Assembly (NCBI GenBank): GCA_024679065.1
Contig: JAGIQG010000030.1
Span: 15,624,001 to 15,688,000, forward strand
Reading direction: 5' to 3'
Origin: Sphyrna mokarran
Taxonomy: Eukaryota
Length of the DNA stretch: 64,000 nt
The first letter of the stretch is position 1. Every line of letters starts with the position of its first letter. This document shows positions 1-64,000 of the stretch, in pieces. The notes beneath the pieces were generated by a model. It was not told the origin of the DNA. It ran no database searches and worked only from the letters and a program-made list of their open reading frames with translations. The position numbers and the translations under genes were made by a program.

Positions 1-2184
1 CTGCTGCAAAAAGTCCTCAGATAAACCTGAGGCAAGGATGGGATCTGCGACAGTTGTGATGCTCTCCACAGTTGAAGTGCTTGCCACATTTGTTCTCCAG
101 TCTCGCCCAGATCGTGTTGCCTCAGGTGAGGAAGCTCAGGTGATTTGCAGCTATTGAAACCACATCCAGTAAGACGTCATCTCCGGGGGGTGGAGGGACA
201 CAGGCTGAGAGCTCGAGAGAAAAGGCTCAGGAGCTGAATCCACCTGAATTCTGTGGGCCAGCCAATGTGTTTACATTGCAAACTCTGTTCTCACCATCCA
301 GCAGCAGCCTCATGGCCTCATAATGAGATGTATGAGCTCGTGAGTGAGCAAGAGAAGCTGATTTAATAATGTCGACAGCACAGTTCCACCTAAAATACGA
401 GTGTAGTGGCTAAAACTCCATTACTGCCACAACCTAAAGTTTTGCAACATAAGAGATTGTTGGATACTTTTAACTAACACTGACAACATGATCCTTCCTC
501 TAAGGTTTTGAATGCATTTTGTTTTCCTGAAGGTTCAGACGGTTCTGGAGCCTGCTGCTAATTCCTGGTTCTGATTGTTTGGTGGAGACAGCAATTGATT
601 TTTCTTTCTCTTTTTGCAGGTTCTGCTTATTGCTTTCACTGTTCAATATTTATACAAATAAATATTCCTTTCAGTTAATCTGCATTTTCTGCAGTTATAC
701 CAGGGAAGAGTTTATATGGGGGAGCTGCAATGGAAACTTCCAGAAAGGACGATATGTTATTTTTCTAGAAAGAAACTTGCTGTGGCTGCTGCCAAGTGTG
801 TTTATTGGTTTGTGATGTGTGTTGCATATAAAAAATTTCAGATGCTTGTACTGGTAACTTGGGTCTTCCGGAACTAACAGGACTAACTGGATGTCAAGAT
901 AAGCCTCAGATTTTGCATTTTTTTACTGTATCATCTCTTTTACACTCTTTAATTAAGTGCAAAAGATGGCATGAACTTGGACAGAAAATATGCCTGAAAT
1001 GATGCAGTCTTCTAACTGGACAGTTTCCAGGAGAAGAAAGATGTTTGACTAGTTATCAAACATCTGCAGCGAGACCATGCGTTGAGTGAAGTGCAAAGTC
1101 TGTTAGATACAACCCCTTCCTTCATAACCTAATCATGTTGGAGATTGCAAGAAAATTTCACCGTAAAGGGGGGAATTCATTCTTAAAATATATCCTTTTG
1201 TAATACAGTAGAACATGAGCTGAGCTAAACTTACAAGTGGAGAACGTGTTCTAAAACAAAGGTTTATTCTGGGCATACTTTTAAAATTATTGAGGCCCTT
1301 CCCAGCATGTGTGTTGCTGAACAGTATAAGCAGGCTGTGTAATACTGCTTGAGGATTCTTACTGAATGGATACACTTGCTCCCGGTGACATTCTTTTCTA
1401 AAATTGGACAATGTATCAAAGGAGGTCCAAACGTTCACGCTGCTTCCATGACGTATCTGTGCATATTAGTGGAGTTGATGGCTAGTAATTGGTGGAAACC
1501 AAAACAGGGTCTGAAAGACATGCTGGTTAGGTGCATTGGCCATGCTAAATTCTCCTTCAGTGTACCTGAACACATTGCGGAGTGCGGCGACTCACAGTAA
1601 CTTTGTTGCAGTGTTAATGCAAGCCTATTAGTGACACTAATAAATAAACTACAGCTGTGAGTTTCTGCATCTTAGAATCACAGTGAATTCAGACTGAATT
1701 TACTGTAATCCCAGAAAATATTCAGTTTTGTCTTGGAGACTTTTTAGGAAGCTCAATATTCCAGACCATCTGTTAGCCCAGCTAGGGAGAGAGCGAGAAT
1801 TGCGTTATTAGTGTGTGGGGAGAAAACACACTATGTATATATAGTGTGCAATAGAGAAATGGGAAGAATGTATCACAGTTTTAAAGTGAGCTGTGCAAGA
1901 CATGTGAGGTTTATCTCGTTTGTTTAACAATAAAAAGCACAGGTAATGCCAGAGAGTGTTATAGTTGCATCTGCGTCACAGCAAAAGTGATTTATATTCT
2001 CTGTACATTAGTCATGTGCTACACAGTACAGACTATTATAATGGTCAAGAATTCTTGTTGAATGGATATACTTCTGGGAGTAATATCCTTTTCTAAATTG
2101 GAAACTGGACAATGTATTGAAGGAGCCCTAAAGTTTCACAGTGCTTCCATCACACTGGACTGGGATGTCCCTAACAAGATTTAG

Positions 2185-2493
<309 letters not shown>

Positions 2494-3381
2494 TAATTAG
2501 CGAGGATTCTTGTCAACATTCATAAAGTTTTAAAGTTATTGTACACAGGATGATATATTACAATTGGACTTCAATTATTCCCACTCCCACTAACCCCATG
2601 TTCCCACTAACCCCACATTTACATGGTTCCAACAAAAACTTTGCCTCCACTCCTATTTCGGCACTCTTTAACGTGGAGTTTCATGGGAGTCGAAGCTTTG
2701 TTTTGAATGAGTCAAAATTAGTGAATGTCCTTGTTGAATTTTTACCAGCTCCTTAAGCCAACAGCAGAATTAGCAGCCCACTTCTCCAGTCTCTATAGAC
2801 TTTGCTATCCTCGTAGCTCTGATGTTTAGTTTTAGATCAGGAGAGCGGCAGAGTGTCCAACAGACCCAAGGGCCAACTTTCCTGATCTTTTCCCAGTTGA
2901 AAATGTCAGTGAAAAGAGGCAGAGATTCAACTTGCTGGCTCTCGGTGCCTTTCTTGTCCATTTTTATCACACTCTGAGGATTTGTCGATTATATGTTTTC
3001 CAGTCTTTAAATGTATGTGATGTTTATAAATCCTGTTACTCAGATACAGCAGAGTCTCTGTGCGAATTACACTGGTGCTTTTCCGCAAATCTCAGCAGCT
3101 GATTAGAGAGCTGAGTGGTACAGTACTGAAGGCTGTGGAGGAGTCCACGGCCTCATAGCTTCTTTGCCAAGTTTCAAACCTGTTAATTGCTCACAGTGGT
3201 CCAGACAAGCAAAAATTAATTTTGAATATTCATTTGTTAGTGGAATTGTGATAATTTAGACAGATGGTCTCGTCGAGCTAATTCAATGCAATGACCATGT
3301 GGAAAATGAAGAATTTGTGAGGGTAAAGAACAAGCAGCCTTTCCTTGTACTGCATTTTAAATTGTTCTGAATTTACAGTAA

Positions 3382-3711
<330 letters not shown>

Positions 3712-4711
3712 CTTTGGTCAACTCTACACACTGCTGTTGAATTTATTGCTTTCAAGAAATGGAGGCAGACATTCTCTTCATCCTTTTTGCCGAATCTTAA
3801 AGATGACTTGAAACTGAATTTTAATCATGGACGTGGACATTGCAGACAGGCAATCAGTCCACTATTCTCTCTCATGTGAATTTCCTTTGCTGCATGATAT
3901 ATAAAGAAGTACTTTCATATGATGAAATTGAAGCTAAGCGGCTCGATTCCAGACTTGGAAATTTATTCTTTATTTAATAAGCCAGTTTGTCTGTGCTACC
4001 CAGTTCAACAAAGATAAACCCAACAACTGTAACTGTGGCAGCTACATCAGAGGAACAATTTCATTACTGGGGGAAGGAAAGAACATAAACAAACCTGGCA
4101 AAATATTTCTTTGACTTTAATCTTTATTGCTACTAAATGCTGTTGAATTACTGAAATAGATGATGAGCTTAATTAGTGATGAATGGCCAGAGTTTCATTG
4201 ACCACTCTAGTAGACATTTTAATCCAACGGAAGTAGTATATAGAAAATGAGTAGAATGTTCCCTAAAGATGTCTTCATTGCAGCATGAAGCATTGGTGAT
4301 GTCATTATTTATTAGGACACTGAAAGAGTAAGCAATGCGGGGTTCCTATATAATTTTACAATGTATAAAATTTCAGGAATTGTTTCCAAGTTAAATTACA
4401 GTTATAGATGATTATTATCTAGGCTGAAGGTGCAGAATGAAAGATAATCAACATTTACAGAGCACAATAGATTAGTAAGTCTCTGGCTACGAAGTATCAA
4501 AGCCTCACTAAGGAGACCCAAATTGGAATTCCAACCTTTGCTAACCTGCATGGGTGTATATTCGAGGATGGGTTTACCTGCCAGAATTGTCTGTGAGGGA
4601 TTTTAGGGAATTCTACTTAAATCACACTTCAATTACTAGTAGGATAGATGGTGAACATAATCCATCCTACTGATCTCCCAGTCCTCATAATCAAGGGCAG
4701 CCCAGAGGCAC

Positions 4712-4786
4712 GACAGTAGATTTTACAATTGTTCTTTATAATCATGGTAGACAGTAGATTTTACAATTGTTCTTTATAACCATGTA
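4712..4786. repeat. Tandem duplication, 38-bp period, 2 copies
   Basis: gacagtagattttacaattgttctttata occurs exactly at 4712-4740 and 4750-4778. Confidence 0.9.
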
Positions 4787-5156
4787 AAATACAGTGCTAG
4801 CAGAGCCAACAATATACTGCCCATCTTGCATTAGGACCTATCACTAGCTCCTCAAGACACTAAGTTCCTGATCTCACTTATAACTGCTGGGGAAGTTAGG
4901 AGACAGGGAGTTCCAAGGAATAGTGAGATGGTGTTCTATATCTCAAAGTAGTTAGTCAACTGCTCAGCCAAGGGTGATGAGCCACCGGGGAAGAGGACAC
5001 CAAAGAAAAATAACAATAGAGAAAGCTAAAATTGGGAAAGGCCTCAAGACTAGAGTGCAAGCGTTCTTGAATCTTAGCAAGGAAAATCCATCAGAATTCC
5101 ATTTTAATAGATATTGAAGTCTGCTCTATTGAACAGCTGCTGCACTGTATCTCAAA

Positions 5157-5400
5157 AGAATAGAATCCGTACAGTACAAAAGGAGGCCATTTGGCCCATA
5201 GAGTTGTATCAACCACAATCCCACCAACGCTGTTTCCTGTAACTCGCATTTACCCTGTTAATTCCCCCGACACCAGGGTCAATTTAGTGTAGCCAATCAT
5301 CCTAAGCCACACATCTTTGGACTGTGGGAAGAAACCAGAGCACCTGCAGGAAACCCACACAGACCCAGGGAGAAAGTGAAAACTCCACAAAAACAGTAAA
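5157..5400 (-). mobile_element. HE1/V-SINE-like tRNA-derived SINE, 5'-truncated
   Basis: Contains the reverse complement of the V-domain core (cacatctttggactgtgggaagaaaccagagcacc...gaaacccacacagac) plus the agaatagaatcc tail shared with other copies. Confidence 0.8.
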
Positions 5401-8400
5401 AAAAAGCTTCTGATGTTGATGTTAAAATCCTAACTGCTATGAACAATGAGATCATTCTACATCCAAAAATGACCTAAAATTGAAACCTGACAAGTCCTGT
5501 ATCCTAATAACAAACGCACAATATTGCAGATGCTGGAATATGAAACACAATCACAAAATGCTGGAAAAGCTCAGCAATGTTATTTCAGTTAAATCACGTA
5601 ACATGGGAATCTCCATTTGAATGATTATAAGTATTAAAGGATATTCCATAGGGATAGAGAAACTCAGAATATATCCCATGAGGAAAATCTGATACCGTAG
5701 AAACTGAACAGGACAGCACGAACTATGTTACAAGTTGCACTGTTCCAAGATAGTGGTACTTTGGAAATCCTTTTTTCATTCACTATATACATGTGAAGAT
5801 TATGTTTTTATTCATTTTGGGATAGGTAAGTTATTTTACTGTTGGCTAGCTTTGTGATGTATATTTGTACAATGAATGACAAATTGACAGAACATTGCCT
5901 AATGTGACTGAAAGAGCATTTAATTTCAGTGATTACTACAGGAGACACTACACTCTTTACACAAGTTCTGTATTTCACATTTCCCTATTTATTAGAATGT
6001 TTATAGTGTGTGCTCTACAATAAATTAAAACATTCCCATTTAATGTTGATCCTATGATGTATGATAGAATGTGTGAAAGATTTTTTTTTTAATGTTTATA
6101 ATTACCAGCCTGTCACTTGAAGATTGTTCCTATTAGTGAGGCTGAGAAAATATTCTACCAATTAGTTATGGGGAAGGAAATTGGAATTAAATTTTCCCTT
6201 AGAAAAAGAAACAAAAGCATGTAAGAGGAGTTACAAGGAGAAATAGATGAGATGCAGGGAGAAAGAAAGCAGCAATAATGATGGGGGTGGGGAGGGGGGT
6301 GAGGTTAGAAGGAAATCACTTCTGGTCTACTTAGCATATGGAATTTAAAAAGTCACTTTTGACTGAGAACAGAGTGATTATAGCAACACAGAGGAATTCT
6401 GCTGCAATAATTGTCATTTAATCGCTTTGTTTATTAAAATATAAACATTGGCTTTGTATTAAATGTTTGCACTATTGTAATGCTAATTCCACTGTCAAGT
6501 GAAAACTGATTTACAGACCTCGTTACATACAGTTCTACAGGCTGAAGTGATTTAAATATTTTAAGCAAGGAATCTAGCTTTTCACTAACAAAAGCAAAAT
6601 CAATGGATATAGCTAATTAACTCCTTTACAGCCCTGAACAGACATGTGCTGGAGAATAAATCAAAGTTGTGAGGTTAGAAACACCACATTCTTCAATCCA
6701 TGTATTGCTGAGATCTAGGAAATGTCATATACACAACCCAGCATACAGATGTATAGGTGATTTGTGTGGCTGGATATTAATTTCATTATTTGGGGTATTA
6801 AGGAGAAATCATGCAAAGCTTTTGCATAGGAGATCAGAATTTATAGAATGCTCATTAAGGTGGTCTGTACATGGTCTGCGGCAGGAGCAGTCAGGGGATA
6901 AGTATCTTTACCTTGTTGAATTTCCCTTTGTTATGTCATTAAACTGTAGATTCAACTCCAGAATAAAGGAACACTGATCCAAACATCAGGTTGAAGTGGT
7001 TTATATTCAATGGATAGTTGACAAGGCAGTATCTGAGCCAGAGGATTCAAATGTAATAAGTTGCACAAAGATACATTATAGTTTTCAGTCTGTTATTCTT
7101 AGCCCAGCAGCCAACTTGATAACAGAAACCAAGTATAATTCCCTTCCCTAGGAAATGGTACATGACTCAAGTATGGATAAAATTCTTAGAGAAGCACAAA
7201 ACAGGAAAATTTAACCTATAATGTTACAGCATTGGAGCCATTCCAGAATATATTTACAATGGCTTAGTTTGTGTGGGAGTTTGTGTTCTGGAAGAATGTC
7301 AGTGATTTTGACACCCAAGGGGATTAACAATGGTGTTTTTTTTAAGTTTAAAAAACTACAGCCGATCAGTTAGGAAGACAATCTATAAAAATTGATTGCT
7401 TTTAATATTGTTTAGAGGTGGAAGCTAGAACCATATTACACTAACTGAGACATGTACATATGTTGCTGTTACAGGGAGCATGTGAGCTCCCAATAGTGGT
7501 AGGTGCACAGCATAGATAATGCTTCAAAATAGACAATACTCTTTTTAAGAAATGTAATAAATGTTACTTTCACAATTTATTTTTTGCCTTCTATTTTTCT
7601 TTGTGACTGCTCAAGAGGTCAGTGCAGGTAAAGGAATATCTTCATGTAATCTCCTCTGGTTCATTGCTGGGCTGTCTACTAATCTCAGCTGTATGTGGTC
7701 AGGTACAGAGAGTTTGGCCCTGATTGATTAGCTAGTGTACCTGCTGCTTTTGTTGTTTAGCAGCTGCTGTTCTACTGGAGTGGTATCAATAAGTTCATAC
7801 CTAGTGCTGATATTCCTTTTCTTCCAAACTCACCATTAAGAAAAGAGTTGTGCTCTGTTTCTACATATAGAGAACATATAATAGAGAAAAGACTACCTTC
7901 ATTAGGATTGTGCAGTAATCATACTGCCATCAGGAATATATATATCTGTAAAGTAAGTGAGGAAGGACAAAGTAAAAAAGATATTCTCTTATGCTGGTTT
8001 AAAATACGGGCCCAGTGAGTAGTGCGCACTTTGAAGGTCAGCCAGCAAATTCCTTACTAAAAGTACCTTTACTCCCTCCAGAACTGGGACAATGACAACC
8101 ACAAGGTTCCTAAATTATCCAAAATGTACTTTTTTCCCCCTCTGGAGCCCATTTACTGAGATAAACATTTGTCTCCCAGCATTCTGAGCTAGAGTTCAAA
8201 AATGGGAAATTACTGTTACCTGGATCCAAATCCAAGGCATCACTTTGCATTGAAGTAAACCAAGCAAATCTCCTTTCATTTCATTTTAATTAAGTTTCAA
8301 GTACACAGAATATATTTTAAATCATTATAACCTAAAATTTTGAAAAGAGATAATCATAGTACATGCATAAAATACAAATAATTTACAAAACACAGTGACA

Positions 8401-8842
8401 TATAATACCAGGGACCATGACAAAGAAGAGGCAAATTAGTGATGAGTTGACTCAAGAAATGCCATCTGTGTTGTTCACACTTCATGAGCCATTCCTGATC
8501 CAAACAAGCATTTCCATCTCTTAAAGCACCCACCACAGTAAGGCTTGTGAGTGATGTCTTCTATCTGCCTATTGTTAACACCACTTTGAACAGCATTACT
8601 TTACATGATAACCTCATTTACAAAATGGTTTTTAAAAACCATTTTACACTACTTGTGAATATATATTATATATAAAAATGCACCGTAGCTGACATTAATT
8701 TAACATGTCAGGTTTTATAAAGACAGTAACAACTTTAAGATAATTGCCACATTAATCAGCAAATTTTTAATTACATAAAAGGAATAAACTGTCAGCAGTT
8801 ATGCAGGTACAGTATAGAGGAATGAAGAATGATTTCTATATC

Positions 8843-8982
8843 TCAAATGTTTTGACAGCATTGCATCTTTGGTTTGTTTTCAGTGGTTGGAGGCATGTGA
8901 ATAGGCACCACGTTGTTACTCGGCGACATGTCATTTTCACGTTTATCTGACATTTGCTTCTGAGACACAATACGGTAAATTT
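8843..8982 (-). CDS. RAB11A: RAB11A exon 5 (C-terminus with CCxxx prenylation motif)
   Basis: Encodes (E)[45 protein letters not shown]-stop. AG acceptor at 8984-8983, 140 nt. The C-terminus is RAB11A-type rather than RAB11B-type. Confidence 0.97.
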
Positions 8983-10049
8983 CTGGGATGAAATACAAGA
9001 TTAACACAATTATGAAAAAATTATAAGCTTTCAATTAACGTTTTGCATCCTAATTTGGATGCTGTTCTCTTGTTGTAATCATGTAAATTTACATCGATTA
9101 TAACAAATGTAAATTAGTTTTGCATTGTCAACAATTACAGGTTTAGAGGCACAGTAAAGACCACACTTCAAAAGAACACTCATTACAAATGCCTGATAAA
9201 GCAGCAAGATAGATTCCATTCAAACCAAGGCACAAGAATAGAAACTTGTATGTGTATAAACCAAGGCTCGCCAGTAATAAGAATGCCAGTCCCAAAGAAA
9301 ATAATGGGATCTGCACTTTTCTTTTTGAACAATAGGCCATGGTAATTGCTTGGCCCAGAAGGGATTTAATTAGAATTTAGCTACAAGCAAAGTTTGTACT
9401 GTCATCCATACAATGACTCCAACAGAATGTTATCTCTTTTAAACAGTTTGCACTTTCTACCTACCCTCCCCCAACTTCTTGATTCGAGAAGATTAAAAAA
9501 ACATCGGCAGAAGTTTGGAGAAGCAAAATATTTCTCAGCCTTCCTGGTTCATTAGACTTCAGCTCGGACACTTTTGGACTTTAGCTGTTGCAAGTGTGAA
9601 CAAAACAGTGTAGGCCTACCGGAACTTCAGATAAGTATCAGTCTGTTAATCCCTTCTCCTTAACCAATGAGTTTAAAAATTGAGAAAGAAGAGGAAGGAC
9701 CAAGAAGTGTAAAGCCAGTCAATTCAGCGCAGCAAGACATAACAATAGGGGAAGATTGGAATGAGAGAGAAAGACAGAAGGAAAAAATAAGAAACGATGT
9801 TACACTTAAAATCTCCAACAATTCTTACAGAAGGAATGGGACTCCACACTTTTTGGGTTAGTAACTGGTTAGTCATTAAAAAGAATTGCATTGTTAAAAG
9901 GCCACTTAAGCTATGAATTACTGTCCTGGTGCAGTAGGGATGTTCAAGCACATTGCTGGGACAGGGTATGGGATCTTTGTATTTAGTTTGTGCTATCTGC
10001 GCCTCAGTTGGAAGGGAATCGGCTGCAAGGAGACAATTTCATTCAACAT

Positions 10050-11780
10050 CAAAGAAAATATTAAAGAATATTGGCAGGTAAAAATCAAGGAAAAACCAAA
10101 AAGGTTTTATCGGTACATTAAGGGCAAGAAGATAATTAAAGGGTGGAGCATCAGGGATGTACAAAGTAATCTATGCATTGATACACAAGATGTGGGCAGG
10201 ACTTTTATTGAGTATTTAGCTTCCGTTTTCAAAAGGAAAGGGAGGATGCAGACATACTAGTTAAAGAGGACGACTTTGAAATATTAGATACAATCAACAT
10301 AAGGACAGAGAGGGAATACTGACATCCTCGAAAGGGGTTAAATCACCAGGGTCAAATGGATTGTATCCCAGGCTGTTAAAAAAAGGAAACAGCAGATGCC
10401 AAGGATCATTTCTCAATCTTCACTAGCTACTGCCAGGTTACCAAAGGATTGGGAATCCGTGAACATTGTATCATTGTTTAAAAGGTAAGCAAGTTAGCTC
10501 AAATATTTGTAGGTAGGTCAGTCTACTTTTAGTGGTGGAGAAATTACTACTATTAATTCAGAAAGGATAAACTATCACTTGGAAAGGAATGGAGTAATCA
10601 GGGATAGTGAGCATGGTTTTAAGAATAAGTTGTGCTGTAGGAATTTTTTGAGTAAGTGATAAGGATTGATGAAGTAGTGCAGTGATGTGGTCTACAGGAT
10701 TTTAGGCACTTGACAAGGTTTCACTCAGCAGACTGCTAAGAAAAGTAAAAACCCATTGGATAAGAGGGAACGTGGCGAGTTGGATCCAAAATAGCTCAGT
10801 GACAGGAAACAAAGGGTAATAATCTATGGATGATTTTAAGAATGTAAAAAGCTCAGCATTGGGTCCCCTGCTGTTTGTTATACATATTATTTGGACTTAA
10901 ACGTGGGAGGCATGATTGGGAGAGTTGCAGATGACAAAATCAGATGTGTGATTAGCAGTAAAGAGGACAGCTGTGGATCCAGAATGATACAATGGTTTGC
11001 TTGAGTCGGCAGAAAAGTAGCAAATGAAATTCTCTGAGAAAGTGTGAGATAACACATTGGACAGGACAAACAAAGAAAGGGAATGCTCATTAAATCCCTA
11101 CAGGAAGCCATTCAGCATCGAGGCTGCATCCACTCTGAAAGAACATCTTACCCAGGCCTTCTTCCCATCCTGTCACCGTAACGCCATGCACTTACCATGG
11201 CCAATCCATCCAACCTGCACATTTTTGCACAGAGGGAGGAAACTGCAGCAGCCAGATCACGCCCACACAGACATGGGGAAAACGTACAAACTCCACATAG
11301 TCACCTGAGGCTGGAATCAAACCAGGGTCCTGGCACTGAGAGGCAGCAGCAGTACCAGTGTGCCACCCAACTCAACAAACAGAAGGATATTGGGAGATGT
11401 CGAGGAAGTGAGACATCTCAGAGTGCATGGACACAGGTCCCTGAAGGTGGCACGACAAGTGGACGAGGTGTGAAGAAAGCATATAGAATGTATTCTTTTA
11501 TTGAGAAAAATATAGAATACAAAAATAGGGATAAAACAATGGAACTGTATAAAACACTGGTTAGGCTGCAGCTGGAATTTGCTGCAGGGATTGACCGTTG
11601 AGGCAGAAACTTTCAACTTTTTTAAAAGACATCGGGATCTGCATTTAAAGTGTGAAACCGGCAAGGGTTACAGACCAGGTGCTGAAGGTGGGATTAGAAA
11701 AGGTGGCTAGTTTTTAAACCAGCCAGCACAGACATGATGGGATTAAAACCTTCTCTCTGTGCCTTAACTTTCCTATGGTT
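10050..11780 (+). mobile_element. Degenerate CR1 LINE ORF2 fragment with 3' tail, interrupted by a SINE
   Basis: Frameshifted CR1 ORF2 remnants (KIKEKPKRFYRYIKGK; IEYKNRDKTMELYKTLVRLQLE; ttgcagatgaca FADD-like stretch). Confidence 0.8.
11090..11370 (-). mobile_element. HE1/V-SINE-like SINE nested in CR1
   Basis: Contains the reverse-complement SINE core (cacagacatggggaaaacgtacaaactccaca...gggtcctggcactgagaggcagcag). Confidence 0.75.
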
Positions 11781-12057
11781 TTATTAATATTCCCAGTTTA
11801 ATATTTATAAAAATTAACTGCAAGGTTTTAAAAATCATCTCCTTTAGGAGTCTGAGCTGAAGGTTAACAGAAATCTGTACAGAGTAGCCTAATCCTTAGC
11901 TGATCCTAACCAGAAAGGTCACACTCAAATTAAAAAAACTGACGGACAAAGGAACCTTCAGCAGCACAAGACATGTTATTCTGTGGTGGATAATGGAAAA
12001 GTCTCCTCCACCTATAAATTGTATAACTTAAACAATTTATTATGTTAATGATCAGTT

Positions 12058-12372
12058 ACATAGTCACATAGAATCCTACAGTGCAGGAAGCCGCCATTTG
12101 GCCCTTCAAGTCTGCAGTGACCATAATCCCACCCAGGCCCTTTACCCACGCATTTACCCCAGCTCGACTCCCTGGCACTAAGGAACAATTTAACATTGTC
12201 AACCAACTAACCCGCACATCTTTGGAGTGTGAGAGGAAACCAGAGCACCCAGAAAAAAACCCACGCAGACATGGGGAGAATGTGCAAACTCCACACAGAC
12301 AGCGACCCAAGCCGGGAATCGAATCCGGGTCCCTGGCACTCTGAGGCAGCAGTGCTAACCACCGTGCTGCCC
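12058..12372 (-). mobile_element. HE1/V-SINE-like SINE, near full length
   Basis: Has a tRNA-like head on the minus strand (ggcagcacggtggttagcactgctgcc; B-box ggattcgattccc), a V-domain and a CR1-like tail (...ggattctatg). Confidence 0.88.
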
Positions 12373-12493
12373 TACCAGTTCTGGTCCAACTTTCAATCGT
12401 CAAGTCAGAGACGTTATACCACATTGAAGCATTTTTACGAAATGATCAGTTCAGCCTCGATTCGGAGCGATGCTTGAAAGTGGATCCACATAC

Positions 12494-12574
12494 CTGTGAG
12501 GATGGTCTGGAATGCAGTCTCGACATTTGTTGAGTCTAAAGCTGAAGTTTCAATGAAAGATAATCCATTCTTTT
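12494..12574 (-). CDS. RAB11A: RAB11A exon 4
   Basis: 81 nt with AG/GT boundaries. Encodes (E)[26 protein letters not shown], including the G5 ETSA motif. It is absent from the ORF track and was read manually. Confidence 0.97.
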
Positions 12575-12739
12575 CTGGAACAAAAAAAATCAGCTTTTCT
12601 TTAAAAAATAAATCAATGTCACGAACGAAATGATGAGATTTATTCTGTCAATCCGGCTTGTACACCACATCTGACAGGAGTCAGGTCACTGGATCCTCAA
12701 CAGTGATCAGATGTTGGAGGCACATAACCCACACTCTCA

Positions 12740-13962
12740 CCTGATGAAATGTATCCCAGGACACAGAGGTTCAGGAGGAAATTGCGGATTTCCTAGCACG
12801 GACATTTGAATCATTGACAGTCACAGGTGAGGTGCCTGAAAACTTGAGTGGCAAATGTTGTGTCTATGTTTAAGGGTTGCAGGGAAAAGCCTGGGAACTA
12901 CAGGCCAGCAAGCCTCATAGTTGTGGTGGGTAAATTGTTGGAAGGTATTCTGAGAAACAGGATCAACAGGCATTTAGAGAGGCAAGGACTGAACAGGGAC
13001 AGTCAGCATGGCTTTGAGAATGTAAAATCATGTCTCATGAATTTCGTTGAGATTTTGAAAGGGTAACTAAGATGATATAAGAATTAGGAGCAGGAGTAGG
13101 CCATCTGGCCTCTCGACCCTGCTCCACCATTCAATAAGATCATGGCTGATATTTTTGTGGACTCAGCTGTACTCAAGTAGATGAGGGCAGTGCAGTTGAT
13201 GTTGTCTACATGGACTTTAATAAGGTCTTTGACAAGGTATTGCATCATAGGTTGTTGCGCAAGATTAAATATCACAGGATCCAGAGTGAGGTAGCCAATT
13301 GGATACAAAATTGGCTTGATGACAGAAGACAGAGAGTGGTTGTCAAGAGTTGTTTTTCAAACTGCAGGCCTGTGAACAGTGATGTACCTCAGGGATCACT
13401 ACTGGGTCCACTGTTATTTGTCATTTATATCAATGATTTAGATGAGAATTTAGGAAACATGGTTAGTAAGTTTGCAGATGACACCAAGATTGGTGGCATA
13501 ACACACAGTGAAGAAGATTATCTTCGCTTGCAATGGGATCTTGATCAATTGGGCCAGTGGGCTGATAAACAGCAGGCTGAGTTTAATTTAGATAAATGCG
13601 AAATGATGCATTTTAATAGATCGAACCAGGGCAGGACTTACTCAGTTAATGATAGGGAGTTGGGGAGAGTTACAGAACAAAGAGATTTAGGGATACAGGT
13701 TCATAGCTCCTTGAAAGTGGAGTCATAGTTGGACAGTGTGATGAAGAAGGCATTTGTCATGCTTGGTTTCATCGTTTAGATCAATTTGCAGATACAATAA
13801 TGACATTTAAGGGATGTCTTGACAAATCCACGAATAGGATGGGAATAGAGGGATACGGTGCCCAGCAGAGTAAGGAGTTTTAGTTCAGTTAGGCAGCACG
13901 GTTGATGCAGGCTTAGAGGAGTGAAGGGTCTGTTTCTGTGCTGAAATTTTCTTTGTTCTTTA
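12740..13962 (+). mobile_element. CR1 LINE RT fragment with 3' tail
   Basis: ORFs 12848-13066 (PGNYRPASL, QHGF) and 13210-13728 ([36 protein letters not shown]). An inverted CR1 3'-tail piece is inserted at ~13075-13170. Confidence 0.92.
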
Positions 13963-14452
13963 TTTGCTCCCTAAATTAAAAATCAAAGCAGTACACAAAC
14001 ATAAGGATAGAATTTATAACTGGAAGCAATATAGTCACAGGTTTAATTTTCCCCAACATCTAATCTGGCTTCTCCTTATACCCATGCGGGTGTTAATTCC
14101 CAGTGAGCAATGCCTGCAGTCAGGTCAGTGGACCAGTTCCTTGCCAGGCTAAAGCTGCCTAAAATGATTCAGGAATAGTGACTATGGCGTAGCCCACAAC
14201 ATCTAACCCATGTCAGGTATCTCCACGTTGTTCACGATCAGACAGGTCCTCACCAAGGAGAAGGGATCTGAAATGGAAAGTACTGGTGAAGTCTTCAAAA
14301 TAAAAGTTGGCTTTATAAAATGTCGGGTAGGAGTTCTGAAAGTCCTTTGCAAGCTTTCTTCCTGTTCAAGCGCAATGCCCTGAACCAGAAAATTAACTAT
14401 GTACAAATCTCAAGCTCTGTGACGAGCTGGAGGAATATCCATTTCTGATGCA

Positions 14453-14580
14453 ACAAAATAAGAATACTGCAGATGCTGCAAATCTGAAATAAAAACAGAG
14501 AATGCTGAGAAAACTCAGCATATTTGGCAGCATCTGTGGAGAGAGAGTTCACGTTTTGAGTCCATATGACTTTTCAGAGC
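14453..14580. repeat. Short Penelope-derived terminal repeat
   Basis: caaaataagaatactgcagatgctgcaaatctgaaataaaaacagagaatgctgagaaaactcagca...ggcagcatctgtggagaga. Related copies lie at ~5510-5580, ~26440-26535, ~39145-39245, ~41830-41940 (inverted) and ~54820-54975. The ~39.1 kb copy is contiguous with a GIY-YIG remnant. Confidence 0.6.
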
Positions 14581-14582
14581 TA

Positions 14583-14876
<294 letters not shown>

Positions 14877-14974
14877 TTATGCTTTTCACACTCATCTATA
14901 ACAAGCTGAATTCAAATCAAGATATTTGCATCAGAAAAATCTGCAATTGATTTTTAAGTTAATATGTTGGCCTT

Positions 14975-16460
14975 CACCCTATGGTGATAAAGGATGTGAC
15001 AGCAGAAACAGTGAATGCATTAGTTATGATATACTAATGTGATGCCCTTATTTAAGAAAGGAGAGGGGCACAAAATAGGAAACTACAGATTGGTTAGCTT
15101 AACCTTTGTGGTGCTGGAGTCAATCGTTAGAGGTGGTGGTGACTGAGCATCCGGAAAAGCAAAGCTCAATTCACCAATGTCAGCACAACTTTGTGAAGGG
15201 CAAGTCCCGTTTGACAAACCTGCTAGAGTTTTTTCAGAATATAACCAGCAAGGTTGATAACAGGGATCCTGTGGATGTGATCTATCTGGACTTCCAGAAG
15301 GCATTTAACAAGGTGCCACACAAGAGACTGATCCAATTACTTGGGATCTAGAGTAATGGCTTAGACTGGGGATTGGCTGACTGATAGAAAGCAGAGGATT
15401 GGGATAAATGTATCTTTCTCCAATTGGTGACCTGTAACTAATGGAATCCCACAGGGTTTATGTTCTCAGATCACAACTATTTACAATCTCTATCAATGAT
15501 CTACAAGCAGGGACAGAGTGTAACATTAAGAAATTTGCTGAAGACACAAAATTAGGTGGGAAAGCAGGCTGTGATAAGGAGTTAAAAAGTTTATAAGTAA
15601 GGAGATATTAACAGGCTAGGGGAATGGGCCAGAATCTGGCAGATGGAGTTTAATGTGGATGAATGCAAGGTTATTCATTTTGGTCAGGAAAATAAAAAAA
15701 AAAGGCAAATTACTATTTAAATAGGAAACAGATTCAAAAAATGTGCAGAGGCACCTGGGTATCCTTGTGCTTGAGTCTCAGAAAGTGGGTATGCAGGTAC
15801 AAAATGTTATAAGGAAGGCAAATGGAATCTTGGCATTTATTGCGAAAGGTCTAGAGTATAAAAGTAGATTTGTGTTGTTACAACCGTATACGCACATTGG
15901 TGAGACCATCTTGGAGTATTGTGTTCAGTTTTGGACACCTTCTTTGAGGAAGGATGTGGAGGCACTGAAGAGGTTCAGATGAACTTCAGTAGATTGATTC
16001 CGGGTTTGAAGGGGCTGATGTGTGAGGAGTGGTTAGTAGCTTAGTCTTGCACTCACTGGAGTATTGAAGAACAAGGGGGGATTTGATTGAGGTATATAAA
16101 ATACTCAACTGATTGATAAAGTAAATGTTAACCAAATGTTCCTGCTTTCAGAGCAGCTTAGGACAAGAGGTCATAATTGTAGAATAAGCAGGAGGTTTAA
16201 AACAGAGATAAATAGAAGCTACTTCTCACAAAGGATTGAGAATCTATGGAACTCACTGCCCCAGACTGCAGTGGATGCAGAATCAATCAATTAATTCAAG
16301 GAAGAGATAGATAAATATTTGATCAAAAGTAGGATAATGGGCTAAGAGGAAAAGGAGAGAAGTGGAGTTAGGATGAGATGGAGATAAGCCATGATCATAT
16401 AGAATGGCAGAGTGAGCTCAAAAAGCTGAATTGCCTACTCCCGCTCCTGATTCCTATGTT
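14975..16460 (+). mobile_element. Degenerate CR1 LINE (RT region to 3' end)
   Basis: QHNFVKGKSRLTNLLEFF, VDVIYLDFQKAFNKVPHKRL, KANGILAFIAKGLEYKS and LEYCVQFW motifs; tail cctactcccgctcctgattcctatgtt. Confidence 0.9.
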
Positions 16461-16788
16461 GTCTGTTTTAAAAAGAATAACATATAAGTATCTGCACAGG
16501 ACATTAAATGAGTGCAATGGGCTTTTTCTCCCACATTCTCCTGAGTCTCAGACAAAGATACAGAAGTAGCAACAAAACTGGCAGATCAGATCCAATAACT
16601 GATGAACAAAATGCAAGAAAAGGCAATCACTTGTACCCCCTCACCCAATAGCAATCTCCTCAGCATGTAGTAGCCCCTGGTCCCAATTCCCACTGCACCC
16701 ACATGGGAGAGGCACAGAGGCGGATAGGGAGAAAAGAAACAAAGATAGCACTCAGTCAAAGGTTTTGTTCCAATGAATGTAAAACTCA

Positions 16789-17013
<225 letters not shown>

Positions 17014-17227
17014 TTAGACTAGAGCGCTTTACGGAGTTCTTAACCCAGGGCTGTGTAGAACAGGAACCTACATCAGGTGGGAGGGACAGGACACAGAAAG
17101 GAACTCACTTCTAAAGACAACGCTCACATGCCATTGTCAACAAAAAAAACTAAAGGTCTAAAGTCAAATGGGAGGTAAATGCAGTTTCTTTGGCAGCTTC
17201 CTATGTGTCAAAACACAATTAGAGAGA

Positions 17228-18270
17228 AACATAGAAACTAGGCACAGAAATAGGCCCTTTGAGCTTGCTTCATCATTCAATATGACCATGCTGATTCTCT
17301 ATCCCAACACTCTCATTCCATTCTCCCACATGCTCCCAATACCCATGGGCACCTTTACAGTCCAGAAATCCACTTCATTCTTAAATATTTTCAATGACTT
17401 GGTTTTGACAGACTTCTGAGATATAAAATTTGACTGGTTCACCATCCTTAAGTAATGATATAGCTATACTTGAAGACCATGACCTCCGGTTCTAGACCTC
17501 AGCCAGAGGAAACAACATCCCTGCATCCTGCCTGTTCAACCCTGTCAGAATTTTATATATTTCAATGAGATCTGCTCTCAGTCTTATAAATTTCAGTGAT
17601 TCAAAGCCCAATCCATCCAATCTTTTCTCATATGACAATCTTGTCATACCAGAAATCAGTCTGGTGAACCTTCGCTGCACTCCCTCTATGGCAAGTATAT
17701 TCTTTCTTAGATAAGGAGACCTAAACGGCACACAAGGCCCTGTACAACTGCAGCAAGACAACGTTGTTCTTGTACTCAAGTCCTCTTACAACGAAGGCCA
17801 ATATACCATTTGCCTTCCTAACTGTCTGTAGTACCTGCATGTTTGCTTTCAGTGACTGGCATACTATGATACCCAGGTTATTTGTACATCAATATTTCCC
17901 TTAAAATCTCTGAACATCCTCCTGACATTCACATTTCCAAGTTCCGCATCATCAATCTATTTGGAAATATTACATTTGGTGCCCTCATTCAAATTATTGA
18001 TGTACAATGTGAAAAATTGGGGCCCCAAGCATTGATCCCTATGGGACCTCACTTGTCACTGCCTGCTACTCTGAAAAATACCCACTTATTCCTACTGTTT
18101 CCTGTCTGCTAACCAATTCTCAATCTATGCCAATATATTACTCCCAATCCCATGCACTTTAATTTTGTACACCAACCTCTTATGTGGAACTTCCATAAAA
18201 GCTTTCTGAAAATCCAAATACATCACATCCACTGGTTCACCTATATCTCTTCTGTTAGTTACATCCTTCC
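17228..18270 (-). mobile_element. Degenerate CR1 LINE 3' portion
   Basis: Minus-strand ORF 17492-17779 (SPYLRKNILAIEGVQRRFTRLI...LRADLIEIYKILTG) and a CR1 tail at ~17230. Confidence 0.88.
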
Positions 18271-18809
18271 ACTTTGTCTTTCATTTCTTTGTTTCCCTCT
18301 CATGTCTCCTCATTCAGTCAACAGCTAGCAGTAAATGGAGCCATAGCAAAACAAGTGCAAGAGTGTTATAAAAGACAAGGCACAATCTCTAATCTGGAAC
18401 ATTCTGTGATTGGTTGGCATCAGAAGATCACAGGAGATGAAACAACCTTCAGAGTGAGAGAAAATAGAGACAAATTCCAAATTTAATTAGACTGGCTGAG
18501 AGGTGGCAGAAATCGATACAAGTCCCAGTAAGAGGAAGCAAAGTACTAAATAACTACACAACAGCCAGAAATTATCGACAACATTTGTTTAAACAGAAGA
18601 GGAACTACAACATCGATAGACTTAAAATGACAGTCAATACATGCTATAAATCTGACCCTTGATAAAGAAGGAATCAGGTTGATCATTGATACTGACACAG
18701 GGAGGAAAGGAACAACAATTTATCCTCAGAGAATCTGGATTATAGTAAAACATCCAAAAGAGTGATAAAATTCAATAGCACCTTTCAAACCAACATGTCT
18801 ATACCTAGG

Positions 18810-19075
18810 AGAACATGGAAGTACCATCACCTACAAGTTCCCCTCAAAGTCACACACTATACAGACTTGGAACTACAGAATCACTCCTTCACTGTCACGG
18901 AGTCAAAATCCTGAACTTCTTCCCAAATAGCTCCAGGGCTGTATCTAGCTATGAATACACAAGGTGAATTGCAGCAGTTCAAAATGGCAGCAGCTTACCA
19001 TCACTTTCTCAAAGGCAAAGAGATTAATAAAAAAATGCTAGGATTTCCAGCAATATTTACATTCCATTAACAAAG
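18810..19075 (+). mobile_element. 3' tail of the LINE family also found at 34.5-35.9 kb
   Basis: ccttcactgtcacggagtcaaaatcctgaac...gcagttcaaaatggcagc...tcactttctca is similar to 35750-35920. Confidence 0.6.
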
Positions 19076-20249
19076 AAAAATAAGTCATAAGGACAGGTTA
19101 ACAAGTATGGTTGAAACAATAGGTTTTAAACGAGCTTCTTAGAAGGAGCAGAGGCTGGTCGAGATGTTTACGAAGGGAATTCTGGAGTTACACACCTGTC
19201 AATGGTGGAGTAAAGGAACTGGAGGGTTGTAGGGGTTTACATAGAGGATTGAGCCAAGGCCCTAACCTGATGCCCAGGCAAATGCCACCTCAATACTTTA
19301 TCCGGTTATTTATCTCTGCTGTTTCTGTGAAACCATGCTTAAAATTGATTTGAATGGATGATAGAAATGCAACTTCCAATATTCCTGTGCAGAGAAAAGG
19401 GAATGATTCTGGGAGGTGTGCAGCTTGACATGGCTGCAGTTTTGGACAGTAATGTCAGATAACACCAGGTTTAAAATTACAGATAAAATGACAATAATTT
19501 TCCATTGGGACAGGCTGCAATTAAGAGAACACAACTGGCTTTTGTCTTTGGTGAATCATAATTACACCAGAGGCCCTTTGGCCCATCGCATTTGTGCCCA
19601 ACTCCCAACAAGCATCTCAAAGTATGAACACAGGCAATTGCTGATTCACTTCAGACCTGGCATACCTTACCTTTGGGTTTAGGGAGCAGATAACTACTCT
19701 TTCGTAACATGTCACTGGTTTTTTTTTAAACCTTAACTCAGGATTCAAGCAAGGCACTAGAATATAAAAGTAAATCAGAAGGAAACCCAAGGAAGGTTTA
19801 AACACCCAAACACAAAATAGCCATCAGCAAACTGAACAGAATGTTACACTAAACAGGTAAAGCAGAAATGTGCAAGTCTACAGAAGGTACATTCACACTA
19901 CAAACAGGTCAGACCACACAAGTACAGTGTTCAGAAATGATCAAAGACTACAGAAGCAGCCCTGGAAGAGAATCGTGTATGATTGCAAAGGTCAGGTGAG
20001 CATCAAGAAAAAAAGTCTGGAGCAAGTGGGCTTTTCTTCCAGTAAGGTAGATCAGGAACAGTAGGATACCATTTAACTTTTTCAGCAATTTAGTGAGATC
20101 ATGGCTGATCTGCGATCAAATCCTATGTTGCTTAACTATCTTGTTACAATAGATGCAATACAATGACACCTAAACAATTTTTAGCTACACTGAGAAACAA
20201 ATGGACCAAGGAAAGGTGGGAAATTTAGGGATGACCTGGACCATTTCAT

Positions 20250-20565
20250 GGGCAACATGACAGCTCAGTGACTATTGCTGTGCTGTGCAGATACATGGAT
20301 TTGGGCTTGTCTGTGGGAGTTTGCGCATTCTCCCCGTGCTTGTGTGGGTTTTCTCCGGATGCTCCGGTTTCCTCCCACATCCCAAAGATGTGCTCTTAGG
20401 CTAACTGGCAAAACAAATTCTCCCTAAATTGTCTCAAATTTGATTTCAATCCATAGATCTATAAACATAGACAGGGATCACGGGTAGAGGTGGGAACATT
20501 GGGGTGATGGCGCGGGCTCGTTGGGCCGAAGGGCCTGTTTCCCGTGCTGTTTTGTTCTTTGTAAA
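20250..20565 (+). mobile_element. Diverged V-SINE-like SINE
   Basis: Core gggagtttgcgcattctccccgtgcttgtgtgggttttctccggatgctccggtttcctcccaca and CR1-like tail gggccgaagggcctgttt. Confidence 0.75.
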
Positions 20566-21749
20566 AACATGGTAGGGTGTCTGGGTAAAGATCTGACCCC
20601 AGAAACTATTTCAGCAGCAGCAAGATATCATCATGTTTGTGGATGAGAATTTCTCCCTTATATTGATTTTAAGATCACAGAAATCTCCAAAACCCAAGGA
20701 ATAATCAATCAGCATCTGGGATCACTGTCTGTTAGGTGACAGGAATATGGTGGGCTCAGCAGTTGGAGACACAGGATAATAGGTTTAAACAAGACCTTTT
20801 CTTTCTTTCAAATTTATTTTCCACCTTGCAAATAAGAATCAATCGCCAGGCACTACCAGCAATTAAAAACTGGGCAGATCCAACAGGTTAGCTTGTGTTT
20901 TAAAATGTTGCCAATATTATATAGTTGCCAATCTAAGATGTAATTAAGTTAATTTTGTCTGACATTTAAAACCCAACAAGCAAATATTTCAATCCTGCGG
21001 CAGCATAATCAAAGCATGCAGACCATTTCACGTGGTGTCTCATCAAGTTAATCCTTTGTGCAAAATATTCTGAGGAAAGATTAATAGAACATGATTTTTA
21101 CCAAAAGGAGGAAGTTGCTCAGAGCACAGGGAGCTACACTGGACAATGAGTGCCTGTCAGCAGAGCAGGAACAAGTGAACAAAAGATACAGGCTGCAACA
21201 ATCTAATCGTTCAGCAGTTCCTGTAATGCATGATCCCATTGTTCTAAACTTGTCACTGTATAAACGATGGAACCCATTTCCCTGCAGAGTCTGGGACTGC
21301 ATCCAAATTCCCGATAACACTGCTTTTACAGTGAGAAATGGTAAAGTTCCTCTATCCTTCCTGTGCCACTTGCCAATTTGCAGCCTGTTCCTCTAGCTGA
21401 ACCTCAGCTGCAGGATCTGAAAAATCAAACAAATGTCAACTCTATAATAATCAGTTACTGATGGGTCAGCAAAAAGCTGTGTCGGTCTGACTATAGCCAT
21501 GCTTTAGATTCAAAGGCAGCAGTTTGAGAATCACTCTACAATTTCAACACTCTAATCTACTTTAATATCATACAATCCCTACAGTGCAGAAAGAGACCAA
21601 TCGACCCATTGAGTCTGCACTGACTCTCCAAAAGAGCATGCAGCCAGGCCCTCCCCTCCACCCTATCCCTGCACATTCATCATGGCTAATCCCCGCAACC
21701 TATACATCTTGCTACACTTTACCATGGCCACTTGACCTAACTTGCACAT

Positions 21750-24125
21750 CAGGCATACTGGATCTGGTATTGGGGAATGAGCCCAGCCAGGTGGTCGATG
21801 TTTCAGTAGGGGACCAGTTCAGGAAAAGTGACCACAATTCAGTCAGCTTTACAATACTGATGGATAAAGTGTAGTCTTCAAGTTAAGGTGCTAAATTGAG
21901 GGAAAGTTAATTACAACAATATTAGGCAGGCAATGAAGAATGTAGATTGAGGGCAGATGGTTGAGAGCAAATCAACATCTGGCATCTGGGAGGCTTCAAA
22001 TGCAAGCTGATAGGGATTCAGGACTGGCACATTCCTGTAAGGATGAAGGATAAGTATGGCAAGTTTTGGGAATGTTGGATAACAAGCGATATTTTGAACC
22101 TAGTCAAAGAGAAAAAGGAAGCATTTGTCAAAGCTGGGAGGCTGAGAACACACAAAGCGAGTGTGGAATACAAGGAAAGTAGAAAAGGTTAAAAAGCATT
22201 GGCCAGCAAGATTAAGGAAAATCCCAAGCCTTTTTATATGCACATAAAGAGCAAGAGGGTAGCCAGGGAGAAGGTTGGCCCTCTCAAGGGCAAGGAAGGG
22301 AATCTATGCATGGAAACAGAGGGAATGGACAAGGTACTAAATGAATACTTTGCATCGGTATTCACCAAAGAAAAGGGCTTGGCGGATGATGAGTCTGGAA
22401 AAGGGTGTGTAGATAGTTTGAATCATGTTGAGATCAAAAAGGATGTAGTACTGGGGTTGTTGAGAAACATTAAGGCAAGTCCCCAGGTTCTGATGGGATA
22501 TATCTCAGAATATTGAGAGAGACAAGGGAGGAAATTGCTGGAGTCTTGACAGAAATCTTTGTATTCTGACTGGCTTCAGGGGAGGTCCCAGAGGATTGGA
22601 GAATAGCCATTGTTATTCCTTTGTTTAAGATGGGTAGCAAGAATAATCCAAGTAATTACAGCCGGTGAGCCTTACATCAGTGGTGCAGAAATTACTGAGG
22701 AGGATTCTTCGAGACAGGATTTATTCCTACTTAGAAATAAGTGGATGTATTAGTGAGAGGCAACATGATTTTGTGAAGAGGAATTATGTCTCAGAAATTT
22801 GATCAAGTTTTGAGAGGAAGGTGACAAAGATGATTGATGAGAGTAGGGCGGTGGATGTTGTCGACAAGGCCTTTGACAAGATCCTTCATGGCAGCATATT
22901 GCAAAAGGTGAAATCGCATGACATCAGAGGTGAGTTAGCAAGGTGAACGCAGAATTGGCTCGGTCAAAGAAGACGGAGGGTAGCAGTCTTAGGAAGGTCT
23001 AATAAAGATAGGAAATACACAGTAAATGGCAGAACCCTTGAACTATTGATAGCAAAGGGATCTGGATTACAGGTACATTGGTCACAAAGTGGTAATGCAG
23101 GTGGAGAAGATAGTCAAGGATGTGGCACGCTTGCCTTCATCAGCTGGGGCAGAGAGTTTAAAAATTGGCAAGTCATGTTGCCGCTTTATAGATCCTTAGT
23201 TAGATTACACTTGGAATATAGTGTTCAATTCTGATAGTCACACTACCAGAAGGATGTGGCGGCTTTGGAGAGGGTACAGAAAAGATTTATCAGGATGTTG
23301 CCTGGTATGGAGGGCATTAGCTATGAGGAGAGGCTGGCAAAACTTGGTTTGTTCTCACTGGAATGACAGAGGTTGAGGGACAATCTGATAGAAGTCTACA
23401 AGATTATAAGAGGCATGGATAGAGTGGATAGTCAGTAGCTATTTCCCAGGGTAGGAGAGTCAATTATTGGACAGCATAGGTTTAAGATGCAAGGGACAAG
23501 ATTTAAAAGGAGACGTACGAAGCAGTTTTTTTATATATAGAGTGGTGGGTGCTTGGAACTTGCTGCTGGGGGAGGTAATGGAAGCAGATACAGTAGTGGT
23601 TTTGAAGGGACATCTTGACAAATACATGAAATAGGGTGAGAATAAAGGGATATGGTCCCAGGAAGGGCAGAGGGTTTAGTTAAGTTTCCGCATTGGCTGC
23701 ACCAGCTTGATGTTGCAATGTTGCTTTGCATCTAGTTTTCTGCGAATGGACTCAAGATCAGAGATGAGCAGGACGCATTGTTCCAGATTTCTGCTGGTGG
23801 TTTCTTACACCCTCTAACCATATTCAATACATATCATCGTGCCTGGTTCCGACTGATGAATAGTAAAAATATGGAGAATGTAACTTGTCCAGAAATCCTT
23901 CAGAACCCACTTTGAGAAGTTCATTTCAATAAAACAAATAATGGAGTGGACTTTCCCTTTCCACCTGCCCTGGGAATCGTAGCAAGTGAGGGATGGATCA
24001 TGGAAAGGTCCAGTAACCTCGGATGGAATTTTCACGTTTCAGGGCGAGCGCAGCTGGGCAGCATGGTTGGTGCAGGTTTGGAGGGCCAAAGAGCCTGTTC
24101 CTGTAGTGTAATTTTCTTTGTTCTT
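21750..24125 (+). mobile_element. Degenerate CR1 LINE; the 3' tail is split by an inverted duplication at 23687-24057
   Basis: LDLVL...SDHN (APE endonuclease end), KIKENPKPFYMHIKSKR and LYRSLVRLHLEYSVQF. The tail resumes at ~24050 (cagctgggcagcatggttggtgcagg). Confidence 0.88.
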
Positions 24126-25028
24126 TATCTTTACAATGTGGAGGAAATCAGAGCACCTGGAGGAAACCCAAGCAGACACAGAGAGAACATACAGAACCTG
24201 GGGCACTGGCGCTGTGAGGCAGCAATGCTAACTACTATCATCTTGCCACCCACTTGTGCAGGATTCGGAGGGGCAGGGAGCACAGAAAGGTTACAATGTT
24301 GTCCCACCATCCTGTTGGAATGTTAAGACTGTGGGCCTTACAGATATTACACTACAGCCTGAAGAGCAGAGAATTCTGCAAAAGCAACCTGCAGCCAACT
24401 GTAAGATATACCAAAAAATACATTTTTTTAAATGAACAGTTCAGTATTTCCATGTATGGAGCAACAAAACACTTCTGAGAAATTCATTAAATGCACATTT
24501 TATTTACAGAGCTCAGCAACATTCTGCCATTGCACTGACAAGGCTAGATTTGTTACGAGTTGATGCAATCCTCCTGTAATACTTGATCTGCCTCAAGTTC
24601 ACGGGAAGAATCAGAGACTGAGAATTGTGCTCAGTGTTCTAGTTTGCATTACATTGCTTGGGTGGGATTTTCCAGCTGCACGCGCCCTGAAGCCTGAAAA
24701 TCCCATCCGAGATCAATGGACTTTTCCATGGTCCATCCTTTGCCTGTTACAATTCATATGGTGCATGGAATTGGAAAATCCATCCTTTTGTTTTACTCAA
24801 ATGAAATTTTCAAAGTGGGTTCTGAAGGATTCTGGACAACCACTGAACAAGTTACAGTTTCCATATTTTTATTTCTCATCAGTCAGAGTCAGGCACGACG
24901 ATATGTATTGAACTTGGTTAGAGGGTCTTCAGAACAATGCCTCCAACTCATCTCTGACCTTTAGTCCATTTGCAGAAAATTATATGTAAAGCAACATTAC
25001 AACATCAGGCTGGCGCAGCCAATGGGGA
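23687..25028. repeat. Diverged inverted repeat, arms ~23687-24057 and ~24672-25028
   Basis: The arms align in reverse complement over ~360 bp with indels. The ORF track shows MNFSKWVLKD (- strand) versus MKFSKWVLKD (+ strand). Confidence 0.88.
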
Positions 25029-25029
25029 G

Positions 25030-25350
25030 TTTTCCCAAGTGTCGTAATATAATATGCACAGCAGTCAATTTGCACACAGCTAGCTCCCACATAAAAATAT
25101 CATCCAATGGTTTTATTGTAAGTGTTGGCTAAGAAGGAAAAACTCTCCTGTCCTCTACAAATATACAAAAAGATATTTTATATTCACCGAGTGGAGCAGA
25201 CAAGGCCTCAGTTTTTGACACTTCATCTGAAAAGCAGCATTTCCTCAATATTACAGTTCAGCCTAGATTATGCATTCACGTATTTCAAAAGGGACTTAAA
25301 TTCACAAGCTCTGACCAGAGGTAAGAGTGCTGCCTACTGAGCCACAGCTG
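25030..25350 (-). mobile_element. Old Deu-domain-like SINE remnant (SacSINE1/AmnSINE-like)
   Basis: gcagtcaatttgcacacagc...catctgaaaagcagcatt...gagtgctgcctactgagccacagc, similar to the copy at 40545-40975. Confidence 0.5.
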
Positions 25351-25419
25351 CTTACAGCTAAACACAGTACTAAGCAAACGTAAGCAATATCTCCACTATA
25401 AGCAAAATTCCAGGGTTAT

Positions 25420-26235
25420 AGAATCATAGTCACATTATAGCACAAAAAGAGGACATTCCCAAGGACACTCAGGTGCCCTTTTTAATCTCATGTTTTTGCA
25501 CCCTGCCCATAGCCTGGTAGCTTAGAACACTTAAGGTGCAGATCCAGATATTTTAAGAGTTCAGGTTCTCTGCCTCCATCACCAATTCGGGCAGCAAATC
25601 CCAGACAGGCACACATCCTCTACATAAAAAAGTTTCTCTTCATGTACCCACTACACCTGTTGCCACTTATCTTGAATCTGTGTCCCTGGTTGTAGAATTC
25701 TCTGCCAATGGAAACATTTTTATCCTGTCCACTCTCTCTCTCATCCCATCAATTTTGTAAACTTCTATCAAGTTACCCCTCTGCCATGAGGGATCTTGTC
25801 AAACGCCTTACTAAAATCTATTACACAACATGCACTGCACTACCTTCATCAACTCTTCTTGTCACTTCTTCAAAGAATTCAATCAAATTTGAGAGACATG
25901 ACCTAGCTTTAACAAATCCATGCTGACCATCCTCAACCAGCCCATGCCTTTCTATGACAGTTAATGCTATGTTAGGATTGAGTCTAATTTGCCCACTACC
26001 AGTGTATGACTGATTGATCTATAATTATTTGGCATTTTCTTTGATCCCTTTTTAGCCAATTGAACTACATTTGTATTGCTCCAGTCCTCTGGTATCTCTA
26101 CTGTATCTAGTAGAAATTGGAACATCATTCTCAAGTGCATCTGCTATCTTCACCCTGACCTCCTTCAGTAACAATCCATCTAGCCCTGGAAACTTATCAA
26201 CTTTCAAAGAATTCCAACTCTGAGTACTTCCTCTC
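25420..26235 (-). mobile_element. Degenerate CR1 LINE fragment
   Basis: Minus-strand LKVDKFPGLDG motif, gcatggatttgttaaag (QHGF) remnants and a CR1 tail at ~25420. Confidence 0.75.
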
Positions 26236-27439
26236 TCTTTATGATTATCCAATGCAATATCTCAGCACTCCTTGTGGACTACTATATCTGTATATAGTTT
26301 AAAGTCCTTGTTCTCTTTGTGTATGTTTTAAGTTATTCATTTGGGATTCAACAAGAAAAGAAATATCCTTGGAACCACTCAGGTCTTCAAGACTGAAAGA
26401 GGTCAAACCCCCTGTAAATGCCTAATGTAGAGGACTAACTTAAAACAAAGTGTTGGGAAAACTCTCAAGTCTGGCAGCATCTACAGAGTGAGAAAGAGTT
26501 AATGTTGAGTCGAATATGATTCTTCTTCAGAACAGGAGGACAGGATTGTCTGGGTTTGTAAGACGAGAAGCAGACCAAAGCAGGAGAGCCTTTTATAGTT
26601 CAAAGCTTGAAACTCAACAGCATTTTAAATTCAAAAGGATTTGGGATCTTCTCAAATCTCATTTATCTTAGTAAATTGGGATATGTCAGAATTATATAAT
26701 GGAGGAGTCAGCCATTTGTGCCTTTAACAAGCTAATTAGTCCCACTTCTCTACTTATTCCTATAGCCCATTTTCCTTCCGTATTTTGAAATTTTCTACTG
26801 AATGCTTTCAGTGCACTTTCAGGCAGAGCATTCCAGTGTATTCATTGCAACCTCTATTCTTTGAGAACAAAATTACAAGCAGAAAGAGGCTGCCTTTTCC
26901 TCTTCAGCAGAACAGGATTTCAGGTCAGCAAGTTGCTCAGAAATTCAATTACAACGTGGAATGGAAAAGACCACACAGCTACAATAAATAACTTTTCCTC
27001 TTAAGAGAATCAGAGGAAAATGGAAAGATATTTAGTAAAGCGATCAGGAGCAGAAAAATGGCCTCTTTCTGCACCATAACAATTCTGTGAATGAGTGTAG
27101 TGGCAGAATAGTTCAAAGTTTGCACAAATCAGATGGATTACCACTCTCTTTCCTGTACATTCCCAGGCTGGTTTCTGTGTTATAGATGAAATTCCACAGA
27201 GTACAAATAATTTAAAAGTGAGAGCCATAGGATATAGCAGAAAGCAACACGCACATCAAAACCATCAACATCAGGACAGAAGACAACAATCTATTCAGAC
27301 AAAAATGAACAGCAGATGAGTCATTACACTGAACATGGAGCAGTCCGCATTGGTGAAAGTTCTAATTGTTTCACATACCCCATGTCAGCGGCATTTATCC
27401 AACAGAGTCCAGAACAAACTGCTCATCGTATAGAGAGCC

Positions 27440-29710
27440 ATTCTACGTACAATTAGAAGCAAAAGAGGTATCACAGAGACGTGGCTGCAAGGGGATCGGG
27501 GTTGGGATCTAAATATCTAAGGATGTGTGTCCTATCGAAAGGAGAGATAGATGGGCAAAGGGGGAGAGATTGCATTGTTAATAAAAAATGAAATTAAATC
27601 GATAGCAAGAAGTGATACATGATCAGAGGGCATAGAATCTCTGTGGATATAGGTGATGAATCACAAAGGTAAAAAGACCCTAATGGGAATTATGTACAGG
27701 CTTCCTAGCAGTAGTCAGGATGTGAGGCAGAAAATTAATCAGGAGCTATAAAAGACATATAAAAAAGGCAATATTACAATAATCACAGGGGATTTCAATA
27801 TGTAGGTGGACTGAGAAAATCAGGTAGGTAGTGGATCACAAGAAAAGGACTTTATAGAATGTCTAAGAGGTGTTTTTTTTGGAGCAGCTTTTGACAGAGC
27901 TACTAGGGAACAGGCAATTCTGGATTTGGTGATCTGTAATGAGGCAGACTTGTTTAGGGAACTTAAGGTGAAGGAACCCTTACGAAGCAGTGACCACAAT
28001 ATGACAGAATTTACCCTGCAGTTTGAGGGGGAGAAGCTGGAGTCAGATGTAATGGAATTACAATTAAATAAAGGTAACTATGAAGACATGAGAGAGAGCT
28101 GGTCAGAGCTGAATGGAAAGGGACCCTAGCAGGGAAAAAAATGGAACAGCAATGGCAGGAGTTTTTGAAAGTTATTCGGGAGGCACAACAGAAATTCATC
28201 CCAGGGAGGAGGAAACATGCTAAGGAGAGGAAGAAGCATCCGTGGCTGATGAGGGAAGTTAAGAACAGCATAAAAACAAAAGAAAAAGCATACAAAGTGG
28301 CGAGGATTCGTGCAAAGCAAGAGGACAGAGAAGCTTTAAAAGTGAACAGAGAACAACTAAAAAGACAATAAGAGGGAAAAGAAATAAAATATGAATGTAA
28401 GTAGCTAGTAATACAAAAGGAAATAGGAAGACTTTTTTTCTCAATATATAAAAACAAAGAGATAAAAATAGCCATTGGACCACTGGAAAATGAGACTGGA
28501 AAAGGAATAATAGGAAACAAAGAAATAGCAGAGGAACTGAACAATTACTTTGCATCAGGCTTCACGGTGGAAGAGACAAGTGGAATGCCTGAACTCCAGG
28601 AGAGTGGGGGGCATAGGTGAGTGTAGTGGCCATCACTAAGGAGAAGGTTCTAGGGAACCTGAAATGTCTGAAGGTGGATAAATCACCTGGATCAGATAGA
28701 CTGCATCCCCAGGTTCTAAAAGAGATAGCTGAAGAAATTGTGGAAGCATTGGTGATGATCTTTCAGGAATCACAAAGCAGGGAGGGCCTCAGAGGGCTGG
28801 AAAGTAGTTAACGTAACACCACTGTTTAAGAGAGGGAGGCAGCAAACATGAAATTATAGGCCGGTTAGCCTGACTTTGGTCATTGGCAAGATTTTAAAGT
28901 CCATTACTAAAGATGAGATCACGGAATACTTAGAAGTGCAACATAAAGTAGGACTGAGTCAGCACAGCTTTTTCAAGGAGGGGTCATGTGTGACAATTCT
29001 GTTAGAGTTCTTTGAGGATATGACAAGGAAGTTGGATAAAGGAGAACCAGTGGGCCTGAATTATTTAGATTCCCCTAAAGGTCTGCACAGGAAACTGTTA
29101 AGTAAGTTAAGTGCCCATAGTGTTAAGGGTAAGATCCTGGCATGAATAGAGGATTGGCTGACTAGCAAAAGGCAGAGAGAGGGGATAAAGGAGTCTTTCT
29201 CAGGATGGCAGCCGATGACTAGTGGTGTGCCTCAGGGGTCACTGCTGGGACCACAACCTTTCACAATATACATTAACAATTTGGAGGAAGAAACTGAAGG
29301 CACTGTTACTAAGTTTGCAGATGATACAAAGATATGTAGAGGGACAGGTAGTATTGAGGAAGTGGTTGGAGGGTGCTGCAGAAGTACTTGGACAGGTTAG
29401 AAGATTGGCAAAGAAGTGACAGATGAAATATAATGTGGAAAAGTGGGAGGTTATGCACTTTGGAAGGAGGCATAGACTATTTTCTAAAAGGGAAAATGGT
29501 CTGGAAATCAGAAACACAAAAAGACCTGGGAGTCATTGTTCAAGATTCTCTTAAGGTTAACATACAGATTCACTCAGCAGTTAGGAAGCAAATGCAATAT
29601 TAGCATCCATGTCGAGAGGGCTAGAATACAAGAGCTGGGATGTACTTCTGAGGCTGTATAAGACACTGATCAGACCCCATTTGGAGTACTGAGAGCAGTT
29701 TTGGGCCCCT
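27440..29710 (+). mobile_element. Long degenerate CR1 LINE ORF2 (APE endonuclease through RT)
   Basis: acagagacgtgg (TETW), GDFN-like ggggatttcaat, SSDHN, LKVDKSPGSDRLHPQVLKE and [11 protein letters not shown]...KFADDTK, with multiple stops and frameshifts. Confidence 0.93.
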
Positions 29711-40975: not shown

Positions 40976-42039
40976 AGTGAATAAACTTCACCCTGTCTAT
41001 TATAACTGACAGATGAGGCTCTTGGAGAGATCCAATACTGTACAGCTTGTGGAACGGAAACAGATCTTAAACAGCTATTTTGCACATTTATTCCCAGATG
41101 CACTTGTCTGATTTGCAAGCTAATGGCAGTGAGGACCTAGTACTGGTCAGCTAAATATTCCACCTCCCAGATATATTGAAGGGGAGACTCGGGAATATCT
41201 TGAGCATTTCCCTCAGCAAAAGGCCGCCATTAGCAAGGAGATCCAACACTAGACCAGTTCAAACTTTTATAAACGATGGCAGCAACTGTTAGACAACAAA
41301 GAGCTCTGCCAGTGTTCAAATGTCCAAGTGTGCAGAGCAATTGTGCATCAGCAACATAAAGGAGCTAAAGAGAAATGCCATGAGTGGTATCTTTGGATTT
41401 ACTGCAAAGGTCATCATAAATTCTACAAGCATTCAGGTAAAACAGTATCAAAGTGAACAGGCCACTGATTCTGACTGGCCAGAGCCCATCATCCCTGCCA
41501 GCTCACATTTTCTCAACTCTCAAAAGGTCAATGTTCTAAGAAAGGACAAAGAAAACTCTTCAAAGACATTCGGAAGCTCTACTTGTGTATCACACAGCTT
41601 AATTACTGGGAGGAGTTAGTTATCTTCTGTCTTTGCTATTTTATTCCACTAATCTATTTTATTTTATATACCTATGGAAACTTTTACAATTTATGTTTTA
41701 TGTCTATAACTGATTTACTTTGTGTTCTATTTTACATACCTTAATTCTGATTTCATCCAATGCTGCATTTTAAAACCTTCCCAATCCTCAGCTTCGCTGT
41801 TCTTTTGACAATATTATAAATCTCTTTGACAGAGTCATCTGGGCTCGAAACATCAGCTCTTTTCTCTCCTACCAGGCCAGCTAAGATTTTCCAGCATTTT
41901 AGTTTCGTATTCCAGTATCCGCAGTAAATTGCTTTTGTAAATCTCTGCCTTTAATATAGCAATTTCATTAACTTGTTATTCACAGTTTGACCATATTTCC
42001 TTTGTGGGTTTATTTCTGAAGGATATTGCCCCTCCTTAT

Positions 42040-42370
42040 TTCTATAATCTCCTCTAATCTCACAATCCTCTGAGATATCTGTGCTCAGCTAACTCTGGCC
42101 TCTCGAGAATCCCCAATTTTAATTGTTCAAATATTGCCAACCATGTCTTCAGCTGTCTGGGCCCCAAGTTCTGGAATTCCCTCCTTAAATCCCTCCATCT
42201 TTCTCCTTCATCTCCTTTAAAATATTCCTTGTGAACCTACCTCTTTGGTTCCTTCTGGCCATCTTCCCTGATATTTTCTTACATGGCTTAGTTGATATTT
42301 AGCTTTACAATACTCCAATGAAGCACTTTGGGATTTATATCAAACACGGTCTATAAATATAAGGCCAGTG
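42040..42370 (+). mobile_element. L2-like LINE 3' end
   Basis: cttcagctgtctgggccccaagttctggaattccctcc...tgaagcactttgggat...ctataaatataag. A similar copy lies at ~52900-53260. Confidence 0.6.
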
Positions 42371-42959
42371 TTGGACAGTCACGTCCTCAAAGACATGGGC
42401 CAGAATTCTCTGGCCATTCACTCTCCACCACTGCTGCCAGGAAGAACAGAGAATTTAGTGCGCAGCCAAATCTCCGCTCACTGCGGAGGGACTGGAAAAT
42501 CACAACTGCAGTGACATTAGAGAATCCTTGCTGAGGAGGAGGTCAGCGAATCCGGCCATGATTTATGGTCAAGTTGGCCCAAATCTACGATACAAGAATG
42601 TCTACAAGCAAGACTTCAAGTTAACTATGATTGGAACTGATGCTTGGGGACCAGCGGTAAATAGCTGGGAAAGGATGACTCCAGGCTTGGCTCACTTTCT
42701 ATGTGGAGTCTGCATGTTCTGCCATGTCTGTGTGTGTTCCCTCCAGGTACTCCAGTTTCCTCCACACTCCAAAGATGTGCAGGTTAAGGAGATTATCCAC
42801 AGTAAATGTCTGGGATGATGGTGGAGTTGAAGTGGGGGGAGGGGTGTCTGGTTAAAATGCTTTGTTGGAGAGTAGGTGAAAGCTCACTGGATTGAATGGA
42901 ATGCAGGAATGAATCTGGCACTGTAAGGATTTTAGAGTTCTATAGATGATAAAAGTAAA

Positions 42960-45160
42960 GGGATGGCAGACAGGCTAGATAAACTTAAATCCAGACTCAC
43001 TTTCCAAGAAGCACTGAAGGACTGCTATGTGCTCCATGTTTCACGGAGACATGGCTCACTCCTGCTTCATGGACAATGCCCTACAACCAGAGGTCCTCTT
43101 AATCTATCAAATAGACCATACAGTGGCCTCAGGCAAGGCTAGGGAAGATGGGGTCTGCTTTCTAATCAACATCTCGTGTTGCCTAGATATAGCAACACCG
43201 GCAATTTTCTGCATCCCAGATCTAGAATACCCGACCATAAATTCGGCTCCTACCCTTTCCACAGAAGTTCACCTCCATTATCCTGATGGCAGTTTACATC
43301 CCACCTTATGTGGACATGAAGATCAGACTGGACAAAATATACACCACTACAAATAGCCTTGAGATGAAACATCCCGAGGCCTTGTTCATCATGATCAGGG
43401 ACTTCAATCAGGCCAAGCTCAAAAATGTACTGGCAAGTTACCATCAACACATCTCCTCTTTCAGCAGAGGTACAAACATCTTAGACCATCGCTACACAAA
43501 TATCAAACATGCCTATTGCTCTATCACCAGCCCACACTTTGGCAAAGCAGACCACAAGGCTGTGCTCCTGCTCCCAGCTTACAAGCAAAAACTGAAGCGG
43601 GAGAATCCATCAAAGAAAATCGTGCAATGCTGGCCTGAGGAATCGGATGACTTCCTACAGGGCTGCTTGGAGTCAGTGGACTGGTCAGTACTTAACTCTG
43701 CGACCAGCCTGAACTACAGTAGCTGACTGCATTAGTAAGTGTGTAAAAGATTGTGTGCCGAAGAAGCAAATCCATCTGTTCCCCAACCGGAAACCATGGA
43801 TGAACAGGGATATCCACTGCCTTCTCAAGTCCAGGTGTTCTTGAGGTGTTCAAATCAGGCGACATTGACCTATACAAGAAAGCAAGATACAATCTAAGGA
43901 GATTCAAAGACAGTACCAACCAAGCTAGAGTCCCAGGCTAGCCACACTGACCCCTGCCGACTATGGCAAGGTCTGCAAGACATAACAGGCTACAAGATGA
44001 AAGTATGTAAAATTGTCGGTTCCAGTGCACCTCTCCCCAATGAGCTCAATGCATTCTGCATCTGTTTTGAGCAAAAGTTAAGCGTAAACATGCCCTCCAA
44101 ACTGAAAGATTCAGATGAACCTGTATCTGGGGTCATCACTGCAGATGACCTCTCTCTCTAGATCCCAAACTTCTTAACTCACAGATCACAATCAGTAAGG
44201 ATAAAAGCAATAACCCCTCCTCCATGATCATTTTCAACATTGGTGTCCCACAAGGCTGTGTTCTCAGCCCCCTACAATACTCTTTATACACCTACAACTA
44301 TGTGGCCAAATTCCATTCCAATTCAATTTTCAAGTTTGCTGATGACACCATTGTAGTGGGTCAGATTTCAAACAGTGACTAGACAGCGTACAGGAAAGAG
44401 ATAGAGAATCTGGTGAATTGATACGATAACAATAATTTCCCCTCAATGTCAACAATGGAGATAGTCATCGACTTCAGGAAGTGTAGAGGAGGACATGCTC
44501 CTGTCTATATCAATGGGCATGAAGTAGTCATGGTTGAGAGCTTCATGTTTCTAGGTGTCCTGATCACCAACAATTGTCCTGGTCCCCTCTTGCCAACATT
44601 ATAGTTAAGAAAGCCCACCAATGCCTCTACTTTCTCAGAAGATTAAGGAAATTTCACATGTCCGCTATGACACTCACAAATTTTTACAGATGCAGCATAG
44701 AAAGCATTCTTTCTGGCTATATCACAGGTTAGTATGGCTCCTGCTCTGTCCAAGATCACGAGAAACTACAAAGATTGTGAACAAAGCCCAGTTCATCATT
44801 CAAACCAGCTTCCTATCCGTTGACACTGTCTATACTTTTTGCTGCCTCGAGAAAGCAGCCAGCATAATTAAACACCCTACGCACTCTGGACATTCTCTTT
44901 TTCACCTTTCTCCATCAGAAGAAAGATACAAAAGGACATGTACCAACCTACTCAAGACCAGCTTCTTCCCTGCTGCCATCAGAGTTTTGAATGGCTCTAC
45001 CCCGTATTAAGTTGATCTTTCTCTGCACCCTAGCTATGACTGTAACACTATATTCTGCACCCTCTCCTTTCCTTCTCTACATATGGTATGCTTTGTATAG
45101 TGCACAAGAAACAATACTTTTCACTGTTAATACACGTGATAATAATAAATCAAATCAAAA
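42960..45160 (+). mobile_element. Degenerate Rex1/Babar-clade LINE (APE endonuclease, partial RT, 3' tail)
   Basis: GVCFLIN, AVYIPP, (G)DFN, ILDHRY, ADH and FPNRKPW motifs; ggtgtcccacaaggctgtgttctcagcccc (GVPQGCVLSP); aagtttgctgatgacacc (KFADDT); tail aataataaatcaaatcaaa. Confidence 0.85.
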
Positions 45161-45164
45161 ATAA

Positions 45165-45825
45165 AGAGACCAAAACTGAACACAATACTCTGGATGTGGT
45201 CTCACTGACACCCTGTACAATGCAACAACACTTCTCTACTTTAATGCTCCGGTCCTTCTGCAATAAATGTCAACATCCTATTTGCCTTTTCTACTACGGA
45301 CTGCACCTGCAAACCGACTTTCTGTGATTCATGAACACAGACACCCAGATCCTTCTGGCCAGACACATTTTGAAACTGATTTCCATTTGGGTAATAATTT
45401 GTCTTTCTATTTTTCCTGCCAAAATGGATAACCTCACACTTATCCACATTAAAACACCATCTGCCAGATTTTGGCCCATTCTCTAAGCTATCAATATCTG
45501 TCTGTAGAATCTTTATTTCCTCTTCATTGCCTGCTTTCTCACAAGGGTCGCTCATTTAAACCAGAGATAAGGTGAAATCTTTTTCTTTCAGAGGGTTGAG
45601 GGTCTTTGGAACCCATTTTCTGTAAAGGTTGTGGAAATAGAGTCTTTGGATATTTTTAAGGCAGAAGTTGATAGATTCTTGGTATGAACGGGGGGGGTGA
45701 TAGGTTACCAAGGGTAGGCATGAAGCAGATTTGAAGTTACTGTCAGACCATCCATGATCTTATCAAATGGTAGAGCAGGCTCAAGGGGCTGAGTGGCCTT
45801 ATCCCTGCTCCTAATTTCTATGGGC
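45165..45825. mobile_element. Two CR1 fragments in opposite orientation (45165-45545 minus; 45545-45825 plus, 3' tail)
   Basis: Minus ORF LQTDIDSL...FNVDKCEVIHFG...KANRMLTFI, then a plus-strand tail gatcttatcaaatggtagagcaggctcaaggggc. Confidence 0.8.
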
Positions 45826-46309
45826 TTTCTTGACAAGATGAGTAATGCAATGCTGTATGAGCCAGATTGAAACAGTAAGCTAGTTTATTATAGTCATTAT
45901 AAATGTCATGCTGCAATACTTATTGTAATGAAGTCAATGACACAAATATAGTTTCAGTTTCCAATAACAGGTGTGTGACATTGAACAGGATTCTCAGTCA
46001 TTCCAATAGTCTACATGTCATTCTGAATTGCTCTCAAATTTGGTATAAACAGTTAAAATAGATAAAAGAATTTAATAGTAGCATGAATACACTTACTTGG
46101 CAGAATATTAATGAATTGAACATTTTTCAGTATGGCACTCTGGACTTTATCAAATAGTAGATTCTCTGAGTCACTGAACTGCACATGTCGCTGTCACATG
46201 CCTCTCACACATGCTACTTTTCAAACACTACGTGTTAGATAACCAGGAACAACAGTCATTTCACATTGGTGCTTCTCAGTTTTGACAACCTGCACCTCTC
46301 CAATCATTG

Positions 46310-46690
46310 TCACTCCAATCCCCCACCCCTTCTCATTCCCAACCTTCCCTACCACCAACCCCCACCTCCAATCTCTTGCCTCACCCTAAACTCCCTCACC
46401 CCAAACTCCCTCCCTCACCCACAAATTCCCCCTTACCTTAACCCCCTTCATCCCCAACCCCTTCCTTCACCCCCAACTCCCTCAGCTCCCCAATCCTCCC
46501 TTCATCCCTAACCCCCTCGCCCCCAACCCTCCTCACTCCAACCCCACTCACTCCCAATCCCTTCCCTGATCCCCAACACGCCCCACACTCCCAACAACCC
46601 TTCACCCCAATTTCCCCCTCATTCCCAACCCTTCCCTCACTTTCAATCCCACCAACTCCCCCCAACCATCCCCAACCTGCCTGACTCCCA
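46310..46690 (+). repeat. C-rich low-complexity repeat
   Basis: Repeated cccaacccttccctcac-like units. Confidence 0.85.
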
Positions 46691-47290
46691 ATGGCAGAAA
46701 TCAGGTGATTTACAAAAAACCTGTCTGGTAAATCTCAACATATTCCAAATGTGGAGTGCTTCCTTTTGAGTCATTAAATGGATAGAACAGGTTATATTCT
46801 TCTCCAAACTCAGTGCAGGAAACTTCACATTGTGCTTCAGACACAGATGAACCATGCACAATGCCATAGGAGTTCATTCATTAGGACACAAATGACAACA
46901 GACGAGATTTAAGTGCTGGAATGCACCAACTCACTGTCTGCAAAGTTCGAAGTGAGCTTTGCTGATGGAATAAATGTCATCCCACATTCCCAACTTTCCA
47001 GCTCCCAATACTCGTCCTTTTACAGAACAAACCTGCTTCCTGATTGATATTAAACTACAATTTCAATCCTGTGCAGGAGCTGGAAGCATCACATTGGTGT
47101 AGGAGAAAGTCTATAAACCTTTTCCTCTAATCTGGGATGATTTTCAGCACTGCATTTCTGAAAAATTTGTTCTTACTGAAGTTTTCCACAGCAAAGACAG
47201 TTATCAGCGATACAATGAAACACAAAGAACCTGGCTTCAGCCTTGACCCTGAGTTCTATTTCCAATTACTGACCTGGAATCCATGTAGAA

Positions 47291-48545
47291 CGAGTGCAAA
47301 AAAGCCAAAATGTGTCCCCAAAACGCACAGACAGAATCAGAAGATTCTACAAATGGCACATTGTTTCTGAACTGAAAAAAATACAAAAGTCAGGATTTGA
47401 AGCTGGAATTATATAAAATATTGCTCAGGCCACAGCTGGAATTTTTGTGCACAATTGCAGGAAGAACATAATTGTTCTGGAGAGAGTGCAGAGGAGATTT
47501 ACAAGAATGTTGCTAGGATTTGAAAATTGCAATAATGAGGAGAGATTGGAAGGGCTAGGTTGTACCAGGCACTGCCAATCTGGCATCTCGGTAATGCCCA
47601 CCAGCATCTTAACAATGTCCAGTGGGCAGTGCCAGGATGCCTATGAGGCAGAGTCTATAGGACAGTGGGACTTGAAGAGGCAGCCCAATCAGTGAGGGGG
47701 GAAACCACTGAGTACTTTGCCTGTGATCAAATCAAAAGGGGCGAGGGTGTATTGGTGGTGGAAGGACCCACTGCCATTCTGCAGGTGATTGAATCAGGGA
47801 GGGAGGGAGGGGGGGCCAACAGGAGATCCAGCCAGACCCGTCATTCCAACAAGCTGAACTCCTCCTCACTGGGCAACCAAAGATCGGGAGTGTGGGATGG
47901 CAGCGGAGTTAATAATTGAGAAGCAGCTCTTCAAATAGAGACAGAAGCTGCAACACAGCAGTCTGGTGGCACAGTGGTTAGCAGTGCTGCCTCACAATGC
48001 TAAGGGACCCAGGTTCAATTCCGGTCCCAGGTCACTGTGTGGAGTTTGCACATTCTCCCTTTGTTTGTGTTGGTTTTCTCCAGATGCTCTGGTTTTCTCA
48101 CATTGTCCAAAGATATGGGGGTTAGGTTGACTGTACATGCTAAATTGCCTGTTAGTGTCAGGGGATTGATTAGCTAAGGTAAATGCATGAGGTTATGGGG
48201 ATAGGGCCTGAGTGGGATTGTGGTCGCATGGCCTCCTCTTGCATCCGAGATGCCAGATTGGCAGTGCCTGGTACAACCTAGCCCTTCCAATCTCTCCTCA
48301 TTATTGCAATTTTCAAATCCTAGCAACATTCTTGTAAATCTCCTCTGCACTCTCTCCAGAACAATTATGTTCTTCCTGCAATTGTGCACAAAAATTCCAG
48401 CTGTGGCCTGAGCAATATTTTATATAATTCCAGCTTCAAATCCTGACTTTTGTATTTTTTTCAGTTCAGAAACAATGTGCCATTTGTAGAATCTTCTGAT
48501 TCTGTCTGTGCGTTTTGGGGACACATTTTGGCTTTTTTGCACTCG
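47291..48545. repeat. Apparently perfect 301-bp inverted repeat, arms 47291-47591 and 48245-48545
   Basis: The arms are reverse complements with no mismatch seen by eye. Identical peptides appear in ORFs 47447(+)/48389(-) and 47607(-)/48220(+). Confidence 0.97.
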
Positions 48546-48570
48546 GGAATCTGTGATATCTATGATTCTA
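47963..48570 (+). mobile_element. HE1/V-SINE-like SINE whose tail is interrupted by the 301-bp inverted copy
   Basis: Head ggtggcacagtggttagcagtgctgcctcaca and V core. The tail reads ...tggcctcctcttgca|insert|ggaatctgtgatatctatgattcta. Confidence 0.85.
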
Positions 48571-49579
48571 ACCTCTCGCACTCAGTTTAAAAATGAAATG
48601 CAGATTCATCCAGGCTGCAAATATTCCAGGTGGGGCAGCATTCTACTCGATTTCTCTGCCTTTATACATGTGTGGCTGTGAGTCTATTTTGGTGATGTCT
48701 TGGGATTCCAGACAGGTGGCGTTTGTAATCCAAGTTTCCCAGGAACCAAAACATGTTCTGTCTTTTCTCCGTAAACAATAATGGAACCCTCGATTCCCTC
48801 AGGATGACTTTGCAGTAATCCTTCCATGGAAAACAAGCTTTAACTTGCATAATATTTTGCACTGCAGCTGAGCGCTAAAGGAGCAGTAACTGTGACAGAG
48901 CAGGGCACAGCCGACAGAGATCACATTGAGGATGGTGGGCAGAGTCTGTCGTTTGGAAATGCCATTGGCCAGGTGAAGCCAGCTCTGTTTTTCAGTTGGT
49001 GCTGTGCACCATTGCTGGGGTCCAGATGAGGGCGGCACTGAACTGCTTTCAGACTGATCCACGTGATGTGTGCCTGTTAGTATTTGATGTGGTGGAACTG
49101 GGAGTGCCGTCCAGATGTTGCACTGTCCCAGCAGATGGCTCTGGTCTGGATCTCAGAAACTGACAAGCTTACACCTGAGGAGGCCATTCAGTCCAACAAA
49201 CCTTTCTTGCCCTTTGTTAGGGCATTGAAATCTAAATCTAATGCCTTGTAATTTCCGCAAAGCCCTTTGTCTTTTCCTGCTTCATCACTGTATCCTTTCA
49301 GGGATACAGTGGTTTCTGCTTTAACTATATCCTGTGCGAAGTACTCCCCAGTCCAATAGCCCATGGTGTAAAGACATTTGTCCAAAAATTTCTCCCTGTT
49401 TTAAATCGATGACTCTTCCCAAACAATAGAAATAGTTTTGCTGATTCACCCAATTGAAATCCTTCATCATTGTTCAAAACATGATTAAGGTTCGCAAATG
49501 TCTTCTCAAAACTGTACCCCCCCCATGTCCAATGACATATCTTTGCAGCTTCCTTACACATTGTTTTTCTCTCATAAAA

Positions 49580-49885
49580 TCTTAGAATCTACAGTGCAGA
49601 AGGAGGCCATTTGGCCCATCGAGTCTGTACCAACACAATCCCATCCAGGCCCTATCCCCGTAACTCCATATACTTACCCTGATAATCCCTCTGACACCAG
49701 GGGCAATTTACCATGGCCAATCAACCTAACCCACACATCTTTGGAGTGTGGGAGGAAACCGGAACACCCGGAGGAAACACACACAAACACGGGGAGAATA
49801 TGCAAACTCCACCCAGACAGTGACCCAAGGCTGGAATTGAACCTAGGTCTCTGGTGCTGTGAGGCAGTAGTGCTAACCAATGCCA
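49580..49885 (-). mobile_element. HE1/V-SINE-like SINE
   Basis: Reverse complement of the consensus seen at 52568-52895. Confidence 0.88.
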
Positions 49886-50214
49886 GTGTTCTCACATCCA
49901 GGTAGGTGACACATTGATAACATTCACTCTGCATCAAGTGCTAAAAGGTCCTGTCAGCATGTAAGAAAACACGAGCCTAAATTTTCCTGCCATTCATGCC
50001 GACAGGATCTTCCAGGGATGGTGCACCCCCACCATCGTTTCACAACAGCAAGGGGTGCACACAATGGAAAACTATTTGGACAATAGCAGGACCAGAAGAT
50101 CCCACTATCAGCCAATGGTGGGCTACCTCCATTGTGGAGAAACATGCTGGGAGTTGCACAGAAAATTTCACTTTTGTGTTTCGTCTACCAACAAACTCTG
50201 TTCTCCAGCCACCC

Positions 50215-50735
50215 TGGTTACCCTATTATAGAAAGGATATTATTAAACTAGAAAGAGTGCAGAAAAGATTTACTAGGATGCTACCGGGACTTGATGGATT
50301 GAGTTATGAGGAGAGGCTGAGTAGACTGGGACATTTTTCTCTAGAGCATAGGAGACTGAGGGGTGACTATAGAGGTCTATAAAATAATGAGAGGCATGGA
50401 CAAAGTATAGAGTCAATATCTTTTCCCAAAGGTGGGTGAGTCTAAAACTAGAGGGCATAGGTTTAAGGTGAAAGGGGAAAAATATAAAAGTGTTCAGGGG
50501 GGCAATTTTTTCACACAGAGGGTAGTAAGTGTCTGGAATGAGTTGCCAGAGATAGTAGTAGAGGTGGGTACAATTTTATCTTTTAAATATCATTTAGATA
50601 GTTACATGGGTACCACGGGTATAGAGAGATATGGGCCAAATGCGGGCAATTGGGATTAGTTTACGGGTTAAAAAAAAAGAACAGCATGGACAAGTTGGGC
50701 TGAAGGACCTGTTTCCATGCTGTAAAGCTCTATGA
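50215..50735 (+). mobile_element. CR1 (HER1-like) LINE 3' end
   Basis: PYYRKDIIKLERVQKRFTRMLPGL...SKTRGHRFKV...FFTQRVVSVWNELP. Confidence 0.9.
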
Positions 50736-50919
50736 TGCCAACTCCATCTTCCAACTGTCTCACTCACAGAGGCTGAGCCAGACTGATTGCAACTTTAGTG
50801 TCCTATCTGACCCTGAGGTGAATTTCCAATCACGTAGCTACACCAGCACTAAGGTCTTCTACTTACCTCTATAATATCACATGACTCTGTTCCCACTTCA
50901 GCTCACCTGAAACCAACGT

Positions 50920-51195
50920 CAGCACTTCCCTCTCACAGCACCAGGAACCCAGACTCAATTCTGGCCTCGGAGTTTACACGTTCTCCCCGTGTCTGCGTGG
51001 GTTTCCTCTGACTGCTCTGATTTCCTCCTACAGTCCAAAGGCCTGTAGGTCATATGGATTGGCCATGGTAAATGCATGGGGTTACGAGGATAGGATGGAG
51101 GCGTGTGAGCCTGGGTAAAATGGTCTTTTTAGGAGTCAGCGCAGATCGAATGGCTAAATGGCCTCCTTCTGAACTGTAGAGATTCTATTATTCTG
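50920..51195 (+). mobile_element. HE1/V-SINE-like SINE
   Basis: Core cgttctccccgtgtctgcgtgggtttcctc and tail tggcctccttctgaactgtagagattctat. Confidence 0.8.
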
Positions 51196-51369
51196 TGGAT
51201 ATCTCTGCCATTGCCACTGTCTAGTCTGATATATTTCTATTTGGTCTCCCATATTCTACCATTGATTATAAATTTGACATAATCAAAAATTCTGTTGCCC
51301 CAATTATACTTACCTGTTACTCCTGTGCCCATTGACTTACACTGCTTCCCATTTACAGATTAGTTCAAA

Positions 51370-52240
51370 GAAATCTAGAAAATGGGAGCAGGAGTCATTC
51401 TGCCCTTCAAGTCTGCTCCATCATTCAATATGTACATGGCTGATCCCAACTCATGCACCTGCTCTCTCTCCAAATCCCTTGAAACCTTTAGAGTTAGGAA
51501 ATCCACCTATTTTCTTCACAGCTTTCTGTGGTAGAGAATGGCACAGGTTCACTGCCCTCTGAATGGAGAAGATTCACATTATCTCGTCCTAAATGGCCTA
51601 CTCCGTAAGCTGTTCTAGACTCTTCCTGATAAAATAAACAACATCCCAGTAGCCAATCTGTGCAGTCTTGTCAGAATCTTTCATATTTCAATTAGTTCCC
51701 CTGCATCTTTCCAAATTCCACTGAGTACAGGTGCAGTTGACCCGACCTCTCTTCGTATGACAATCCTGCCGTAGAACAATAGGAAAGTTAGTGCATTGAA
51801 GGCCCATTCTTGTCCATGCCATTCTGAGGATACACACTTTCCTTCACCCAGCCATTATCCTTGTAGCTAACAGCATTTAAGGTGCAGACCTAAGTGTTTA
51901 GAGTCCCAATAATAAGTCCAGCGAACCTTTGCTGCTCTCCCTCTCTGGCAAGTATATGCTTGGTTATGTAAGGAGACTAAAACTGCATACAATACCCCAA
52001 GTGTGGTCTCATCAAGCTCTGCACAGCTGCAGTAGACATCTTTGTTCCTGTACTCAAGTCCCCTTGCAATGAAGGCCAACATACCCTTTGTCTTCCTAAC
52101 TGCCTGCAGTATTTACATACTTGCTTTCAGTGACTGTTGTTTAAGGACACCTAGGTCTCTTTGTACAACAACATTTCCCAATCTATCATCTTTTAAATAA
52201 TAACCATTCTGGTTTCCTCTCAAAGTAAATAAATTCACAC
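51370..52240 (-). mobile_element. Degenerate CR1 LINE 3' portion
   Basis: Minus ORF MLAFIARGLEYRNKDV and a CR1 tail at ~51375. Confidence 0.82.
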
Positions 52241-52246
52241 TTAACC

Positions 52247-52895
52247 ATGGCACAGTGGTTGGCATTGCTTCCTCACAGCGCAGGGACCCAGGTTCAATTC
52301 CAGACTTGTCAGTGTGGAGTTTGTACGTTTATCCTCCCCATGTCTGCATGGATTTCCTCCAGCTGCTCCATTTCCTCTCACAATCCAAAAGACTTGTTGG
52401 TTAAGTGCATCGGCTGTTCTAAATCCTCTCTGTGTACCCAAACGAACTTGGGGATGGTGGCGACTTGGGGATTTTCACAGTAGCTTCATTGCACTATTAA
52501 TGTAAGCCTATTTGTCTCACTAAAAATAAATTTCATGTATTTGCTCACTCAAATTGTCTAAATCAAGGTGGCACGGTAGCACAGTAGTTAGCACTGCTGC
52601 TTCACAGCTCCAGACACCTGGGTTTGATTCCTGGCTTGGGTCACTGTCTGTGTGGAGTTTGCATATTCTCCTCATGTCTGCACACGGTTGCTCTGGTTTC
52701 CTCCCACAGTCCAAAGATGTGTGGGTTAGATTTATTGGCCATGCTAAAAATTGCCCTTAGTGTCCTGAGATGTATAGCTTAGAGGGATTAATGAGTAAAT
52801 ATATAGGGATATAGGGGTAGGATCTGGGTGGGATTGTGGTCAGTGCAGACTCAATGGGCCGAATGGCCACTTTCTGTACTGTAAGGGTTCTATGA
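52247..52895 (+). mobile_element. Two adjacent V-SINE-like SINEs (52247-52530 and 52568-52895) with different tails
   Basis: Both have the tRNA-like head and V core. The first ends cactaaaaataaa; the second ends ctgtaagggttctatga. Confidence 0.85.
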
Positions 52896-53714
52896 TAAAT
52901 CACCATTTAAAATGTTCATCCTTACTTTCAAATCCTTCCATGGCCTTACACTTTCTAACTTTGTATCTCCATCAACCTCATAATCTTGTGAGAACTCTCC
53001 AATTTTGAGCATCTCCAATTTTAATCACTGCAGCATTAGCAATCGTGCTATCAGCTGCCTTAGCCCTAAGCTCTGGAGTGCATTCGCTAAACCACTACAC
53101 CTCTGTACCCCACTTTATCTTTTAATGTACCCATTAAAACATTTCCTTGTCCAATCTGTTATGTCTCTGTCCTTATATGTCTTACAAGTCTTCTGTGAAA
53201 CATCTTGGGACATCTTAAGGCACTATCGGAACTATATAAATACCAGTTGTTATTGTTGTCATAGGTCCCTCTTCTATGATCCTAGCGTCTTGGATTGTGT
53301 CTGTTGTCCTGATTCTTACCCTGTGAAGATGTGTGGGTTAGTTGGATTGGCCATTCTAAATTGATCCTAGAGTCAGGGGAATTGCAGGTAAATATGTGAG
53401 GTTATGGAAATAAGGCCTGTGGTCAGTACAGACTTGATGGACCAAATGGCCTTCTTCTGTATTGTAGGAATTCTATGACTCGAAGTATTTAGAATTGAGT
53501 GAATTGAGGGTCACATCCCAAACTGCAAAGTTCATCAGGTTCCTGTTCTTCAGACAATATTAGCTTTTCTTTTCACCACAGAAACACTGCAAGCTCCTTC
53601 TGATGTTTAATAGGAGAAAAGTAGAAGTGATGTAAATTCAAGACCAACCAGATTGCTGCGCACAGTCCTGATCTCCATGTTCCAAAATGCTCCTGAAGGC
53701 ATCATTTTAGAATA

Positions 53715-54155
53715 TGCAAAAAATGATTCACAAAAACGAACAGGTTCTAACTATCAGGAAAGACTAGATAGGCGGTGGCCCTTTTCTTTCAAAAAGGGAA
53801 GGCTGAGCAGTGACCTTGATTAAAATTCTGAAGAGATTTCCTGGGTGGACGTGCAGACAATGCATTCATCTGTGGGGAAGCCCAAAACTAGAGGTTTTAA
53901 GTATAAGACTGTAGCTAATAAATTGTCTGGGAATTCAGGATAAACATCTTTATCCAGAGAAAGTGTTTCCCATAGCGATTAGCTAAGACAAATAGCAAAT
54001 ATGTATTTAAGGAGCAGCTAGATTAGCACAAGGAACAATAGGAATAGAAGGATTGACAGGGCTAGAGAAAGTTTGTATAGTGCAGAGATACCAGTGCAAA
54101 CCAGTTGGACTGAATGGCCTGTTTTTGTGCTGTAAATTCCATATAATTCTATGAA
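53715..54155 (+). mobile_element. Old CR1 3' end
   Basis: aactatcaggaaagactagatagg...aaaactagagg...gaatggcctgtttttgtgctgtaaattc. Confidence 0.65.
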
Positions 54156-54299
54156 ATCAATAGGCAATCAAATGTTTTGGTCTGAAAATGCATTAGCAAT
54201 GGTAATTCCGAAGACTGTATTGATGAAATGAGCAAATGTGTCCCTATGCTCCAATCATTCTAACATACAAATTTGCTATTCTTTAATATCAAAGATAAG

Positions 54300-54575
54300 G
54301 TGGCTCGTGCACAGTGCCTCACTGTGCTACATTGCTGCCTCACAGTGCCAGGGACCTGGATTCAATTCCCAGGCTTGGGTCACTTGTGTGGAGTTAATAC
54401 GTTCTCCCTGTGTCTGCACGGGTTTCCTCAGGGTGCTCTGGCTTCTTCCCACAGTCTGAAAGACATGCCAGTTTGGTGTATTGAGTTGAACAGGTGCTGG
54501 AGTGTGATGACTAGAGGAATTTCACAGTAACTTCATTAATATAAGCCTTACCTGTGACTAAGGAATAAACTTTAA
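54300..54575 (+). mobile_element. V-SINE-like SINE
   Basis: gctgcctcacagtgccagggacctggattcaattcc...ggaatttcacagtaacttcatt. Confidence 0.82.
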
Positions 54576-54979
54576 GGCAACGTAGTTGGGGCTTTGTCTT
54601 TGGCAGTCCCTTGATTTTGAAGATGATATTCATTTAGGGTTGCAAGTTTCTGCCTTTGGTCTTTGTGTGGCTGTCCAGGCTAGTTCTCCGTCTACAGATC
54701 TTAGGGCACAACAGGGCAGGATGTTCGAGAAGGTACTGGGATTTAGAGTACAGGATTTGCTTTACTTTTCTCTTCTCTACTGCCCTGTTGCCTCATCATT
54801 CAGACTCTAATTGAAAAGCGTGATGCTGGAAATCTGAAATAAAAAGAAAAAAAATGCAGGAATACTTAACAGGGCAGGCAGCATCTGTGGAGAGAAAAAC
54901 AGAACAGAACAGAGATTCTTCAGAACTGATGAAAGGTCGTAGTTCTGAAATCTTAATTCTGTTTCTCTCTCTCTAGCTT

Positions 54980-55750
54980 TAATTTGATTTGATTTATTAT
55001 TGTCACATGTACTAACATACAATGAAAAGTATTGTTTCTTATCCGCTATACAGGCAAAGCATACCGTTCATAGAGAAGGAAAGGAGAGAGTGCACAATGT
55101 AATGTTACAGACATAGTTAGAGTGTAGAGAAAGATCAACTTAATGCGAGATCGGTCCATTCAAAAGTCAGCAGCAGGGAAGAAGCTGTTCTTGAGTCAGT
55201 TGGTACGTAACCTCAGGGTTTTTCCCAACAGAAGGAGGTGGAAGAGAGAATGTCCGGGGTGCACCAGAGGTCCTTAATTATCCTGGCTGCTTTGCCAAGG
55301 CAGTGGGAAGAGTAGACAGATTCAATGGATGGGAGGCAGGTTAGTGTGATGGATTGGGCTACATTCATGATCTTTTGTAGTTCCTTGTGGTCTTCGGCAG
55401 AACAGGAGCCATACCAAGCTGTGATATAACCAGAAAGAATGCTTTCCATGATGCATCTTTAAAAGTTGGTGAAAGTCATAGCTGACATGCCAAATTTTCT
55501 TAGTCTTCTGAGAAAGTAGGAGTGTTGGTGGACTTTCTTAACTATAGTGTTGGCATGAGGGGGGATTGGGACAGGTTGTTGGTGATCCAGACACCTAAAA
55601 ACTTGAAGCTGTGGATCCTTTCCACTTTATCCTCGTTGATGTAGACAAGGATATGTTTTCCTTTACACAATGACAATCTCCTACATTTTGTTGACATTGA
55701 GGGAGAGATTAATTATTATTGCCTCACCAGTTCGCCAAATTCTCTATCGC
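54980..55750 (-). mobile_element. Rex1/Babar-like LINE 3' portion
   Basis: Minus ORF ESILSGYITAWYGSCS...LQKIMNVAQSI; reverse complement of 44390-45160. Confidence 0.87.
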
Positions 55751-55889
55751 AATGTCTCGCCATTGTATGCTGAGTATTTCTTGCATTTTCTCTTTTACTT
55801 TCACCATTCAAAAGCTGTGACTCAGTGCGAACCAAAGTGATGGATAAAGTTACCCATTCTGAGGGAGTGATAAAGTCAATGTTTGAGTT

Positions 55890-56200
55890 TTAAGGCGGGT
55901 GAGCGCTAGGACTCCTCGGCCTCCGGTTGTCGAGGCGCGTTCTCGCGGTCGCGCGCGGGTTTCCTTCACAACCAAGATGGCGGCGGGCGGAGCGAGGAGC
56001 TGAGAAGCTGTCAGCGGCCGGCACTCATCATGAATGGACAACACTTTGCTGCTCGCTTTGTCTGACTGATCGAAGGCTGGCACAGAGCGCGGGGAGCGGC
56101 TCCGGAGGGGGTGAGTTGTTCATGGAGTCCTTTATAGAGACACATTTCCCTGCTTTAATTAGAGGCTATTTGGCAGGGGCTAGTGCGCAGGCGCAGTGCC
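55890..56200 (+). promoter_or_regulatory. CpG-island promoter with a putative non-coding first exon ending at 56110 (probably DENND4A by synteny)
   Basis: CpG cluster; YY1 consensus AAGATGGCGGC (55974-55984); strong donor GGG|gtgagt at 56110/56111; NRF1 site TGCGCAGGCGCA (56184-56195). Gene identity is inferred only from the vertebrate MEGF11-RAB11A-DENND4A order; no coding exon is seen. Confidence 0.72.
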
Positions 56201-56261
56201 GTCTGTCTGCACATAGAAATAGGAGCAAAATAGAAAAGTGAATGGCCTCAGCCCCAATTCC

Positions 56262-56478
56262 CTGATTGTAAATAATCCTATGACCCTGGGCTAAATACCC
56301 CCTGATACTGGGCTGAATAACTCTCTGACCCTGGACTAAATAATCCCCTGCCCTCAGACTAAATAACCGCCTGACCATGAGCTAAATATCCCCCTGTCCC
56401 TGGGCTAACTGACCCCCTACCCCTGGCCTAAATAACTCCCTGCCCTGGAGTGAAATGGCACCCGTGCCCCTGGGTAAA
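56262..56478 (+). repeat. Degenerate ~23-bp tandem repeat, ~9 units
   Basis: Units resemble ataatcccctgaccctgggctaa. Confidence 0.85.
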
Positions 56479-58829
56479 TGTTATATATAATGCATTGCCT
56501 CTAGGCTAATATATTTATAGATGTGTCACTGTACATAATCAATGATCTCTTATCCAACCTAGTTGGTAGTTTGCCTGTTTTTGGGGTCAGTCTTGTCTCA
56601 AAAATATCTAATCTTGTTTAAAACTCTGGAGGTATATGTTCAATTTTATTTGTAAATTTCTGGAAGGTGTCATCAAACCATGGCTGAGTGAATAATGAAT
56701 AACGGTATTATTATGTAAAGTGCCTACTTTTTTCAAAATGATAACAGACCAATAACCAGAGATATCTGCTGACTATGTTTACATTACGCTTGTTTTAATC
56801 CTTGGAGAAAGTGCCCTTTTTAAGTGTCATTTTGCTCCTAACTGCAACCCAACCCAACTTTTAAACGTTTGTGTGTGTGAATGTGTGTCTATGTCCCCGT
56901 CTGTCTGTGTCCTCAGATTTAACTTCAGTGGGTCAGTTGTGTTTTATAAATTAGAATTCACATTTGATCTTTAAACTAAGCAATTTAAGTTTCACTTGAG
57001 TCGCAAGCCAAAACTATTACTATGAGCTTTTACAAAGAATTTGAGACGTTTGTTTAGCAATGGAAGGATTAAACAAATATATACTGATTGAGACGTCTTT
57101 ATTTTACAACAGATCATTCTGCTACCTTCAACATTTCTCTACATACATGAGCGCATAAGATGAAGTTCATATTAAAATGGTTTTTGGCTCTCAGCAGTAA
57201 ATCCAGGCACCTCTGTATGCATTTATAAATGGGGAATTTCTGAAAACCACATTGAAGTCTATCATTAGCTCTGTAGATGTATCATCATGTTTTTAATATT
57301 GCCTGTGCAAATGTCACTGGAAAAACCCTGTGCTCATGTTTGTAAATTCATGTTATGCAAATAGTTTCTTCATAAGAACGTTGTGAATGGATGCAAGAGC
57401 AAGTGTAATTTTGCTTAGAGGCTCCATTACACATCGCTGAATTGTATGAAATATGAAAACTAAACATTATTACCTGATAAATAGTTTAAGAATTGGGTGT
57501 GTGTTTTTAAAGTGACTAATTGCAGCCAAAATCTGTGGATTGAAAATTGAATTTGAGAGAAATATTCAGCATATTTTAGTAGAAAGCTTAAAATTGATTC
57601 TGATTAAAAGACAGATTTATTTATTAGATCCACAGCTTGGAATGATTGTACTTGGCAAGTTATTTAGCTTTTAATCTTTGTAATGGTGTGTAAGCTGGTA
57701 AGGGCGGGGGGAGGTTAGACAATAAGACTTAGGAGCAAAATTGGACCACTTGATCCGTCAAATCTGCTCTGATTTGTTTTAATGATACAGAAATCAGCTC
57801 TGGAAAATTCTTCGGTGTAGTTATGTTGCTGATGTGACATCACATTATGCTGCCATACGAGTTTAAGAATTTTTCACACTTTGATTTCACTTTTCACTTC
57901 AAAGAATACCATTATTGAAATATGTCGTTGGACAACAGCTTGTGATTGGACTCCCTTCTAAATATTAATTTGTTAATATGTCACACAATTCAGGTTTACC
58001 AATGAATGTAGAACTATACCAAACCACACCATGTTTCAAAAATTTCAGCTGCAAATCTGGTTTCACTAAGCCTCTGGATCTCAGTTCAAGAAATGGAATT
58101 AATTAATACAGAAAGAAAGGTCTGTCATTTGCTTTAAATGAGGCTTCTCAAAGGGAATTGTTGCAGGTTCGCACTGTATAATATAAATTTAGGTGGACTT
58201 TTGTTTGTGCCAATTTTTCCTCTAATGCTTGTGCCACCTCCTCAAAAAATTGCCTGCCGAGGTAATAAACCAGAGGCTGTGGTCCCTCTCAATATTTGCA
58301 CAGTAGGAGATCAGCTAAGTTGCCAAATGCCAAGGATTAAATCTGGATCTTTTATGGCCCATGTGCCTCTGACACTCACTGGGTAAACCTATTAGCTAAG
58401 TTAGACCTCCAGATGAGGAAAGTGGAAAGAGCCAGAATTCCTGCTTCTGAGTGCAGAGACTCTCTCCATCTGCTGGAAAGTGCTTCTATGGTGATGTGAG
58501 AACAGGCCTAGACTTAATGACGCATCTATACTTGCAATTCCCTGGTATATAATATCCCAGTAATGGGATACAAACAGACATGTTGTCACCCTAAGACATT
58601 ATACTTTCGCTGCATTATTTGGTGTTGTTTATAATTTATTTTTAAAACTTACGTATCAGAAACTGAGCAAATGCTTAGTGCCCAGTTTTTTGCCAGTGCT
58701 AGTCTGTATTTTTTTTAGAAGGTCATGGTGATTTTCCCAATTTTGTATGTTTAGATAACTGAATTGTTTAAGAAATACTTCTGCAATTCTAGCTGAACTT
58801 CCGAGAGCTGTGGAAATCTCCTTGTTCCA

Positions 58830-59072
58830 ATCATGAATGGAAGGAGATGTCAGGGGTAGGTTTTTCACTCAGAGGGTGGTGAGTGAATGGAACTGACTGC
58901 TGTCGGAGGTTGTTGAGGCAAACTCACTGGGGTCTTTTAAGAGACTTCTGGATGAGTATATGGAAAAGAATAGGATAGGGGGTTATAGATAGGTCTGTGG
59001 ATTGGTAGATGTGATCGGCGCAACTCGTGGGCCGAAGGGCCTGTTTGTGCTGTATTGTTCTATGATTCTATG
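58830..59072 (+). mobile_element. CR1 3' tail
   Basis: tttttcactcagagggtggtgagtgaatggaac...gggccgaagggcctgtttgtgctgtattgttctatgattctatga. Confidence 0.85.
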
Positions 59073-60169
59073 AACTAGTTTCCACAACAACCTGAACAAG
59101 ATTAAAAGAACAGTGATTGTGCAATTGTTTTTAAGTTACAAGTTATAATTATTATCGGGTTATTATGACCCCAGTGTTTCCTAAACAGTTACTTTTGGGG
59201 CAGTGTGCGGTTTGCAGAAATAGTAGTGCAGAACTTGGATATTGCTGAAAACAAACATATTGCCAAAGCTTTCCATTTAGCACTCAGGACAAATGTAAGA
59301 CTGCCAAATTTCAAAGGGTCACAATTTATACTACAGGAAAAGCAGTGCTGATTGGTTGACAAATCGTTTCAGGCCAGGTCATTTTCATGGGTGGCTTTTC
59401 TCATGTTTGTGCCGATGAGTGCAAGATGAAAAGCTTCAGCAACATGTCTCTTCAACAATATTTAACAGGCAGTAGTGTTACCTTGTTTGCCAGTGTGAAA
59501 AACTAATTGTTAAAAGGTTGCCCTATAACTGTTAGTTTCAATACAATAATAGTTTGAATTCAAGTGGATAGCCTTCTACTGTTTGAATTTGTCACTGAAT
59601 CAAGTATAATTCCAGTACAAAGTCAAACAAAGTTTAAAAAGGGATCAGGATCTCTTCGAGACTTAAAGCACGCAGAGAATTAGTATCACTGAATAATATA
59701 GAACAGAAGGTGATCGTACAGTCCTTTATGCCTTTGGTACAGCTATCCGATTTCCTTATAGACCTGAAATTAAATTTTCCTTCAAGTTGACTTTGAAATG
59801 CTTTGGAACTGTGGATTTCCTGCTCTGAAAACAATTCTCTGCAAATTACACGTACGTTAGGAGTGTCTTCTGCTCTTCAGAATTAAGTTAGTGGAAATCA
59901 GTGTTTGCCAAGTTGGCATTGCTTCTGTGGTTCCAGTTCTCAGTCCAATAGCTGTTGGTATACAAGCAGTTTTTTATGCAGCTTTGATGTGACATTTCGT
60001 ATACAGAACTTGCTTTTAAGAAAGCATATTTTGTACGTTGAGGCCAGCAACGCAAGTTGGTTATCTTCATGTCCGTACTCTGACAAGCAGGAGCAAAGAG
60101 CAAACATGAGCAGCACAAGTGCACAAACATGGCCTTCCTGAAACTTCTCTTTAAGTTCAGTGCTTTGTT

Positions 60170-60740
60170 ATTAGGATCAGTACAGGGGTTTGGTTATTTG
60201 CGATTCATATCATCGTCTAGATAAAGGGTCAGGATATACTGCATCAAGGTTTACTAATGATACAAGGTGAGATGAGAAAGTAAGCTGCAAAGAAGACACA
60301 AGAAGTTTGCCAAGAATATATTTAAATTAACTGAATGAACAATAAGGTGATGGCAAATGCAGTACATTTTGTGGGGAAATTTGACGTTATGCACTTCGAT
60401 AAGGAAACTAGATAAAGAATTTCAAAATAGTGAAAAACAGTTAAACGTATTTAGAGGGACTTGGTGAGCTTGTACATGAAATATCATGTTGTACCTGCAT
60501 GTTAACAAGAAATTAGGAAGGTGCATTGTATATTGGACTTCATTACAAGGGCATTAGAGGACAAGTAGGACAATCTTGCTGCAATTGTATAGGGTTTCGG
60601 TAAAACCACCCCTGGTGTTCTGTGGTGTAGTTTCAGTTTCCGTATCTTTGGAAAAATGTGCTTTCCTTAGGGGAGGTGCAACAAAGATTCACTGGATTGA
60701 TTCCTGGGATATGAGAGTTTTTATGGAGAGAGATTGAGAT
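60170..60740 (+). mobile_element. Highly degenerate CR1 RT fragment
   Basis: aaggtttactaatgatacaag (KFxxDT), tggcaaatgcagt, gttatgcactt and gtgcaacaaagattcact remnants. Confidence 0.65.
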
Positions 60741-61969
60741 GAATTTCAAACTTTTTGTTCCCATGAAGATTATAGAGAGTGTACCATTTTCAGATTCTCT
60801 GTGGACCTATATTTATCTAACTTTCTAAACAGCATGTTTATGCTATTTTTGTATATGCTAAATAGCATATACATTAATAGGAATTCGCAGTGATAAAAGA
60901 CAAAGGTCATCATGTTCACCTCCAATTAGCCATGTGATCCAGCGATATTGAAGTTATTGACTAATCACTGATCAATTTTTATCAATTAGTTTACAGCAGA
61001 CCCATAAATGAGGTTAGGAAAAGCCCCCAGTTTTGGAGAGTTTTAGAAGTAATAGTTCCAAAGTCACCTGTTTCTCACAAGCACATTCTACTCACTACAC
61101 ATCATGGTCTACATTACTCCGTCTTTATAAAATACTGAAAAGAACATTCAGATAATCTCAATTTTTTTTCCAGTGAGAATTTAAATTTACAGAATTACTC
61201 GTCATTATCCAATCGCTTCATCCCCTTAAATCTATTTCTAGAAGCTTTAACAAAACTGTAATATCGCCTCTATAGCAGTGAGCAGAACTGTACCCATTGT
61301 TCTAAGTACAGTGCATCAATGATTTATAAAGTGGCAGAATTGCCTCATCATTTTGATTCAATGTTACATTTTTATTGCATCTTAACATCAGATTTACTCA
61401 TTTTCATCTAGTATCATTGTAATGATTATTGCAACATCTGTCATTTTCCGTGCACATTTTTTTCTTTCCATTAAAGTAATAGTTTTTCCAGATTTTTTTT
61501 TGTCTCCACATGAAGCACTGCTACTGTCTGTTCATTTCCCAAATCATCTTGTAGCTTATCCTATTCATCTTTGGGGTCTGCAAGCTTAATTGGCTTTGTA
61601 TCGTCTGCAGATTTATCTGTTGTATTTACAACTCCTAAATCAGGACGACATTAAGTAAGAAATCTTAAACCAGTCTCTTGGAGAATCTCACAGATGACAT
61701 TCTCTCTGGCTAGTGATGATTCCTGCACCACCCATCCTGAGGATTCTATCAATCATAAAAAGTTAATATGCATAATAGAATATCTCACCTTGTTTCTATT
61801 GTTATTTTCAGTATCAGCCTTTACAGAGGAGCTATATCAAAGGCCTTACTGAAATTCCACAGGGACTAGATTTCTGTGCTTTAAGAAATTAGTTATGAAG
61901 AATTGATTTGATGAAGCTCACTCTTACATTTTCTATCTAATGTTTATTTCCATTAACTTACTCCCAAAT

Positions 61970-62219
61970 TTAAAAAAAATTATACTTTATTCCATTCCAA
62001 TCCAATCAAATCCAATTCAGAATCCCAGCAAGTTGGGACATTCCTAATCCAAGCTGACAAGACCAGGCTCCAAGGCTTGATCTCATTTGCATCTTAGCCA
62101 AAAGACCGAGATGCTGCTTTAAAAAATTGCTTCAAATGAAGCTAAAATGTAACCTAATGACTTCGACCGAGTACAGCATGTCGATACTACACTTGATCGT
62201 AGCCAAAAGGCCGAGAAGC
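61970..62219 (-). mobile_element. Candidate U2 snRNA-headed non-autonomous retroposon
   Basis: The minus strand begins with U2 nt 4-40 (62219-62183), has a second U2-like unit (62114-62076), and ends gaataaagtataattttttttaaa. Confidence 0.55.
62183..62219 (-). pseudogene. U2 snRNA 5' fragment (nt 4-40)
   Basis: GCTTCTCGGCCTTTTGGCTACGATCAAGTGTAGTATC has one mismatch to canonical U2 and includes the branch-point recognition sequence GTAGTA. The rest of U2 (Sm site, 3' stem-loops) is absent. Confidence 0.92.
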
Positions 62220-63479
62220 AAGAAAGTGGCCTTGGATAGTCTTGTTTTGATGCAAATATGTGACTTGTAACTGAGGGTAAGTAAAAGGTCAACCATATTT
62301 TTGTGCAACTCGAGTCACATAGTATCCAGACTTGGTGAGGTTACAAATGAATTGTTGAAATGTTATTACAACAATTTGATAGCTTTATGATTACTTTTAA
62401 TGATACCAACCTTTTATTTACAAATTATTTTAGCATTCATACTGGCTCAATAAAGTAATGATTATGCTATTGTAACTCAGTTAAAAGACCTAACTGATTT
62501 TTAAACTTTTGACTGTCTTTCAGCTGTTTTCAATCTGTTTTCCCATGATACTTCTTGTAGATTGTCATATTCTTCCCTTGTCGATGTGAGAATAGTTTTT
62601 CAAATTTGAATTTAACTATGACTGTTCCTTCATAATTTACCTCCCATCCAATACAAAAAAGAAAATTCCTCATTTTTCATCCACTCTCCCTCCGAGTGGC
62701 CTTCCTGAGATTAGAGGTTGAGGTGGTGCATGACATTTGTCTACAACACTCCTTAATGAGGCTGCCATTAAAATGGAAGCATGTATGATCACATTGCCAG
62801 ACAAATGTGCAGATTCGTTGGAAACTTATTATTGGACCTATCTTCATTGATTGCAGAGACACTTTGTTCTGGATGTAAGTTATCTGTTCATCATCATTTA
62901 AATTTATGTTGTCTTGATGTCCTTTCACTCTTAGTGCACTGGAATCTTCCAGAAGTTATTAGATTCTGAACAGATGTTTTATACCTCACTTAAAGAATAT
63001 TGGATTCATTTTTACATTTGGGTGACTTCCAGTGTCTGTTGGCAAACAGTCAAATTGAATTTGACTCAGACTTACTTTGGTCTCTGAGACCCATATGAAA
63101 TTACAGAAGTATAGAGAAAGCAAGTGCAAGGACAGGCCATTTAAATCGCACAAGAGTTGAAAAAGCTGATGCTTGTTTGTTGTTGCAGCCTCTGTCCTTG
63201 CCCACATAGTAGGGAGATCAAGCACGTATCATTATCTATATTTACTTCTCAAAGACATTGTTCTATCACTTATTTGATTTGTGGGTACTTGAATCACAAT
63301 CTAATCACTTAATAACATGCTGGACAAGTTGTATTACTGTTTTTTTGCTGTTCCAAGTGTAAGCAATCAATTGTCATGATGGGCATGGTTTTGTTAAATC
63401 AGTAATCCTGGAATAGGAGAATGGATTCTATGCCATATATTCATGACATTCTTTGCAAATTATTTTATTCTTTAATTTT

Positions 63480-64000
63480 GAAAATAATGCCAGAATTTTC
63501 CAGCAGTCTGTAGATCTGGAAGAGTTCCAGTGGATTGGAAGGTGGTTAATGTAACCCCACTTTTTATAAAAGGAGAGAGAGAGAAAATGGGGAATTATAG
63601 ACTGGTTAGTCTGATATCGGTGGTGGGGAAAGTGCTGGAGTCAGTTATTAAGAATGTAATAACAGAGCATTTGGAAAACAATGACAGGATTGGTCCAAAT
63701 CAGCATGGATTCACTAAAGGGAAATCATACTTGACAAACCTTCTGGAATTTTTTTGAGGATATGACCGGTAGAGTGGACAAGAGTGAATCAGTGGCTGTT
63801 GTTTACATGGAATTTAAATAAATTTTTAACAAGGACTCACAGAAGAGATTAGTGAATAAAATTAAAGCTCATGGTATTGGGGATAATGAATTGACTTGGA
63901 TAGAGAACTAGTTGGCAGACAGGAAGCAGAGAGTGGAATAAATGGGTCCTTTTCAGAATGGCAGGCAGTGATTAGTGGGGTACCGCAGGTTTCAATGCTG
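63480..64000 (+). mobile_element. CR1 LINE RT fragment running off the window end
   Basis: DWKVVNVTPLFIKG...GNYRLVSL...QHGFTKGKSYLTNLLEFF. Confidence 0.92.

Follow-up and report, generated by a model that had tools for sequence, protein, structure and literature searches.

We identified a U2 snRNA-headed element of 254 nt on the minus strand (62222-61969, with U2 +1 at 62222) of the 64-kb window, i.e., the whole stretch of DNA that was analyzed. The feature exists, with more structure than first reported, and it rests on one copy. We judge the chances to be about even that this element derives from a U2-targeting LINE, with Utopia a better candidate than Keno, as a non-autonomous unit of the SINEU/SIDE kind transcribed from a U2 promoter. 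Its most distinctive feature is an antisense arm lying against the U2 head, which is absent from the first-pass annotation of this DNA. The element has no coding capacity, with stops in all six frames, and none of the 23 window ORFs of at least 120 aa falls here. Its parts, together with the immediate flanks, are as follows, from upstream to downstream on the U2 strand.

62263..62280, minus strand: PSE-like snRNA core promoter box, -58 to -41 from U2 +1 (62222)
62250..62257, plus strand: exact octamer (Oct1 site), ATTTGCAT on the U2 strand, -35 to -28, off the usual distal position
62183..62222, minus strand: U2 snRNA head, nt 1-40 (Rfam RF00004 and human U2 line by eye)
62152..62179, minus strand: antisense arm, joined by a 4-nt loop (62183-62180) to U2 nt 12-39 (62211-62184), with which it pairs
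62129..62142, minus strand: small perfect 5-bp hairpin (-6.2 kcal/mol, predicted)
62118..62128, minus strand: AA-T6-AAA run that ends the 5' module and repeats the element's 3' end
62076..62114, minus strand: second U2-derived unit, nt 4-33 with three substitutions and one insertion, then nt 24-31 again
62016..62075, minus strand: body, with a small hairpin at 62038-62023
61991..62015, minus strand: five TTGGA-like units, read from the sequence
61969..61991, minus strand: 3' terminus, AATAAA, 4 nt, AA-T8-AAA, Utopia-like by eye
61965..61968, minus strand: 3' flank TTTG, one change from the TCTG remnant of Utopia/Keno, with no more U2 after it
61314..61944, minus strand: decayed CR1-like reverse transcriptase remnant in the flank 3' of the element, on the same strand as the element

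The Rfam U2 model (RF00004) matched 62050-62222 with 48.2 bits, and the head by itself reached 39.1 bits (E 4.6e-7). All 192 positions of the model were aligned above the gathering score, with a T6 run near the position of the Sm site. Compared by eye with the human U2 line of PMC4640811 (S1 Fig), the head shows one mismatch in nt 4-40, at position 24 (62199), and also differs at positions 1 and 3. Both comparisons bear out the earlier description of U2 nt 4-40 with a single mismatch. It had also been proposed that the U2 similarity ends near the Keno/Utopia insertion site; indeed, it stops at nt 40, and the 3' flanks of Keno and Utopia start at U2 nt 39 (PMC4640811, PMC6136364). The 5'-side junction of Utopia (U2 nt 38/39) is therefore found here as well, with nt 39-40 readable as either element or target. 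The remainder of U2, said to be missing after the tail, was found neither in the window at the gathering score nor in 61000-63200 at E-values up to 10. We rejected a full-length variant U2, as the head carries the Rfam score and the sequence beyond it adds only ~9 bits. When the head was removed, the only Rfam match of the element was again U2 (15.9 bits, E 0.38), driven by the second U2 unit, and neither U2 stems II-IV nor a canonical Sm motif was found in the element. An HDV or hammerhead ribozyme was rejected as well, with no ribozyme family among the six Rfam matches (E up to 10) and no core detected by simple descriptors. Five CpGs are kept in +1 to +73 (observed/expected ratio of 1.27, compared with 0.26 for the window), which fits young or protected sequence, and none of 200 shuffles matched the folding of the whole-element RNA (z -3.1).

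The spacer between the two U2 units had been described as ~68 nt of unrelated sequence. Its length (62182-62115) stands, but its unrelatedness does not: positions 62179-62152 are antisense to U2 nt 12-39 and form a hairpin with the head. Specifically, the 28 positions of this hairpin comprise 18 Watson-Crick pairs, 6 G-U pairs, and 4 symmetric mismatches. None of 2000 dinucleotide shuffles of the spacer reached 24 pairs, and 18 Watson-Crick pairs were reached by 5 of 2000; among 1822 tiles of the window, a single one, G/T-rich and of low complexity, formed 24 pairs with the head. The duplex energy was -34.6, compared with -16.1 +/- 3.1 in the shuffles (0/2000). The head-arm region folds with z -4.9 on the minus strand versus -1.1 on the other strand, an asymmetry that is borderline, as 3.6% of simulated decays reached it.

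The differences between the two arms are strikingly one-sided. At 10 of the 10 positions that are not Watson-Crick pairs, the departure from U2 sits on the antisense arm, and none sits on the U2 arm (two-sided probability of 0.002 if both arms had decayed evenly). The hairpin is therefore not a perfect inverted duplication in neutral decay; the U2 arm has been kept as U2, and only pairing seems to constrain the antisense arm. The G-U bias of the antisense arm is suggestive only, and G-U enrichment was rejected as a signal because its probability (0.04-0.25) lies within what transition-rich decay produces. At position 24, the sole base in nt 4-40 of the head that differs from U2 is paired with the arm. 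This speaks against a recent capture of the head from a functional U2 gene and is easier to account for if head and arm travel together in an element. In the predicted fold, the hairpin displaces U2 stem-loop I (pair probability of ~1e-4) and pairs position 35 at 0.998. U2 nt 33-38 recognize the branch point, and the modeled hairpin would bury the splicing-active bases of U2, i.e., those that pair with U6 and those that recognize the branch point.

Upstream of the head, the PSE-like box agrees with 10 of the 12 specified positions (two mismatches) of the vertebrate PSE consensus given in PMC5493778. Matches this good are common in the window (51 in 128,000 positions, with 44.8 expected), and a stricter consensus has 2 matches (1.08 expected). 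The evidence for the box is therefore positional: the chance of finding one in a window of 10-20 nt on the right strand is ~0.004-0.008, before allowing for the four promoter features sought. The PSE has been placed ~60 bp upstream of snRNA genes (PMC4494074) and at -60 to -50 (PMC3544641). The box starts at -58, i.e., at about the ~60 bp upstream expected of a variant U2 gene, and its significance is moderate. Two of the four exact octamers of the window lie within 172 nt here, at -35 and +131 (Poisson probability of 1e-4 to 4e-4, post hoc). No distal element was found near -200 to -250, with no octamer of up to one mismatch from -36 to -388, and the search for a 3' box yielded no exact or well-placed one, only two-mismatch overlaps with the T-run and the flank. 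A perfect 9-bp inverted repeat around the PSE-like box (62254-62320, minus strand) was considered as a tiny transposon and rejected, as 45 such repeats occur in 64 kb. The same stretch shares an 18/19 match with ~12052-12070, beside a SINE end; this match is the top one among 420 tiles and is near background.

The putative PSE-like box at the expected distance fits the earlier suggestion that the element was transcribed from a U2 promoter. If this PSE is real, the DNA goes back to the locus of a U2 gene, and simple retrocopying of an RNA that starts at +1 does not account for it. The companion claim, that the element was retroposed outside a U2 gene, falls short: no PSE from upstream can be present in a copy made from such an RNA.

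At the 3' end, the previously noted tail motif and T/A run were recovered, with AATAAAGTATAA at 61991-61980 followed by T8 and AAA to 61969. A 3' poly(A) tail is absent: AATAAAGTAT is followed by AA, T8, and AAA. In the sequences shown in PMC4640811 (S1 Fig), turtle Utopia families lack poly(A) and terminate in AATAAA, a short T-run, and AAA, and those turtle copies that lie outside U2 sites retain no more of the target than TCTG or TTTG; in alligator and echinoderm families, too, little sequence follows AATAAA and poly(A) is missing. The likeness of our element to the turtle ends is one seen by eye over ~20 AT-rich nt, and the match of the flank, 4 nt long, is weak. The 3'-end motif plus a following TYTG occurs once in the window (0/100 shuffles), and the motif without the flank occurs twice (0.19 expected), both with a pattern that was chosen post hoc. 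Upstream of the AATAAA, nothing in the element resembles reptile Utopia ends. We treat the Utopia-like end as a lead because the motif was shaped after both sequences had been seen and spans ~20 AT-rich bases.

The first-pass annotation had found no target-site duplication. This holds around the whole element, where no shared word exceeds 7 nt and the longest one is not at the junctions, and for the 3' flank, which has none in 1.78 kb upstream. The 3' module alone is flanked by an exact 9-nt repeat, a level reached by 812 of 127,960 window 20-mers (0.6%) and by 5% of the AT-matched ones. A direct repeat between the 3' flank and ~62670-62610 was rejected, as its score of 34 falls within a background of up to 37 in 68 tiles.

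The second, degenerate U2 unit that had been reported lies at 62114-62084, and U2 nt 24-31 are repeated directly after it, at 62083-62076; its local score against the head is 35, with a background maximum of 22 among 486 tiles. This unit is older than the head. It hosts an exact octamer at 62092-62085 and a lengthened stem-loop I, and its predicted fold has a z-score of -4.7, with 408 of 20000 simulated variants folding as well; a strengthened hairpin is suggestive only. The body hairpin is present at 62038-62023 (the sequence quoted earlier was its plus-strand reading), and the repeats described as (ttgga)n-like amount to five units at 62015-61991, below the threshold of Tandem Repeats Finder. 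A longer hairpin of the body is weak (z -1.9, 13/200 shuffles). The pattern AA-T(6+)-AAA has only two occurrences in the window, at 62118-62128 and 61981, and the run at 62128-62118 can be read as a fossil terminus, a target-site duplication, an Sm-like site, or chance.

Three further relationships within the element or between the element and the window were rejected. A second antisense arm in the 3' module does form a 9-bp helix, but one equaled by 254 of 2000 shuffles. Homology between the non-U2 bodies of the two modules was no better than in shuffles, 1731 of 2000 of which scored as well. Finally, a 31-nt likeness of the body to the window's other LINE family occurs in one of three copies and is antisense to the coding strand, with the other two copies at background.

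Next, we compared the element with known systems. The earlier mention of snRNA-headed SINEs in crocodilians is in line with the literature, SINEU being reported only from crocodilians in PMC4494074. Like SINEU-1, -2, and -3, the element is short (<500 bp) and non-coding, with a U2-derived 5' head and an internal oligo-T; the recurrent U2 5' additions of SINEU-1 resemble its two U2 segments with their partial internal duplication, and a probable dependence on a target-preferring LINE is a further likeness (PMC4494074). The differences are as follows. All SINEU groups carry poly(A) tails, and SINEU prefers Mariner-N4 and is tied to Tx1-Mar (PMC4494074), whereas our element lacks poly(A), has a CR1-like 3' flank in place of Mariner-N4_AMi, and resides in a host that looks like a cartilaginous fish. 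No promoter-like sequence was found in SINEU and no antisense arm is mentioned for it in the text of PMC4494074 examined here, whereas the element has a PSE-like box upstream and an antisense arm on its head.

Utopia, an RLE-type LINE of the NeSL clade, shares with the element the junction at U2 nt 38/39 (PMC4640811). The AATAAA, short T-run, and AAA at the end of reptile families and their TCTG-like remnant at non-U2 sites (PMC4640811) recall the end and the TTTG flank of the element, a likeness by eye over ~20 nt and 4 nt, respectively. Utopia differs in encoding a reverse transcriptase and a restriction-like endonuclease over several kb, compared with 254 nt and no ORF here, and in the 20-bp duplications made by reptile Utopia, none of which surrounds the element (PMC4640811). 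Keno, an APE-type LINE of the Tx1 clade, has the same U2 site and is present in fish and other vertebrates (PMC4494074, PMC4640811, PMC6136364). Unlike the element, Keno is autonomous, with APE endonuclease and reverse transcriptase ORFs, and is followed by U2 from nt 39 onward. Elements of the Tx1 clade usually end in poly(A). Having no ORF, the element is neither Utopia nor Keno itself and is at most a non-autonomous derivative.

The SIDEs of R2 are internally deleted R2 copies that, like the element, are short and non-autonomous and, as proposed for the element, rely on the promoter of the target gene (PMC3414825). R2 5' ends pair with upstream target RNA, and target duplications join the 5' end, both of which recall the present anatomy; moreover, 28S sequence helps the R2 cDNA anneal to the target, and 5' extensions are repeated (PMC3774820). 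R2 differs by an HDV-like ribozyme with a stem of ~7 bp in rRNA; here the pairing amounts to a hairpin of 24 bp, and neither an HDV nor a hammerhead core was detected. Tailless or chimeric U2 retropseudogenes are likewise dispersed, 3'-truncated 5' fragments of U2 fused to other sequence, but they sit between target-site duplications with no promoter DNA upstream, and they leave a one-sided antisense arm unexplained (PMC2912911, PMC4494074). Overall, this single copy resembles snRNA-headed or target-promoter-dependent short retroposons. By analogy, it would work like SINEU and the R2 SIDEs; we do not file it under either because it differs from SINEU in poly(A) and host and from the R2 SIDEs in lacking their ribozyme. 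Bipartite non-autonomous LINEs are listed only for RTE, Ingi, Vingi, and R2 in PMC5786205.

The reading as a parasite of a U2-targeting LINE is supported by a head that ends at nt 40, where the Keno and Utopia junctions lie, by the significance and one-sided divergence of the hairpin, by the PSE-like box, by the kept CpGs, and by a 3' end that resembles turtle Utopia ends (motif by eye). It is weakened by the single copy in the window, by the lack of a target-site duplication around the whole unit, by the failure to find a distal element or 3' box, and by the absence of U2 nt 39 onward, which a copy within a U2 gene should precede. Within this reading, a Utopia-type partner is the more likely, at somewhat better than even chances, and a Keno-type partner is doubtful. 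The ancestor would have inserted at U2 nt 38/39, and Pol II transcription from the promoter of the interrupted U2 gene would yield an RNA with U2 nt 1-40 at its start. The 5' end that belongs to the element itself may have become complementary to U2 nt 12-39 and folded back on the head, which could keep the chimeric RNA out of the spliceosome and stabilize its 5' end. The U2 arm might stay identical to U2 because it comes from the target or because it must, like 28S sequence in R2, anneal at the 5' junction to the DNA of the target. An earlier 5' junction, internalized by repeated 5' extension, could survive as a fossil in the second U2 unit. The LINE protein would recognize the 3' end, and target-primed reverse transcription would place copies into U2-like TCTG sites. 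The PSE of this copy needs an extra step, which may have been a 5' transduction, recombination between a U2 gene and a dispersed copy, or loss of the 3' part of U2. This PSE, together with the non-U2 3' flank, is the main point left unaccounted for.

The kept PSE is better accommodated by a tandem arrangement, in which a SINEU-like monomer of ~140 nt (the 3' module 62117-61978, with its own U2 head) inserted, with a target-site duplication of 9-11 nt, behind an older stub of a U2 gene consisting of the PSE, head, antisense arm, small hairpin, and T-run. We regard this as unlikely, although several observations speak for it: the only two AA-T(6+)-AAA runs of the window bracket the 3' module, the exact 9-nt repeat is of a kind reached by just 812 of 127,960 20-mers, and no relationship is seen between the non-U2 parts of the two modules (1731 of 2000 shuffles as good). 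Furthermore, SINEU-1 makes duplications of ~10 bp and SINEU-3 often inserts in tandem around a duplication (PMC4494074). However, such a repeat is reached by 5% of AT-matched 20-mers, the two T-runs differ in length, the downstream run is equally readable as a Utopia-type terminus followed by the target-like TTTG, and two U2-headed pieces 68 nt apart would require a presumed target preference. An alternative that we consider more unlikely still dispenses with a family altogether: the locus would be a one-off chimeric pseudogene, formed when a 3'-truncated U2 retrocopy or gene fragment was joined to unrelated DNA by template switches and fold-back, with the PSE and octamers being chance matches or leftovers. 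The single copy in the window and the frequency of PSE-like matches (51) agree with this, and 3'-truncated snRNA retrocopies and template jumps to snRNAs are common (PMC2912911, PMC4494074, PMC3414825). Yet neutral decay would hit both arms of the hairpin, whereas 10 of 10 changes fall on one; the second U2 unit has diverged further than the first and outperforms 98% of simulated variants in folding; and it would have to be by coincidence that the end is Utopia-like and that the break falls at nt 40.

Of all readings, we find least probable that the locus is a host non-coding RNA gene, descended from a duplicated U2 gene and no longer or never mobile, whose snRNA promoter would drive a structured RNA. 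Its product might be a variant U2-like snRNA or a short-hairpin RNA giving rise to 3'-arm small RNAs against transcripts of U2-headed retroelements. The PSE-like box and octamers would find a ready explanation, as would the Rfam model being aligned over all 192 positions above the gathering score with T6 near the Sm-site position, the fold of the whole RNA that beats 200 of 200 shuffles (z -3.1), and the kept CpGs; variant snRNA genes with recognizable promoters do exist (PMC5493778). Nevertheless, 39.1 of the 48.2 bits come from the head, with 15.9 bits (E 0.38) for the rest, a canonical Sm site, 3' box, and distal element were not found, and the hairpin would block U2 function. A 4-nt loop on a 28-position stem is also unlike typical microRNA precursors. 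Lastly, the LINE-like end of the AATAAA type and the location next to a decayed CR1 remnant are in keeping with an insertion.

None of five parts of the element recurred in the 420 tiles of the window, giving one copy in 64 kb, and no partner LINE was found in the window. Similar U2-like heads with such a tail may occur in shark sequences, which raises the prior for a family only slightly. An exact 23-mer scan of bacterial and archaeal genomes returned 0 matches, a result that says little about a repeat from a fish. Two of the six frames, when translated, had no match in a word-indexed protein set, and an exhaustive protein search gave two weak, unnamed matches of low identity in many stretches; these scans have no bearing on copy number. 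A literature search covering few subscription journals found no description of a U2-headed retroposon in cartilaginous fish, and such a family may already be catalogued.

Beyond the preferred reading as a derivative of a U2-targeting LINE, we tentatively suggest, as something rather less than likely, a cartilaginous-fish family of non-autonomous Utopia-type retroposons that borrowed the U2 promoter and evolved an antisense arm masking their own head. Such a family would be a self-detoxifying snRNA-headed retroposon, and the present locus, with its PSE, would be a source-type copy that directly reveals how snRNA-headed SINEs are transcribed without an internal promoter. How SINEU is transcribed is an open question, as snRNA promoters lie upstream and are lost on retrotransposition (PMC4494074); a PSE-like box before a U2-headed element makes the answer of a borrowed U2 promoter testable. 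The bases of U2 that are critical for splicing all lie in its first 50 nt (PMC4640811), and an RNA with a U2 5' end could disturb splicing unless masked, a problem to which the antisense arm suggests a solution. The host table of PMC4640811 lists no fish for Utopia, and the sections of that paper examined here describe no non-autonomous derivative. Within the literature examined, the family would be the first indication that Utopia occurs in fish and that it has a non-autonomous derivative. Confirmation of a family would mean that vertebrates evolved snRNA-headed retroposons at least twice, and the 3' end would then hint at a Utopia lineage not yet reported from cartilaginous fish; if the copy proves single, the element is a curious pseudogene of little weight.

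The 64-kb window is animal DNA, rich in repeats, and only two Rfam matches in it reached the gathering score: the U2 match and a tRNA-Gln gene. The decayed remnant in the 3' flank of the element aligns over 61944-61500 to a reverse transcriptase fragment of the window (~13125-13596) with a score of 504, compared with 386 +/- 18 in 100 shuffles (maximum 445), and weak collinear tblastn pieces extend over 61856-61314 (E 0.001-0.04 in a 4-kb database). A CR1-like upstream flank was rejected, as its score of 529 lies below the shuffle maximum of 545 and a further search gave no match. The reverse transcriptase fragment itself (13150-13725) belongs to Pfam RVT_1, the one family obtained among 10 frames tested. 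Its named relatives of highest identity are from a stingray (62% over 66% of the query) and the elephant shark (58% and 54%), with birds at 43-51%, a pattern expected of a cartilaginous fish. Long remnants of a CR1-like ORF2, broken by numerous stops and frameshifts, lie on the plus strand at 27300-29500, 13150-13728, and 63490-64000. Apart from the matches of the reverse transcriptase fragment, the CR1-like label of the window repeats rests on motif resemblance.

Several other features of the window were observed. An abundant family of ~300-bp repeats, with copies 70-85% identical, occurs at 5160-5397, 11138-11367, 12067-12377, 32770-33040, 35454-35745, 39436-39668, 47965-48225, 49579-49882, and 52248-52896, among others, and is probably the elasmobranch HE1-type SINE. 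A LINE 3' region is present in three copies that are 76-80% identical (38060-38483, 44400-45161, and 54983-55748); the frame at 44609-45010 within it, which has no Pfam match, resembles a Rex1/Babar-type C-terminus. An inverted repeat of 301 bp (47291-47591 and 48245-48545) is 100% identical within otherwise decayed LINE-like sequence and encloses ~650 bp with a SINE copy; we read it as a very recent inverted duplication or an assembly artifact because other dispersed pairs of >100 bp are 67-84% identical. The intact-looking tRNA-Gln(CTG) gene (37835-37906, plus strand, 68.4 bits) lies at the end of a GC- and CpG-rich island (36400-37800, upstream of the gene) with up to 34 CpG per 400 bp, which contains G-rich tandem repeats at 36416-36987 and 28-bp units at 37451-37557. 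Other tandem repeats include a near-perfect 38-bp duplication at 4712-4784 and a 23-bp unit in 7.9 copies at 56269-56448, and the latter array holds two PSE-consensus matches (56281 and 56372), probably by chance.
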